64,000 bases of DNA from an uncultured candidatus Porisulfidus sp. (GTDB taxonomy: Bacteria > Pseudomonadota > Gammaproteobacteria > Poriferisulfidales > Poriferisulfidaceae), in contig OZ220480.1 in the NCBI GenBank assembly GCA_965116025.1, positions 352,001 through 416,000 of the forward strand. Reading direction: 5' to 3'. Position numbers and translations under genes: made by a program. Shown here piece by piece: positions 1-64,000 of this stretch. Below the pieces are notes generated by a model. It made no database searches and was not told the DNA's origin. It was given only the letters and a program-made list of their open reading frames with translations. The stretch's first letter is position 1, and every line of letters begins with the position of its first letter.

Positions 1-120
1 GGTTTCACCCTAGAAAGCACTCCATTTTCACGAGTAGACCACGCGCTTCCTCACACGCGAATCTCCAGTCTCTGTCGCGCCCCTCCCCATCCATCACAGT
101 GGGGTGATCAACAGGATCCT

Positions 121-1500
121 CTAGGCCAGAACCTGTAGCATCTCTTCACGCCGGGTGAACTTCTCCCGCGGCTTGCCCTTGGACTCGCCTCGGCTAATCT
201 CCTCCGCGTCAATCCGTCGCCATTCCGCGAAATTCACGCTACGCACGTCACGTTCGGACAGCAGCTGGGCCAACGCGTCCGACCCCGGGCGGTCCGCGGG
301 GAGGCTGGACAGGTCGTCTTTCAGAGATTCGACCGTTTGGACCGCGCAAGCGCGGTTGGTCCCGATAATTCCAGATGGACCGCGCTTGATCCAGCCAGCC
401 GTGTAGAGGCCCGGCGCCACCGCTCCATCCGGGCCATCGGTGATCCGGCCTTCTTGGTGGGGGAAGACGCCCCAGGAATCATGGAACGGAACGCCCTTAA
501 TAGGAACGCCACGGTAACCGATAGAACGAAACAGCAACCCGCACTCCAGCTCCTCGGTCTCGCCGGTGCCTGATGCGCGTTGCGAGAACGGCCCGCCCGA
601 CAGTTCGTTGCGCTCCAAGACGACACGCTCGATCCCGCCGTCTCCCTCAATACGGATCGGGCTACGGCAGAACATCATGCGGCAGGTTCGGGGCTTGCCA
701 TGTTCCGACTCTTCCGCCATCTTCTCGAAAATCGCCATGTTCTTGGCGGCCACCGCGCCGAGCTTCTTATCCCCAACCTCGGCCTGGCTAGCCTCATTGA
801 GCGCGAGCTCTCTGGAGTCGATAACCGCCTGGCAGTTTTCCAGTTCCAGAAACTCGCGCAACTCCTTGGTCGTGAATTTCGCCTGCGCCGGGCCACGGCG
901 ACCGATGACGGCGATCATCCGGATCCGGCTTTCCGCCAGCTCGTCCAAGGCATGCTGGGCGATATCGGTATGCTTGAGCTCATCCACCGATTTGGAGAGG
1001 ATGCGCGCCACGTCGGCCGCGACGTTTCCTTGCCCGATGATCGCGGCAGTCTCATGCGAGAAATCGAACTCGCGGTCGCGGTAGTCCGGGTGTCCGTTGT
1101 ACCAGCCGACGAATTCCGTCGCGGTGTGGCTGCCGGCGAGGTCCTCGCCCTCAATCCCCAAGCGGCGGTCCGTCTCGGCGCCACAGGTATAGATCACGGC
1201 GTGGTAGATGTCACGCAGCTCTTGGGGGGCGACATCCTCGCCGACCGTCACGTTGCCGAAGAAGCGAAAACCCTCAAGCGTGGCGATTCTCTCGTAGACC
1301 TTGATCGACTGCTTGAGCTTTGGGTGGTCCGGCGCGACGCCGCTGCGAACCAAGCCGTAGGGAGAAGGCAAGCGCTCGATAAGGTCAACCCGAACCTCGA
1401 GTTCGGATTTCAGCAGGGCTTCGGTAGCGTAGAAGCCACTGGGCCCGGCACCAACGATCACGACCCGCAGGGGCGCGGCCTCTGTCCCCAATTGGCTCAT
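121..1500 (-). CDS. fprA: Ferredoxin/adrenodoxin-type NADP+ reductase (FprA family)
   Basis: GAGPSG FAD motif, PYGLVRSGVAPDH, IGQGNVAADVAR NADP motif, GWIKRGPSGIIGTN; adjacent to a ferredoxin. Confidence 0.9.
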   Translation of the reverse strand: MSQLGTEAAPLRVVIVGAGPSGFYATEALLKSELEVRVDLIERLPSPYGLVRSGVAPDHPKLKQSIKVYERIATLEGFRFFGNVTVGEDVAPQELRDIYHAVIYTCGAETDRRLGIEGEDLAGSHTATEFVGWYNGHPDYRDREFDFSHETAAIIGQGNVAADVARILSKSVDELKHTDIAQHALDELAESRIRMIAVIGRRGPAQAKFTTKELREFLELENCQAVIDSRELALNEASQAEVGDKKLGAVAAKNMAIFEKMAEESEHGKPRTCRMMFCRSPIRIEGDGGIERVVLERNELSGGPFSQRASGTGETEELECGLLFRSIGYRGVPIKGVPFHDSWGVFPHQEGRITDGPDGAVAPGLYTAGWIKRGPSGIIGTNRACAVQTVESLKDDLSSLPADRPGSDALAQLLSERDVRSVNFAEWRRIDAEEISRGESKGKPREKFTRREEMLQVLA

Positions 1501-1503
1501 GGA

Positions 1504-1809
1504 TCAGAATCCCAGAGCGGTCTTGCGCTCATCCGCTCCCGGCAACGGATCCATCTTGTCTTCCAGCACTGGGAGATCAGGAGCCCGTTCGGCGTTAATC
1601 TCGATCCACTCTTGCTTGTCTTCCGGCAGATCGTCCTCCTCGTAAATCGCCTGGACCGGGCATTCCGGGATGCAGGCGCTGCAGTCGATGCAGACATCCG
1701 GGTCGATGTACAGCATCTCGTCGTCATAATGGAAGCACGCGACGGGGCAAACCGTTACGCAGTCCGTATAGCGGCAACCTTTGCAGTTGTCGGTCACGAT
1801 CGTGGTCAT
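1504..1809 (-). CDS. fdxA: 7Fe ([3Fe-4S][4Fe-4S]) ferredoxin, Azotobacter FdI type
   Basis: CKGCRYTDCVTVCP and CIDCSACIPECP cysteine patterns with an acidic C-terminal tail. Confidence 0.9.
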   Translation of the reverse strand: MTTIVTDNCKGCRYTDCVTVCPVACFHYDDEMLYIDPDVCIDCSACIPECPVQAIYEEDDLPEDKQEWIEINAERAPDLPVLEDKMDPLPGADERKTALGF

Positions 1810-1839
1810 GAAAAGAAGCTCCTCGGTATGGTGAATCCA

Positions 1840-1881
1840 GCTCGTCCGCCAAAGGCGGACGAGCGTCTAGAAATTATTATA
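1840..1881 (-). promoter_or_regulatory. Putative sigma70 -10 box and 5'-UTR hairpin for fdxA-fprA
   Basis: TATAAT on the minus strand at 1881-1876; perfect 11-bp inverted repeat GCTCGTCCGCC-AAA-GGCGGACGAGC at 1840-1864. Confidence 0.55.
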
Positions 1882-1990
1882 ACGGAAGGCGCCCCAGCAC
1901 CGGGGCGAACGGCGCCCCCCTAGCCCTCGTCCATGTCGTTCCCGGAATCCGCTGCGCTCGCGCGCGAATTCCACGTCCGTCAAGCGGCCT

Positions 1991-2992
<1,002 letters not shown>

Positions 2993-3227
2993 TCAGCTCG
3001 CGACAGGGCTTGTTGACGGTATCCTTCGGCTCCAACCCACACGCCCCACGCTCGCGAATCGCCTAGAAAATGCGGCGACGCGATCAATCCGCTTCTGGTG
3101 TCATGCGGATTCTTCCGCCGCGCCTCGGCATGGGCGAATTCTGGTGGCGAAATCGACTTTCTCGAGTTCGCCACGGCCAAGGATCTACGAGCCGCGCGGA
3201 AACCGCTCTTTCCCGAATGGCGCGGGG

Positions 3228-4040
3228 CTAGCGCGAATCGAACACGAGGATTTCTCCCCGGTTCTCCTCCACGCTATCGCCGCAATAGCGCCGGTAGCGT
3301 CCTCCCATGTAGACATCGTCGAGGTCGAAGCCGCTCTGCGCGATATGGCACAAGTAGAACCGGAGGAACGTGGGCCGCAACCAGCAGGAGTAGGAGAACG
3401 TCGGGAGCAACTCCACCGGCTGGAACGAGACGATCGTGCCGCGGATCATGCCCGCGCCCGGGCGGGCGCCCATGCCGCCCATCACGATGATGGTTCCGGC
3501 GCGCATGTTGACGCCGGCGAAATCGCCGGCCGACCCGCCCACCGCGATCAGTCCCCGGCGCATGGCCGAGCCCAGCTCGTTCTTGACGTCGCCATGAATC
3601 AGGATCTCCCCGCCCAGGATTCCGACGCGCTGGCCCCGGTAGGCGCTGCCCACCATGTGGCCAGCGTCACCCATCACCTCGATCCGGCCTCCGCTCATCT
3701 CCGGGCCCACCCAATCGGACGCGTCTCCGGAGACCCGGATCGTCCCCCCAGACATGCCGACGCCCAAGTGCATGCCGGCGGAGCCGTTCACGAGGATCTC
3801 GCCTTCCGTCATCCCGGCGCCGATGTACTTGACTCGTGACAGGTCGCCTTCCAGGCGGAGCGAGGACTGGCCGTTCCCGGTCACCCGAAAGAAGTCCCCG
3901 ACCCGGACCTTGCGGTTGCCATGCATCATCTCGAGGTTCTCGATCCCCGATTGCGACAGCCCCTTGATTTTCGCCGGGCTCAGGCACTCCGCCTCGAGCG
4001 GGACCTCCGGCGCGGTGACCAGTTCCAGCTCGGTCGGCAT
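3228..4040 (-). CDS. fwdC: Formylmethanofuran dehydrogenase subunit C (FwdC/FhcC)
   Basis: GXGXXG beta-helix repeats (GAGMTEGEILVNG, GVGMSGGTIRVSG); operon context. Confidence 0.92.
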   Translation of the reverse strand: MPTELELVTAPEVPLEAECLSPAKIKGLSQSGIENLEMMHGNRKVRVGDFFRVTGNGQSSLRLEGDLSRVKYIGAGMTEGEILVNGSAGMHLGVGMSGGTIRVSGDASDWVGPEMSGGRIEVMGDAGHMVGSAYRGQRVGILGGEILIHGDVKNELGSAMRRGLIAVGGSAGDFAGVNMRAGTIIVMGGMGARPGAGMIRGTIVSFQPVELLPTFSYSCWLRPTFLRFYLCHIAQSGFDLDDVYMGGRYRRYCGDSVEENRGEILVFDSR

Positions 4041-4042
4041 GA

Positions 4043-4936
4043 TCAGGCGCTCTCCAGCAATTCGTAAAGGCCGAATTTGTGCTGGCCGAGCGTTCCGCCG
4101 TAGTTGCCCGCGCTGACGTAGTCCACGCCGCGCGCCGCGGCCGCCCGGATCCCCCGGCGCATGGCCTCGCGCAAAGCATCCTCCGTGAGCCCATTGACGA
4201 CGACCTCGTACACCGCCGCGATGCCTTCCGGCAACATTGTATGCTTCACGCGTCCGCGCAGGGTCGGGCAGTAGGCCTCGTTGGTGGAGGCGATCAGACT
4301 CTTGTAGCGCGATCCCACCTTGCTTCCGGAGCCGACCACCCCTTGCGGGAACGGCAGAAACACGCCCGCCACGTGGCGCATCGCCTCCGCCGCGTCCGAC
4401 GCGGCGCGCAGCGCGACCTGTCCGCTCTTGCCCAGCATCAGCAGATTGCCTCCTCCGATGGCGGGCTGCACCCCGAAGACGTCGTCCACCAGGAACTCGC
4501 CGCCCATGATCGGGATTCTCCAGAATCTCCGATCACCGACCACCTTCGCGATCTGGTGTCCGTCTCCGAAGAACCGCAGGCGCTGGCCGACCGGCACGAC
4601 GGTCTCCCCCGCGAGCCCGTTGTAGCAAGCGGTCGTCGGGCAGGTCATCACGCATTGCCCGATGCGCTCGACCAAGCGCGCGCTCATGTCCTTCTCGCTC
4701 ATCGCGAACAGCAGCACGCTGATCCCCGGGCGCAGGTCCGGCGTGTCGGTATCGGGAATCTCGCACTCCACGGCCGCCTCGCACTTGCAACGGATCACGG
4801 AGGTGGCGAATCCGGTGATGGACTGCGCCGCGGCGCGCGCCCAACTCTTGGTGGCGGCGGTGATGATGACGCGCGCGCCCCACATGCCGAAGGCCTCGGC
4901 GAACGTGTCGACCACCTCGGTCTTGCCGATCCTCAT
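4043..4936 (-). CDS. ftr: Formylmethanofuran-tetrahydromethanopterin formyltransferase (Ftr/FhcD)
   Basis: DTFAEAF N-terminus, GFATSVI, RIGQCVMTCPTT, GSGSKVGS, SAGNYGGTLG. Confidence 0.95.
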   Translation of the reverse strand: MRIGKTEVVDTFAEAFGMWGARVIITAATKSWARAAAQSITGFATSVIRCKCEAAVECEIPDTDTPDLRPGISVLLFAMSEKDMSARLVERIGQCVMTCPTTACYNGLAGETVVPVGQRLRFFGDGHQIAKVVGDRRFWRIPIMGGEFLVDDVFGVQPAIGGGNLLMLGKSGQVALRAASDAAEAMRHVAGVFLPFPQGVVGSGSKVGSRYKSLIASTNEAYCPTLRGRVKHTMLPEGIAAVYEVVVNGLTEDALREAMRRGIRAAAARGVDYVSAGNYGGTLGQHKFGLYELLESA

Positions 4937-6597
4937 TTCCGCTTGCCGTCCGGGTCGCGTGGCGGAATGACCTCATGGTCGTGAAGATAGGAGGCGTCCA
5001 CCCGGTAGTTGTTGAACTGGATCGAGTAGTAGTCCTCGAAGAACGGCCGGATCTGGTCCTCGATCACGGAGTCGTAACTGGGCTCCGTGTGCAGAAATCG
5101 CCCAGTATGGTCCGCGACGAACTCGTGGTTCTCGATGATCATCTTGCCGGCCTTGATCACGTAGCGCGGAGCGTTGAACATCGCCTCGCGGTCCTCCTCG
5201 TCCGTGTAGACCGTGACATCGGCGTCCGCCCCAACCCCCAAGTGCCCCTTGTTCGCAAGGCCCAGCGCCCGGGCCGGAGCCGCGCGCGTGATGATGGCGA
5301 TCTCCGACAGGGTGTATTCCCGGTCCAGCTGCGGCAACAGGCTGTTTCGGATGGCCTTCTGGTTGACCCGCTTCATCATCTCGGTTCGATATCCCCGGTC
5401 CATCAGCAGGCGGATCACCTTCGGGTAGGTCACGAAGGAGGCGCCGTTCGGATGGTCGGTCGAGAACATCACGCGCCAAGGGTCTTGGGACAGCAGGAAC
5501 AGCTCTAGCCCGATCGCCCACTGCATGGAGTGCGTGTAGCTCGTGTCCTGATAGCTGAACGGCATGACCCCGCAACCGCTCTCGCACTCCGTGTCGGCGT
5601 TCACCCACTTGGCGTCCTTGTGCCGCAGCATCCAGGTCAGCGGAGCGTCCGCGGTCATGGCCGTAGCCTTGCCGAACATCACCATGCCGATGTCGGCCGT
5701 GAGATTCTCATGAGTGTTGAGGTAGTCGATGATGGGTTCCGATCCCGTCTTGACGCGTCCCCCGAGCTCGCCCGCGTAGCTATGGAACTGGACGTGCGCG
5801 ATGTGCGCCCGATGTCCCTCGGCCGCCTTCATCGTGTCCAGCGTGGTCCGGTAGTTGCCGCTGTGCCCCAGGTTGTTGCAGTGGACGTGCGCCGGATGGG
5901 GGAGATTCAGCTCGTCCACCGCCTCGATGAAAGCGTTAGTGACCTGAAGCGGGGTCAAGTCGAACGGGTCGATCTGCTCGTTGACGTCGGTCACGTTCTC
6001 GTTGCGCTTCCCCTTCCAGAACTCGTCGCTGCCGGCGTTGACCAGCTTGACTCCGGCGGCCCGGGCCGCCGTCACCCACCAGGCGATAGCGTTCTTGAAG
6101 TCCCGCTTGCGTCCCTGCTTGAGCAGGTCGTACAGGAACATGTTGTTGCCGAGCAAGACGTAGAAGCCCTTGTCGATCACCGGAGTGTCGTGGAATTCCT
6201 CGATGACGTGGCGCGCCGCCAGCGGCGGCACGGCGGCGTCGAACGCCGTGGTGTAGCCCAGCGCGGCGTAGCGGTAGCCGGTGGCGAACGTCGACGGCGT
6301 GACCCCGCCGACCCCGGACCGAGTCACGTCGGTGCCGGGGTGGACGTCGAGGCGGTGGTCCTCCGGCTGCAGCTTGCGCGAGAGGTTGACCTTGGGCCCG
6401 GCGATGTGGCAATGGATGTCGACGGCGCCCGGCATGACCACCATGCCGTGCGCGTCGATGGTTCGCGCCGAATCGGAGACCTTGTCCACGACGCGCCCGT
6501 CGCGGATAAGGATGTCGCGGACATCGCCGTCCACGCCATTGGCCGGATCGTAGACCCTTCCGCTTTTGATGCGAAGTTCCACGCCCTTCTCAGCCAT
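4933..6597 (-). CDS. fwdA: Formylmethanofuran dehydrogenase subunit A (amidohydrolase)
   Basis: DIHCHIAG, GVKLVN, HVHCNNLG, HVQFHSY and STDHPNG binuclear metal motifs. Confidence 0.95.
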   Translation of the reverse strand: MAEKGVELRIKSGRVYDPANGVDGDVRDILIRDGRVVDKVSDSARTIDAHGMVVMPGAVDIHCHIAGPKVNLSRKLQPEDHRLDVHPGTDVTRSGVGGVTPSTFATGYRYAALGYTTAFDAAVPPLAARHVIEEFHDTPVIDKGFYVLLGNNMFLYDLLKQGRKRDFKNAIAWWVTAARAAGVKLVNAGSDEFWKGKRNENVTDVNEQIDPFDLTPLQVTNAFIEAVDELNLPHPAHVHCNNLGHSGNYRTTLDTMKAAEGHRAHIAHVQFHSYAGELGGRVKTGSEPIIDYLNTHENLTADIGMVMFGKATAMTADAPLTWMLRHKDAKWVNADTECESGCGVMPFSYQDTSYTHSMQWAIGLELFLLSQDPWRVMFSTDHPNGASFVTYPKVIRLLMDRGYRTEMMKRVNQKAIRNSLLPQLDREYTLSEIAIITRAAPARALGLANKGHLGVGADADVTVYTDEEDREAMFNAPRYVIKAGKMIIENHEFVADHTGRFLHTEPSYDSVIEDQIRPFFEDYYSIQFNNYRVDASYLHDHEVIPPRDPDGKRK

Positions 6598-6633
6598 GGA
6601 GGCCGTTCCCCATCTCCCAGTTTGGTGAAAAGA

Positions 6634-7992
6634 TTACGCCGCCTTCTTATGGCCCTTCGACCGGCGTTCCTTCAGGCGAGAGTAAATCCCGTTCAGGACC
6701 TCCTCGTCCGTCGGAAACGGGGAATCGAAGGCCGGGCGCAAGGTGATCGGCACGTCGTCCATGCGGTACACGGTGCCGCCGGTGTTGATCCCGTAGGTGG
6801 CGACCATGAACGCGACTCGGGCCTGGCGACTGGTGTAGGTCGGCTTGGCGTCCAGAGAGATCACCGGGATGCGCTTCAGACGCTCGATCGCGCGCTTCGG
6901 GAAGTTCGAGGCGGGGTCCGTGGCGATCATCAGCGCCGCGTCGGCGTCGCCGCGCGCCAGCAGATCCACGGTGGTGAACTCGCCTGGGTTGAAGCGCGGA
7001 TAGCCACGGTGAAAGTTGACTCCGAACGGGTAGCCGGTCTGCCACGACACCACGTTGTCGGCCCCGGTGACGTTGCCGTGCCCGCGCACCGGCTTGGCGA
7101 CGAAATGGGTGTGCTTGTTCAGGTCAGTGGCCAGCGCCAGCAACGCGCCCGAGTTGAAATGGCGCCCACGGGTCATGGTCAGCCCCATGCCGAAGAACAG
7201 CACCCCGTAGTTGCAGCTCTTCATGCGTTCCACCAGATCGTCCAGAGTCGCGCGCGACACGCCCGTGATCTCCTCGATGTCGGCGTGGACGTCGCGCCCA
7301 CGCACCCGGGCGCGCAGGGCCCAGAGCAACTCGAAGTCGCGCCCAGGCTTGACCCGCACGACCTGGTCCGCGACCGGCGCGCTGGGCGTCTTGCGCACGT
7401 CGACCAGCACGACGTGGCGGTCCTTCTTGCCGTTCGGGATGTAGCGCCCTTTCGGCGTGACGGTGTAGCGCGTGAAATGCCTAGGATGGGACTCGGCTGG
7501 GTTGCCGCCCCAGTAAATGACCAGATCGGCGCGGTTCTTGACCTCGCCCAGCGTCGCCGTGCTCTCGCCGACGCCCTGGAAGGCGATCCCGGACGGGCCG
7601 TGGCACACCGAGGTGGTGGTGTCGATGTTGCCGCGGATCAGATCGTTGATGGCCACCGCCACGCGCTGCGCCTCGCACGGCGAGTCGCTCAGCCCATAGG
7701 TGATCGGAAACTTCGCCTCGCTCAGGACGCGCGCCGCCTCGTCCATCGCCTCCTCCAGCGGAACCTCGCGCCCATCGATCATCGCCTGCGGATGATCCTC
7801 TATGCCGTGCTGCAGGAACCAGGCGCGCCCGAGGACGCAAGCGTTCTTGGCTTTCGTGATCCGGTTCGCCTCCAGATCGACGGTCAGCTCCATATCATCG
7901 CAGACGCACCCGCAGAACGTGCAGGTGGCGTCCTTGACGACGCGGGTCGCGGGCGGGGCCGCGGCGGCCTCGGGGGGCGTGGTCTCGCTCAT
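6634..7992 (-). CDS. fwdB: Formylmethanofuran dehydrogenase subunit B (Mo/W-bis-pterin, [4Fe-4S])
   Basis: CTFCGCVCDD...NAC Fe-S motif, TSVCHGP metal-ligand motif, TLGEVKNRAD, HPRH, RGHGNV. Confidence 0.93.
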   Translation of the reverse strand: MSETTPPEAAAAPPATRVVKDATCTFCGCVCDDMELTVDLEANRITKAKNACVLGRAWFLQHGIEDHPQAMIDGREVPLEEAMDEAARVLSEAKFPITYGLSDSPCEAQRVAVAINDLIRGNIDTTTSVCHGPSGIAFQGVGESTATLGEVKNRADLVIYWGGNPAESHPRHFTRYTVTPKGRYIPNGKKDRHVVLVDVRKTPSAPVADQVVRVKPGRDFELLWALRARVRGRDVHADIEEITGVSRATLDDLVERMKSCNYGVLFFGMGLTMTRGRHFNSGALLALATDLNKHTHFVAKPVRGHGNVTGADNVVSWQTGYPFGVNFHRGYPRFNPGEFTTVDLLARGDADAALMIATDPASNFPKRAIERLKRIPVISLDAKPTYTSRQARVAFMVATYGINTGGTVYRMDDVPITLRPAFDSPFPTDEEVLNGIYSRLKERRSKGHKKAA

Positions 7993-8016
7993 GGAATCGG
8001 CACGCTCGTCAGGGCC

Positions 8017-8370
8017 TCAGTCGGCGCCCAGGCGCTCCACCTCCACCATCATCTGCTTCGACATCGGCATGCCGGAGCCCGCCGTGTCGCTCTCCATCAG
8101 CTCGCTGGAGCACGGGCCGTACGGGATGAAGATCATGTCGTCCGGAAGATCCGCGTCCTTGCGCGCCTTCCCGCATTTCACCTCCACCTTGCCAGTGGCG
8201 CAGGACAAGCGCACCCGGTCTCCGGCGGAGATCCCGAGCCGGCGCATGGCGCTCTCGCTCATCTCGATGGTTGAGGTGACATCCTGATACTCATCCTTGA
8301 GTTTCCCGGCGTTCAGGGAAGTTCCCTGCTTGCTCGACCGTCCGGGTATCAGCATCATCCGTTCCGCCAC
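8017..8370 (-). CDS. fwdD: Formylmethanofuran dehydrogenase subunit D (molybdopterin dinucleotide-binding domain)
   Basis: LIPGRSSKQG N-terminus, IFIPYGP, DTAGSGMP; directly upstream of fwdB. Confidence 0.85.
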   Translation of the reverse strand: MAERMMLIPGRSSKQGTSLNAGKLKDEYQDVTSTIEMSESAMRRLGISAGDRVRLSCATGKVEVKCGKARKDADLPDDMIFIPYGPCSSELMESDTAGSGMPMSKQMMVEVERLGAD

Positions 8371-8405
8371 TGGCGCAGCCTCGCCGTGATTTCAGGGGGA
8401 AGAGA

Positions 8406-8411
8406 ATTATA
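8406..8411 (-). promoter_or_regulatory. Putative -10 box of the fwd operon
   Basis: Perfect TATAAT on the minus strand about 35 nt upstream of the fwdD GTG. Confidence 0.45.
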
Positions 8412-8461
8412 CCCCAAGCCCGCGCGCGCCACGGCGAGACTCCCACGGATTCACCATCCCA

Positions 8462-9640
8462 TCAAAGACGCTCCCGCCGCAAGGCCGCTCGCCGCGCCGT
8501 GAGCCATCCGACCAGCATCCCCGCCAGGGCGACCGCCGCCGCGACGTGAAACGTCGCCGCGGGCCCGAAGTCTTCCCAAAGCGCCCCGCTGATCAAGCTG
8601 CCCAGAGCCGCGCCCACGCCGTAGTTGAGAGACAGGTACAGAGCCTGACCCCGGCTCTGAAACCGGCCGGGGAACAGCTGGTGAATGAGACGCATGGAGA
8701 CGGTATGGTAGGTGCCGTAGACCACGGCATGCAGCAGCTGGGCCGCCAGCAGCGCCGGCCACAGGTCTGGAAAATTCCCGAGCAGAGCCCAGCGAACCGC
8801 CGCGAAAAAGAACGCGGCCGCGAATAGGAGACGCGCCGAATAGCGATCCAGCCTTCGCGCCAGATACAGGAACACGGCGATCTCGCCGAGCACCCCGACC
8901 GACCACAGCGCGGCCAGACTGTAGATCGGATAGCCGTGGTCTTCCACGTAAATGGAGAAGAACGCGTAGAACGGTCCATGGCTGGCCTGCATCAGGACGA
9001 ACGCCGCCAGAAGCCCCAGCACGGGCGGATGGCGAATCAGGCTGACCAACGTGATGTGAGGCGAATGCTCGCGCCTCTGGGGCCGGCCGGTCAGCGTCAG
9101 GCTGACCAGCCATAGCCCGAAATGGCAGAAAAACCAGCCTAGCGGAATGAGCCGCATGGCGTCGGCCTCCGCGTGAAACAGAGCGGTCGAGAGAATGACG
9201 CAGGAAAAGATGAAGCCGGTCGACCCCCACGCCCGAACGCGCATGTAGGTGTAGCGCGGAGTCGCCTGCCGCTCCAGGTGCGTCAGCGTGAGACCCTCGA
9301 CCAGCGGCAACGAGGCGCACCAGAAAAAGCTGGACGCCAGCATCAGCAGGGCCATCCCGCGAAAGTCGCTGGCCCAGAGCGTCCCCAGCGCGGCCACCAT
9401 GCCCCCCAGCGTGGCGAGCCACACCAGCGGGACCCTGCGCCCGGTATGGTCCGCCAGCCAACCCCAGACGTTCGGCGCCACGACGCAAGCCGCCATCGCC
9501 ACCGCCATCAACTGCCCGATCTCGACCGCGCTGAACCCCAAGGACCTCCAGTAAAGCGGCCAGAATGGAAGAAACACGCCGAGAGCGGCGTAGTACAGAA
9601 AATAAAAGCCGGAGAACCGGCCGTACAGGAACGGGGTCAC
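8462..9640 (-). CDS. MFS transporter (MFS_1_like/HcaT-like)
   Basis: About 12 hydrophobic segments; WGWLADHTGRR motif A; RAWGSTGF. Confidence 0.85.
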   Translation of the reverse strand: MTPFLYGRFSGFYFLYYAALGVFLPFWPLYWRSLGFSAVEIGQLMAVAMAACVVAPNVWGWLADHTGRRVPLVWLATLGGMVAALGTLWASDFRGMALLMLASSFFWCASLPLVEGLTLTHLERQATPRYTYMRVRAWGSTGFIFSCVILSTALFHAEADAMRLIPLGWFFCHFGLWLVSLTLTGRPQRREHSPHITLVSLIRHPPVLGLLAAFVLMQASHGPFYAFFSIYVEDHGYPIYSLAALWSVGVLGEIAVFLYLARRLDRYSARLLFAAAFFFAAVRWALLGNFPDLWPALLAAQLLHAVVYGTYHTVSMRLIHQLFPGRFQSRGQALYLSLNYGVGAALGSLISGALWEDFGPAATFHVAAAVALAGMLVGWLTARRAALRRERL

Positions 9641-9653
9641 GCGCCGGGGAAGT

Positions 9654-10730
9654 CTAGGGCGCCGCCGCGCCGTCGCCGCACTGGGCGCGATGGCGCAAGG
9701 CCTGGTCCATCAAGGTCAGCGCCAGCATAGCCTCGGCGATCGGCACGGCGCGCAGGCCCACGCAGGGATCGTGGCGCCCCTTCGTCACCACCTCCACCGC
9801 CTCCCCCTTCCGGTTGATCGAGCGTCCCGGGATCCGGATGCTCGAGGTCGGCTTGAAGGCCAACGCGACTCGCAAGTCCTGCCCGGTGCTCACGCCCCCC
9901 AGGACGCCGCCGGCGTGGTTCGACAGGAAGCCTTCCGGCGCGATCTCGTCGCGGTGCTCGCTGCCGCGCTGCCCGACCACGGCGAAGCCGTCCCCGATCT
10001 CCACCGCCTTGACCGCGTTGACGCTCATCATCGCCTGGGCCACCATGGCGTCCAGGCGCTCGAAGACCGGCTCGCCCCAGCCGGCCGGCAGGCCGGTCGC
10101 CTCCACCTCCACCCGGGCGCCGATCGAGTCGCCCGCCCGGCGCAGGTCGTCCATGAACCGCTCCAGCTCGGCGATTCTTCCGGGCTCCGGAAAGAAAAAC
10201 GGATTCTCCTCGACCGCCGCCCAGTCCGTGGTCTCGGCGCGGATCGGGCCGACCTGCCGGACGCATCCGCGAATCTCCACCCCGTGGCGCTCGCGCAGCC
10301 ACTTCCGGGCCACTCCTCCGGCGGCCACCCGGGTCGCGGTCTCCCGCGCGGAGGCCCGCCCCCCTCCGCGCGGATCGCGGATTCCGTATTTTCTTTGGTA
10401 GGTGTAGTCCGCGTGCCCCGGGCGGAAGCGCTCGCGCAGGTCCGCGTAGTCTTTGGAGCGAGCGTCCTGGTTCTCGATCACCAGCGCGATCGGGGTCCCG
10501 GTCGTCTTTCCCTCGAAAACCCCGGAGAGGATTCGGACCCGATCCGGCTCGCGCCGCTGACTGGTGTGCCGGGTCTGGCCTGGCCGGCGGCGGTCCAAGT
10601 CGCGCTGCAGGTCGGCCTCCTCGAGCTCCAGGAGCGGCGGGCAACCGTCGATGACGCAGCCGATGGCGGGGCCATGGCTTTCGCCGAAAGAGGTGACGGC
10701 GAACAGAGAGCCGAAGGTGTTGCCCGTCAT
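9654..10730 (-). CDS. aroC: Chorismate synthase
   Basis: [33 protein letters not shown]. Confidence 0.97.
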
Positions 10731-10787
10731 GGTCCGGGATTCTACACCGCCCCGCCGCGAAACCGCGATCCGGGCCCGGATCGCGTC

Positions 10788-10821
10788 CTGTCATACGCTC
10801 GTTACAAGTCTCGCTTTTAAT
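10788..10821 (+). promoter_or_regulatory. Putative Pho box plus -10 element for pstS
   Basis: CTGTCAT-N4-TCGTTAC (10788-10805), then TTTAAT 10 nt downstream (10816-10821): PhoB-type geometry. Confidence 0.55.
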
Positions 10822-10885
10822 GCGGCGCGCGAACGGGGTCATCCCCGCCAAACCCATCGATAAAGCCTAGAGGATCTAACACATA

Positions 10886-11914
10886 ATGAACTTCCGAATT
10901 TCCGCGATCGCCCTGCTCGCGCTGGCCGCCTCCACGGGCGCCCAGGCCCGCGACCAAATCAACATCGTCGGCTCTTCCACCGTCTATCCCTTCGCCACGG
11001 TCGTCGCCGAGCGATTCGGCAAGACCACGGCCTTCAAGACCCCGAAAATCGAATCGACCGGCTCCGGCGGCGGCCTGAAGCTGTTTTGCTCCGGCGTCGG
11101 CACCAGCACTCCGGACATCACGAACGCCTCGCGCAAGATCAAGAGCAAGGAGGTCGAGACGTGCGCCAAGAACGGCGTCGGCGACGTCACCGAGGCCAAG
11201 ATCGGCTACGACGGCATCGTCCTCGCCAACTCCAAGGCGACGGCCCCGATGGAGCTGACCCGGCGCGACATCTTCCTGGCGCTGGCGCGCGAGGTCCCGG
11301 ACCCGAACGGCGGAGAGTCCTTCGTCGCCAACCCCCACGAGACGTGGAAGGACGTCAACCCTGCCCTGCCCGACGCCAAGATCGAGGTGCTCGGCCCGCC
11401 GCCGACCTCCGGCACCCGGGACGCCTTCGCCGAGCTCGCCCTGGAAGGAGGATGCAAGACCTTCCCCTGGATCAAGGCGATGAAGAAGAAGGACAAGAAG
11501 CGCTACAAGTCCTACTGCCACTCCGTGCGCGAGGACGGCCACTACATCGAGGCGGGCGAGAACGACAACCTGATCGTGCAGAAGCTGACGGCCAACCCGG
11601 CCGCGCTCGGCGTCTTCGGGTTCAGCTTCCTGGACCAGAACTCCGACAAGGTCCAGGGCTCCGTCATCGACGGCGTCGCCCCGGCCTTCGAGGCCATCGC
11701 CGACGGCAGCTATCCGGTGTCCCGGCCGCTGTACTTCTATATCAAGAACGCCCATCTGGACGCCATCCCCGGCATCCGGGAGTTCGTCGCCGAGTTCCTG
11801 AGCGACCGAGCGAGCGGCGCCGACGGCTATCTGACCGAGAAGGGCATGATCCCGATGTCCGGAAGCGAGCGCGAGGAGCTGGTGGCCCGGGTCACCTCGT
11901 TCACCCCGCTTTGA
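10886..11914 (+). CDS. pstS: Phosphate ABC transporter substrate-binding protein
   Basis: Signal peptide; VGSSTVYPF, STGSGGG, GPPPTSGTRDAF, YPVSRPLYFY. Confidence 0.92.
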   Translation: MNFRISAIALLALAASTGAQARDQINIVGSSTVYPFATVVAERFGKTTAFKTPKIESTGSGGGLKLFCSGVGTSTPDITNASRKIKSKEVETCAKNGVGDVTEAKIGYDGIVLANSKATAPMELTRRDIFLALAREVPDPNGGESFVANPHETWKDVNPALPDAKIEVLGPPPTSGTRDAFAELALEGGCKTFPWIKAMKKKDKKRYKSYCHSVREDGHYIEAGENDNLIVQKLTANPAALGVFGFSFLDQNSDKVQGSVIDGVAPAFEAIADGSYPVSRPLYFYIKNAHLDAIPGIREFVAEFLSDRASGADGYLTEKGMIPMSGSEREELVARVTSFTPL

Positions 11915-11939
11915 GGCGGGATTTCCCGAACGTTTCGAG

Positions 11940-11968
11940 GAGGGCCGCGTTCGCGGCCCTCTTTGTTT
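11940..11968 (+). terminator. Rho-independent terminator after pstS
   Basis: GAGGGCCGCG-TT-CGCGGCCCTC stem followed by TTTGTTT. Confidence 0.8.
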
Positions 11969-12050
11969 GGGGTCGTGCTCATGAACGCGACGGGCGAGAG
12001 GGCCTCTTTGCTATACTTCAATCCGCAATGCCTTTTAGCGAGATCGCCTC

Positions 12051-12515
12051 ATGGCCGTGAGCGTGTTGAGCGCCGCGAAGTTCGCGGGCGAGTTTCTGGG
12101 GTGGTCCGTCTCCCACCTTAAAATGCAGAAAATGCTTTATATCTCGCACATGTATCACCTCGGACGAACGGGTGGCGACCCACTGGTTACAGGACAATTC
12201 GAGGCTTGGGACTATGGACCGGTGCATCCGATCCTGTATCACAAGGCAAAGATTTTCGGAGCTGATCGGGTAGAGAACATTTTTCGTCTCAATCCAGACA
12301 TTCGCGAGGAAGAGGCCCAAACCCTGAAACACATATTGAAGGTGCTCCGCGAATTTGATGGAGCGAAGCTCGTCGCGATCACCCACAGTAAAAATGGCGC
12401 ATGGGCGAAACACTACCGCCCAGGAGCGCGCGGCATCACGATCCCGAACGAGGATATTCTCGAGGAATACCGGAGGCGCGCCAAAACGGACGAGCGTGAG
12501 CGAGTCGATGCCTGA
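12051..12515 (+). CDS. Panacea-domain (DUF4065/GepA/SocA-like) antitoxin
   Basis: HLKMQKMLY and FEAWDYGPV signature motifs; L..ITH...W. Confidence 0.85.
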   Translation: MAVSVLSAAKFAGEFLGWSVSHLKMQKMLYISHMYHLGRTGGDPLVTGQFEAWDYGPVHPILYHKAKIFGADRVENIFRLNPDIREEEAQTLKHILKVLREFDGAKLVAITHSKNGAWAKHYRPGARGITIPNEDILEEYRRRAKTDERERVDA

Positions 12516-12837
12516 TACGGGCGGTTTCGAGCAGTCGCTTGAGCAAAGCGAATCAGACGAAAAAGATGAGCAGATCGAAAAACTGGAGGAATACCTCACC
12601 AAAGAGCAAGACTCCCGGAAAGAAGAACGCTTTATCGCTCTTCTCTCTTTGGTTATTTTGCTGGATATTTTCTTTTTCACGTTGATGCCGTCTCTCGGCG
12701 GTCCCATAGCGATATTAGTTCTCCAATTATTGTTATTCGTTCCCGTGGCGAGAATGATGGGCGTTAATGAGATAGGGAGATTGCTTGATAAGGTTCTCTT
12801 CCGAGTCCTCAGCAAAAAGGAAGATAATGGGCCATAG
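12508..12837 (+). CDS. Small membrane protein (109 aa), candidate toxin partner of Panacea
   Basis: ATG at 12508 overlaps the Panacea stop; acidic coiled N-terminus followed by two hydrophobic helices; AT-richer than the flanks. Confidence 0.65.
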   Translation: MPDTGGFEQSLEQSESDEKDEQIEKLEEYLTKEQDSRKEERFIALLSLVILLDIFFFTLMPSLGGPIAILVLQLLLFVPVARMMGVNEIGRLLDKVLFRVLSKKEDNGP

Positions 12838-12916
12838 TGGTGCGAGTCCCGCAGCCCGAGCGATTCGGGAAATTTAGCGAAGCGAGGTCGGGCGATCCCA
12901 GCCCCATCCCCTTGGC

Positions 12917-15748
12917 ATGAAACCCGCCCCCATTCCCGACAGCCTGAAAGAAGAGGCGGAATCGGCCCTGGAGGAGATCCGGCCCGCCCTTGACGGCGAG
13001 CTTCTGGACGAGAACCGGGCGGGCCTTCTGAATCTGTTCGCCGCGAGTCCCTTCGCGGCCCGGCTCGCGCGGTCCCGTCCAGACCTTCTGGAGTCCGCCC
13101 TGCGCGACCCGAACCCAAAAGATCTGGATCCGCCAGATCCCGTGGACTCGAACGACGCGGATTTCGCTCGATCATTGCGCCACGCCCGGACTCGGGAGAT
13201 GCTCCGCGTCATGTTCCGGGACATCAACGGACTGGCGGAGCTGCCGGAGACCCTACGCGACCTGAGTTCGTTCGCGGACCGCGCCGTCATGGGCGCCGCC
13301 CATTGGCACCGCGCTCGCATGAAAGCGCCGAGCCCCACTGATCGAAACGGCGATCCCGTGCCGTTCGTGGTCCTCGGCATGGGTAAGCTCGGCGGGGCGG
13401 AACTCAACTTCTCCTCCGATATCGACTTGATCTTCGCCTATCCGGACGCGGCCTCGGATCGCGACGAGGCGCAGTCTTACTTCATTCGCTTAGGGCAAAG
13501 GACGATCAAGGCCCTGGACGAGGTCACGGCCGACGGCTTCGTGTTTCGCGTGGACATGAGGCTGCGTCCGTTCGGCTCCACCGGCAGCCTGGCGTTGCCG
13601 TTCTCGTCCATGGAGGCGTACTACCAGAATCATGGGCGCGAGTGGGAGCGCTACGCCCTGATCAAGGCGCGTCCGCTAGGCGAGCCCACGGCCGCCGGCG
13701 CGGAGCTGACCGAGCTGCTCCGCCCCTTCATCTATCGACGCTCTCTGGACTTTCAAGTGCTCGAGGACCTGCGGACCATGAAAGCCAAGATGGAGCGTCA
13801 CGCGCGCAAAGAGACGCTGGAAGACGATCTCAAGCACGGCCCTGGCGGCATCCGCGAGGCCGAGTTCATCGTGCAGAGTGCGCAATTGATTTTCGGCGGA
13901 CGGGAAAAAGCCCTGCGGCAAAACTCGTGGATGGGCGCCCTGGAGGCGATGAATCGATGCGGCAAGCTTACCGACACCGACGTGCAAGTGCTGCTCGAGG
14001 CCTATTCCACCCTCCGCGCGACGGAGAACCGGCTGCAGATGATTGAGGACCAGCAGACTCACACCTTGCCGAAAGACGAGCTGGCGAGAGAGCGGATCCG
14101 GTTCTCGATGGGACACCCGGACTGGGAGGCGTTCGTGGAAGATCTCGCCATGCAGCGGGTCAGCCTGCAACTGGAGTTCACGTGCTTGATGCGGGTGGAG
14201 CTGGAGCCGGAGCAAGAGCACCCCGAGGAGCTGAAGGCCCTGTCGCACATGATCGAGACCGCCGGGCAGAAGGACGGCGACGCGACCGGCTTGGAGGAAG
14301 TCCTGGTAAAAATGGGGGTGACGGAAGACGCGGAAGCACCGGCGCGGCGCTTGCGCGCCATCGTCTCCTCGTCCGCGTGGAGCATGCAGAACTCCGGTGG
14401 ACGCCACTACGCGCTAGCGCTGATCCCGAAAATGATCGAGACGGCCTGCCGGCAAGAGAGCCCGGCCGACGTGCTGAACCTCTTGCTCGACTCTCTGGAA
14501 ACCCTTCTGCGCCGACCCGACTGCATGGCCCTGCTGGCCGAGAATCCTCCGGCGCTGAACCTGCTGGCTGAATTGATCCGCCGTAGCCCCTGGGTGCAGA
14601 CGCAGATCCTGCGGTCTCCCCACCTCATCGACGAGCTGCTCGCCCCGACCACGCTGTTCGGGGAGCGCGCTCCGGAAACCCTGCGCGAGATTCTGCATCG
14701 GGCCCTGCCGGACGACGCGGACGATCTGGAGCGGCAGATGAGCGCCTTGCGCCAGTTCCGGCAGTCCCAGACCCTGCAAGTCGCCGCCTGCAACCTGATC
14801 CACTCGAAATCCCTGTCGGACGTGAGCGACGAGCTGACCTGGATCGCCGAGACCGTCACGTCCTGCGCTTGGTACCTCGCGCTGCGCAAGCAGCTCCAGC
14901 GCGACGGCCAGCCCCATTGCGTGGTGGACGGCCAGCGCCGTCCGGCGCATTGCGCGGTCATCGCCTACGGCAAGTTCGGGGGGCTGGAATTGGGATTCAA
15001 CTCGGACCTGGATCTGGTGTTCGCGCACGACAGCGAGGGCGAGGAGCAGATGACCGATGGCGAGAATCCGGTCTACAACGAATATTTCTTCACCCGCGTG
15101 GTCCAGCGGTTCATCCACATCATGGAAACCCTGACTTCCGACGGAGCCTTGTACGAGATCGACCCGCGGCTACGACCCGGCGGGCAGTCCGGCCAAACCG
15201 TATGCGGTCTCCGCTACTACGAGAAATACCTGCGGGAGAAGGCCTGGACTTGGGAGCGTCAGGCCTTGGCGCGCGCCCGAGCGGTCGCGGGCGAGGAATC
15301 CGCGCGCGCGGCGTTCGGGGAGGTCCGGGCCCGGACCCTGCGCGCGCGCCGCGAGACCGCCGCGTTGCGGAAGGACTTCTTGGACATGCGCCGACGAATG
15401 CTCGAGGAGCGCCCGCCCCGACCCGAGAGCTTCCACCTCAAGAACGACCCCGGAGGCGTGACCGATATCGAGTTTCTGGTGCACTATAATGTGTTGTTCC
15501 ACGCCAGCGACCACCCGGAGATCATCGAGCCGACCGCCACGGTGATGATTCTGGACCGTCTGGCGGAAAGCGGCCTGATGGAGACCGAGACCGTCGAATT
15601 CTTGCGCTCTTGCTACTTCGCCTACCGCGACCGGATCCACGTACTCAGCCTGCAGGAAGAACCCCCGCGCGCTCCGCCGGAAGAATTCGCGGACGAGCGC
15701 GAGACGATCAGGAAAATCTGGAACGAGACCTTCGAACTGGCGACGTGA
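12917..15748 (+). CDS. glnE: Glutamine synthetase adenylyltransferase
   Basis: Two NT domains: GMGKLGGAELNFSSDIDL and AYGKFGGLELGFNSDLDL. Confidence 0.95.
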   Translation: MKPAPIPDSLKEEAESALEEIRPALDGELLDENRAGLLNLFAASPFAARLARSRPDLLESALRDPNPKDLDPPDPVDSNDADFARSLRHARTREMLRVMFRDINGLAELPETLRDLSSFADRAVMGAAHWHRARMKAPSPTDRNGDPVPFVVLGMGKLGGAELNFSSDIDLIFAYPDAASDRDEAQSYFIRLGQRTIKALDEVTADGFVFRVDMRLRPFGSTGSLALPFSSMEAYYQNHGREWERYALIKARPLGEPTAAGAELTELLRPFIYRRSLDFQVLEDLRTMKAKMERHARKETLEDDLKHGPGGIREAEFIVQSAQLIFGGREKALRQNSWMGALEAMNRCGKLTDTDVQVLLEAYSTLRATENRLQMIEDQQTHTLPKDELARERIRFSMGHPDWEAFVEDLAMQRVSLQLEFTCLMRVELEPEQEHPEELKALSHMIETAGQKDGDATGLEEVLVKMGVTEDAEAPARRLRAIVSSSAWSMQNSGGRHYALALIPKMIETACRQESPADVLNLLLDSLETLLRRPDCMALLAENPPALNLLAELIRRSPWVQTQILRSPHLIDELLAPTTLFGERAPETLREILHRALPDDADDLERQMSALRQFRQSQTLQVAACNLIHSKSLSDVSDELTWIAETVTSCAWYLALRKQLQRDGQPHCVVDGQRRPAHCAVIAYGKFGGLELGFNSDLDLVFAHDSEGEEQMTDGENPVYNEYFFTRVVQRFIHIMETLTSDGALYEIDPRLRPGGQSGQTVCGLRYYEKYLREKAWTWERQALARARAVAGEESARAAFGEVRARTLRARRETAALRKDFLDMRRRMLEERPPRPESFHLKNDPGGVTDIEFLVHYNVLFHASDHPEIIEPTATVMILDRLAESGLMETETVEFLRSCYFAYRDRIHVLSLQEEPPRAPPEEFADERETIRKIWNETFELAT

Positions 15749-16674
15749 GCACCCTCGCCCCAAATCCTGACGCCGTGATCTGGCTGGACGGCCGCATGGT
15801 CCCTTGGGAGAAGGCGACCACGCACGTGCTCACCCACAGCCTGCATTACGGCAGCGGCGTGTTCGAGGGACTGCGCGCGTTCGCCACTGAGCAAGGACCG
15901 GCCATCTTTCGCCTGCGGGAGCACACCGACCGTCTGTTCGCCTCGGCCGACTGCGTCGGCATGCGCCTTCCGTACGCCCGCGAGGAAATCAATCAGGCTT
16001 GCGTCGACGCGGTTCGAGAGAACCGGCTGGAAACGGCTTACATCCGGCCCATCTGCTTCTACGGCCCGGAGGGACTGGGACTGCATGCCGAGGGGCTGGA
16101 GGTGCATGCCGCGGTGGCGGCTTGGGAGTGGGGCGTCTATCTCGGCGTGGAGGGTCTGGAGCGAGGAATCCGGGTCCACACGTCCTCCATCGTTCGCGAC
16201 CGCGTGAACGCGCCGCTGACGAGCTCCAAGATCTGCGGCAACTACGTTTATTCCGCCGTGGCGACCGCACGGGCGAAAAGCGCCGGATACGACGAGGCCC
16301 TGCTGCTGGAGGCGGACGGGCGAATCTCGGAAGGAAGCGGCGAGAATCTGTTTCTCGTCCGCGACGGCGTTCTGGAAACCCCCGCGCTCGGCTCGGCCCT
16401 GGACGGGATCACCCGCCGCACCATCATCGAGCTCGCCCGCGAGAGCGGCATTGAGGTGCGGGAGAACCGTCTGGCCCGAGACGACCTGCTACGGTGCGAT
16501 GAGGCGTTTTTCACCGGAACGGCCGCCGAGGTCACGCCGATCCAGGAACTGGACGGCGCGACCATCGGCGACGGCCAGCGCGGGCCGCTCACCACGCGCC
16601 TGCAACGGCAGTATCAAGACATCGTCAGCGGTCGCTCCGAGACGCACCTCCACTGGCTAACGCCCGCGCGCTGA
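15745..16674 (+). CDS. ilvE: Branched-chain amino acid aminotransferase
   Basis: LHYGSGVFEG, EGSGENLF, LDGITR, FTGTAAEVTPI; GTG start overlaps the glnE stop. Confidence 0.93.
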   Translation: MSTLAPNPDAVIWLDGRMVPWEKATTHVLTHSLHYGSGVFEGLRAFATEQGPAIFRLREHTDRLFASADCVGMRLPYAREEINQACVDAVRENRLETAYIRPICFYGPEGLGLHAEGLEVHAAVAAWEWGVYLGVEGLERGIRVHTSSIVRDRVNAPLTSSKICGNYVYSAVATARAKSAGYDEALLLEADGRISEGSGENLFLVRDGVLETPALGSALDGITRRTIIELARESGIEVRENRLARDDLLRCDEAFFTGTAAEVTPIQELDGATIGDGQRGPLTTRLQRQYQDIVSGRSETHLHWLTPAR

Positions 16675-16676
16675 TC

Positions 16677-16904
16677 ATGCCAAGCCCCCATACCGCGGAC
16701 CATCCGGACGATTTCCAGACGCCAAACCAAGCGGTCCGGAAAAACGTCCACCGCAGCCAACTTCCCCTCCACTGTCCCATGCCGGGCTCCAGCTTATGGG
16801 ATTCCCACCCTCGGGTGTTCCTGCCTATCGAGGACGCGCCGGACCACAAGATTCGGTGCCCTTATTGCGGAACCGTGTACACGCTGGTGGACGCGGACCA
16901 GTGA
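16677..16904 (+). CDS. Zinc-finger (zf-CHCC) protein
   Basis: HCP...HPRVFL...CPYCG; usual position after ilvE. Confidence 0.85.
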   Translation: MPSPHTADHPDDFQTPNQAVRKNVHRSQLPLHCPMPGSSLWDSHPRVFLPIEDAPDHKIRCPYCGTVYTLVDADQ

Positions 16905-16910
16905 TTTCCG

Positions 16911-18335
16911 GTGCGCCTGAGCCTGCCTGACTTCTCCGAAATCCGCGTCCTGGTGGTCGGGGACGTGATGCTGGACCGCTACTGGGTCGGAAAGTCCGAG
17001 CGCATCTCGCCAGAGGCCCCGGTGCCAGTCGTGGCGATCGAGGATGAGCAGCAAAGGGTCGGCGGGGCGGGCAACGTAGCCGTCAACCTCGCGTCGCTAG
17101 GCGCGCGCGCCACGCTTCTCGCGCCGATCGGACCGGACCAGCCAGGCCGCGCCGTCGCGCGCCTGATCCGCAAGCGCGGGATCGAGAATCGCCTCATGAT
17201 TCAAGCCGACATGAGCACGTCGGTCAAGTTGCGGGTCGTCAGCCAACACCAGCAACTGATCCGACTGGACTTCGAGAAGCCAAGCCTTCCCGACAAGGCA
17301 GCGTTTCTGAAGCGATTTCGCGCGGCCTTGGCGAGCCGTGACGTGGCCATCCTGTCGGATTACGGGAAAGGCGCGCTGCATGACCCCCAGCCGCTGATCA
17401 ACCTGTGCCGCCGCATGGGAAAGCCCGTCTTCGTGGACCCCAAGCGCGACGACTTCTCCGCCTACGCCGGCGCCACCGCCATCACGCCGAACCGCCGCGA
17501 GCTGGAAGCCGTGGCGGGCTCCGCGCCAGCCCTTACTGACATCTCCAGAAAGGCCGGAAAACTCTGCCGCCAGCACCGCCTGAAGGCGATGCTGGTCACG
17601 CTTGGCGATCAGGGCATGCTGCTGCGCGAAGGCCGAAAAAGCGTTCACCTCGCCGTGGCCGCGCAGGACGTGTTCGACGTCACCGGCGCCGGAGACACCG
17701 TCATCGCCACGCTCGCATGCGCCCATGCCGCGGGACTATCGCTGGAAGAGGCCATGCGCTTGGCGAACCTGGCCGCGGGGCAGGTGGTGGGCAAGTTCGG
17801 AACGGCTTCCGTCACGCCAGACGAGCTGCAGAGCGCCGTCCGCCTCGAGCGGAACGTCAAGGCCGGCGTCGTTCCCTCCAGCATCCTCCGTAGACTGGTC
17901 GGAGAAGCCCGAGCGCTGGGCGAGACGATCGTCTTCACGAACGGCTGCTTCGACCTGCTCCACGCCGGCCACGTCACGTTGCTGGAGCGCGCCGCGGATC
18001 TGGGCGACCGGCTGATCGTGGCCGTCAACACCGACGCCTCGGTTCGCCGCAACAAGGGACGAGACCGCCCGATCCAGCCGCTGAAATACCGGCAACGAGT
18101 GCTGGCCGCTCTGGAGCGCGTCGACTGGGTCACGGCGTTCTCCCAAGACACTCCGGAACGGCTGATTCAGGAGATCCAGCCGGACGTGCTGGTCAAGGGA
18201 GCCGATTACGCGACCGACCGGATCGTCGGCAAAAAAGAAGTCGAGAAGGCGGGCGGAAAAGTCGTCGTCCTTCCGCTCGTGGAGGGCTGCTCGACCACGG
18301 ATCTGGTCCGGCGCGTCCGCGAGAGCGCGAAGTAG
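16911..18335 (+). CDS. hldE: Bifunctional heptose 7-phosphate kinase/heptose 1-phosphate adenylyltransferase
   Basis: GDVMLDRY, RISPEAPVP, DVTGAGDT, TNGCFDLLHAGH. Confidence 0.96.
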   Translation: MRLSLPDFSEIRVLVVGDVMLDRYWVGKSERISPEAPVPVVAIEDEQQRVGGAGNVAVNLASLGARATLLAPIGPDQPGRAVARLIRKRGIENRLMIQADMSTSVKLRVVSQHQQLIRLDFEKPSLPDKAAFLKRFRAALASRDVAILSDYGKGALHDPQPLINLCRRMGKPVFVDPKRDDFSAYAGATAITPNRRELEAVAGSAPALTDISRKAGKLCRQHRLKAMLVTLGDQGMLLREGRKSVHLAVAAQDVFDVTGAGDTVIATLACAHAAGLSLEEAMRLANLAAGQVVGKFGTASVTPDELQSAVRLERNVKAGVVPSSILRRLVGEARALGETIVFTNGCFDLLHAGHVTLLERAADLGDRLIVAVNTDASVRRNKGRDRPIQPLKYRQRVLAALERVDWVTAFSQDTPERLIQEIQPDVLVKGADYATDRIVGKKEVEKAGGKVVVLPLVEGCSTTDLVRRVRESAK

Positions 18336-18338
18336 TCC

Positions 18339-19352
18339 ATGTCCAGCCGGGACCGGGACCCACGCGTCCTGGTGGTAGCGCAAGCCTGGGTCGGCGACCT
18401 CGTGCTGAGCCAGATTCTGTACGTCCTCCTTAAGCGGCGACGACCCGACTTCTCCATCGACGTGGTCGCGCCCAGCTGGGCGGCGGCCCTGCTCGCGCGG
18501 ATGCCCCAAGTCGCGCGCCATATCGCCCTTGACGTCCGACGCGGCCAGCTGGGATTGTGGCGACGGTGGGCCGCCGCCCGGCGCCTGGACGCGGAATATC
18601 GACGGGCCATCGTCATTCCCCGCTCCGCGAAGGCCGCGGCGCTACCGTGGGTCGCTGGCATCCGGAAACGAGTCGGGTTCGGACCCGGAACGCGCGCGGG
18701 ACTCATCAACGACCCGCGCCCGCGCCCTCCAGACGCCCGGACCCGGATGGCGCGTCTGGCTTCCCGACAAATCATCGATCCCGCCTTCCTCCCTCGACCC
18801 AAGCTGGCCATCAATCCAGAAGAGGCCGCATCCGTGCCGCGAGAGTGGAAGATTGATCCCGGGGAACCGATGGTTGGGCTCATGCCGGGGGCCGCCTATG
18901 GCCCCGCCAAGGAGTGGGGCGCGAAATCCTTCGCCCGGCTGGCCGCCATGCTCGCCGCGCGAGGGCGACGCGTCTGCGTGATAGGCGCTCCGGGAGACCG
19001 TCCCTTGGGCGAGACCATCGTTCGCGCCGCGCCAAGGCATGCCATTAATCTGTGCGGCGAGACCAGTCTGGAGCAAGCCATCCTCCTGATCTCGAGACTC
19101 ACGGTCGCGGTCTGCAACGACTCTGGACTCATGCACGTCGCCGCGGCCGTGGACACCCCGGTGGTCGGGATTTACGGCCCGACCAGCCCCGACACGCACC
19201 CGCCCCTGACGGACGCCCGGAGAATTCTCTCGGTGGAGGTCCCATGCAGTCCCTGCCACCGCCGCGCCTGCCCGTATCAGAGTCATGCATGCATGGCCCG
19301 CATCACGCCGGAACGGGCGCTTGAGGCCGCGATGGCCCTGCTGCCCGAATGA
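18339..19352 (+). CDS. waaF: LPS heptosyltransferase II
   Basis: WVGDLV, PGAAYGPAKEW, NDSGLMHVAAA. Confidence 0.9.
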   Translation: MSSRDRDPRVLVVAQAWVGDLVLSQILYVLLKRRRPDFSIDVVAPSWAAALLARMPQVARHIALDVRRGQLGLWRRWAAARRLDAEYRRAIVIPRSAKAAALPWVAGIRKRVGFGPGTRAGLINDPRPRPPDARTRMARLASRQIIDPAFLPRPKLAINPEEAASVPREWKIDPGEPMVGLMPGAAYGPAKEWGAKSFARLAAMLAARGRRVCVIGAPGDRPLGETIVRAAPRHAINLCGETSLEQAILLISRLTVAVCNDSGLMHVAAAVDTPVVGIYGPTSPDTHPPLTDARRILSVEVPCSPCHRRACPYQSHACMARITPERALEAAMALLPE

Positions 19353-19416
19353 GCGGCGTTGCTACAATGGCGGGGTGGCCCGGAGCCTTGGAGACAAGGC
19401 CGTCGGGAGAATGCGG

Positions 19417-19504
19417 GCCGAGATGGCGGAATCGGTAGACGCGCCGGACTCAAAATCCGGTGGGGCAGCCCCCCGTGTGGGTTCGAGTCCCACTCTCGGT
19501 ACCA
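19417..19504 (+). tRNA. tRNA-Leu(CAA)
   Basis: GCCGAGA/TCTCGGT acceptor stem, D-loop GG, anticodon loop CT-CAA-AA, long variable arm, GGTTCGAGTCC T-arm, encoded CCA. Confidence 0.96.
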
Positions 19505-19567
19505 GCAGCCCCAGCGGTATCGCGGGGGCGCGGTAACATCTTCGGACTGGTGGCGGATTCCGCCGCG

Positions 19568-20773
19568 TCAGGCGAAGAGACGCACGATAAACCGCTCGCC
19601 ATCTTCAATGAGGTCGGCCTCCGTCCCGTTGCGCAGCCTCATGCCGCGCACGATCTTTCTCGGTACCCCCATCCCCATATGCTCGACATAGCCATAGTCC
19701 CGCATCACGTCCTTCAGCAACGGGTCTTGGGCAGCCCTGGCTCCAACCCGCATGCGTTCGGGCGTTATGCCATTGGGTAGTCTTCCAGGCGAGATGACCT
19801 CCAGCCGGTCCTGGTACACCGCCAGCTCAATGTCCGTATTCGCCAGAAGGTAGTCTCTATGGATAAGCGCGTTCGTCACGGCTTCACGCACTACTTCATC
19901 AGGGTAAGTCGAGTGTCCCACGCGACGCGCGCTGTCCTTAAGGTCGCCGCTCACAGGAGTGTTTCGTCTAACGAACTCCAACGCCTGCTCAACGAGGCCA
20001 GCTTCCAAAAGTTCGCCACCACGGTCCGAAAGTGATGTCATGGGACCGCGCAACTTTCTCCGCTCAATAGCCGCATAGTCCTTTTCTGACCCTGAAAACG
20101 CTGCCGCGTCAATGCCCGCCTGCGGCAGAAAGCGATTCGGCATGGAGCCGAAAAGCAACAGGCCTGACCAACCCACACCATCCTCAACCATGATTCCCGT
20201 GTTGACCAACAAGGTCCGCCAGCTCGATTCGTCGTCATCATCTGGAATTTCCTGCTGACGAATCACCTGAAAATACTCCTTGAGCCGACGACGGTCCAGA
20301 TCGTCGAGCGTCGTCCCATGAGCGGGCCGCAGGTCGGCGCGAAGCGCCCCGCGTCGCCGAAAGAGCCAGTCCAGTTCTTCGGGAGTCGACTCTCGGCTCC
20401 GCGTTCCAACCCGGACGAAATAGACGTTTCCGTCATCGCTCCGCTGGCTATGCGCGTAAACGCCGCGCGGCACCCGCACGACCACGACATCAGCGCCCGG
20501 GCGAGCGTCCTTGATCGTCTCGAAATATGGGGTGACCGCCGGCATGATCTTGTCCCGGCATACGTCCGCCACCCACTCCTCCAGACGTTCCCGCGTCACC
20601 CCGACTACGGTTCCGTCATCATCCACGCCGAGAAAAACCCTGCCGCCCTCCAGGTTGGAGAACGCGACCAGATCCTTAGCGAGGTCGTGATCCCGCGCGT
20701 CGTCCCGCTTGAACTCGATGCCGGAATTCTCACCATTCGCGATGATCTCCAGGAGCTCCACCCGCGTCGTCAT
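19568..20773 (-). CDS. Schlafen/AlbA_2-domain protein with HATPase_c_4 (RecG C-terminal-like) domain
   Basis: ENSGIEFKR, VAFSNLEGGRVFLGVDDDG; REAVTNALIHRDY, ISPGRLP, EHMGMGV. Confidence 0.85.
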   Translation of the reverse strand: MTTRVELLEIIANGENSGIEFKRDDARDHDLAKDLVAFSNLEGGRVFLGVDDDGTVVGVTRERLEEWVADVCRDKIMPAVTPYFETIKDARPGADVVVVRVPRGVYAHSQRSDDGNVYFVRVGTRSRESTPEELDWLFRRRGALRADLRPAHGTTLDDLDRRRLKEYFQVIRQQEIPDDDDESSWRTLLVNTGIMVEDGVGWSGLLLFGSMPNRFLPQAGIDAAAFSGSEKDYAAIERRKLRGPMTSLSDRGGELLEAGLVEQALEFVRRNTPVSGDLKDSARRVGHSTYPDEVVREAVTNALIHRDYLLANTDIELAVYQDRLEVISPGRLPNGITPERMRVGARAAQDPLLKDVMRDYGYVEHMGMGVPRKIVRGMRLRNGTEADLIEDGERFIVRLFA

Positions 20774-21022
20774 AATCAAAGTCGTATTGGGGCGGCGCGT
20801 CTCGAAGGGATTTCCACCGTGCCGTATTGTGTATTGCGAGCGACGCTCCATCGGAATCGGCTTCTCTCCAAACTTGAGATGATCCAGCGGACCGGCATGC
20901 CGGGCGCGGTGTCCGGATGGCCTTCATCGTCTCGATACTCCGAGCCGAACGGAGAGAGTTCCCTGCGATGGATTTCGCCAAAGGAACCGGTTAAAATTCT
21001 GGCGCGCGACTTGTTCCACCCG

Positions 21023-21328
21023 ATGCCGCATTACAAACGACACGCCTTCTTCTGCGTCAACCAGCGAGAGGACGATGCCTGCTGTCAGGATCATGGCGCG
21101 CGGGCGATGCGCGACTACGCCAAAAAACGGTGCCAGGCGCTTGGCATTCACGGAACCGGCCAAGTCCGAATCAACCGGGCGGGGTGCCTCGACCGGTGCG
21201 CCGAAGGCCCGGTCATCGTCGTCTATCCGGAAGGCGTTTGGTACCGCTATCGCGATCAGGCCGACATCGACCGTATCATCGACCAGCATCTGATTCGCGG
21301 AAAGCCCGTGAAAGACCTGGAGATCTAA
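21023..21328 (+). CDS. Thioredoxin-like [2Fe-2S] ferredoxin
   Basis: FFCVNQR...CC, GCLDRCAEGP, VYPEGVWY. Confidence 0.9.
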   Translation: MPHYKRHAFFCVNQREDDACCQDHGARAMRDYAKKRCQALGIHGTGQVRINRAGCLDRCAEGPVIVVYPEGVWYRYRDQADIDRIIDQHLIRGKPVKDLEI

Positions 21329-21330
21329 GG

Positions 21331-22368
21331 ATGGAGCTCCGTCCGCTTGGCGACACCGGCATCGAGGTCAGCGCTCTCTGTCTCGGGACCATGACGTTCG
21401 GCGAACAGAACACCGAGGCCGAGGCCCACCAGCAACTGGACCGGGCGTTCGAGCGCGGCGTCAACTTCATCGATACCGCCGAGATGTACTCCGTCCCGAT
21501 CAGCGCGCGCACCCAGGGCCTCAGCGAGCGGCACGTCGGCTCTTGGCTCGCCTCCTCCCGCGTTCCCAGGGACCATGCGGTGATCGCGACCAAGGTGAGC
21601 GGTCCCAGAGCGTCCATGGACTATCTGCGCGATGGGCCACGCCTGAGCGCGAAACACATCCATCAGGCCATGGACGACAGCCTGCGCCGCCTGCGCACCG
21701 ACTACGTCGACCTCTATCAGGCGCACTGGCCCGAGCGGAACACCAACTATTTCGGGCAACTGGGATATCGAAGCGGAGACGACCCGGACTCCATCCCGAT
21801 CGAGGAGACCTACGAGGCGCTCCGCCAGCTGGTGGAAGTCGGCAAGGCGCGCGCCATCGGGGTATCCAACGAGACCCCGTGGGGAGTGTCAGAATACCTG
21901 CGTCTCGCGCGGGAGTCTTCCGGCCCGCGCGTCGTCTCCATCCAGAACCCCTACAACCTGCTGAACCGGACCTTCGAGGTGGGACTCGCGGAAGTCGCCA
22001 TCCGGGAGCGATGCGGCCTGCTGGCCTATTCGCCTCTCGGGTTTGGGGTCCTCACCGGAAAATACCAGCGGGACCCCCCGCCCGAGTCCCGGTTGCGACG
22101 CTGGAGCTACTTCAACCGGTACAGCAACCCGCAGGCTAAGGCCGCGACCGCTCAATACCTGGAGTTGGCGCGCAAGCATGGCCTGAGCCCCGCGCAGATG
22201 GCCCTAGCTTTCATTCGGAAGCAGGCCTTCGTCACCAGCGTCATCGTCGGCGCCACCACGATCCAGCAATTGGATGAGAATCTGGCGAGCGTCGATCTGG
22301 ATCTGCCAGATCCGTTGCCGCGCGAGATCGACGCGATCCACGAGACCCAGCCAAACCCCGCTCCCTGA
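21331..22368 (+). CDS. tas: NADP(H)-dependent aldo-keto reductase (Tas family)
   Basis: LGTMTFGEQN, DTAEMY, IGVSNETPWG, IQNPYNLLNR. Confidence 0.9.
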   Translation: MELRPLGDTGIEVSALCLGTMTFGEQNTEAEAHQQLDRAFERGVNFIDTAEMYSVPISARTQGLSERHVGSWLASSRVPRDHAVIATKVSGPRASMDYLRDGPRLSAKHIHQAMDDSLRRLRTDYVDLYQAHWPERNTNYFGQLGYRSGDDPDSIPIEETYEALRQLVEVGKARAIGVSNETPWGVSEYLRLARESSGPRVVSIQNPYNLLNRTFEVGLAEVAIRERCGLLAYSPLGFGVLTGKYQRDPPPESRLRRWSYFNRYSNPQAKAATAQYLELARKHGLSPAQMALAFIRKQAFVTSVIVGATTIQQLDENLASVDLDLPDPLPREIDAIHETQPNPAP

Positions 22369-22369
22369 A

Positions 22370-23083
22370 TCACATCGGGGGAGACATCCGCGCTCCCGCG
22401 TCCTCGATCCACTCTCGGACCCGCTCGTTCAGCCGCGCGGGCCGCGATCCTTCCGTGGAGATCGGCGGCCCGACCCGAACGGTGACCGTTCCGGGCTTCT
22501 TGACGTACCCCCGAAGCCAAAAGCGTCCTGAGTTGTGGGCCATCGGGAGCACCGGCACCTGGTTCTGGACCGCGATATGCGCTCCACCCGCCTGATAGGG
22601 GCGACGTTCTCCCGGAGCGAGACGAGTGCCTTCCGGGAAAATAACGACCGCGTCGCCACGCGCGAAACGCTCGCGCGCCTGTCTCACCAAACGCTTGAGG
22701 CTGCGCACCGGCGAGCTTCGAACGATGATGATCGGGCGCGTCAGAGCCAAGCCCCAGCCAATCACCGGAATCCACAGCAAGGACCGCTTGAGCGCGAAGA
22801 TCGGTCGCCGCAATAGCACCACCAGCAAGATCGTCTCGAACGCCGACTGGTGATTCGCCATTAGCATGAAGGGGCCAGAATCAGGGATGTTCTCACGCCC
22901 GTGGACCTCGCAGGAAATTCCACAGAGCGCGTCCGCGCACCAGAGGACGGCCACGTTCCAGAGGCTGAGCAACCGATAGCAGGGACGGCGGGGCAGGCAC
23001 GCGGCGATCGGCAACGCGCATGCGGCGGCCAGCGTGACGGCCAGAACGCCTAGGTAGAACGACGTGGAGCGGATGATGGCCAT
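22370..23083 (-). CDS. plsC: 1-acyl-sn-glycerol-3-phosphate acyltransferase
   Basis: NHQSAFET and FPEGTR motifs; glyS-gmhB-plsC synteny. Confidence 0.88.
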   Translation of the reverse strand: MAIIRSTSFYLGVLAVTLAAACALPIAACLPRRPCYRLLSLWNVAVLWCADALCGISCEVHGRENIPDSGPFMLMANHQSAFETILLVVLLRRPIFALKRSLLWIPVIGWGLALTRPIIIVRSSPVRSLKRLVRQARERFARGDAVVIFPEGTRLAPGERRPYQAGGAHIAVQNQVPVLPMAHNSGRFWLRGYVKKPGTVTVRVGPPISTEGSRPARLNERVREWIEDAGARMSPPM

Positions 23084-23093
23084 CCGACCGCGC

Positions 23094-23636
23094 TCAGCAA
23101 GATGACGCCAGCAACTCGTCCACGAAGGAAAGCAGATTGTCGTACACCGGGATGCCGGCCGGCAGCTCCTCGTTCTTCTCGATCTGCCTGCCGTACCCCG
23201 TGCGCACCAGAACTGGTCGCGCGCCGGCCGCCAGCGCGGCCTGGATGTCCGACAGCTTGTCCCCGACCGCCGGCACGTTCCCCAAGTCGGTCCCGCACCG
23301 CTGCGCGATATCCTCGAACATGCCCGGCTTGGGCTTGCGGCAGTCGCTCTTCGCGTCCGGCGCGTCCGGGCAGAAAAATATGGCGTCCACCCAGCCCCCG
23401 AACCGGCCCAGGGAGTTGTGCATTTTCTGATGGATCGTGTTCAGGGCGTCCATGTCGATGATGCCGCGGCCAACGGCCGACTGGTTGGTCGCGAGCACCA
23501 CCCGGTAGCCCGCCTCGTTCAGCCGGGACACCGCCTGCATGCTGCTGTCGATCGGCACCCACTCGTCCGGCGTCTTGATGAAGTCCCTCCGCTCCTCGTT
23601 CAGGACTCCGTCGCGATCCAGAATGATCAGTTTCAT
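23094..23636 (-). CDS. gmhB: D,D-heptose 1,7-bisphosphate phosphatase
   Basis: LDRDGVLN, TNQS, CRKPKPGM, GDKLSD. Confidence 0.93.
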   Translation of the reverse strand: MKLIILDRDGVLNEERRDFIKTPDEWVPIDSSMQAVSRLNEAGYRVVLATNQSAVGRGIIDMDALNTIHQKMHNSLGRFGGWVDAIFFCPDAPDAKSDCRKPKPGMFEDIAQRCGTDLGNVPAVGDKLSDIQAALAAGARPVLVRTGYGRQIEKNEELPAGIPVYDNLLSFVDELLASSC

Positions 23637-23655
23637 ATCTTAAATTCCGTTCCGC

Positions 23656-25752
23656 TCAATCCCGCAAGCATGAGATATCCGCGATTTCCAGAAACGATTC
23701 CCTTATTTTTCTGAGAAGGCGCAGACGATTATGACGCAATTTCTCGTCTTCCGCCATCACCAGCACCGAATCGAAGAACTTGGACACCGGCTCCGCCAGC
23801 TCGACCAGCGCGTCCAGCGCCCGCTCATAGCGCCGCTCCACGCGACGCTCCAGAGATTGATCGCGCGCCGTCTCGAACCGCGTCCAGAGCGCCCGCTCCG
23901 CCGCCTCTTCCAACAGGTCCGGATCTACAGCGCCGTCGATTCCGTCCGCCTCGCGCAAGATGTTCCGGATCCGCTTGTGCGTCTCGATCAGCGACCGCGC
24001 TCGCGGCCGAAGCCGGAACTCCTCCACCGCCCTCGCCCGTCTGAAGGCGTCCAGCGGTCGCGCGAATCCCGTCGCCAGAGCCGCCTCGGCGACATCGCGG
24101 GATAACCCGCGCTCCACCACGTAGCCACGCATCCGGTCCTCCAAATACTTGAGCGTCGCCCGCGGAGCGGCGGGATCAAGAGATTCCGGATAGCCCTCGG
24201 CCGCCCGCGCGAGGCAGTCCTCCAGATCCAAATCCAGATCTCTCTCCACCGTCAGGCGCAAGACGCCATACGCCGCGCGTCGGACTCCCAGCGGGTCCCG
24301 GGTCCCGGTGGGAGTCTCGCCGATCGAGAACACGCCGACCAGCATATCCAGCCGGTCGGCCAAGGCTAGGGCGAGGCCGGGCAACGCGCCCGGCAACGCG
24401 TCGTCCGCGCGCCGGGGCAAATAGTGATCCGAGATCGCCGCGCAAACCGCTTCCTCCTCCCCCTCCATCTTGGCGTACCACGCGCCCATGATTCCCTGGA
24501 GCTTCGGAAACGACTGCACGATGTCCGTGCCCAGATCCGCCTTGCACAGGCGCGCCGCGCGCTCCACCACCCTCTCGCTCACGTCCGCGCCCGATTCCCG
24601 AACGATATGCAAGGCCAGCCGCCCAATGCGCCGAACCCGATCAAGGAGCGTCCCCAATTCGCGGTGAAACACTACCCTGCCCAAATCCTCGACGCGAGAT
24701 TCGAGCGGCCGCGACCGGTCGCGCTCCAGGTAGAACGCCGCGTCCTGCAGTCGAGAGCGCGCGACCCGCTCGCACCCGGCGCGGACATCTCCGTTCACGT
24801 CCGGGACGTTGGCGACGGCGAGAAAAATCCGGGACGGCGCGCCATCCGCGGTCCGGGTCGAGAAGTATTTTTGCTGGTCTTCCAGAACCGCGCGGACCAC
24901 CTCCCACGGAAGGTCCAGAAACTCCTCGTCGACGCGGCCCGCGACGACCACCGGAAACTCCACGCTCGCGCAAACCTCCTCAAGCAGGCTCTCCGTCCGG
25001 ACCGCCGACGCTCCCGTCTCGATCTCGATTTCGGAGAGCTGCCGCTCCGTCTCTCGCCGTCGCTCCGCGCCGTCCACCAGCACGCGTCCTCGCTCGCGCA
25101 GGACCTCCTCATAGGAGTCGGCGTCCACCAAATCCAAGAGCCTCTCTCCGAGAAAGCGGTGGCCGCGCGTGGTCGCGCCACAGGCCAGCCCCAGAACCTC
25201 TCCCTCGACCGGCTCGTCACCGTACAGCAACACCACCCATCGGACCGGACGCAGAAAAGCGACTTCCCGCGCGCCCCAGCGCATGCGTTTTGGAAGAGGC
25301 AGTCCCGCCACGGCGCGGTCGAGCGCTCCCGGCAGAACTTCCCGACAATCGCGCGGCTCGGTCGTCCGCTCGAACGCGAGCCATTCCCCCTTTCCCGATC
25401 TCAGACGATCTTTTCCGTCTTTCCAACGCCGCATCTGTTCCGCGTCCGTTCCGCACCCCTTGGCGAAGCCCAGCAGAGCGCGCGTCGGGCGCCCTTCCGA
25501 GTCGAAGGCCGCTGCGACCGCGGGACCCTTGCGGGTCTCGGCGAGCGCGTCGGTCCGCGCCGCGACCGCCGAAATCCGCAACGCCAGGCGACGCGACGAC
25601 GCGTATGCCTGGACGGCCCTCCCGAACGGAAGGTTCGCGTCTTCCAGCTCCGCCACGACCCCGGCTTTCAGGGCCTCCCTAAGGGAATCCTGATAGCGGG
25701 GAGGGAGTTCTTCCGTACCAAGCTCGAACAGCGCGGCGCGAGTCTCGCTCAT
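23656..25752 (-). CDS. glyS: Glycine-tRNA ligase beta subunit
   Basis: [34 protein letters not shown]; ATG at 25752 overlaps the glyQ stop. Confidence 0.95.
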
Positions 25753-26630
25753 TCCACGCCCAAGGGAAAGTCCAGAGCCTCGCGCGCGGCGTAATAAGCC
25801 CGCGCGACCTTCCGCGCGCGCGCGCGCATGCGCAGAATGTATTTCTGGCGCTCGGTCACGGAAACCGCGTGGCGCGCGTCCAGCAAGTTGAAAAGATGCG
25901 AGCACACGACCAACTGCTCGTACGCGGGCAATGGCAGATCCTGATCGACCAGCTCATCGCACTCCCGCTCCATCTCGTCGAACTGGCGCGAAAGCTTCTC
26001 CGTGTCGGCCCGCTCGAAGTTGTAGGCCGACTGCTCGACCTCGTTCTGGTGAAACAGTTGCCCGTAGGTGACCCGGCTCGGCCCCGACCCGCTCCACGCC
26101 AAGTCGAACACGCTGTCCTTCCCCTGCAGAAACATCGCGATCCGCTCGATGCCGTACGTCAGTTCGCCAAGCGTGGGACGGCACTCCAGCCCCCCCGCCT
26201 GCTGGAAATACGTGAACTGGCTGATCTCCATGCCGTTGAGCTGCACCTCCCATCCCAGCCCCCAGGCGCCCAGCGTCGGAGACTCCCAATCGTCCTCCAC
26301 GAAGCGAATATCGTTCTCGGCCAGCGCGACGCCCAACTCTCGCAACGAATTCAGGTAGAGGTCCTGGATATCGTCCGGCGAGGGCTTGAGCGCCACCTGA
26401 AACTGGCAATAGCGCTGAAGACGATTCGGATTCTCTCCATAACGCCCGTCCGTGGGGCGCCTGCACGGCTGCGCGAACGCGCACCGCCACGGCTCCGGCC
26501 CGATCGCCCGCAAGAACGTCTCGGGGTGGAAGGTCGCCGCCCCGACCGGCAGGTCCAGAGCGGGCAAGATGGCGCAACCGCGGGCCGCCCAGTACTCTTC
26601 CAGTCCACGGATAAGGTCCTGCAGGGTCAT
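25749..26630 (-). CDS. glyQ: Glycine-tRNA ligase alpha subunit
   Basis: [37 protein letters not shown]. Confidence 0.97.
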
Positions 26631-26869
26631 GCTTTTCTGGGGAAAATGGAGCGGAGGCCCGCCGGGAAAAATTGTAGCACTCGCGTGGCGACGAACCTGA
26701 AAATTGGTCCGGGAAGCATAACGCTCTCATGAAAACTCGACTCCAGTTTCCCCGCCACCTGGGTAACTGGCATCCTATCGGCTATCCTTGAACCTCCTTC
26801 CGCCGCGGGTCTCGGCGGGCGCGGTCCGCGCGCGGAGCGCGCTCACGCGCTATTTCTACCCGCGCGCGC

Positions 26870-29800
26870 TCACCACCGGAGGGAGGCGCGCAAGGCGATC
26901 CGGCTCTCGCCGCCGGTCTCCGCCTCCAGCGCCAGCGCCAGCGTCTCGCCACGGCGGTAGCGCGTCCCCAATCGCAGCAGCGCCAACCCGGACTCCTCCA
27001 CCGACAGCCCCGCGTACGGCGTCGCCAGTCCCGCCCACGGCCCCGACAGCCCCTGACCCACCTCCGCCTCCAGCCGCGTCCGAGCCTCCGCCTCCCCCAG
27101 CCTCGCCGACGACCCCTCCCGCGCGAACAGCCGCGCCAGCCCGCTCCCCGCGTCGCCCCGACCCAGCGACAGCCGCAGCGACGGACCCCGACCGCTCGCC
27201 TCCGGCGTCACCGACATCCGCGCGCTCGCGCTCCACTCGTCGCGATCCGCCTCGTGCGCCACCAGCATGCGCGTCCGAAGCTCCACCGACATCCGGCCCG
27301 TCCCATCCAAGTACGACACGCTCGCCCCCAGCTCCGCCCCCGCCCCGTCCGTCGCGTCGCCCCCGTCGTAGCGCGCCCCCGCCTCCAGCGCCGGCGTCAG
27401 CCTGCCCCCATCCTCCAAGACCCGCTCCCGCGACCCCTCCAGCGCCAGCCGAACGCGGCTCGCGTCCACCGACAGCCCCTCCAGCCCGTCCTCCGCGTCC
27501 GTCCGCGCCCGCGCCAGCGAGCCTTCCCCCCGCAGCGCCAATCGCAGAACGTCTCCCCCCGCGCCCGAGCGCTCCGACAGCGTCCGCCAGCCCCCCGCCG
27601 ACGCGCTCCGCGTCCGCAAGTCCGCCTCCCGCGTCGCCTGACCGTCCTCCCGCACCCGAACCTTCCCGCGCCCGTAGCTCGCGCTCGCCCACAAGCTCGA
27701 CCCGTCCTCCAAAAGCCACGCCACATACGGGCGCACCGACGCCAGCCGCGTCTCGTGCCGCCCCCGAACCCCGTCCGCCTCCGTGTCCAGATCGCCCTCC
27801 GCATAAGACGCCGCCACCCCCGCCAGAACGTCCGGGCGCGCCCGAAAGTCCACCCCGGCGTGCGCCGACCACACCTCCCCGTCCCAGGACACCCCGTCCT
27901 CCGACCCGTCCAGCGACGACAGCGCCCCGCGAACCCAGACCGACGCCACCCGGCTCCCGTCCGCCCCGGTCAGCCCCGTCGCCAGCGCCATCCCGGACAG
28001 CGCCGCCCGCCAGTCCAGCCCGGCCCCGTCCGCGCCCGCCCCCGACGCCAGCGCCGCGCCCAGGTCCAGCGCCTCCGGCTCCACCCCCGACGCCGCGAGC
28101 TCGATCCGCTGGGCGATCACCCCGGTCGCCTGCGCCACCGCCGCCGCCAGCGCCTGCGGCAGCGCCGCCGCGTTCACCCGGCTCGCCCGCGCCGCCGCCC
28201 CCAGCCGGTCGCTCACTATCCCGTCCGCCAGGGCGTCCGCCCCCACCGCGTAGCCCGTCCCCGCCAGCAGCTCGACCCGGTACGCCTCCTCCCCCTCCGA
28301 CCCCTCGTCCCCTGCCGTCGGGATCAGCACCATCCCCGTCATCCCCGCCTCTGCCCCGAAGTTCGCCTGGAAGTCCCGCGGGCCCAGCCCGCCCTCCACG
28401 TCCTCCGCGTCGAAGCCGCTGTCCTCCCGCGCCGACAGCCTCAGGCGAACCGCCAGCATGCCCGTCACCGCCTTGTCCGACGCCACCGTCAGCCGGATCG
28501 CCTCCCCCTCCGCCGTCACCGACGGATCCATCGATAATTGCAGGATCGGCGTCGTCTCCGACACCGACACCGACACGTCCGACAGCGTCGCCGCGTCGTA
28601 GCCCCCGCCCGCGATCGCGTGCGTCAGCGTCACCGCCGCCTCCGCCTCCGCGTCCTCGTCCGCCGCCGCCGACACCGTCACCGTCCGCGCCGTCGACCAG
28701 CTCGCCGCCGTGAACGTCAGGCTCGTCGGCGCCGCCGACACGTCTCCCGACGCCCCGCCCACCGTCACCACCACGTCCCCCGCCTCCGGCGGCGGAATGT
28801 GCAGAACCACCGTGTACGCCGCGCTCCCGCCCTCCACGACCGTCAGCTCCGTCGGCGCCACCGTTCCCCCCGGATCGTCCTCCGTCACCGACACCGACAC
28901 CGACCCGAACGCCACCGCGTCGTAGCCCCCGCCCGTCGCCGAGTGCGTCAGCCGCGTCGACGGGTCCGGCATCGTGTCGTCGTCCGACGCCGCCGACACC
29001 GTCACCGCCTGCGCCGTCGACCAGCTCGCCGTCGTGAACGTCAGGCGCGTCGGCGCCGCCGACACGTCTCCCGACGCCCCGCCCACCGACACCGTCACCG
29101 CCGCCGACGGCTCCGCCCCCAGAACCACCGTGTACGAGCCGCTCCCGCCCTCCGCCACCGTCAGCGCCGCCGTCGACACCGTCGCGCTCGCCGCGTCGTC
29201 GTCTCTCACCGTCACCGTCACGCTCCCCGCCGTCACGCTCCCGTAGCCCGACACCGCGTGGCTCACCGTCACCTCCTCGTCGCCCACGTCGTTGTCCTGA
29301 ACACCGGACACCGTCACCGTCTGGGCCATCGACCAGTTCGCCGTCGTGAACGCCAGCGACCCCGACGCCGTCGCCGCCCCCGGGTCCGAGCTCGACGGCG
29401 CCACCGTCACGCCTCCCTCCGGCTTCGTGTTCAGCCGCACCGTGTACGTTCGGGTTCCGTCCTCGGCCACCGTCAGCTCCGACCGCGACAGGATCACCCC
29501 CGGCGCCGCCGTCGGCGTCGCCTTCACCTCCGTCGAATAGCCGTTCTCCGGCGCCCGCGTCCCGTCGGGCGCCTCGGCGTACATCCGGAACGTGTACTCC
29601 ACGCCATTGCGAAACCCCGTGCCCTCGCCCCGCTCCACGGCGCTCGTCTGGCTTCCGCGAACGCGGCGAGTGCCCCACTCGGGCGGCATTTTCGCCCGGC
29701 TCTCGTCGTTCGTGTATTGGTAGACCCACCACGCCACCCCCGGCTGGGCGTCCCAGCTCAGCGTCACCGAGCGGTCGCCCGCCGTCGCCATCAGCGTCGG

Positions 29801-32800
29801 CGTCGCCAGCCCCGCCGTCGGCGTCGCCGGCTCCGGCGACGACGCCGGGCCCGCCCCGGCCGAGTTCCGCGCCCGAACCTGAAACTGATACCGCGCGCCG
29901 TTGTCCAGCCCCGTCACCGCGTGGCTTCGGGTCGCCGCCACCGAACCGGAGATGCTGGTCCACCCGCCCCATCGGGCCGCCCTCTTCTTCCGCCTCATCT
30001 GCCAGGCCGCGATCGACGCGTCCGCCCGCGGGAGCGTCCACGACAGCGTCACCTGACCGTCGCCCGCCGCCGTCGACAGGGTCGGCCTGCCGGAGGGCTT
30101 GACCACCGTCGCCGCCGCCCCGTCGCCCAGCGTCCCGTCCGCGCGCCGCGCCGACGCCGAGGCCGCCACCGCGTAGCCCGTATCGTCCATCAGCGTGATC
30201 CGGTAGGTCTCGTCGCCCTCCGTCTCCGCGTCCGCCACCGTCCTGATCGTCACCGTCCCCGCGTGCGACGCGGCGGAGCCGAACTCCGCGACGAAATCCC
30301 GCTCCAGCGCCCCCACGATATCGGCCGCGTCGAAGCCGCTGGCGTCCCGCGCCGCCAGCCGCAGGCGCACCGAGAGGTCGCCCGTCAGCGCCTTGTCCGA
30401 CGTGATCGTCAGGCTGATCGCCGTCCCCTCCGTCACCTTCGCCGGATCGGTCGACAGCCGCAGCGTCGGCGTCGCGTCCGACACCGTCACGACGACGGCG
30501 TCCACGCTCAGCGCCGAGCCGTAGGCCGCGTCCCCGCTGGACGCCGCGTGCGTCAGCGTCGCCACGTCGTCCTCCACGTCCTCGTCCGTTCCCGCCGACA
30601 CCGTCACCGTCTGGGCCGTCGCCCAATTCGCCGTCGTGAACGTCAGCGGCGCGCCCGACGCCGTCACCTCCCCCGACGCCCCGCCCACCGACACCGTCAC
30701 CGGCGCCGACGGCGCCGCGTCCAGAACCACCGCGTACGACCCGCTCCCGCCCTCCTCCACCGTCAGCGCCGTCGGCGCCACCGACACCCCCGCCGACGCC
30801 GCCGGCGTCACCCCCGCCGAGGCGTCCGACGCGGCGCCCACGCCCTCGCCGTTCACCGCCCGAACCCGGAAGCGATACTCCGCCCCGTTCTCCAGCCCCG
30901 ACACCACGTGGCTCGTCGACGTCGCGTCCGTGCCTTCCATGTTGGCCCAGTCCTCCCAAGCGGCGCTCCCCTTCTTCCATTGAACCCGCCAGACCGTCAC
31001 CGTGTCGTCGTCCAGATCGTCCCAGCTCAGCGTCGCCCGCCCGGCGCCCGGCGACGCCGCCAGCCCGGTCGGCTTCGCCGGAACCGCCGTCGCCGCCTCC
31101 GCCACCGTCACCTTCACGCTCCCCGCCTCCGGGATGAAGTCCGCGCTCGCCCCGGCGAGCCGAAAGGCGTGCGTGAGCGTCGCCGTCCCCGCCGCCACCC
31201 CGGACACCGTCACCGTCCGCGCCATGGCGGCGTTGGCCTGGGTGAACGTCAGGACTGGCGGCGACGCCGTCGCCTTCCCCGGCGCCGAGCTCGCGATCGT
31301 CAGCGTCCCGGAATCGCCCACCGTGATCAACGCGTCACCGTGCAGGGCCACCGTGTAGGTCGCGGTCCCGTTCGGCTCCACCGACACCGGCGCCCCCGCG
31401 AGGGTCAGCGCCGACCGGGCGGCGCTGGCGTTGGTCATCGTCGCCTCCGCCGCGTTCGACCACGGGCCAAATCGGTTGCCAAAACCCCCCGCGCTCCAAG
31501 CCCTGCCAGAATGCCGAACCTGATACTCGATCACCGCGCCGTTCAGCCAGTTCGCCGAATCGTCGTAACTTCGGGTATGGGGCTGGGAGAGGCGCATCCA
31601 CGTCGACGAGCCCCATCCGGTCTTCCCTTTCCTCCTGGATCGAAAATACCAGTCATTGAGATGGCTGCCGTCCGTCACGACCGCGTGCGGGTCCGCGTCC
31701 GCCACCACCCAGCTCAGCCCCGCCGCGCCGCCGGCCTTCGCCGCGACGCTCAAGGTCGGCGCCACCGCCGCCTTCGGCGTCCCCGCGTCCGCGTCCGAGA
31801 CCAGGCCATTCCCGTTATCGCTCACCGCCCGAACCTGAAACCCGTACGTCGTCCCGTTCGTCAGATCCCCCACATCGTAGTGGGTCGTGCCGGCGCCCGA
31901 GCTCGGAACGTCCATCCAGGCGCCGTAGCTCCCGGTCCCCTCCTTCCGCCGATACTGCCACTTGGTGATGGTCGCGTCGCCCGGATCCGTCCACGACAGC
32001 CGCGCCCGACCGTCCCCCGGCTGAACCGAGAAGCCGGCCGGCTTCTCCGGAACCGACAGCTCGCGCACCGTCACCGACACGCTCCCCGCGTCCGCGAACG
32101 CCGCCGCCGACTTCCCCGCGTACGTGAACCCGTGCGTGAGCGTCGCCGTCCCCGCCGCCACTCCGGTCACCGTCACCGTCTGCGCCACGTTCCAGCTCGA
32201 CGACGTGAACGTCAGCCGCGACGGCTCGACCGTCGCCTTCCCCGCGTCCGAGCTCGACGCCGACACCACCCCCGACAGCGCCTCCGACAGCGCCACCGCG
32301 TAGGTCGCGCCGCCCGTCCGCTCCACGCTCACCGTGGCGGGAGTCAGCGACAGCAACGGCTTGTTCGCGTTGACCACCGTGGCCTCGACCGTGTCGCTCC
32401 AGGGCCCGGGGTCCGAGGCGTTCACCCCCCGCGCCTGATACTCCAGAACCTCGCCGTTGAAAAACCCGGACGTCACCACCTCATGCGATCTCGCGCTCCC
32501 GTCCGACCCGGGGATCGAGACCTCCGTCCAGTCGGCTTCCCCTTCCCCCTTCCGCCGCCAGCGATAGTCGAAGCTCGTCGAGCCGTGACGCAAGCGCACG
32601 CCCCAGCTCAGCCGCGCCATGTCCTCGCTCGCGGTCGCGCTCAGGCTCGTCAGGCTCAGCGGCGGCGCCACCCGAACGGTCACCGTCGTCGAGGTCGTCC
32701 CCGCCGGATCCGCGCTGCCGTCCACCCCCCGCCAGCTCCAGGTCACCGTGTGCTTCCCCAAACCCAGATCCGCGCAGGGACTCAGGTTCGTGTTGGGACC

Positions 32801-33823
32801 ACGACTCGACACGCCGGGAATCTCGCTCGTGACCTCCACGCCGATTTTCGAGTCCTTAAGCGCCGAATGCGCCGGAACCGCGGTCATCCCGGACCGCGTC
32901 TCCAGATACTTCGTCCCGCCCTGCTCCACCGAAAGCAGGTTGAAGCACTCCCGCACCGTCGACTTCCCGGAAGGCTTGTTCGCGATGAAATCCGCCCTTG
33001 AGACTAGCGTCGGGGCCGGCTTCCGCGGCGTGGCCTCCACCCAGCCCTGGTTGTTGGCGGTGCTTATGGCGATCACGGTCCGGCCCCCCGGACCCACCAG
33101 CCGAACCCGGAAGACGCCTCGCTCGCCGTCGCCGTTCGCGGGCGCCCCATACGAGGCTTTTCTCGTGCTGACGCCGCCATCCAAATCGAGCCAACGGCCC
33201 TCTCCGTTCCGGTCCCGAAGCCGGATCCACTCGACCTGCCAGCTCACCGCCCCATCGGTGGAGCCCTTGTAATTCCAAAAAAGATCGAACCCACGATCCA
33301 CTCCTACCACCCTGAGGCTGACCTGCGGCAACGTCACGGAGCGCTCGCTGGAGAGACTCCCCGTGCCGCTGTCGGCATCGATCGTCTGCATCCGAAAGTA
33401 ATAGGTCTGGCCAGCGTCCAGTCCAGAAACGACGTGCGACCCCGAGCTCTTCCCCGCGGAGTCGGGAATGAGATTCCAGCCGCCATAACTTCCCGAGGAT
33501 GCCTTATACCGGTACTGCCATGCCCCAACCGAACTCGGAGACAGGCTCGTCTGGTAGTTCAGCGTGATCTCCCCGGAGTTCGGGCCCAACGTGACGCTGG
33601 TGAGGGTGGCCGCCCAGGCGACCCGCGGCGCGAGCGCGCAAAGCGCGAGAAGAAAAGCGGCGAGAAACGCCGCGCTCAGGCGGCGGGCGGCGCTCCCGAG
33701 GCGGCCATCCACCGCCTCAGCCCCGCCACCATATAGGGGGGGGGGGGGGGGGGCAGCGGATACGGAGGAGCGCGCGTCAGGCCCCAAGCGCCCGACCCGC
33801 CACGTCGCCAATACAGTCGTCAT
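26870..33823 (-). CDS. Giant autotransporter adhesin (2317 aa) with multiple FN3 and Ig/Calx-beta-like repeats
   Basis: Extended signal peptide ending AWA; FN3 motifs (LSW...WQY...L.NG..Y.FQVRA); repeated LTV.EG.S..Y.V.L...LTFT..W..AQTVTV modules; C-terminal beta-barrel ending in W. Confidence 0.88.
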   Translation of the reverse strand: MTTVLATWRVGRLGPDARSSVSAAPPPPPLYGGGAEAVDGRLGSAARRLSAAFLAAFLLALCALAPRVAWAATLTSVTLGPNSGEITLNYQTSLSPSSVGAWQYRYKASSGSYGGWNLIPDSAGKSSGSHVVSGLDAGQTYYFRMQTIDADSGTGSLSSERSVTLPQVSLRVVGVDRGFDLFWNYKGSTDGAVSWQVEWIRLRDRNGEGRWLDLDGGVSTRKASYGAPANGDGERGVFRVRLVGPGGRTVIAISTANNQGWVEATPRKPAPTLVSRADFIANKPSGKSTVRECFNLLSVEQGGTKYLETRSGMTAVPAHSALKDSKIGVEVTSEIPGVSSRGPNTNLSPCADLGLGKHTVTWSWRGVDGSADPAGTTSTTVTVRVAPPLSLTSLSATASEDMARLSWGVRLRHGSTSFDYRWRRKGEGEADWTEVSIPGSDGSARSHEVVTSGFFNGEVLEYQARGVNASDPGPWSDTVEATVVNANKPLLSLTPATVSVERTGGATYAVALSEALSGVVSASSSDAGKATVEPSRLTFTSSSWNVAQTVTVTGVAAGTATLTHGFTYAGKSAAAFADAGSVSVTVRELSVPEKPAGFSVQPGDGRARLSWTDPGDATITKWQYRRKEGTGSYGAWMDVPSSGAGTTHYDVGDLTNGTTYGFQVRAVSDNGNGLVSDADAGTPKAAVAPTLSVAAKAGGAAGLSWVVADADPHAVVTDGSHLNDWYFRSRRKGKTGWGSSTWMRLSQPHTRSYDDSANWLNGAVIEYQVRHSGRAWSAGGFGNRFGPWSNAAEATMTNASAARSALTLAGAPVSVEPNGTATYTVALHGDALITVGDSGTLTIASSAPGKATASPPVLTFTQANAAMARTVTVSGVAAGTATLTHAFRLAGASADFIPEAGSVKVTVAEAATAVPAKPTGLAASPGAGRATLSWDDLDDDTVTVWRVQWKKGSAAWEDWANMEGTDATSTSHVVSGLENGAEYRFRVRAVNGEGVGAASDASAGVTPAASAGVSVAPTALTVEEGGSGSYAVVLDAAPSAPVTVSVGGASGEVTASGAPLTFTTANWATAQTVTVSAGTDEDVEDDVATLTHAASSGDAAYGSALSVDAVVVTVSDATPTLRLSTDPAKVTEGTAISLTITSDKALTGDLSVRLRLAARDASGFDAADIVGALERDFVAEFGSAASHAGTVTIRTVADAETEGDETYRITLMDDTGYAVAASASARRADGTLGDGAAATVVKPSGRPTLSTAAGDGQVTLSWTLPRADASIAAWQMRRKKRAARWGGWTSISGSVAATRSHAVTGLDNGARYQFQVRARNSAGAGPASSPEPATPTAGLATPTLMATAGDRSVTLSWDAQPGVAWWVYQYTNDESRAKMPPEWGTRRVRGSQTSAVERGEGTGFRNGVEYTFRMYAEAPDGTRAPENGYSTEVKATPTAAPGVILSRSELTVAEDGTRTYTVRLNTKPEGGVTVAPSSSDPGAATASGSLAFTTANWSMAQTVTVSGVQDNDVGDEEVTVSHAVSGYGSVTAGSVTVTVRDDDAASATVSTAALTVAEGGSGSYTVVLGAEPSAAVTVSVGGASGDVSAAPTRLTFTTASWSTAQAVTVSAASDDDTMPDPSTRLTHSATGGGYDAVAFGSVSVSVTEDDPGGTVAPTELTVVEGGSAAYTVVLHIPPPEAGDVVVTVGGASGDVSAAPTSLTFTAASWSTARTVTVSAAADEDAEAEAAVTLTHAIAGGGYDAATLSDVSVSVSETTPILQLSMDPSVTAEGEAIRLTVASDKAVTGMLAVRLRLSAREDSGFDAEDVEGGLGPRDFQANFGAEAGMTGMVLIPTAGDEGSEGEEAYRVELLAGTGYAVGADALADGIVSDRLGAAARASRVNAAALPQALAAAVAQATGVIAQRIELAASGVEPEALDLGAALASGAGADGAGLDWRAALSGMALATGLTGADGSRVASVWVRGALSSLDGSEDGVSWDGEVWSAHAGVDFRARPDVLAGVAASYAEGDLDTEADGVRGRHETRLASVRPYVAWLLEDGSSLWASASYGRGKVRVREDGQATREADLRTRSASAGGWRTLSERSGAGGDVLRLALRGEGSLARARTDAEDGLEGLSVDASRVRLALEGSRERVLEDGGRLTPALEAGARYDGGDATDGAGAELGASVSYLDGTGRMSVELRTRMLVAHEADRDEWSASARMSVTPEASGRGPSLRLSLGRGDAGSGLARLFAREGSSARLGEAEARTRLEAEVGQGLSGPWAGLATPYAGLSVEESGLALLRLGTRYRRGETLALALEAETGGESRIALRASLRW
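28665..29090. repeat. Near-identical ~100-bp intragenic direct repeat (about 28665-28765 and 28989-29090) in adjacent Ig-like modules
   Basis: Shared gccgtcgaccagctcgccg.cgtgaacgtcagg..cgtcggcgccgccgacacgtctcccgacgccccgcccaccg. Confidence 0.75.
33736..33753. repeat. G18 homopolymer (C18 on the coding strand) in the autotransporter 1 leader, in frame
   Basis: 18 consecutive G, starting 70 nt after the ATG at 33823. Confidence 0.9.
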
Positions 33824-33905
33824 CTCTCTCGTATCTCCCTCGCTCCCACGCGCGCGGCGCGCGACATTATAAACGCATTTGGAATGGTCTCGGCGCCATC
33901 TCCGA

Positions 33906-35105
33906 TCAAAACTCGATCCGCCCCGTCACGTCGAAAACCTTGCGGTACTCCACCAGGATGTGCCGATCGCTCAGGCTGGCGATATAGTCGGCGATCACCC
34001 GCGCCCGCCCCGCATCGCCGCGCTCCTCCTCCTTCTCGCGGGCGCGTAGCCGCGACTCCGTCGGTAGCAGACCAGGCTTTTCCATGAAACTCTCGAACAG
34101 ATCCCGGATCACGCGGGCGATCTTGTTGGCGGCCCGCGCCAGCCGGTAATGACGGTAGAAGCGCTTCTCCAGAAACCGGGTCACCGGAACCATCTCGGCG
34201 CGAATCTCCTTGCCGAACGCGGCCAGCCGCTCTGGCCGGGCGCGCGCGTCCTGAACCGAGTCGGGCCGCGCCTTCTCGATTCGCTCCCGAGTGGTCAGGA
34301 TCAGGTCCGTCATCATGGCCGTGATCATGCGCCGATTGGCCTCGTGCAGCAGCGCGCGCCGAGTCAGGTTCGGGTCGCTTCTCCTCGCCGCGTCGTAAGC
34401 GTCGGAGAACAGGCGCAACTCCCGCGCGTCCTCAAGAGCGAGCAGTCCCAGCCGCAAGCCGTCGTCCAGATCGTGGTTCGTGTAGGCGATCTTGTCCGCC
34501 AGATCGACCAACTGGGCCTCCAAGGTCGGAGAGCCGCCTTTGAGAAACCGCTCCCCCAGCGGCCCAAGAGTCTTGGCGATCTCTTTCGGGCAACGCTTCA
34601 GCACGCCCTCGCGGGTCTCGAAACTCAGGTTCAGCCCCCGAAAGCTGGCGTACTTGTGCTCCAGCTTGTCGATGACGCGCAAGGATTGCAGATTGTGCTC
34701 GAATCCTCCGTACTCCTTCATGCAGTCGTCCAACACGTCTTGGCCAGCATGGCCGAACGGCGCATGCCCGAGGTCATGCGCCAGCGCGACCGCCTCGGCC
34801 AGATCCTCGTTGAGGCGCAGCGCGCGCGACAGCGCGCGCGACAGCTTGGCCACTTCAATGCTATGCGTCAGCCGAGTGCGAAAGGATCCGTCCGCGTAGT
34901 TCACCATGACCTGAGTCTTGTACTCCAGGCTCCGGAACGCGGCCGCGTGGATGATTCGGTCGCAGTCGCGCTGGTATAGAGTCCGGAACTCGTCCGGCGG
35001 CTCGGCGTGCCGGCGACCCCGCGAATGGAACTCGCTCGCAGCATACGGCGCGAGTCTGGACGCGCCTGGACCCTGGCCCCGGGATTCCAGCAGATCCACC
35101 GCCAT
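33906..35105 (-). CDS. dgt: Deoxyguanosinetriphosphate triphosphohydrolase
   Basis: KTQV, RTRLTHSIEV, HDLGHAPFGHAG, FEHNLQS. Confidence 0.93.
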   Translation of the reverse strand: MAVDLLESRGQGPGASRLAPYAASEFHSRGRRHAEPPDEFRTLYQRDCDRIIHAAAFRSLEYKTQVMVNYADGSFRTRLTHSIEVAKLSRALSRALRLNEDLAEAVALAHDLGHAPFGHAGQDVLDDCMKEYGGFEHNLQSLRVIDKLEHKYASFRGLNLSFETREGVLKRCPKEIAKTLGPLGERFLKGGSPTLEAQLVDLADKIAYTNHDLDDGLRLGLLALEDARELRLFSDAYDAARRSDPNLTRRALLHEANRRMITAMMTDLILTTRERIEKARPDSVQDARARPERLAAFGKEIRAEMVPVTRFLEKRFYRHYRLARAANKIARVIRDLFESFMEKPGLLPTESRLRAREKEEERGDAGRARVIADYIASLSDRHILVEYRKVFDVTGRIEF

Positions 35106-35109
35106 GGGA

Positions 35110-36186
35110 TCAGCCCGTTCCCGCCAGCGTGGCCAGCAACGACCCCTCGTCCACCTGACCGGTGATTTCCGCTTGGCCGATCGCCCGCATCAGGACGAGG
35201 CGCTGTCCGCCGCCGACGTTTTTCTTGTCGTGCCGCATGTGGGCGCGCAACCGCTCGGCGGCCAGATTCCCCGGCAGTCGGGTCGGCAGCCCCGCGCGCT
35301 CCACAAGGGCCCGGATCCGCCCGACCGCGCGGGAGTCGAGCCATCCCATCCGCATCGACAAGTCGGCGGCCAGGACCAAGCCGCAGGCCACCGCCTCGCC
35401 GTGGCGCCACTCCACATAGCCCTGCTCGGTCTCGATCGCGTGCGCGAAGGTATGCCCCAAATTCAGCAACGCGCGCGCGCCGGAACGCTCCCGCTCGTCG
35501 GCCGCCACGACCCGCGCCTTGCTGGCGCAGGACGTCTTGATCGCGTAGACCAAGGCGTTCGCCTCCCGCGCCAGGACCTCCTCGATATGGTCTTCCAGCC
35601 ACTCGAAAAACTCCGCGTCGTCAATCAGGCCGTACTTGATGATCTCGGCCACTCCCGAGCGCAGCTCCCGGTCCGGCAAGCTGTCCAGCGTCAAAGGGTC
35701 GATCAGCACGACTTTCGGTTGCCAGAACGCGCCGATCATGTTCTTGCCCAGCGGATGGTTGACCCCGGTCTTGCCGCCGACCGAGGCGTCCACCTGCGCC
35801 AGCAGCGTGGTCGGGACCTGCGCGAAATCGACTCCGCGCATGTAGGTGGCGGCCGCGAAGCCAGCGAGATCGCCCACGACCCCTCCGCCGACCGCCACGA
35901 GAGCGCACCCCCGGCCCAGCCCCCGCTCCAGCAACCAGGTGTACAGTCCGTTAAGGTCTTCCAAGGTCTTGTGCCGCTCGCCATCCGGGAGGACGTAGCG
36001 CCCGCGGCAGGCCGAACCCAACTTCTCCGCGAGCGGGCGAGCGTATCGCTCCTCGACGCTCGGGTGAGTCACCAGCGCGACCTCGTCTCCCAAGAGCGCG
36101 GCCCAGCGCGCGGAATCCTCGAGCAACCCCTCGCTAATCAGAATCGGATACGAATCGCCCTTCAGGGCGACGGTCAGTTCGTGCAC
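35110..36186 (-). CDS. aroB: 3-dehydroquinate synthase
   Basis: GGGVVGDLAGF, PTTLLAQVDASVGGKTG, LNLGHTFAHA. Confidence 0.96.
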   Translation of the reverse strand: MHELTVALKGDSYPILISEGLLEDSARWAALLGDEVALVTHPSVEERYARPLAEKLGSACRGRYVLPDGERHKTLEDLNGLYTWLLERGLGRGCALVAVGGGVVGDLAGFAAATYMRGVDFAQVPTTLLAQVDASVGGKTGVNHPLGKNMIGAFWQPKVVLIDPLTLDSLPDRELRSGVAEIIKYGLIDDAEFFEWLEDHIEEVLAREANALVYAIKTSCASKARVVAADERERSGARALLNLGHTFAHAIETEQGYVEWRHGEAVACGLVLAADLSMRMGWLDSRAVGRIRALVERAGLPTRLPGNLAAERLRAHMRHDKKNVGGGQRLVLMRAIGQAEITGQVDEGSLLATLAGTG

Positions 36187-36309
36187 GAGAAGTCCTTCAG
36201 CATCCGCGTCAAGCGGGATTCTATACCGATCGGTTCCGCCTCTCTCGAACGCCGCGCCAGCCGGAAGACGATTCTCCTGACGCCTCGCGCCGCGCGGAGC
36301 GACCGCGGG

Positions 36310-36849
36310 CTACGGCAACCCGGGAGGCTGATCCAACCATTCGACGATTCGCCCGCAGGCATCCCGCGCCGTCAGATCATCCATCCGGAGCTCGTGGTCG
36401 CGCAATTCCCGATACAGAGGACCACGCTCGCGGGACAGTCGCTTCAGGGTCTCCTCCGGGTTTCCGTCCAGCAACAGTGGACGGCTGCGGTCCGCGCGCA
36501 GGTTTCGCAGCTGGACCTCCAGCGACACGTGAAGATGAATCACCGTTCCGCGCGAGGCCAGAAGGCGGCGATTCTCCGCATCCAGCACGGCCCCGCCACC
36601 GGTCGCCAGCACGATGCCCTCGCGCCGCGCCAGTTCCGCGATGACCTCGCGCTCTCGACGGCGGAATCCCTCCTCTCCCTCATGCTCGAAGATCTCCAAA
36701 ACCGTCACCCCGGTCCGCTCCTCCAGCGCCGCGTCGCTGTCAAGAAACTCCCGCCCCATCGCCTTCGCCAGCAAGGAGCCGACCGTCGTCTTGCCAGCGC
36801 CCATCGGGCCGATCAGAAACACGTTGGGGTGATGCGTGGACACGACCAT
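36310..36849 (-). CDS. aroK: Shikimate kinase
   Basis: GPMGAGKTT P-loop, GEEGFR, ATGGG, RPLL. Confidence 0.95.
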   Translation of the reverse strand: MVVSTHHPNVFLIGPMGAGKTTVGSLLAKAMGREFLDSDAALEERTGVTVLEIFEHEGEEGFRRREREVIAELARREGIVLATGGGAVLDAENRRLLASRGTVIHLHVSLEVQLRNLRADRSRPLLLDGNPEETLKRLSRERGPLYRELRDHELRMDDLTARDACGRIVEWLDQPPGLP

Positions 36850-36911
36850 GAGAGGCCTGATTATCAAGCCCACACTATACTAAAGCCCTAGCTCGGACGC
36901 CCGCCTCGGAC

Positions 36912-39299
36912 ATGGAAATCACCCGTCGTCTTCTCAGACTCGTCGCCTTGGCGGTCATGCCGGTCCTGCTCGCCACGCTTGGGGCCTATCTCTACATCCA
37001 GCCCAGCATGCCGACGGTCCAGGAGCTTCGGGACGTTCATCTGCAAACGCCGCTCCGCGTGCGTTCCCGGGACGGGACGCTGCTCGCGACCTATGGCGCC
37101 AAGCGCCGCATCCCCGTCACTCTCGACGAGATCCCGTTGCCCATGCGGCAAGCGTTCATCGCGTCCGAGGACGCTCGTTTCGAGCGCCACCACGGAGTGG
37201 ACGTCCAGGCCCTGCTCCGGGCCGCCGTGGATCTGGCGCGCAGCGGACGCATCCGGCAAGGCGGCAGCACCATCACCATGCAGCTGGCGCGCAACTTCTA
37301 CTTGACCCGGCAGCGCCATTTCATCCGGAAGCTGCGCGAGATTTTTCTCGCCCTTCGCATTGAGCGAGAGCTAGGCAAGGACGAGATTTTAGAACTGTAC
37401 CTGAACAAGATCTTTCTCGGGCAACGAGCCTATGGCGTGGGCGCGGCGGCCGAGGTGTACTATGACAAGCGCCCGAAAGACCTGACCCTGGCGCAGATGG
37501 CCACGATCGCCGGCCTGCCCAAGGCGCCTTCCGCCCTCAATCCGATCCGCGACCCCGAAGCGTCCCGCGCGCGGCGGCGCTACGTGCTGGACCGCATGGC
37601 GCAGGATGGATACATCACGAGCGCGCGACGCCAAGAGGCCGCGGAGGCCCCGGTCACCGCGCGGCGTGGCCACTACCGCGGCCTCGCTCCCTATGTGGGA
37701 GAGATGGTTCGGTCAGAAATGGTGCGGCGGTTCGGGACGGAAGCCTACACCGAGGGATACACGGCCCACCTGACCATCCACGACGACCTGCAGGAGGCAG
37801 CCCGCGCGGCCGTGCGCAGAGCGCTCATCCGCTACGACCTGCGTCACGGATGGCGCGGCGCGGAACGGCGCCTGGACCCGCTTCCAGACAGCAAGCGGGA
37901 GCTCGACCAAACCTTGGCCGGCGCCCGGACCCGGGGCGGCTTCCAGAATGGCGTCGTGGTCCACGCGGGACCCGAGGTCGCCCACGTGTACTTGGGCGAA
38001 GGTCGTTGGGCGGAGCTCACGCTCGACGAGATCCTCTGGGCGCGGCCGATGGAGCATGTCGATCGGCTCGGACCCGCGCCCCGGTCGACCACGGACGCGT
38101 TACGGCCCGGCGACCTAGTGCTTCTGACGCGCAAGGACGGCATCTGGCGTCTGCGGCAAATCCCCGAGGCCTCCGGCGCGCTGGTCGCGCTCGACCCGAT
38201 GGACGGCGCGATCCGGGCCTTGGCCGGCGGCTTCGACTTCTCCCTGAGCAAGTTCAACCGCGCGACCCAGGCGCGCCGGCAGCCCGGCTCCAGCTTCAAG
38301 CCGTTCCTGTACGCCGCCGCCCTGGCCAAGGGGTACACCCCGGCCACGCTGGTGAACGACGCGCCCGTCGTCTACCACGACCAGGGCATCGAGGGGGCCT
38401 GGCGTCCCGAGAACTACAGCGGCCAGTTCTACGGGCCCACCCGTCTGCGCAAGGCCCTGACCTTCTCGCAAAACGTGGTCTCGATTCGCATGCTCGACGA
38501 TATCGGAAGCGACTACGCGCGCCGCTACGTGGAGCGATTCGGCTTCGACGCCGAGGCCTTGCCCGACAACCTGACCCTGGCTCTGGGGACGGGCGAGGCC
38601 ACCCCGCTGCGAATGGCCACGGCGTACGCGGCGCTCGCCAATGGGGGCTACCGGGTGGAGCCATACCTGATCGAGCGCGTCGAGAATCAGGAGGGAGAGC
38701 CGGTTTACGTGGCCACCCCCCGAAGGGTCTGCGACGAGGCCTGCCAGGAGCGAGCCCTGTCGCGATCGGTTTCCCCTAGATCAGAGATGTCCGCCCTGAT
38801 GCCGGAGAGCGCCGCGCCTCGCGTGCTCGACCGGCGAATTCACTACCAGATCGTCAGCATGCTTCAGGACGTGGTCCAGTTCGGCACCGCGCGCGGCGCC
38901 TTGGCGCTGAAGCGAAAGGACCTGGCCGGGAAAACCGGCACCACGAACGACCAGCGCGACGCCTGGTTCAGCGGATTTCACTCCCGGATCGTGGCCACCG
39001 CCTGGGTCGGGCGGGACGACCATGGAAAGCTGGGACGGCGCGAGGTCGGCGGCACGGCGGCGCTGCCCATGTGGGTCGATTTCATGAAGGTGGCCCTGGA
39101 CGGAGCGCCGGAACGGCCACTGCCCATTCCCCCGGGAATCGTCCAAGCGCGGATTGATCCCGACGACGGCCTGCTCGCTCCGCCCGGCAGCGAAGACAGC
39201 ATCGTGGAGACGTTCCGGGAAGAGCGCGTGCCGGAGCGATTGTCGCGAGAGATTCGCGCGGCCCCCGGGGGCGACAGCGCCGAGATGCGACTGTTTTAG
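36912..39299 (+). CDS. mrcA: Penicillin-binding protein 1A
   Basis: EDARF, GGSTITMQ, RKLRE; SSFK, SQN and KTG transpeptidase motifs. Confidence 0.95.
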   Translation: MEITRRLLRLVALAVMPVLLATLGAYLYIQPSMPTVQELRDVHLQTPLRVRSRDGTLLATYGAKRRIPVTLDEIPLPMRQAFIASEDARFERHHGVDVQALLRAAVDLARSGRIRQGGSTITMQLARNFYLTRQRHFIRKLREIFLALRIERELGKDEILELYLNKIFLGQRAYGVGAAAEVYYDKRPKDLTLAQMATIAGLPKAPSALNPIRDPEASRARRRYVLDRMAQDGYITSARRQEAAEAPVTARRGHYRGLAPYVGEMVRSEMVRRFGTEAYTEGYTAHLTIHDDLQEAARAAVRRALIRYDLRHGWRGAERRLDPLPDSKRELDQTLAGARTRGGFQNGVVVHAGPEVAHVYLGEGRWAELTLDEILWARPMEHVDRLGPAPRSTTDALRPGDLVLLTRKDGIWRLRQIPEASGALVALDPMDGAIRALAGGFDFSLSKFNRATQARRQPGSSFKPFLYAAALAKGYTPATLVNDAPVVYHDQGIEGAWRPENYSGQFYGPTRLRKALTFSQNVVSIRMLDDIGSDYARRYVERFGFDAEALPDNLTLALGTGEATPLRMATAYAALANGGYRVEPYLIERVENQEGEPVYVATPRRVCDEACQERALSRSVSPRSEMSALMPESAAPRVLDRRIHYQIVSMLQDVVQFGTARGALALKRKDLAGKTGTTNDQRDAWFSGFHSRIVATAWVGRDDHGKLGRREVGGTAALPMWVDFMKVALDGAPERPLPIPPGIVQARIDPDDGLLAPPGSEDSIVETFREERVPERLSREIRAAPGGDSAEMRLF

Positions 39300-39343
39300 C
39301 GCCGCCGAGCGCTTGAATTCCGGACCATCAAGAGCGCTTGGCA

Positions 39344-40393
39344 ATGACGACCGGCCTAATTCGAGCCCAGCGATACGCCGACGCGATCCGTGGCAGTGGA
39401 TTGTCGATCTACGACCCCGTTGAGGTCGGCGACCCTCAACTCTGGATTCCAACGCCGACGCTGGAACGTCTGCTCGACGCGACCATGTCTGGCGTCTCGC
39501 TCGCTGACCTCCCGCTACGCAGCCGCTCAAAGGTTGTCAAGGAACGCATCTGCCAGTCGCTCGGATACCCTGTGCCGCCCGGTTTCAAAAGGGTGAGGCC
39601 ACGCTTTCCGGGTCAACGCCTCGATGCCTACGCGCAAAAATCCAACAACCTCCAGATTTGGAATGAGCAACTGGAAGCCACCCGGCGCTACGCGATCATC
39701 CGGATTGGACCGAAGAACGAGATTCGCAAGGTCAAGGTAGTGACGGGCTCCGCGCTGGCGTCGCTCGACTCGACCGGAACTCTAACCCGGAAATATCAGG
39801 CGAGACTGATTCTTGGCGAAGCCAACGCGGAGCTGGTTAGCGAGAGGGATACGGACGCGCTCAGAGGCATTGTGGAGACGAACGTCGATCTGACGGATAC
39901 GGCTCGCCCAGCGAGCGGTCCAGGCGCAACGGGGTTATTGCCGATCCAAGGGATATTTGACCGCCTTCAGGTCCTTATAGGCGAATCGTTCGAAGATGTC
40001 GGGCGCGATCAAGAACGAAACCGAGGCGCGTTATTGCACAAACTCGTGTGTCAGATCTTGGGATGCGATGAGTATCGCGATGATGGCCAGTTTCCCGATA
40101 TTCGGAATCAGTTGTTGGAAGTGAAGCTCCAAACGTCGCCAACCATCGACCTGGGCTTGGCGCGTCCGAACAGCGAGGAAGCGTTGGACGCGCCGAGGTT
40201 TGGTAACCGGCAAGTTCGATATCGCGATGTCCGCTATGCGGTGTTCTACGCTCGGACTGATGGACGGGTCGTCACCTTGACGCATCTGTTTTTGAGCACT
40301 GGCGAAGAGTTCTTCGCTCGGTTTCCGCAGTTTCAGGGCGCGGTTCTGAATAAGAAGCTCCAGATCCCATTGCCGCCAGATTTCTTCGAATGA
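39344..40393 (+). CDS. Putative type II restriction endonuclease
   Basis: PD...EVK (FPDIRNQLLEVKLQTSPT) nuclease motif; convergent with a methyltransferase; lower GC. Confidence 0.7.
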   Translation: MTTGLIRAQRYADAIRGSGLSIYDPVEVGDPQLWIPTPTLERLLDATMSGVSLADLPLRSRSKVVKERICQSLGYPVPPGFKRVRPRFPGQRLDAYAQKSNNLQIWNEQLEATRRYAIIRIGPKNEIRKVKVVTGSALASLDSTGTLTRKYQARLILGEANAELVSERDTDALRGIVETNVDLTDTARPASGPGATGLLPIQGIFDRLQVLIGESFEDVGRDQERNRGALLHKLVCQILGCDEYRDDGQFPDIRNQLLEVKLQTSPTIDLGLARPNSEEALDAPRFGNRQVRYRDVRYAVFYARTDGRVVTLTHLFLSTGEEFFARFPQFQGAVLNKKLQIPLPPDFFE

Positions 40394-40405
40394 AAGACAA
40401 GGCTT

Positions 40406-42202
40406 TCAGCCTGATGCCCGCCCGGTAAAAGCCTTCCAGACCATCGCGTTAAGCTCTTTCTGATGCCGCCCGTTGGGCGTGGAGGATTCAACCCGATATA
40501 TCCGCTTCGCTTTGGCGATGATGGATTCGCCAAGAGACCCGCGCGGATCAGGGAGAGGGAAGTTCTCGACGTACTGCGTGATGAAACGCCTGCGCCCTGC
40601 GTAAAGCTTATTGTGGAAGCGCAGGTCGTAGAATCGTTCGATAAAGGTCGAGTTCGCGACGGCGGCCGCGAGCCATAGAAGGTCCAAGTTGGCGGGGTTC
40701 TCGACGACGAGCCAATAGCAATCCCCGTTGACGACAGAACCTTCAAGATCGATCCAGAACGTAGGCTGGTCCGCAATATCCCGAAAGACGAGCTTCGGTC
40801 GACTCCAAGAATCTGGATCTTGCGGGACCCAGATCTCATACCACTGTCGGCCCGCCTCGATGACATACCTTCGACTCTCCAGCGCGAGCCTGCGCGTCGC
40901 GAGATACGCTCGGCTACGGGGATACTGAGTCAAATCAACGGCGCGGCGACGCCCCTCCACCACCTCGTGCGGATAGAGTATCCGAGTGGGCCGGTCGAGA
41001 GAGCGCGGCTTGAAGCGCCGGGCGACATGATGAGTGGTGAGCGGCCTAAGAAGTTCTGGTCGCTCGGTCCTTGGCATATCCTGCCAATCATCGCGGATGA
41101 AGATTTTGTCCGCGCAGGTCTTCACGCCAACGCGGATTTTCCCGATATCGCGGAACGTTCCCCAACTACGCTCCGCCACGGCGCTCAACCAGTTATCGCC
41201 GGCTTCCGTCGCGACGCGCCAAACGCCATCGGGCGCGCCGTTCGTGTCGATCTTCCCATGCCGAACTTGAAAGTTGCGCCCGTCGTCTATTCTTACGACC
41301 CCTTCCGCGCGGAGAGCGGAAATCGGGTCGGCAGCTAACTGGGTCGCCGGGTCGGAGGTTTCGTAGATTGACGTGAACGCCGGAGCTTCGCGCTCGCGCC
41401 CATTCTTCCCCTGCACGAGCAAGACGGCTGGCAGAACCGCCGCCCGAAATAGTTTCGTGTCGCCCAAGTCCCAAGCATGGCGCACATTAAGTCGGTCAAA
41501 GAGAGCTCGTCGAACGGCCGATCCGGATCTGGTGGTCATGAAGCGATTGGACACGATGATTCCCGCGGTACCCTCCGACTTGAGAACTTGGGCGATGCCA
41601 AGAATGAACGCGTGATACAGATCAACGCGACCGGAAAGACCAAACCGCCTCGAGAGCGACCGCGCCTGCCGCGCGCCCATAATCTGCGCGCGCACGTAAG
41701 GAGGGTTCGCGACGATGAAGTCATACGCTTCAGGAGAGTCGGGATGAGAAAAACATCCGGTATCGTTAGGCCCGAAGTTGTCAAAAACGAATTGGAGGAA
41801 ATCGCCCGCCTCGAAACGGAGAGAAACGTCAGGAAATCGTCGTTGGATCCGTTTTCTGGCGATGTCGAGAGCTTCGGGATCCGTCTCGAACCCCCAGACC
41901 TCAATGCCTTCGCGCGGCTGGCGAGGGAGACGCTCAAGAAAGCTGACGAGAAGCTCTCCATGACCAATCGCGGGGTCCAGGACGCGAAATGAGCCTTCGC
42001 CGATCTTCTCTTCGGCGGAGCTCGCGATTTGCCGTGATACGAAATCGGCCAGCGGTTTGGGCGTGTAGACCGCGCCTTCAGCCTTCGCCTCGGTGACGAG
42101 GGCGTGACGTTTCGCGGGATGCGGCTCGCGCGGAAATTCCACCTGTGCCCAATCTCCTCTCCGTGATTCGCGCGAAGAGACCTTGATGCCACCTATAATC
42201 AT
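40406..42202 (-). CDS. Gamma-class N6-adenine methyltransferase, M.BseCI/M.BanIII-like (predicted ATCGAT); start uncertain
   Basis: DPAIGHG motif I, NPPY motif IV; GRVDLY, WYEIWVP and NKLYAGRRR match my recollection of M.BseCI. Confidence 0.85.
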   Translation of the reverse strand: MIIGGIKVSSRESRRGDWAQVEFPREPHPAKRHALVTEAKAEGAVYTPKPLADFVSRQIASSAEEKIGEGSFRVLDPAIGHGELLVSFLERLPRQPREGIEVWGFETDPEALDIARKRIQRRFPDVSLRFEAGDFLQFVFDNFGPNDTGCFSHPDSPEAYDFIVANPPYVRAQIMGARQARSLSRRFGLSGRVDLYHAFILGIAQVLKSEGTAGIIVSNRFMTTRSGSAVRRALFDRLNVRHAWDLGDTKLFRAAVLPAVLLVQGKNGREREAPAFTSIYETSDPATQLAADPISALRAEGVVRIDDGRNFQVRHGKIDTNGAPDGVWRVATEAGDNWLSAVAERSWGTFRDIGKIRVGVKTCADKIFIRDDWQDMPRTERPELLRPLTTHHVARRFKPRSLDRPTRILYPHEVVEGRRRAVDLTQYPRSRAYLATRRLALESRRYVIEAGRQWYEIWVPQDPDSWSRPKLVFRDIADQPTFWIDLEGSVVNGDCYWLVVENPANLDLLWLAAAVANSTFIERFYDLRFHNKLYAGRRRFITQYVENFPLPDPRGSLGESIIAKAKRIYRVESSTPNGRHQKELNAMVWKAFTGRASG

Positions 42203-42979
42203 CCTATAAGCGTGGCGCTCTCCGCTTCACATCGTAAGCGTGAAAGCATTGTAACCCAGTAGAGAGTGGGAAAGCGGCGGGATGGCGGTAAGAACTGGGA
42301 GCCGAGTTCCCGCTCGCGCGCCGATAGCCGAGACGTTCCCCGAACGTGGCGACTTGGGCGGCGATGGCATGGCGAAATCCCCGCGAGCCATCCACGCCGA
42401 GCCTTTCGTCCGCTTCAGTGGACCAAACGCTCCCGACACCGCACCGGACAGCGGCGCTTTCCGGGCTCGCGATATAGAAAGCGGGACGCCAGCGCGACCG
42501 TGACGACTCGCCTTGGCCCGCATCACTGGCTCGCGGATCTAACGGGCGGCGAAGGAAGGGGCGGCGGAGGCTTCAGCATGGTGGTGAGTAAGGGCATCCC
42601 ATCTTTCTTGTCCTTTCATTTCCCCCGCCTATGCGCTTTCCTGGTGAGAGAATCGGTTCCTTCGCCATTGGTCAACCTCCCGCGTTTCGTTGGGATACGA
42701 GCCAGAATTGTCGACAGATGGCGGCCGTGGCGGCTGGCGCGAGCCTCCCGCGCTCAAGCGCTGATGAAACGCCCGCCAGAAGGAACGGGAACGCGGAAAT
42801 CCTCCTCAAACACCCAATCCACGCTCGTCGCCCTCCACCTTGGGATATCAGATAATTCATTGTAGAATCAACGGCGAAAAGCGATTCCGAGCCTTCTTCG
42901 GGATATTTCCATCTCGACTTCGCTCTTCGGCGGACTCCGCTCTCAATACCGATTTCCCTCGTTTCAGCCCTTCGTTCCA

Positions 42980-44776
42980 TTGCGCTCTGAACCCGCATCT
43001 CATTCGGTCGCGCCGTTGGACGTGGTCCTCTCTCGGAGCCGCGGCGCCCTGATCACCGTGGGCGCGCTGAGCGCGGCGGTGAACTTGCTGATGCTCACTG
43101 GACCGCTGTTCATGCTACAGATCTATGACCGGGTGCTGACCAGCCGGGCGGAGGCGACGCTCGTCGCCCTGCTCGCCATCGTCGTCTATCTCTATGGCTT
43201 GATGGGCCTGCTCAACGCCCTGCGCGGGCGCATCCTAGCGCGGATCGGAGCGGGGTTTCAGACCGCGCTCGATGAACGAGCGTTCGACGCGACGCTCCGC
43301 GCGGAACGCGAGCCGACCTTCGCCCGCGCGGGCGGACGGGCACTCCCGCAAGTGGAAACGGTACGCTCGTTTCTGGCTTCTCCGGCTCCGGGAGCGATCC
43401 TGGATCTTCCATGGATCCCGTTCTTCATTATCATCATCTTCATTTTTCATCCGCTGCTGGGATGGCTGGCGATCGCGGGCTCGATCATTCTGCTAACGCT
43501 CGCGCTGGCCAACAGATGGGCGACGAGCAAGCCACAGGCCTCGTCCGCGAAACTCTCCATTGACGCTCATATCCAGGCGGAGGACGCGCGCCGCGAGGTG
43601 GAGACGGTGCGCGGTCTGGGCATGATCGAGCCGTTGCGTGCGCGCTGGCGGGCGGTGCGGGAGGCGGCGCTGGACCAAGCGATGCGATCCGCGGACCCGA
43701 GCGGCGGATACACGTCCGCGAGCAAGGCGTTCCGGCTTCTGCTGCAATCGCTGATGCTGGCCCTCGGCGCGTGGCTGGTGCTTGAGGGCGAGCTGACGGC
43801 GGGAGCGATGATCGCGGCCTCGATTCTTCTGGGCCGTGCGCTGCAACCGCTGGAGCAAACGGTCCAGCAGTGGTCCCAGATCCGGGCCGCGCGGGCTAGT
43901 TGGCGATCACTCTCCGATCTGCTGAGGTCGATGCCACCGGAAACGCCGCCGATGGAGTTGCCCAAGCCCGTCGCGATCCTGCGCGCGCGCGACATGTCGG
44001 TATGGGCGCCAAACCGACGAGACGTGTTGCTCCGGGACGTGAACTTCGAAGTGACACCAGGCGAAGCGGTGGCAGTCATAGGGCGGAGCGGCGCCGGAAA
44101 ATCCACGCTCGCGAAAGCGCTCGTCGGGCTATGGCCGCTCAAGCGTGGAGAGATTCGGCTGGGAGGGGCGGAGCTCTCGGCTTGGGGCGAATCGCTCTGG
44201 CGCGACCATATTGGTTATCTACCGCAAGACGTGGCTCTGTTCACTGGCAGCGTGGCCGAGAATATTTCTCGTTTCGACCCGCGCGCTAGCGAGGAAGACG
44301 TGATTCGAGCGGCCATCCAAGCCGGAGCGCACGGGATGATCCTGTCTCTTCCGAACGCGTACGATACATTCCTCATGGGCGGTGGCGGACTGTCGGGCGG
44401 ACAGCGCCAGCGCATCGCCTTGGCGCGGGCGTTCTATGGCGACCCGGCCCTTCTGGTGCTGGACGAGCCGGACGCGCATATGGCGGAAGCATTCGGACTG
44501 AACCGGGCGATCGCCAAGATGAAGGCGGACGGACGGGCCGCGGTGGTTATCGCGCATCGGCGCGCGTCGATCAACGAATGCGCCCGGGTCGCCGTTATCG
44601 AAGATGGCCGTCTCCAGCTGTTCGGGCCACGTGAGGAGGTGATGGCGCGCATCGAGCAAAACCAAGTACGACAGTTGCCTACCGTGATCAAGGGAGGAAA
44701 CCGAGAGCGGGCCAAGGACGACGATGCCCCCCCCCCCCCCCCCCCCCCCCCAATGAAGCCGACGAGCGATGGTTGA
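42980..44776 (+). CDS. Type I secretion ABC transporter (PrtD/AprD family)
   Basis: NLLMLTGPLFMLQIYDRVLTSR, GAMIAASILLGRAL, GRSGAGKST, LSGGQRQR. Confidence 0.9.
   Translation: MRSEPASHSVAPLDVVLSRSRGALITVGALSAAVNLLMLTGPLFMLQIYDRVLTSRAEATLVALLAIVVYLYGLMGLLNALRGRILARIGAGFQTALDERAFDATLRAEREPTFARAGGRALPQVETVRSFLASPAPGAILDLPWIPFFIIIIFIFHPLLGWLAIAGSIILLTLALANRWATSKPQASSAKLSIDAHIQAEDARREVETVRGLGMIEPLRARWRAVREAALDQAMRSADPSGGYTSASKAFRLLLQSLMLALGAWLVLEGELTAGAMIAASILLGRALQPLEQTVQQWSQIRAARASWRSLSDLLRSMPPETPPMELPKPVAILRARDMSVWAPNRRDVLLRDVNFEVTPGEAVAVIGRSGAGKSTLAKALVGLWPLKRGEIRLGGAELSAWGESLWRDHIGYLPQDVALFTGSVAENISRFDPRASEEDVIRAAIQAGAHGMILSLPNAYDTFLMGGGGLSGGQRQRIALARAFYGDPALLVLDEPDAHMAEAFGLNRAIAKMKADGRAAVVIAHRRASINECARVAVIEDGRLQLFGPREEVMARIEQNQVRQLPTVIKGGNRERAKDDDAPPPPPPPPMKPTSDG
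44727..44751. repeat. C25 homopolymer at the 3' end of the T1SS ABC gene
   Basis: 25 consecutive C encoding a poly-Pro run, ending 17 nt before the MFP start codon. Confidence 0.9.
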
Positions 44777-46067
44777 GAAAGCGCGTGGAAACTGGCCGGT
44801 GGCCGGGTCGGTGCGGATGAGCGCGGTGGCGCTTGGTATCGGATTCGCGGGCGCGCTGGTCTGGGCCTCGCTGGCGAAAATCCACGGCGCGGTGATCGCG
44901 TCGGGCAACGTGGAGGTGGAGTCTCGGCGCCAAGCGATCCAGCACCCCGACGGCGGAATCGTGGCGGCGATCCCGGTGCGCGACGGCGAGCGAGTGGAGG
45001 CGGGAGCGACGATTCTGGAGCTGGACGCCACCGAGCTTTCCGCCGAGAAAGCGCTCATGATCCGGCAACTGCAGGAAGTGCGGGCGCGAATCGATCGCCT
45101 CTCGGCTGAAGCCGGATCCGCGAAGCGGCTGGTCTTCCGAGACGGTAACGCCACGGACAACCCGACGCTCACGGCGTTGCTGGCCGACGAGCGGACGCTG
45201 TTCGAGACCGGGCGCGAGCTGCTGGCGCGAACGCTCGCGCGGATCGAGGAGCGCAAGGCCCAAGCCACGGCCTTGGTCGAGGGGATGCGGTTGCAGCTGG
45301 AGGCGACCCGAAATCAATTGGCGCTGATCGAGGCGGAAGCCCGTGATCGGGAGGCTCTGCTCGAGAAAAACTTGATCTCGAAACCAGAGGTCTCGCGATT
45401 GCTCCGGGAGGAGGCGCGCCTGCAGGGAATGATCGGGGAGCTGGAAGCGGATATCGCCCAGGGGCTGAGCGCGCGAGCTTCCTTCGATATCGAGCGGTTG
45501 CGCACCCTCGCGGAACGCCGCGAGAAGGCGCAAGACGAGATGCGCGAGCTGCAACCGCGCGAGGATGAGCTCGCCGAGCGCCTTCGGGTGCTGGAAACCC
45601 GTCTTTCTCGACTCGTTCTGCGCGCGCCGATGGCGGGCGTGGTGCATGGGCTCAGAGTGTTCACCGTCGGCGGGGTGATCCCGGCGGGAGCGGAGGTGGC
45701 GGCGATCGTGCCCGAGGGCGTGCCGCTGGTGCTCAGCGTCCGGGTCGCGACCGCGCAGATCGACGAGGTCCACGCCGGACAAGACGTGACGGTGGTGTTC
45801 CCCGCGTTCAACATGCGCACCGCCCCGGAGTTCATCGGACGAGTGCGCACCATCTCGGCCGACGCGCTGGTCGACGAGAACAGCGGCGAGCGATTCTACG
45901 CCGTCGAGGTCGCGTTGCTTCCTGAATCCGAGGAGGAGGCCCGCGCGCGCGGCATCGTCTCCGGCATGCCGGTCGACGCGTTCATCCAAACCCGCGTCCG
46001 CACGCCGATCTCCTTCTTGCTCGACCCCTTCACCGACTATCTGCGGCACGCCTTCCGCGAAGAGTGA
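44769..46067 (+). CDS. Type I secretion membrane fusion protein (HlyD/PrtE family)
   Basis: N-terminal [11 protein letters not shown], coiled coil, [17 protein letters not shown]. Confidence 0.92.
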
Positions 46068-46188
46068 TCCAGAGACGGCGGCGCCGCGCCAACGCGCCGA
46101 ACGGTGGACATCGACCGCAAGAATCCTCTCGAACACTAAAAACCCTGGCGTGACGATTTCTTATAATAAGCTGAGAATTGGCGAAACC

Positions 46189-46734
46189 ATGGCGAAACTC
46201 GAAGTCCTCCGCTTTCCGGACCCGCGCCTGCGCGCGGTGGCTCGGCCCGTCACCAAGGTGACGGACGAGACCCGGCGCATCGTCTCCGACATGCTGGAAA
46301 CCATGCGCGACGAGTTCGGAATCGGACTCGCGGCCGTGCAGGTCAACATCCCGCAACGCATCGTGGTGATCGACCTCAGCGAGGACGGAAGCGAGCCGAT
46401 GGGCCTGATCAACCCGGAGATTCTCGAGGCCAAGGGAACAAAGGAGATGGAGGAGGGCTGCCTGTCGGTCCCGGAGTTCCGGGCGCTGGTGCGACGCGCC
46501 GAGAGAATTCGTTGCCGAGCCCTGAACGAGAACGGCGAGGAGATCGAGATTGAGGCGGACGGCCTGCTCGCCGTGTGCATCCAGCACGAGATCGACCATC
46601 TCGACGGAAAACTGTTCGTCGACTATCTTTCCCCACACAAACGCGAGCGGATCGCCGAACGCCTCCGGAAAATGGCCCGAACCGGGCGGATCCCGAGACG
46701 AACCCGGCGCCCAGAGTCCTACGTTCACGCCTGA
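46189..46734 (+). CDS. def: Peptide deformylase
   Basis: GIGLAA, EGCLS, QHEIDH. Confidence 0.96.
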
Positions 46735-46744
46735 CTCCGAAGGC

Positions 46745-47686
46745 GTGGAGCCTCTGCGACTAATTTTCGCTGGCAGCGGGCTCTTCGGCGCCTTGACGCT
46801 GGAGCGGCTACGGGCCAGCCCCCACGCCGTCCAGGCGGTCCTGTCGCGACCGGACCGGCCCGCGGGCCGCGGGTTGCGGTCACGGTCCACTCCAGTCGCG
46901 GAAGCCGCTCGAGCGGCGGAGCTGCCATTGCTGCGCCCCGACGCGCTGGACGCGCCGGCGCGCGACGAGCTCGCGTCCCTCCGTGCGGATGTGATGGTGG
47001 TCGCGGATTTCGGGCGACTGATTCCGGAATCCTGGCTCTGGCTATGCCCGGGCGGCAGCTTGAACGTTCACGCCTCCCTGCTACCCCGGTGGCGCGGAGC
47101 GGCTCCGATCGCGCGCGCGATCGAGGCCCGCGACCCCATCTTCGGATGCACCGTCATGCTGATGGACTCGGGGCTTGATACCGGGGATATCCTGACCCAA
47201 GAGTCCCTCCCGCTCGCGCCCGACGAGACCACGGCCTCAGCGCGATCCCGTCTCGCCTCGCTAGGCGCGGACCTTCTGGCGCGGTATCTGTCCGATTTCG
47301 ACCCGAAGCATCCGACTCGCCAACCGCAGGACGAAGCGCGGGCCTGCCATGCGCCCGCGCTCCGCAAGAGCGAGGCTTCGGTCATCTGGTCGGAATCGGC
47401 GCGCCGCGTCGCCGCCAAAATCCAGGCGTTCAACCCTCACCCCGTCGCCACCACGCGATACGGCGACGAGACCTTGCGACTGTGGCGGGCGCGGGCGAGC
47501 GCGTCGCCCGCTGACGATCCACCAGGAACGGCGCTACGCTGCGACCACGATGGCCTGTGGGTCTCGTGCGGAGAGGGGCAGGTCGCTATCGCCGAGCTGC
47601 AACGCCCGGGCGGGCGAAGAATGTCGGCGCGGGATTTCTGCAACGCCCGTCCTATGACGGGGGCATTGCTGGGATGCCACGCTTAA
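46745..47686 (+). CDS. fmt: Methionyl-tRNA formyltransferase
   Basis: RPDRPAGRG, NVHASLLPRWRGAAPI, GLDTGDI; follows def. Confidence 0.94.
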   Translation: MEPLRLIFAGSGLFGALTLERLRASPHAVQAVLSRPDRPAGRGLRSRSTPVAEAARAAELPLLRPDALDAPARDELASLRADVMVVADFGRLIPESWLWLCPGGSLNVHASLLPRWRGAAPIARAIEARDPIFGCTVMLMDSGLDTGDILTQESLPLAPDETTASARSRLASLGADLLARYLSDFDPKHPTRQPQDEARACHAPALRKSEASVIWSESARRVAAKIQAFNPHPVATTRYGDETLRLWRARASASPADDPPGTALRCDHDGLWVSCGEGQVAIAELQRPGGRRMSARDFCNARPMTGALLGCHA

Positions 47687-47694
47687 CGGCGCGC

Positions 47695-47718
47695 GGCCCC
47701 GGCTTGAACGCCGGGGCC
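47695..47718. terminator. Hairpin between the convergent fmt and autotransporter 2 genes
   Basis: GGCCCCGGC-TTGAAC-GCCGGGGCC; no clear U-tract. Confidence 0.45.
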
Positions 47719-47733
47719 ACGATCACAAGCCGG

Positions 47734-50700
47734 TCAGAAGCGAACCTTCAGCAGGACGCTCGCGCCGTAATCGTGATTGTCGCCATCCGACGCCGCGTAG
47801 TACGCGTCCGCCGAGAGCGTCGACTCCCCCTGCGCGTCCAGCGTCATCACGCCCCCGACGCCCAATCGCGCCCACGTCGACTCCACTTCCGAGCGCAGCC
47901 GCGCTCCCGACGCCATCACCTCCCGGCTCTCCGAGAGATCGCGTTCCAAATCCAGAGAAGCGTACGTCTGGCCATTCTCCAATAACGCCCCGATCCGCGC
48001 CCTCACGCTGTCCTCCGAGCGAAACGACACCCGACCGCTCCCAGTAACCCCCGACACGTCGGCGAAGCCATCAACGTCCACCCAAATCCACGTCAATCCC
48101 CCGCGCGGAACCAGCGCGAAGCCGTCCATCTCCAGTCGCCTGCCAACCTCCACGCCGATCGCGTGACCCTCTCCGTCCAGACCGGACGCCACCATCCCGC
48201 GCGCCTCCGAACTCAAGTCGACGTCCTTGAAACGCGTGTACGAGAACTCCCCGTCCGCGTACCAGCCGTCCTCTCCCCGCCAGGTCGCCGAAGCCCCAAC
48301 ACCAACGCCCGAGACCTCGATCTTCCCGCCGCGCGCGACGTCCGCCTCGCCATCACGGTAGTGCGCGCTCACCCCCAGCATAAGCCCCGGCGCGTCCGTG
48401 GGAACGACGAAGCCCGTCTCCACGCCCCAGCGCTCGAAGTCCCAAGACAGCGCGCGACCCGCATCGTCCATCTCGGTCGTGGACATATCCGCCTCCCGCT
48501 CGCCGTCGCTCGCCAACACCCGCGCCCACGCGCGCCCACCATCTCGCGTCGCCGACAAGCGCGCCTGGCGACCGCCCGGAGCGCTCATCTCCAGCAGCAC
48601 CGACGGCAACGCCTCGTACACCCGAGCCCGGGCGTGGTACGTCCGACTGATCTCCTTCTCGGAGTCCACCTGGAACTGGTGCCCGCCCGTGATCGACTTC
48701 AGCGTGACCATCCGCTCGAACACCGCGTCGTACACCCCATGCGTCCCCGTCTTCCCCGACGTCGCCTTCACCGCGTCCCCCACGGCTATCGTCTTCGCCA
48801 TGCCGGCCGTCGACTCGCGCTGGAAGACGTTCGGCGTTTTATCGCCACTATTCAGGAATTTCCCCTTGACGAACGCGATCTGCCCATGCGCGTTCTCCTT
48901 CAGGGTGACATGCAGCGCCTTGTCCGCGCTCACCGCGATCCCCGACGTCGCGCCAATCTCCGCCTTCGGCCCGATCACCAGCGTCCCGCCGTTCACCATC
49001 CGAACGCCGGCGTGCTCGCCGGCGCCGCCCATCACCTTGCCGTTGATCGTGACCGTCTGGTCGTATTGCCCTTTCCGGGCGTGGTCGGACGCGAAGGTCC
49101 GCATCCCCTTGACATGCACCCCGTCCTTCTTGGCCCGGATCGTCGCCATCTCCCCCACCGTGACCGTGATCTTCCCGGCCGTGGGCGCTTCCATTTCCGT
49201 GTAGGCAGTGGCGGTCTCCGCGTAGACTCCGTATCCATCAGCCATGATCACACCGCCCGACACATCGATCATGATTGGGATGATCATCTTTCGAGCGTCA
49301 CCATCATCCGAATCGTCCAGGTCTTTCACGTAGGCCAGAATGCCGTCGCCCCTCGACATGATGTCCGCCTTCGACATGATCTTGATCTCCCCGATCTCGG
49401 TGGTGTAGGTCTCGGGGTTCCCCTCATCGAGCTCCTTGCCGGGAAGTGGCTGGGACTCCGCGCCCCCATGGATGGCGAGAATGCCGGCGGTCCGATCCTT
49501 CAGGTCCGCCAGCTTCGTCTGGTGATCCGCCGAGAGCGAGGAGGAGGAGAATACGTCGGACAGGTCGCCCGCGGTGATCTTCCCCGCCAAATGCTTCACG
49601 TCCACCTCGCCCCAACCGGTATGCAACGCGAAGACCCCGGAGCCTTTCGCGTGGATGAGGCCCTCGTTGGTAATCATGACGGGGATCTCGTTGTCCGAGG
49701 ATATGGTCTCGGCGAACACGCCATGCCCGCCGACTGGAGCGCCGGCGGTCCCGATCCGCGCTCCCTCGGAGACGGTCACCCGAATCGTTCCCCCGTGGGT
49801 CTGGTGGAGGGCGTACACGCCATGTCGACCCACGGTCGGCTCGTCTCCTTCCATACCGATCCGCGCCCCCGACTTCAGCGTCACCTCAATGTCTCGGTTG
49901 ATGTCGCCGCGCTGGCTGTCGTCGTGCGTCGTGCCCCGGTAAACGTAGATCCCGTCCCCGCCAGTTCCCGTCGAAGCGATCTCGCCCGCGAGATCCACCT
50001 TGACCAGACCACCGTTGTGGCCAGCGGAATTAACGTAAATTCCGTCTCCCACGATCTCCGTGTTCCGCCCGCCCGCCGTGATGACGCCCCCCGTCACGTC
50101 GACCGTCACCGGAACCACGGAATCGGAGTCCCCTTGCGTAGTGACGGAGATGCCATAAGTGCGGGCCCAAATATCTCCGCTCGAGGTGATCATGATCGTG
50201 CCGCTAGGAACCTCGGCGGCGCCCATGGTCGTGTCCCTATGATCAACGGTTATACCATTTTCGTGGATAAACGCGTTATCGGCTAAATCCAGCGTGGCCT
50301 CATCGCCCGAGAGCGTTCGCGGGTAGAGAGGCCATTGCCTCTTGCTGACAAGCGTCCCGTGGTTCGTGACGGTGATGTCGCCCCCCTTGAAGAGGTTGAC
50401 TAGAATGCCCTTGCTGGTCACGCTGCCCTTCGCCGTCTCGATGGCGACGTCTCCAGACCCCTCGTTGTACACGTAGATTCCTCGGTAATATCCGTAAATC
50501 TCGCCCCGGTTCATGATCGAGACGTCGCCCTCGGCGGACGCGTTTCTGTAATACGCGAACACCCCATAAAGCCCCACCGGAATCTCCTCAGTGCCGATCC
50601 GCGCCTCGGCCCCGACCGTGATCTCGATCTTGTCCGCCCTGTTGGTTTTGGAGGCTTTCTTGTTCCAGACGGTGATCCCGTAGTTCCTGTTGCCCCGCTG

Positions 50701-51248
50701 ATACTGGGGATCAATGAACGTCCCACTGAGCCGCTGGCCATTCTCCGTGTACATGGCCGTGGTGGGCGGAGTCCAACCGCCCGCCTCGTTCACGATCCTC
50801 ACCTTGCCTTCCAGATTCACCGTCAGCGCCCCGTCGCCGACCACCGCGACCCCGGGATTCCGGCCTTGGGTGGGACTGTCGGCAGAAGTGGGAGTATTGC
50901 GAGGAAGGAACGACTTGATGGTCGTCATCTCCCCGGAAGGCTTCACGGTCAGCGTCAAGCCGCCTGTCTGACCCGTGTACTCGATAGGATTGGGAGTGGC
51001 GCTGGTGCCGCCGTAGGTCGAGGCGGCGCAGGTGACCGTTTTGGTGGCGCCGACATCGCCGCACTGGTTCGCCTTGGCGGAATGCGGAATCAGTGGGATC
51101 GAGAGAGCGGCCGTCAGCCCGGCCAGAGCGATCAGGAAACGAGGGCTATGCCCCCCCCCCCCCCCCCCCCCCCCCCTACGCGGGAAGACGACGAGGCGAC
51201 GCGACGCGCGGCGCGCACGGTATCAGAAAAATGCGGGTTGACTCTCAT
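47734..51248 (-). CDS. Autotransporter 2 (beta-helix passenger); frameshifted at G26 in the leader (phase OFF or homopolymer error)
   Basis: TATAAT at 51289-51284, AGGA RBS, ATG at 51248; after the tract the frame of ORF 47734-50958 encodes a signal H-region (FLIALAGLTAALSIPLIPHSAKA); barrel ends in VRF. Confidence 0.8.
51151..51176. repeat. C26 homopolymer (G26 on the coding strand) in the autotransporter 2 leader
   Basis: 26 consecutive C, starting 72 nt after the ATG at 51248. Confidence 0.9.
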
Positions 51249-51384
51249 TGAGAAATCCTGATGGCGATGAATGATTGGAGCGGATTATACCCAAAACCCA
51301 CGCGCCCAAAAATCCTCACCGGATGGCCAGAGACCGATTCCATCCGAGCAGATCAGGTTTTCGAGGGCATGATTTGGCCCGTAC

Positions 51385-51703
51385 TCTCTAAAGATCGGGA
51401 CTTCCCACGCTTGCCCGGGTCGCGCCTCGTCAATCGCTGTTCGGATATCTTCAATCTTATGCCGCGCCCATGCCATGCCGTAGCCATCAGCACGATGATT
51501 TCCACCCTTCTTCCAGCCAAATTTCGCTGATACCGTATATTTTTCCGTGGCCACTATGACCTGATACTCGCCGTCTTCGGCTTTTTGCATCAGCTCCCCA
51601 TTCTCAAGCGATTCCCAACCCATCTCCGCGGATCCGTCTACGGAATATCCTGTCAGATGTCCGCGAGGTGCACTGGAACCCCATGGATCGAACAGGACTT
51701 TAC
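51385..51703 (-). pseudogene. DUF5615/PIN-like toxin pseudogene
   Basis: Fragments KVLFD, GWESLENGELMQKAE, IRYQRNLAGRRVEIIVL and KIEDIRTAIDEARPG split across frames; start codon lost. Confidence 0.7.
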
Positions 51704-51935
51704 TGCTTCATGATTGCATTGAGGGACTCGATTTCGCGCTTGAGCGCCGCGGTCATTTGCCATGGCTTGACCTCGGGCTACCACTCCAAAAACTCTTTCA
51801 CGGAAGCACCGCTCTCGAGGTTCTTGAAGAGCGCGCAAACAGGCGCCCTGGTTCCCGTGAAGGACAAGGCTCCGCTAATCTTGCGGGAATTGCGTTCCAC
51901 CGCGGAACATGTCGTCCAGTCGGCTATTTCTTCAT
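51700..51935 (-). pseudogene. DUF433 antitoxin pseudogene
   Basis: DWTTCSAVER...SGALSFTGTRAPV.ALF.NLESGASV.EFLEW, then TAG, with the frame continuing PEVKPWQMTAAL. Confidence 0.75.
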
Positions 51936-52377
51936 CTCTTGCCAGTTCGCGACCGGTCTTTGGCCAAGCGCGCCACTTTCCTCCCGTTTCGCCTCGAAAG
52001 CGGACGGATTCCGCGGGGATAGACTTCGCAAGTAATTGATTTTTCAACGTTCTCTTTTTTCGAGGTCCGATGCGGCAAATACGATAAAGACGAGAGCGCA
52101 ACCCTCGCGCCAAGAGACTCGTTCGTAAGACTATGTTTATACTAGAATTTTAATACGCTACAATACCTGCCCGGATCACGAGAACCCTCATGCGCGCGCT
52201 CAGGCCTTCGCTGTCGCTCTCGAGCGCGTCGCAACGCGTCGATCCCATCCGCGAGACCAGCCGAATCGCCCGATTCGGCCATCGGGAGCGCCAAGACTTC
52301 CTAGGCTTGACCGAAGCCTTGGCGCGTCTCAGTTGGTTGTCGAAAGACCTTGATCGATACCAGGGCGAGGCCCTCCG

Positions 52378-54603
52378 ATGGTTCCTGCCCTGAGGTGGTT
52401 CCTGGCCGGCCCCTGGCCGGTCCTCGGGATCTTCTTGCTGCTGGCCGGGTCGCTGGCGATCATGGCCGAGGCGACCCAAAGTTCCGGGCATTTCCATCGC
52501 TGGCAGTGGTGGGTGGCCGGTTTCAACGGCGCGCTGGCCCTGGCGCTTCTGGCGCTGATCGGGCTCAGCCTTTCCGGCTTGATCCGCAGGCTGCGCCTGC
52601 GCGAGGCCGGCTCGCGCCTATCGTTGCGCATGACGGCCATGTTCGCCGGCTTCACGCTGATCCCGACCGCGATGGTGTTCGGCTTCTCGGTCTGGCTGAT
52701 CTCCAGCGGAATCGACAGCTGGTTCGACGTGGGAGTCGACGATACCTTGGGCAAGGCGATGGAGTTGAGCCGAACGTCCATCGACATGCAGATGCGGGAG
52801 CGCCGCGGCCAGGTGGAGCGTCTGTTGCGAGAGCCAGCGGACGTGGGCGACCCCGAGACCATGGTCGTGCGCATGAACGACCTGGTGGTCCAGACCGGGG
52901 CGCTGGAGGCGACCCTGCTGGATTCCAGCAATAAGATCGTCGCCTCCCAAGGAGAGGTTCCGGACATTCTTCCAGACCTGCCAGGCGAGGCCCAGCTCCA
53001 GCTGTTGCGGGAAAGCGGCGTTTACATGGCGCAGGAAGAGCACCCGGAGCACGGCCCCATCGTCCGCGTCCTGGTTCAGGTCCCGTCGCTGGTCCAGGAA
53101 CTGCCTCTGGCCACCGAGGATTCGCCATTGTCCCTGAGTCGGGAAATGCCCCTGATGAACCAGGAGTTGCCCCTGACGCTGCAAATCCTGTACCCGGTGT
53201 CCGAATACATGCTGGGCCTGACCGACAGCGTCGAGAAGGCGTCCGACACGTATCGGTTGCTTCTGGAGCTTCGGGGCCCCCTGAAATACAACCTCACCTT
53301 CGCGATGTCCCTGGCGGTCCTGCTGGGACTGCTGTTCGCGATATGGGCGGCCCTTTATTCCGCGCAACGCATCCTCTCCCCGATCGCGGAACTCTCGCGA
53401 GGCATCGAGGCCGTGGCGGCGGGCGAGTACAGCCAGCGTCTTCCGGCCGGGCGGCGCGACGAGCTCGGCCAGATGACGCGCTCTTACAACGGCATGATCG
53501 AGCGCCTGGCCAACGCCCGGTACGTGGCGGAGACCCGCCGCCTGCTGATCGAGCGCCAGCACGCCTACCTGCATACGGTGCTGGAGCATCTGTCTTCCGG
53601 AGTCATCAGCGTCAATGATCGCGGCGAGGTGGTCACCGTCAACCACGCCGTTAGCTCGATTCTGGAACTGGAGATCGGGCGATACCTCAAGAAGCCCCTC
53701 GGTCTCCCGCGCCAGGAGCATCCCCGGCTGGAGCCGCTGTGGGATTTGATGGACCGCCAACAGCATAGCGACGACGACCTCGGGGAGCAAGTGCAGATCG
53801 ACGACGAGCTCAAGATTCTGCATTGCCATGGCGCGCGACTGCCGAACGAGGCCGGCTACATAGTGGTGTTTGAGGACATCACGGACCTGCGGCAGGCGCA
53901 GCGGCAGGCGGCCTGGGGCGAGGTGGCCCGGCGAATGGCGCACGAGATCAAGAATCCGCTGACCCCCATCCGCCTCTCGGCCGAACGAATGCGGAGCCGC
54001 CTCCAGCCGCTCCTCGCCGCGAAAGACTCCGAGATCCTGCTGCGCTCCACGCGAACCATCGTGCGCCAGGTGGAATCGATGAATACCATGATCGACGAGT
54101 TTCGCGAGCATGCCGCCGCGCGCTTCACGCCCGAGAGGATGGATCTGAACGCTTTGAGCAGGGAGGTCCTCGATCTGTACATGAGCGACCGCGCGCGAAT
54201 CTCCATCCACGCCGATCTGAGCCACGCCCCGGCCTGGATCCGGGGCGACCCGGACCGAATGCGCCAGTTGCTGCATAACCTGATCAAGAACGCCCGGGAA
54301 GCGCAGGAGCGGCAGGCTAAAGGGTCGATCATCCTGAGCACCCGAGCGCGAAAGGGCGTGGTGACGCTGAAGGTGCGCGACTCCGGCCCCGGCTTCGCGC
54401 CAGAAATCCTCGGCCGGGCTCTGGAGCCGTACGTCACCACCAAGACCAGCGGGCATGGCCTGGGGCTCGCCGTCGTGTTCCGCGTCACGGAAGATCATCA
54501 AGGACGGATTCGCGTATACAATGACCCGGACGGAGGCGGGTGCGTGGAAATCGAGTTCGACGCGGCATCGCGGGAAGATCTGAGCCAGACGAGTCTCTTC
54601 TGA
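52378..54603 (+). CDS. ntrY: NtrY-like sensor histidine kinase (HAMP, PAS)
   Basis: TM segments, IDSWFD, HAMP, AWGEVARRMAHEIKNPLTPI, NLIKNA, DSGPG, GHGLGL. Confidence 0.88.
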   Translation: MVPALRWFLAGPWPVLGIFLLLAGSLAIMAEATQSSGHFHRWQWWVAGFNGALALALLALIGLSLSGLIRRLRLREAGSRLSLRMTAMFAGFTLIPTAMVFGFSVWLISSGIDSWFDVGVDDTLGKAMELSRTSIDMQMRERRGQVERLLREPADVGDPETMVVRMNDLVVQTGALEATLLDSSNKIVASQGEVPDILPDLPGEAQLQLLRESGVYMAQEEHPEHGPIVRVLVQVPSLVQELPLATEDSPLSLSREMPLMNQELPLTLQILYPVSEYMLGLTDSVEKASDTYRLLLELRGPLKYNLTFAMSLAVLLGLLFAIWAALYSAQRILSPIAELSRGIEAVAAGEYSQRLPAGRRDELGQMTRSYNGMIERLANARYVAETRRLLIERQHAYLHTVLEHLSSGVISVNDRGEVVTVNHAVSSILELEIGRYLKKPLGLPRQEHPRLEPLWDLMDRQQHSDDDLGEQVQIDDELKILHCHGARLPNEAGYIVVFEDITDLRQAQRQAAWGEVARRMAHEIKNPLTPIRLSAERMRSRLQPLLAAKDSEILLRSTRTIVRQVESMNTMIDEFREHAAARFTPERMDLNALSREVLDLYMSDRARISIHADLSHAPAWIRGDPDRMRQLLHNLIKNAREAQERQAKGSIILSTRARKGVVTLKVRDSGPGFAPEILGRALEPYVTTKTSGHGLGLAVVFRVTEDHQGRIRVYNDPDGGGCVEIEFDAASREDLSQTSLF

Positions 54604-54637
54604 TGACGAGACGTGAGCCTGAGAGAGAGATGGCGGC

Positions 54638-55987
54638 ATGAATCGGGAATCCATCCTGATCGTCGATGACGAATCCGACATTCGGACCCAAATCCAGGAT
54701 ATCCTTTCCGACCAGGGCTATCAGGTCCTGCAGGCCCCCTCCGCCGCCGTCGCCCGGGAGACCGCGAGGCGACAGTCGGTGGACCTGGCGTTGCTGGATA
54801 TCTGGATGCCGGGCGAGGACGGGATGAGCCTGCTACGGTCCTGGCTCCACGACGACAGCCTGGAGTTCCCGATTCTCATGATGTCCGGACACGGCAACGT
54901 CGAGACCGCGCTGGAGGCCACCCGGCTCGGGGCCTGGCATTATCTGGAGAAGCCCTTCGCGATGGACAAGCTGCTGCTAAGCGTCGCGCGGGCTCTGGAG
55001 ACCCACCGGCTTCGCCGACAAAACCAGAACCTGTTCGAGGACACGGCGGCCGCGGAGCGGCTCATCGGCGACAGCCCAGAGATCCGCCGCTTGCGAGAAC
55101 GGGCGAAAGCGCTTGGCAACAGCGGGGATCCGGCCCTGATCCTGGGCGAGCCCGGCAGCGAGTTCCTGGCGCTCGCCAACTACATCCACCACAACGGCGC
55201 CCGCCACCACTGGCAGGTCGTCGTCGCCAGCGGGCAGAATCTGGATCAGGGACTGTTCGAGAGGTCGCTGGGCCACGACGCCCCCCTGCTGCTCGAGGCG
55301 CATGGCGGCACCCTGCTGATCGATCCGCTGGACCAATTGGCGATCACGACTCAGCGGCGCCTGCTCTCCGTGCTCGAGAACCGCCACCTCCTGCTGGAGG
55401 ACGGCACGGCCACCCCCATCGACGCGCAACTCCTCGCCACCCTGCACCAGAGGCCCGAGACGGCCTTGGCGGCGAAGACGCTGGACCCCGCCCTGTACGC
55501 CCGGCTGGCGCCTCACACACTGACCCTCCCGCCATTGCGCGAGCGCGCCCAGGACATCCCGCAACTGGTCGAGCATTACACCACCCGCTATTGCGCGCGG
55601 GACAACCTTAGCATGCGAAGCTTTCCGCCCGACGTGCTGGAATTGCTGCGCCAGCACGACTGGCCGGACAACGCCCACGAGTTGCGCCGCGTCGTCTATC
55701 AGCTGCTGATCAGCGGCGAGGAGAGCGAGATCAGCCGGGAGCGAACCCGGAGCCTGCTGCGCCCGGCCCCATCCGACGACGCTCTCCCCAAAGAGATGGA
55801 GGATCTGGTGGATCTGCCCTATCGAGAGGCCCGCGCGCGGTTCGAGCGGATGTACTACCAATTCCAGATCGAGCGCTGCGGTGGCAGTATCAGCCGCCTG
55901 TCCGCCAGCACCAGCATGGAGCGCACCTATCTGTATCGGAAACTGCGTAGCCTCGGTATCGAGCGGCCAGGGGACTCCTCTTCCTGA
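54638..55987 (+). CDS. ntrX: NtrX-like response regulator with a degenerate AAA+ domain
   Basis: Receiver domain (VDDE, LDIWMP, SGHG, EKP), AAA-like core, Fis-type HTH (MERTYLYRKL). Confidence 0.85.
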   Translation: MNRESILIVDDESDIRTQIQDILSDQGYQVLQAPSAAVARETARRQSVDLALLDIWMPGEDGMSLLRSWLHDDSLEFPILMMSGHGNVETALEATRLGAWHYLEKPFAMDKLLLSVARALETHRLRRQNQNLFEDTAAAERLIGDSPEIRRLRERAKALGNSGDPALILGEPGSEFLALANYIHHNGARHHWQVVVASGQNLDQGLFERSLGHDAPLLLEAHGGTLLIDPLDQLAITTQRRLLSVLENRHLLLEDGTATPIDAQLLATLHQRPETALAAKTLDPALYARLAPHTLTLPPLRERAQDIPQLVEHYTTRYCARDNLSMRSFPPDVLELLRQHDWPDNAHELRRVVYQLLISGEESEISRERTRSLLRPAPSDDALPKEMEDLVDLPYREARARFERMYYQFQIERCGGSISRLSASTSMERTYLYRKLRSLGIERPGDSSS

Positions 55988-56014
55988 GCGGGAACTGACC
56001 CTCTCTCCCGACAC

Positions 56015-57376
56015 ATGAAGATCATCATTCTCGGGGCGGGCCGGATCGGTAGCTCGCTGGCGGTCGGACTGGCTCAGGAAAACAGCGAGATCACGCTGGT
56101 GGACCTGGAGGAGAGCAGCCTGAGCGCCGTCTCCAGCCACGTGGACCTGCGCGCCATCTGCGGCAACGGGGCGCACCCCAACATTCTGCGGCAGGCCGGC
56201 GCCGAGGATGCCGACATGCTGGTCGCGCTGACCCGCAGCGACGAGGTCAACATGATCGCCTGCCAAGTCGCCTACAGCCTGTTCAACACGCCCCAGCGGA
56301 TCGCCCGGGTGCGGGCCTCGGAGTACCTGACGCAGGGCGATCTGTTCATGACGGAGTCCCTGCCCATCGACGTTCTGATCAGTCCGGAGCAGATCGCGGC
56401 GCGCAACGTCGAGCAACTGATCCGCCATCCCGGCCCTCTGCAGGTGTTCGAGTTCGCCGACGGTCTGGTGAAGCTCGCTATGGTGCGCGTCTCCCCCGGC
56501 GCCGAGGCCGCCGGGCGCAGCCTGCTCGACCTGCGCCACAGCCTTCCGGACATCCAGCTGCGCGTGGCCGCCGTCTACCGGGACCAGCGACTCCTGAAGC
56601 CGGAGCCCGAGTTGCGCCTCAAGGCGCACGACGAGATCTTCGTTCTCGCGCGCGCGGAGCAGCTCGGCGCGGTCGTCAAGAAATTGCGCGTCCGGGTCGG
56701 TCGGAGCCGCCACATCGTCATCGCCGGCGGCGGCAACGTCGGCCACGGCGTGGCCGCGCGGCTGGAGTCGGTCTGCCACGTCAAGATCATCGAGCACGAC
56801 GAGCACCGCGCCCGCTATCTGTCGGAGCAGCTGTCCCGGGCCACGGTGCTGCAGGGCAACGCGACCGACGACAAGCTGCTGCTCGACGAGAACATCCGGG
56901 ACATGGACGTTTTCTGCGCGCTGACCAACAACGAGGAAGCCAATATTCTGTCGGCCATGCAGGCCAAGCGCATGGGGGCGTCCACCACGATCGCCCTGAT
57001 TGACCGGCCGATCTACCTCGACCTGATCGAGCGCTCCATCGATATCGCGGTCTCTCCCCAGCAGGCCACGTTGAGCGAGCTGCTGACGCACATTCGCCAG
57101 GGAGACGTGCTCGCGGTGCACTCGCTGCGGCGCGGACGCGCCGAGGCTCTGGAGGCCAAGGCCCACCGCACGGCCGCGGCGATCGGCAAGCCGATCGGAG
57201 AGCTCGACCTTCCAGCTGGCGCCGCCATCATCGCGCTGGTCCGCGGCGGCGAGATGATTCTGCCGAACGCGCTCAGCGCGATTCAGCCAGATGATCGCGT
57301 CATCCTGTTCATCAGCGACAAGCGATACCTGAAGGACGTCGAGCGCCTGTTCCAGGTCAGCGCCACGTTTTTCTGA
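56015..57376 (+). CDS. trkA: Trk potassium uptake NAD-binding subunit
   Basis: GAGRIG and GGGNVG RCK motifs, SDEVNMIAC. Confidence 0.95.
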   Translation: MKIIILGAGRIGSSLAVGLAQENSEITLVDLEESSLSAVSSHVDLRAICGNGAHPNILRQAGAEDADMLVALTRSDEVNMIACQVAYSLFNTPQRIARVRASEYLTQGDLFMTESLPIDVLISPEQIAARNVEQLIRHPGPLQVFEFADGLVKLAMVRVSPGAEAAGRSLLDLRHSLPDIQLRVAAVYRDQRLLKPEPELRLKAHDEIFVLARAEQLGAVVKKLRVRVGRSRHIVIAGGGNVGHGVAARLESVCHVKIIEHDEHRARYLSEQLSRATVLQGNATDDKLLLDENIRDMDVFCALTNNEEANILSAMQAKRMGASTTIALIDRPIYLDLIERSIDIAVSPQQATLSELLTHIRQGDVLAVHSLRRGRAEALEAKAHRTAAAIGKPIGELDLPAGAAIIALVRGGEMILPNALSAIQPDDRVILFISDKRYLKDVERLFQVSATFF

Positions 57377-57379
57377 CCC

Positions 57380-58846
57380 ATGCCGATCCAGTACCGGGTC
57401 GTCCAGCGCCTGCTCGGCTACCTGCTGACCGTTTTCAGTCTCGGAATGCTGCCTCCCTTGGCGCTGAGCCTGGCGCTGGACGACGGCGAGGCGTTCTCGT
57501 TCCTATACACGTTCTTCCTGCTGTCCCTCCTAGGCATCGCCCTGTGGGTCCAAGCCGCGCGCCGGGCCCCGCGCCGGCAACCTCTGCGACTGCGCGACGG
57601 CTTCGTGGTCGTCTCTCTGTTCTGGATCGGTCTGGGGCTGGCCGGGTCCATTCCCCTGTACATCTCGCCTTCTCTGCGACTCAGCGGAACCGACGCCGTG
57701 TTCGAGGCGGTCTCGGGGCTAACCACCACCGGCGCGACGGCGCTGTCGGGTCTGGACGGTATGCCTCCGTCCATCCTGTTCTACCGCCAGCTCCTGCAGT
57801 GGGTCGGCGGCCTCGGCATCATCGTGCTTGCGGTCGCCATCCTGCCTCTGGTCGGCATGGGGGGCGTGCAACTGTACCAGGCGGAAGCTCCGCACTCCCT
57901 AGCCGAGCGGCGTCTAACCCCGCGCATCGCCGAGACCGCCAAGGTGCTGCTGTATCTGTATTCCGGCCTGACCCTCGCCTGCGGACTCGCGTACTGGGGA
58001 GCCGGCATGAGCCCGTTCGACGCCGTCTGCCACGCGCTCTCCACCGTCGCCATCGGAGGCTTCTCCACCCACGACGCCAGCCTTGGACACTTCGACAGCG
58101 TTCTGATCGAGGCGACCGCGATCATCTTCATGATCTTGGCCGGGGCGAATTTCGGGCTGCATTATCTGGCGCTGAGCCGGCGCGGCCTCCAACCGTACCT
58201 CCAAAACGGGGAATTCCGCGCCTATATCACGGTGCTGGCCACGGTGGCCATCATCTGCGTCGGCTATCTTTGGGCCACGTCCTTCTCCGAAGACCCGCTC
58301 GAGACCGCGCGCCACGGACTCTTCCAAGCCGTGTCCATCGCCACCACCACCGGATACGCCACGACCGGATACGACCACTGGCCCGCGTTCGCGTCCACGC
58401 TGCTCTTGCTCGCCAGCTTCATCGGCGGATGCGTCGGCTCCACTGGCGGCGGGATGAAGGTGATCCGATTCTTGCTGATGGTCAAGCACGGCGGCAAGGA
58501 ACTGTACCGGATCATCCACCCCTCCGTGCAGGTCACGGTCCGGATCGGAGACCGCGTGATGCCGCAAAGCGCCCTGCAGTCGGTCTGGGGATTCTTCGCC
58601 GCCTACATCACGACCTTCACCGCGCTGTTTCTGCTGCTGATGATGACCGGGCTGGACCAAGTCAGCGCGTTCTCGGCGGTGGCCGCCACCCTCAACAACC
58701 TAGGGCCCGGACTCGGAGAGGTCAGCCAGAACTACGCCTCGGTGAGCGACTTCGGCAAGTGGCTGCTGTGCGCCAGCATGGTGTTCGGGCGCCTGGAGGT
58801 CTTCACCCTGCTGGTGATCCTGACACCGGCGTTCTGGCGCCGATAG
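57380..58846 (+). CDS. trkH: Trk potassium uptake membrane subunit
   Basis: SGLTTTGAT, GGFSTH, TTTGY, GSTGGG, NNLGPG, GRLE. Confidence 0.95.
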   Translation: MPIQYRVVQRLLGYLLTVFSLGMLPPLALSLALDDGEAFSFLYTFFLLSLLGIALWVQAARRAPRRQPLRLRDGFVVVSLFWIGLGLAGSIPLYISPSLRLSGTDAVFEAVSGLTTTGATALSGLDGMPPSILFYRQLLQWVGGLGIIVLAVAILPLVGMGGVQLYQAEAPHSLAERRLTPRIAETAKVLLYLYSGLTLACGLAYWGAGMSPFDAVCHALSTVAIGGFSTHDASLGHFDSVLIEATAIIFMILAGANFGLHYLALSRRGLQPYLQNGEFRAYITVLATVAIICVGYLWATSFSEDPLETARHGLFQAVSIATTTGYATTGYDHWPAFASTLLLLASFIGGCVGSTGGGMKVIRFLLMVKHGGKELYRIIHPSVQVTVRIGDRVMPQSALQSVWGFFAAYITTFTALFLLLMMTGLDQVSAFSAVAATLNNLGPGLGEVSQNYASVSDFGKWLLCASMVFGRLEVFTLLVILTPAFWRR

Positions 58847-58885
58847 CGCGACGAGTCTCCGCTTCCTGAAACGCGGCGGAAACGC

Positions 58886-59767
58886 TTATCGATACAGCGA
58901 TTCGGGAGGAACCAGCCGCTTGCGAAAGCGCGGGTAGCTCCACCAGTACTGGGTCACGTCCTCGGCAATGGCCGTCTCCACCATGGCGTTGATCCCGGCC
59001 GCGGCCTCCTCCCGATCCGGGGAGTAGACGCGCGGGTCGGCCGCGCGGAACGTGACATGGAACCCACCGCGGCGGCGGCTCGACTGAATCATGAGCGCGA
59101 CGACATCCTGCCGCCGCGCCAGACGGGCGGCCAGACCGCCCGTGTTCGCCAGCACCCCGAAGAACGGCGCCATCACGCCGTCCTCCTTCCGGCGCGGGAC
59201 GTGGTCCGGCAAGATGCCGACCGCGCGCCCCTCCCGAAGCGCCTGCAAGAGCATGCGCACGCCGCCGCGGTCCGCGGGAACCAGAACCGCGCCGGTGTGC
59301 TGCCGTCCCTGGCGGACGAAGCCATCGATCCTGCGGTGCCTCAGCGGCCGGTACATGCTGCGCATGGCGACATGCCCGGTCAGGTACAGGCCGCTGAATT
59401 CCCAATTCCCGAAATGCGGCGTCACCAGAACGATTCCCTTGCCGCTCGCCCGGGCCCGCTCCAGCAAATCCAGCCCCGTCACCCGAACCGCGAGAGACTC
59501 GATCCGCGCCGGCGACAGGCGCCACAGGCGCGGCATCTCCAGCAGGGTGCGGGCCTCATGGATCAGACTCTTGCGCGCCACGCTCCAGCGCCAGGCATCG
59601 CTTTTCTCCGGGTAGCAGAGACGTAGATTCGCCAAGCAGATTTCGAGCCGGCGACCCGGCACGTAGCCGAGCCAGAGCCCCGCGAGGCCACCCAAAAGGC
59701 GCGACAGGGGCAACGGCGCCAGCGAGAGAAGCCGTAGCAGAAACAGGGAAAAACGCGAATCGAGCAC
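58886..59767 (-). CDS. lpxL: Lipid A lauroyl acyltransferase family
   Basis: HFGNWE, LPDH, APFFG, QYWWSYPRF. Confidence 0.85.
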   Translation of the reverse strand: MLDSRFSLFLLRLLSLAPLPLSRLLGGLAGLWLGYVPGRRLEICLANLRLCYPEKSDAWRWSVARKSLIHEARTLLEMPRLWRLSPARIESLAVRVTGLDLLERARASGKGIVLVTPHFGNWEFSGLYLTGHVAMRSMYRPLRHRRIDGFVRQGRQHTGAVLVPADRGGVRMLLQALREGRAVGILPDHVPRRKEDGVMAPFFGVLANTGGLAARLARRQDVVALMIQSSRRRGGFHVTFRAADPRVYSPDREEAAAGINAMVETAIAEDVTQYWWSYPRFRKRLVPPESLYR

Positions 59768-59929
59768 GAAACTCTGGTCCCCGCGCGGCGGGTATAGGCT
59801 GGACTTCCCGGGATTGATCGAGGCGGGATTCGTCCTAGCCGGAACGCGGTGTCGGCCAGCACGGGGCCATGGAACGGGCGGCCATGAGTCTTCCGTCCTC
59901 TTTGGTCATTTAGAGTCTAGAGTCGCGCC

Positions 59930-60043
59930 CTACGCGCCATACAAAACGTCCGTTATCAGATACGCGAGCCACGCGAACACCGCGAGGATCGGAGCGTACA
60001 GGCACAGCAATATTATCGCCCAATGCCGCAGTTTCCGCATCAT
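59930..60043 (-). CDS. Putative 37-aa single-TM small protein
   Basis: MMRKLRHWAIILLCLYAPILAVFAWLAYLITDVLYGA: basic N-terminus followed by a hydrophobic helix. Confidence 0.4.
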   Translation of the reverse strand: MMRKLRHWAIILLCLYAPILAVFAWLAYLITDVLYGA

Positions 60044-60068
60044 ACCTACAACGTGGCCAGCTTGCGAC

Positions 60069-60275
60069 CTAGCGCCAGCGATTGTCGCAGGCACCAATCG
60101 TGCCGTCCGCGTGCGTGAGCAGCAGGTCGTGCTCAGCAGGCTTGAGCTGCTCCCCCGCGCGCCAGCACCGATGCAGAACTTGCACTCTCGATGCCTCGCC
60201 ATTCCCCACCAGACTGGGCGAGTCTTCGGGATCTTCCCGAAATTGAATAACGTCGTCGTGCTTGCCGCCCATCAT
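60069..60275 (-). CDS. Hypothetical 68-aa protein
   Basis: ATGA overlap with the upstream small ORF; no recognised motif. Confidence 0.3.
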   Translation of the reverse strand: MMGGKHDDVIQFREDPEDSPSLVGNGEASRVQVLHRCWRAGEQLKPAEHDLLLTHADGTIGACDNRWR

Positions 60276-60415
60276 CCCAAGAAGTCAAAATCGGACTCGA
60301 CCAACTCGTCCGCGCTCACGCCCATAAGCGTGACGCTCACGCCTTCCCGGCACTCGGTGATCACCGCGTTACTGGCTTCGCTGTCCGTGATCGTCAAGTC
60401 TTTGTATTTCGCCAT
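60272..60415 (-). CDS. 47-aa ORF resembling an RTX/T1SS C-terminal secretion-signal fragment
   Basis: MAKYKDLTITDSEASNAVITECREGVSVTLMGVSADELVESDFDFLG. Confidence 0.45.
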   Translation of the reverse strand: MAKYKDLTITDSEASNAVITECREGVSVTLMGVSADELVESDFDFLG

Positions 60416-60620
60416 ACTAATTTAGACGCGCTCCGCGAGGCCGGTGCTAGTGTAGCAGACTATCCCGACCGGGAATCCGCGCTAGGAAAACTTGGAATAA
60501 GCAACCTTGAAACTGGCTTTATGAACCGCGCGTGCCATCCACTCATCGATTAGCGTATCCGCGTCCAGCCCCGCCCCCGCGGGAACGCCGTTATAGAATG
60601 AGCGGCGCTCACCCACCCCG

Positions 60621-61571
60621 ATGCTCTACCCCGCGATCCGCCCCTATTCGACCCGTCGCCTGCAGGTCGACGGGCGACATGCATTGCATGTGGAGGAGTG
60701 CGGCAGTCCAGAGGGCGTGCCGGTGGTGTTCCTGCACGGCGGCCCGGGCGCAGGTTGCGAGGACTACCATCGCCAGTTCTTCGATCCGGAGAAATACCGA
60801 ATCGTGCTGTTCGACCAGCGCGGCGCCGGACGCTCGACGCCCCACGCGGACTTGACCGACAACACCACGGCTCATCTAGTCGAGGACATCGAGAAGATCC
60901 GCGAGGAGCTGGGAATCGACCGGTGGCTCGTGTTCGGCGGCTCCTGGGGCTCCACCCTCGGGCTGGCCTACGCCCAGAGCCACCCGAAACGCGCGCTGGG
61001 CCTGATCTTGCGCGGCATCTTCCTGTGCCGGCGGCGCGACCTCCTTTGGTTCTACCAGGAAGGCGCGGACAATATCTTCCCCGATTACTGGCGGGACTTC
61101 TTGGAGCCCATACCGGAAGCGGAGCGCGGCGACCTGATGCGGGCCTACCACCACCGACTGACCGGGCCTGACGAGCTGATCCGCATGAAGGCGGCCAAGG
61201 CCTGGGCGCTCTGGGAGGCGCGCTGCTCGAATCTGCAGCACGACGCCCGGGTCGTGGAGGCGTTCAGCGACCCGCACATGGCGCTCGGTCTGGCGCGCGT
61301 GGAGTGCCACTACTTCGTCAACCGAATCTTCCTGCCAGAGAACCAGTTGCTGAAGCGAATCGGGAAACTGACGGGGGTTCCGGGAATTCTGGTGCATGGA
61401 CGCTACGATATCGTCTGCCCCATCGATCAGGCTTTCGCGCTGCATCGCGCCTGGCCCGGGTCGCGCCTGGACCTAATTGCCGAAGCGGGGCACTCGGCCC
61501 GAGAGCAGGGCATCACCACCGCCCTGATCGCGGCCACCGAGGAGATGCACTCGCGCCTGACTCGGGCGTGA
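60621..61571 (+). CDS. pip: Proline iminopeptidase
   Basis: HGGPG, DQRGAGRSTP, GGSWGS, LRGIF, GRYDIVCP, AGHS. Confidence 0.95.
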   Translation: MLYPAIRPYSTRRLQVDGRHALHVEECGSPEGVPVVFLHGGPGAGCEDYHRQFFDPEKYRIVLFDQRGAGRSTPHADLTDNTTAHLVEDIEKIREELGIDRWLVFGGSWGSTLGLAYAQSHPKRALGLILRGIFLCRRRDLLWFYQEGADNIFPDYWRDFLEPIPEAERGDLMRAYHHRLTGPDELIRMKAAKAWALWEARCSNLQHDARVVEAFSDPHMALGLARVECHYFVNRIFLPENQLLKRIGKLTGVPGILVHGRYDIVCPIDQAFALHRAWPGSRLDLIAEAGHSAREQGITTALIAATEEMHSRLTRA

Positions 61572-62117
61572 GGCCTGGACGGCCTAGCCCAGCGCTAGTC
61601 CCCGCCTGTCCGGCGGCATCCGGTTCCGGTCGGCGACCCTCGCGGCGCGGTGCCAGCTGGAGGCCCTCTTGGGAAAAACTTCGCGGTCAGCTCGACTTCG
61701 CTCATGCCGACACCCATCCCACGGGAGGATTCTCAATTTCCGAGCTAACGCCGATTTTGAGGAAATTCCTAGATGGTTTCTCGCCTTCACGGACGCGCTA
61801 GGAAATGCGGGTAGGTATTTGGGGCGGCCGAGGACGGCTCGGGTAGATTTTCGCGAGAAAAACTCGGATTCCACCCGATTCTCGTAGAGCGTAGCTTGGC
61901 CTCTCGCGCGCCTACGCGAGCCGCGTCTTCCAAATGGCCCGTCTTTTCCCTGAAAGCGCCAGCTTCGAGCGGTCAGAACGTGTCCCAAGCCGGAAGACCA
62001 GATATTCGGCGCGACACGCTCCTGACATCCAGCACGTGATCCCTCCGGAAGCCCACCCACAACTTCCGGACTCGTCGGATCAGTTTCGCGCCGAGGCCGG
62101 CCGCGATCACAAGTCGG

Positions 62118-64000
62118 TCAGAAGCGAACCTTCAGCAGGACGCTCGCGCCGTAATCGTGATTGTCGCCGTCCGACGCCGCGTAGTGAGCGTCACCCGATA
62201 GCGTCGACTCCCCTTGCGCGTCCAAGACCATCACGCCCCCGCTGCCCAAACGCGCCCACGTGGACTCCACCTCCGAGCGCAGCCGCGACCCCGAAGCCAT
62301 CACGTCCCGGCTCTCCGACAGCTCGCGCTCCACGTCCAATGAGGCGTACGTCTCGCCGTTCTCCAACAGTACCCCGATACGCGCCCGCGCGCTGTCCTCC
62401 GAGCGAAACGACACCCGACCGCTTCCAGCAACGCCCGAAACGTCGGCGAAGTCGTCGACATCCACCCATGTCCACGTCAATCCTCCGCGCGGGATCAGCG
62501 CGAAGCCGTCCATCTCCATGCGCCTGCCGACCTCCACGCCGACCGCGTGACCCTCTCCGTCCAGACCGGACGCCACCATCCCCCGAGTCTCCGAGCTCAG
62601 GTCGACATCCTCGAAACGCGTGTACGAGAGCTCCCCGTCCGCGTACCAGCCGTCCTCCCCCCGCCAAGTCGCCGATGCCCCGACGCCCACGCCCGAGACC
62701 TCGATCTTCCCGCCCCGCGCGACGTCCGCCTCGCCGTCGCGGTAGTGCGCGCTCACGCCCAGCATCAGCCCCGGCGCGTCCGTAGGAACGACGATGCCCG
62801 TCTCCACGCCCCAGCGCTCGAAATCCCAAGACAGCGCGCGACCCGCATCGTCCATCTCGGTCGTGGATGTCTCCACCTCCCGCTCGCCGTCGCTCGCCAA
62901 CACCCGCGCCCACGCGCCCCCGCCGTCCCGCGTCGCCGACAAACGCGCCTGACGACCGCCCGGCGCGCTCATCTCCAGCAGCACCGACGGCAGCGCCTCG
63001 TACACCCGAGCCCGGGCATGGTACGTCCGGCTGATCTCCTTCTCGGAGTCCACCTGGAACTGATGCCCGCCCGTGATCGACCTCAGCGTGACCATCCGCT
63101 CGAACACCGCGTCGTACACCCCATGCGTCCCCGTCTTCCCCGACGTCGCCTTCACCGCGTCCCCCACGGCGATCATCTTCTTCGCGCCGGCCATCAACTC
63201 CCGCTGGAAGACGTTCGGCGCGTCCTTTCCACTGTTCAGGAATTTCCCCATGACGAAAGCGATCTGCCCATGCTCGTTCTCCTTCAGGGTGACATGCAGC
63301 GCCTTGTCCGCGCTCACCGCGATCCCCGACGTCGCGCCGATCTCCGCCTTCGGCCCGATCATCAGCGTCCCGCCGTTCACCATCCGAACGCCGGCGTGCT
63401 CGCCGCCGCCGCCCATCACCTTGCCGTTGATGGTGACCGTCTGGTCGTAGTGCCCCGCCCGGGTAGCGTGATCTTCCGCGAAGGTCCGCATGCCCTTGAC
63501 ATGCACCCCGTCCTTCTTGGCCCGGATCGTCGCCATCTCCCCTACCGTGACGCTGATCTTCCCGGCTTTCGGCGCGTCCTCGTCCTCGTAGGTGGTGGCC
63601 GTCTCCGCGTGCACGCCATGCCCGTCCGCCATGATCGTTCCGCCAGCCACGTCGATCTTGATCGGGACGATCATCTCGATGTCCTGTACCCCCTCCGCGT
63701 CGTTCAAGTCTTTCACATAGGCGAGAATGCCGTCGCCCTTCGACGTGACGCTCCCTTTCGACGTGATCTCGATCTTCCCGATCTTGGCCTCGTAGGTGGA
63801 GGGGGCTTGAGAGTCGACCGCCGTCTCGTCGGAAGCCGCCTGGGGCCGCGAACTCCCATGAACGGCGAGGATGCCGGCGGTCCTGCCTTTCAGGTCCGCC
63901 AATTCCATCTTTTCAGACTCCGTTATGGAATCCACGTCACTGTCCAAGATATCGAGCGCGTCGCCCGCGACGATCTCGCCCTTCAAGTGCTTCGCGACCA
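62118..64000 (-). CDS. Autotransporter 3, paralog of autotransporter 2 (5' end outside the window)
   Basis: C-terminal about 600 aa closely similar to 47734-49600, with the same terminus DGDNHDYGASVLLKVRF. Confidence 0.9.
   Translation of the reverse strand, partial: VAKHLKGEIVAGDALDILDSDVDSITESEKMELADLKGRTAGILAVHGSSRPQAASDETAVDSQAPSTYEAKIGKIEITSKGSVTSKGDGILAYVKDLNDAEGVQDIEMIVPIKIDVAGGTIMADGHGVHAETATTYEDEDAPKAGKISVTVGEMATIRAKKDGVHVKGMRTFAEDHATRAGHYDQTVTINGKVMGGGGEHAGVRMVNGGTLMIGPKAEIGATSGIAVSADKALHVTLKENEHGQIAFVMGKFLNSGKDAPNVFQRELMAGAKKMIAVGDAVKATSGKTGTHGVYDAVFERMVTLRSITGGHQFQVDSEKEISRTYHARARVYEALPSVLLEMSAPGGRQARLSATRDGGGAWARVLASDGEREVETSTTEMDDAGRALSWDFERWGVETGIVVPTDAPGLMLGVSAHYRDGEADVARGGKIEVSGVGVGASATWRGEDGWYADGELSYTRFEDVDLSSETRGMVASGLDGEGHAVGVEVGRRMEMDGFALIPRGGLTWTWVDVDDFADVSGVAGSGRVSFRSEDSARARIGVLLENGETYASLDVERELSESRDVMASGSRLRSEVESTWARLGSGGVMVLDAQGESTLSGDAHYAASDGDNHDYGASVLLKVRF

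Follow-up and report, generated by a model that had tools for sequence, protein, structure and literature searches.

A conserved fwd-fdxA-fprA gene module in a gammaproteobacterial genome as a candidate route from formyl-H4MPT to CO2 and NADPH

Main finding

Judged from sequence comparison, the FwdDBA-Ftr-FwdC proteins of this gammaproteobacterial genome are encoded together with the ferredoxin FdxA and the flavoenzyme FprA in a conserved seven-gene module. The reading that we favor, at a probability of about 0.6, is that formyl-H4MPT would be oxidized to CO2, with the electrons passing from FwdB to FdxA, then to FprA and finally to NADP+. This suggests a route by which C1 units could be burned straight to CO2 without free formate in a small gammaproteobacterial genome. 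No description of such an arrangement of fwd genes with fdxA-fprA was found in the searchable literature.

Organization of the locus

The analyzed window is a stretch of 64,000 nt of OZ220480.1, and all coordinates are window positions. Every gene that an earlier note on this DNA had named was found on the minus strand in the order fwdD, fwdB, fwdA, ftr, fwdC, followed by a DNA methylase gene, fdxA and fprA. The start of ftr overlaps the end of fwdA, and ftr abuts fwdC, giving the order A-ftr-C. The features are:

fwdD, 8017-8370, minus strand: molybdopterin-capping "fourth domain" subunit with a Molydop_binding domain (PF01568, 38.8 bits)
fwdB, 6634-7992, minus strand: Mo/W-pterin and [4Fe-4S] catalytic subunit (TIGR03129, 500 bits, cut-off 328)
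fwdA, 4933-6597, minus strand: predicted amidohydrolase for formyl-MFR hydrolysis or synthesis (TIGR03121, 695 bits, cut-off 393)
ftr, 4043-4936, minus strand: formylmethanofuran:H4MPT formyltransferase (PF01913, FTR, and PF02741, FTR_C; NF002554, 409 bits)
fwdC, 3228-4040, minus strand: beta-helix subunit whose C-terminal part resembles FhcC (TIGR03122, 260 bits, cut-off 131)
inserted segment, 1882..3227, minus strand: contains an N6/N4 DNA methylase ORF at 1991-2959 (PF01555, 184 bits)
TATAAT box (1881-1876) and 11-bp GC-rich hairpin (1864-1840), minus strand: 5' of fdxA, read from the sequence
fdxA, 1504-1809, minus strand: 7Fe ([3Fe-4S][4Fe-4S]) ferredoxin paralogue (113 bits to A. vinelandii ferredoxin I)
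fprA, 121-1500, minus strand: predicted adrenodoxin-reductase-type NADPH:ferredoxin oxidoreductase (374 bits to M. tuberculosis FprA)

The methylase ORF confirms that fdxA-fprA is split from the fwd genes by an inserted gene, as had been described. This methylase gene, a lineage-specific insertion that separates fwdC from fdxA, was absent from all 80 related loci. The inserted segment, with the stop codon of fwdC on one side and the conserved TATAAT on the other, has a GC content of 0.59 versus about 0.65 in its flanks. The layout of TATAAT, hairpin and RBS was common to the genus-level relatives L010-L013 and L015-L017, while in L014 the TATAAT was kept with only half of the hairpin. The suspected -10 box of fdxA is a real TATAAT, and a simple two-hexamer promoter scan called no full promoter upstream of the gene; an internal promoter for fdxA-fprA is nevertheless probable. 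With a conserved TATAAT of its own, fdxA may or may not be co-transcribed with the fwd genes.

Catalytic features of FwdB and FwdD

The four [4Fe-4S] cysteines, the SVCHGP cysteine and the RGH motif attributed to FwdB in the earlier note were all present. C24, C27, C31 and C52 make up the [4Fe-4S] motif (C29 is an additional cysteine), C130-H131 lie within SVCHGP and R303-G-H within PVRGHGNV, and these motifs align with CPFCGTLCDD, SVCHGPS and PMRGHYNV of M. wolfeii FwdB (PDB 5t5i_B), whose catalytic residues are given as Cys118, His119 and Arg288 in the available part of PMC6926001. A loss of pterin-binding residues had been named beforehand as evidence against a redox enzyme; the alignment shows Cys, His and Arg retained. 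The comparison with archaeal FwdB and with FhcB that had been proposed as a check yielded a match over the whole length to five solved archaeal chains (344-377 bits; 368 to M. wolfeii 5t5i_B), whereas M. extorquens FhcB (6s6y_B) was matched weakly and in the C-terminal half only (54 bits). Among 80 FwdB orthologues the CxxCxxxC...C pattern was kept in all (K/R replaces N before AC in 15), as was the Cys-His of S[VA]CHGP, and PxRGH was kept in 79. The presence of a separate FwdD was borne out by PF01568, by a match to the FwdD model NF042908 (73.5 bits, under its exception-level cut-off) and by 53 bits to M. wolfeii FwdD (PDB 5t5i_D); fwdD immediately precedes fwdB in 78 of the 80 related loci.

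The remaining subunits exhibited a mixture of archaeal and Fhc features. FwdA scored 452-482 bits against archaeal FwdA, with 8rja_A as the best PDB match (482), versus 357 bits against M. extorquens FhcA, while Ftr scored 287 bits against FhcD and 281 against archaeal Ftr. Archaeal FwdC aligns with FwdC only up to about residue 217, and M. extorquens FhcC aligns with residues 20-266, including the C-terminal RRYxGD...GE. Residues 217-266 thus match FhcC and not archaeal FwdC, and in Fhc it is this C-terminal part that carries FhcD. Taken at the level of homology, the complex most likely combines an archaeal-type redox-competent FwdBD module with Fhc-like traits, namely ftr within the cluster and the FhcC-type C-terminus of FwdC.

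Linkage to FdxA and FprA

FprA matched M. tuberculosis FprA (PDB 1lqt_A) over residues 10-457, a full-length two-domain FAD/NADPH fold (374 bits), and bovine adrenodoxin reductase with 350 bits. FdxA carries C9, C17 and C50, C21, C40, C43 and C46, and two further cysteines; all nine are invariant in 31 orthologues, and the cysteines align with those of A. vinelandii ferredoxin I. We take C9, C17 and C50 to be one cluster set and C21, C40, C43 and C46 to be the other ([3Fe-4S]/[4Fe-4S]). The FdxA of the cluster scored 118.8 bits, below the cut-off of 135 of the NCBIfam equivalog FdxA_Protbact, and the second FdxA of the genome scored 164.8 bits. Going by these scores, the former is a distinct, dedicated paralogue of the 7Fe ferredoxin. 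7Fe ferredoxins are substrates of FprA, and the known roles of FprA and adrenodoxin reductase are to pass NADPH electrons to P450s and the like. FdxA matches FwdF and FwdG weakly and partially, and no gene for either polyferredoxin was found among the cluster genes examined, so that their reported lack holds within the gene cluster.

For the 80 related loci, downstream adjacency was counted in the 64 with at least 2.2 kb beyond fwdC. In 58 of these, fdxA begins 22-159 nt past fwdC and is followed by fprA, so the adjacency that the earlier note had proposed to look for in relatives without the methylase is present. Among the other six loci, fprA or the fdxA-fprA pair is retained upstream of fwdD in four, and a further one has a 2.3-kb insertion; overall, fdxA/fprA adjoin fwdC or fwdD in 62/64 loci. 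An even sample of 400 Gammaproteobacteria contained 21 genomes with this FwdB type and 379 without, and an FprA orthologue was detected in 20 of the former versus 4 of the latter (the sample counts for FprA co-occurrence and for formate dehydrogenase below include the unpublished genomes G039, G141, G296 and G308). The conserved linkage, in 58/64 loci and 20/21 genomes, supports fdxA-fprA as the candidate partners that would couple C1 oxidation to NADPH.

The same comparison bears on the possibility that Fwd is redox-active while its electrons go to another carrier than FdxA-FprA, which we consider unlikely. The pair might then serve a different job in the C1 island, for example as reductant for H4MPT/methanofuran biosynthesis or in activating or protecting pterin or Fe-S centers. 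It would fit such a role that fdxA bears its own TATAAT, that fprA is present and fdxA absent from the fetched DNA of the Gemmatimonadota loci (n=3), and that in genomes G204 and G381 fdxA-fprA or fprA lies directly upstream of an Fhc-type cluster, with no Fwd-type FwdB found. Of Fwd, only fwdA fragments are left in G119, and these three genomes indicate that the redox pair can persist without intact Fwd; at one further locus (L074) neither fdxA nor fprA was in the fetched DNA. Moreover, the N-terminal cysteine motif is present in all 30 of the co-resident FhcB copies, so the ferredoxin could find a partner there too. However, the genes adjoin fwdC or fwdD and not the H4MPT biosynthesis cluster, which is 1.3 Mb from the fwd module in the same genome, and the module holds no other electron carrier gene. 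G119 and G361 resemble decaying Fwd clusters, and the Fhc-adjacent cases may therefore be remnants.

Genome context

The search for pathway and pterin genes that had been suggested as a further check recovered mch, fae, two Mpt_N dehydrogenase genes (mtdB-like), mptG and an MptN-like ligase. The capacity for bis-MGD, judged by MoaC, MoeA (559 bits, cut-off 440) and MobA (212 bits, cut-off 152), was found as well, and a ModA-type molybdate-binding protein was not found in the genome. The other molybdopterin enzyme of the genome, an acetylene-hydratase-like protein of 763 aa, could alone account for the cofactor genes. The genome carries two heme-copper oxidase genes and a single fwd/fhc cluster, with no second Fhc cluster. 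FwdB homology, motifs, cofactor genes and conservation together argue for the earlier proposal of a Mo/W-type enzyme oxidizing formyl-MFR to CO2, and all three findings that the earlier note had listed as refuting it were looked for and did not turn up.

An Fhc-like hydrolase that releases formate, in which FwdBD would be chiefly a scaffold or else a formate dehydrogenase working by itself on free formate, appears improbable. In its favor, the genes are ordered much as in Fhc, FwdC has an Fhc-like C-terminus, and close relatives do have a separate formate dehydrogenase: its alpha subunit was detected above the cut-off in G052 (same genus), in G254 and G400 (same order) and in G099, so that Fwd is not in every genome a plain substitute for Fhc and formate dehydrogenase together, and the missing formate dehydrogenase is not a clade trait. 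Against a scaffold stands the conservation observed in 20 genomes with both Fwd and Fhc, where FwdB was the most conserved Fwd subunit (mean pairwise identity 82%), whereas the co-resident FhcB, a true scaffold, was the least conserved Fhc subunit (50%; FhcA 74%, FhcD 77%). The retention of Cys-His (80/80), Arg (79/80) and FwdD (78/80) points the same way. In addition, this genome has no recognizable formate dehydrogenase to take up released formate, since neither a formate dehydrogenase alpha subunit at E<=1e-100 nor a metal-free NAD-dependent formate dehydrogenase above the cut-off was found in it.

Proposed mechanism

The steps of the oxidative route, all of which we infer from homology and gene context, would begin with a formyl transfer by Ftr, from formyl-H4MPT onto methanofuran, followed by hydrolysis of formyl-MFR by FwdA and oxidation of the resulting formate to CO2 at the FwdBD pterin center. 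Two electrons would then reach FdxA through the [4Fe-4S] cluster of FwdB, to be handed on to NADP+ by FprA. As the sole formyl-MFR-converting enzyme of the genome, the complex would hence catalyze the last step of formaldehyde oxidation via H4MPT. The NADP+/NADPH couple has a potential of about -0.32 V. The CO2/formyl-MFR couple is placed at about -0.53 V in the accessible text of PMC11656701, so electron flow to NADP+ would run downhill.

The reverse direction, left open in the earlier note, in which NADPH would reduce FdxA via FprA and Fwd would, as it does in methanogens, attach CO2 to methanofuran to feed C1 assimilation, is very unlikely on thermodynamic grounds: archaeal Fwd runs the CO2-reducing way and the chemistry is described as reversible in the same portion of PMC11656701, but here this would be about 40 kJ/mol uphill (about -0.53 V versus -0.32 V) with no bifurcating or energy-coupling partner in the module, and fae, mtdB and mch belong to an oxidative formaldehyde route.

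Comparison with known systems

Among the closest known systems are the archaeal FwdABCDFG complexes (M. wolfeii, PDB 5t5i; relatives 8rja, 7bkb, 9sw6 and 9sfi). Against the 5t5i chains, the B, D, A and C subunits scored 368, 53, 452 and 164 bits as homologues over their full length, and FwdB retains the [4Fe-4S] motif together with the catalytic Cys-His and Arg. Unlike in archaeal Fwd, genes for FwdF/FwdG are missing from the cluster and those for a 7Fe ferredoxin and an FprA-type flavoenzyme are linked to it instead, fwdA and fwdC flank ftr, FwdC ends in an FhcC-like part, and the host is gammaproteobacterial with heme-copper oxidases, the direction probably being oxidative.

With Fhc of Methylorubrum extorquens (PDB 6s6y; PMC6926001) the cluster shares the order B-A-ftr-C, the H4MPT formaldehyde-oxidation pathway, an Ftr with 287 bits to FhcD and a FwdC C-terminal part that aligns with FhcC. 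The earlier note's description of Methylorubrum FhcB as degenerate and lacking a D subunit agrees with the available part of that paper, according to which FhcB has no Fe-S domain, a Ser replaces its catalytic Cys, the His and Arg are missing, and no D subunit accompanies it. In contrast, FwdB here keeps the Fe-S motif, Cys, His and Arg, a D subunit is present, and the score to FhcB is only 54 bits.

The same gene order, fwdDBA-ftr-fwdC, is reported for Hakuba Actinobacteria single-cell genomes, whose FwdB has an N-terminal [4Fe-4S] domain and Cys118, with no fwdE, fwdF or fwdG, in the portion of PMC7325909 available. The organism described there is anaerobic, has the Wood-Ljungdahl pathway and showed no genes for H4MPT biosynthesis, and the main text of the paper, to the extent available, does not mention an fdxA-fprA linkage. 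The host here differs in being proteobacterial with a full H4MPT route. The Fmd of Ca. Ethanoperedens (PDB 8rja; see also PMC11493965), oxidative and wired to F420 by a fused or bound reductase in the accessible text of PMC11656701, would by analogy share with our system the Fmd core, the oxidative direction and an alternative, higher-potential acceptor, the acceptor chain here being a proposed one. It differs in that a soluble-type 7Fe ferredoxin and an NADPH-dependent FprA are proposed instead of an F420 reductase. Finally, the module resembles the M. tuberculosis FprA/adrenodoxin reductase family in its full-length FprA homologue with a 7Fe ferredoxin as the partner gene, whereas the proposed electron flow, from ferredoxin to NADP+, would be the reverse of the known FprA roles.

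Organization of the locus

The host genome consists of a single contig (2.02 Mb, 99.4% complete), within which the window corresponds to G000:C1:352001-416000. Eight genes occupy the minus strand between positions 121 and 8370 of the window, and all members of the arrangement described in the earlier note, fwdD-fwdB-fwdA-ftr-fwdC followed by a methylase gene and fdxA-fprA, were present:

8017-8370, minus strand: fwdD, 53 bits to PDB 5t5i_D
6634-7992, minus strand: fwdB, full-length match to archaeal FwdB
4933-6597, minus strand: fwdA, nearer to archaeal FwdA than to FhcA
4043-4936, minus strand: ftr, homologue of FhcD and archaeal Ftr
3228-4040, minus strand: fwdC, mixed archaeal FwdC/FhcC similarity
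1991-2959, minus strand: N6/N4 DNA methylase gene, between fwdC and fdxA
1504-1809, minus strand: fdxA, 7Fe ferredoxin
121-1500, minus strand: fprA, homologue of M. tuberculosis FprA

The fwd genes are tightly spaced, with gaps of 24 and 36 nt; ftr begins within the end of fwdA, and two bases lie between the ftr stop codon and the start of fwdC. The upstream neighbours of the cluster are genes for an MFS transporter, aroC (9654-10730, minus strand) and a PstS-like binding protein. The latter is a lone PBP_like_2/PstS-family gene (10886-11914, plus strand; 154 bits, below cut-off) at a distance of 2.5 kb upstream of fwdD. A search of the genome for ModA gave no match; the family of the PstS-like protein also takes in the tungstate-binding TupA. 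Two ORFs in this region, of 406 aa (9637-10857, minus strand) and 312 aa (10817-11755, minus strand), are Arg/Gly/Pro-rich, lack family matches, overlap aroC and the PstS-like gene, respectively, in a different frame and are probably spurious. These high-GC artefacts still produce tblastn matches in relatives.

Similarity of the subunits to archaeal Fwd and bacterial Fhc

FwdB matched five solved chains of its counterpart in Fwd, the redox-active archaeal formylmethanofuran dehydrogenase, over its full length with 344-377 bits (368 bits for M. wolfeii 5t5i_B), compared to 54 bits over only the C-terminal half for FhcB (PDB 6s6y_B) of the M. extorquens formyltransferase/hydrolase complex (Fhc). 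Residues C24, C27, C31 and C52, the Cys-His of SVCHGP and the arginine of PVRGH align with the M. wolfeii motifs. Both the intact FwdB motifs and the separate FwdD proposed in the earlier note were borne out by this alignment and the 5t5i_D match. According to PMC6926001, FhcB has lost the Fe-S cysteines, the catalytic Cys-His and the Arg, and the D subunit is also gone.

For FwdA, too, scores were higher against the archaeal homologues (452-482 bits) than against FhcA (357 bits), while Ftr was equally close to FhcD, the Fhc formyltransferase (287 bits), and archaeal Ftr (281 bits). Archaeal FwdC aligned with FwdC only to about residue 217, whereas the alignment with FhcC covered residues 20-266 including the C-terminal part. 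According to PMC6926001 this C-terminal region is unlike Fwd, and FhcC serves as the formyltransferase platform in Fhc.

Complex prediction for FwdB and FdxA (alignments A1 and A2) gave a score of 0.19, with the mark at 0.32, a result that speaks neither for nor against the pairing. An exhaustive homologue search returned 2660 homologues, the nearest non-self representatives of which, fragments aside, were at most 53% identical; one of the 10 homologue clusters looked up was named (Pirellulales).

Conservation of gene order among relatives

Scanning one genome per species yielded at least 600 pattern matches, at least 517 of them encoding a relative, and the window's proteins were mapped onto the best 80 loci. 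All 80 derive from MAGs. Most of the nearest (86-91% identity) bear the label Ca. Porisulfidus and some just Gammaproteobacteria or Chromatiales. The remaining loci are mostly gammaproteobacterial, among them Ca. Oxydemutator, USCg_Taylor and MAGs under the labels Thiotrichaceae and Methylococcales; Alphaproteobacteria contribute a few loci, Gemmatimonadota four and Ardenticatenaceae one. The fwdD gene lies immediately 5' of fwdB in 78 of the 80 loci (exceptions L087 and L089).

Among the 70 of these 80 loci with a detected fwdC, 64 have at least 2.2 kb of downstream sequence, and in 58 of the 64 fdxA starts 22-159 nt (median 75) past fwdC and is followed by fprA. The adjacency predicted for relatives without the methylase gene was thus found. 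In the exceptions, L016 has a 2.3-kb insertion ahead of fdxA-fprA, the Gemmatimonadota loci L076, L077 and L088 carry fprA upstream of fwdD with no fdxA within the locus, L079 has fdxA-fprA upstream of fwdD, and L074 has neither gene. An apparent Ftr-FdxA fusion in L079 was rejected, as the two genes occupy different frames.

The methylase gene was absent from all of the best 80 of at least 517 related loci, which marks it as an insertion in this genome, consistent with the lower GC of the segment. Closer examination of the short fwdC-fdxA spacer in the genus-level relatives revealed a TATAAT together with a GC-rich hairpin and ribosome-binding site in L010-L013 and L015-L017, with TATAAT and only half of the hairpin kept in L014. 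In the window this unit immediately precedes fdxA, which places the insertion after the fwdC stop codon and ahead of the TATAAT. The earlier note had suspected a -10 box of its own for fdxA; the TATAAT is kept in relatives, but a simple promoter scan upstream of fdxA called no promoter. We consider an internal promoter for fdxA-fprA probable. The methylase in segment 1882-3227 is one of at least 10 N6/N4 methylase-like matches in the 2-Mb genome, another of which is located where the H4MPT cluster begins, with a type III restriction enzyme gene nearby.

Co-occurrence of the redox pair with FwdB

Over its full length, FprA matched both M. tuberculosis NADPH-ferredoxin reductase, with 374 bits, and adrenodoxin reductase, with 350 bits. 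FdxA belongs to the 7Fe ferredoxins typified by A. vinelandii ferredoxin I (113 bits), and its nine cysteines are all invariant across 31 sequences. Together with three orthologues it scored 112-121 bits, under the FdxA_Protbact cut-off of 135, compared to 164.8 bits for the other FdxA of the genome; the cluster FdxA is a separate paralogue.

Among 400 scored genomes from an even sampling of Gammaproteobacteria (including the unpublished G039, G141, G296 and G308; kin are not independent), FwdB of the Fwd type at 68% identity or more occurred in 21 genomes from at least 12 families. In 20 of these 21 it was accompanied by an orthologue of FprA with at least 58% identity, the exception (G010) being 75% complete. 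An FprA of this kind occurred in four of the other 379 genomes (G119, G204, G381 and, as a partial match, G131). In G204 fdxA-fprA lies directly upstream of an Fhc-type cluster, as does fprA upstream of one in G381, and in G119 (L103, G119:C80:1-12000) fwdA fragments alone lie between fdxA and fprA. The distribution ties the pair to methanofuran-enzyme gene islands, mostly but not exclusively alongside an intact Fwd.

In one of the 21 genomes, G361 (L104, G361:C33:120000-139000), fwdB is interrupted by a stop and both fwdA and fwdC are frameshifted, and the Fwd-type clusters of G361 and G119 could reflect either decay or sequencing error. Reading the in-frame TGA of G361 fwdB as selenocysteine was rejected, given the intact SVCHGP, the position of the stop near residue 235 and the frameshifted neighbours.

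Co-resident Fhc-type clusters

A second cluster, of the Fhc type, was present in 30 of the 80 loci, usually right behind fprA. The B, A, D and C proteins of this second cluster are 25-36%, 42-50%, 50-57% and 33-42% identical to those of the window, respectively. The hosts are mostly gammaproteobacterial MAGs, with four in Gemmatimonadota. None of the 30 FhcB copies retains the catalytic Cys-His and two retain RGH, while the N-terminal CxxCxxxC...C motif is kept in all 30 (second clusters of L030-L089, e.g. L036:7551-8777). These copies keep the Fe-S cysteine motif, in contrast to M. extorquens FhcB, which lacks the whole domain according to PMC6926001.

Mean pairwise identity was compared across the 20 loci with all genes complete. 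It amounted to 82% for FwdB, 79% for FwdA, 71% for Ftr, 69% for FwdD and 62% for FwdC, to 81% for FdxA and 67% for FprA, and to 50% for FhcB, 74% for FhcA and 77% for FhcD. Within the same genomes FwdB is the most and the scaffold FhcB the least constrained subunit, as predicted by a catalytic role for FwdB.

Genomic context

The mch, fae, mptG and pterin biosynthesis genes to which the earlier note had tied its reading were found. An H4MPT route at 1.65 Mb comprises mptG, Mpt_N dehydrogenase, ATP-grasp, mch, MptN-like ligase, CitG-like and fae genes, and the Mo/W-pterin genes found encode MoaC, MoeA and MobA. The genome holds one fwd cluster, no Fhc-type cluster and two haem-copper oxidase genes. 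Apart from FwdB, PF00384 is represented only by NuoG and by a cytoplasmic molybdopterin enzyme of 763 aa (L002:682-2973, G000:C1:36036-38327); the latter is nearest to acetylene hydratase, with 196 bits, and scores under every NCBIfam cut-off. The longest NuoG ORF (L090:7225-10764, G000:C1:697224-700763) encodes 1179 aa, of which the NuoG model spans residues 421-1037 only; the approximately 420 extra N-terminal residues may represent a fusion or an ORF-calling artefact.

Searches of the genome for a formate dehydrogenase alpha subunit gave no match at E<=1e-100, and the score for the metal-free NAD-dependent formate dehydrogenase model was below cut-off. Methanol dehydrogenase as C1 source was dismissed, the genome having no PQQ alcohol dehydrogenase above cut-off. 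Replacement of Fhc and formate dehydrogenase by Fwd, with loss of the latter, was rejected as a general rule because G052 (same genus), G254 and G400 (same order) and G099 have the formate dehydrogenase alpha subunit; all four lack Fhc-type FhcB.

A second Ftr paralogue outside the window (L093:4067-4993, G000:C1:599066-599992; NF002554, 306 bits, above cut-off) is 40% identical to the cluster Ftr. Its neighbours, folD and a 5-formyl-tetrahydrofolate cyclo-ligase gene, hint that methanofuran/H4MPT may be linked with formyl groups carried on folate.

Proposed function

The comparative evidence supports the redox-active Fwd with an FdxA-FprA outlet put forward in the earlier note. A more far-reaching reading, to which we assign a probability of roughly 0.4, is that the seven genes encode one machine, an NADP+-reducing formylmethanofuran dehydrogenase/formyltransferase of oxygen-respiring Proteobacteria and an extant intermediate form linking the Fwd of archaea with the Fhc of bacteria. 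It would convert formyl-H4MPT to CO2 and NADPH without free formate and, in many genomes, run parallel to Fhc as a second branch that yields NADPH. The comparisons establish which genes are present, which motifs are kept, the synteny, the co-occurrence and how strongly the subunits are conserved relative to one another. As the proposed mechanism, Ftr would transfer the formyl group from formyl-H4MPT to form formyl-MFR, FwdA would hydrolyze formyl-MFR and FwdBD would oxidize the formate to CO2, with electrons passing from the FwdB cluster via FdxA and FprA to NADP+. NADPH has a potential of about -0.32 V. Compared to this value, the CO2/formyl-MFR couple, given as about -0.53 V in PMC11656701, argues for the oxidative direction. 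The same paper describes an archaeal Fmd that works oxidatively and is coupled to F420, a precedent for a swap of the electron module.

Such an intermediate would already have recruited Ftr and an FhcC-type C subunit while still retaining the dehydrogenase. The module would provide a concrete test case for the stepwise transition from Fwd to Fhc that PMC6926001 proposes on the basis of the Fhc structure.

The Fwd-type module is widespread, with at least 517 matching species-level genomes that include MAGs labelled Ca. Porisulfidus, Ca. Oxydemutator and USCg_Taylor, and occurs in abundant uncultured groups. In textbook bacterial methylotrophy the H4MPT pathway ends in Fhc, and formate is released. 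A conserved and apparently redox-active Fwd equipped with a ferredoxin and an NADPH reductase of its own would constitute a second exit of this pathway, shift the balance of reducing equivalents by yielding NADPH in place of the NADH of formate dehydrogenase, and avoid free formate. It would possibly also be an oxygen-tolerant, NADPH-linked member of a CO2-converting family, of interest for biocatalysis.

Comparison with known systems

A 2016 review (PMC5020050) places fwdD homologues in Archaea, Synergistetes, Firmicutes and NC10 and lists them as absent from Planctomycetes and Proteobacteria. The later PMC10100899 ascribes 149 bacterial FwdB hits to transfer from Archaea, and PMC7325909 describes, for Hakuba Actinobacteria, fwdDBA-ftr-fwdC with a FwdB containing the [4Fe-4S] domain and Cys118. 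Within the literature searched we found no fdxA/fprA-fwd linkage and no account of the cluster in Proteobacteria. The arrangement in the window is new relative to this searchable literature, while the kind of enzyme itself is known.

Compared to archaeal Fwd, the FwdB, FwdD and FwdA of the window are similar, whereas the C-terminal part of FwdC is Fhc-like. Compared to Fhc, the window differs in its redox-type FwdB and the presence of FwdD, but is alike in having ftr within the cluster and in the FwdC C-terminus. On these subunit similarities, the complex looks like an Fwd catalytic core within an Fhc-like frame.
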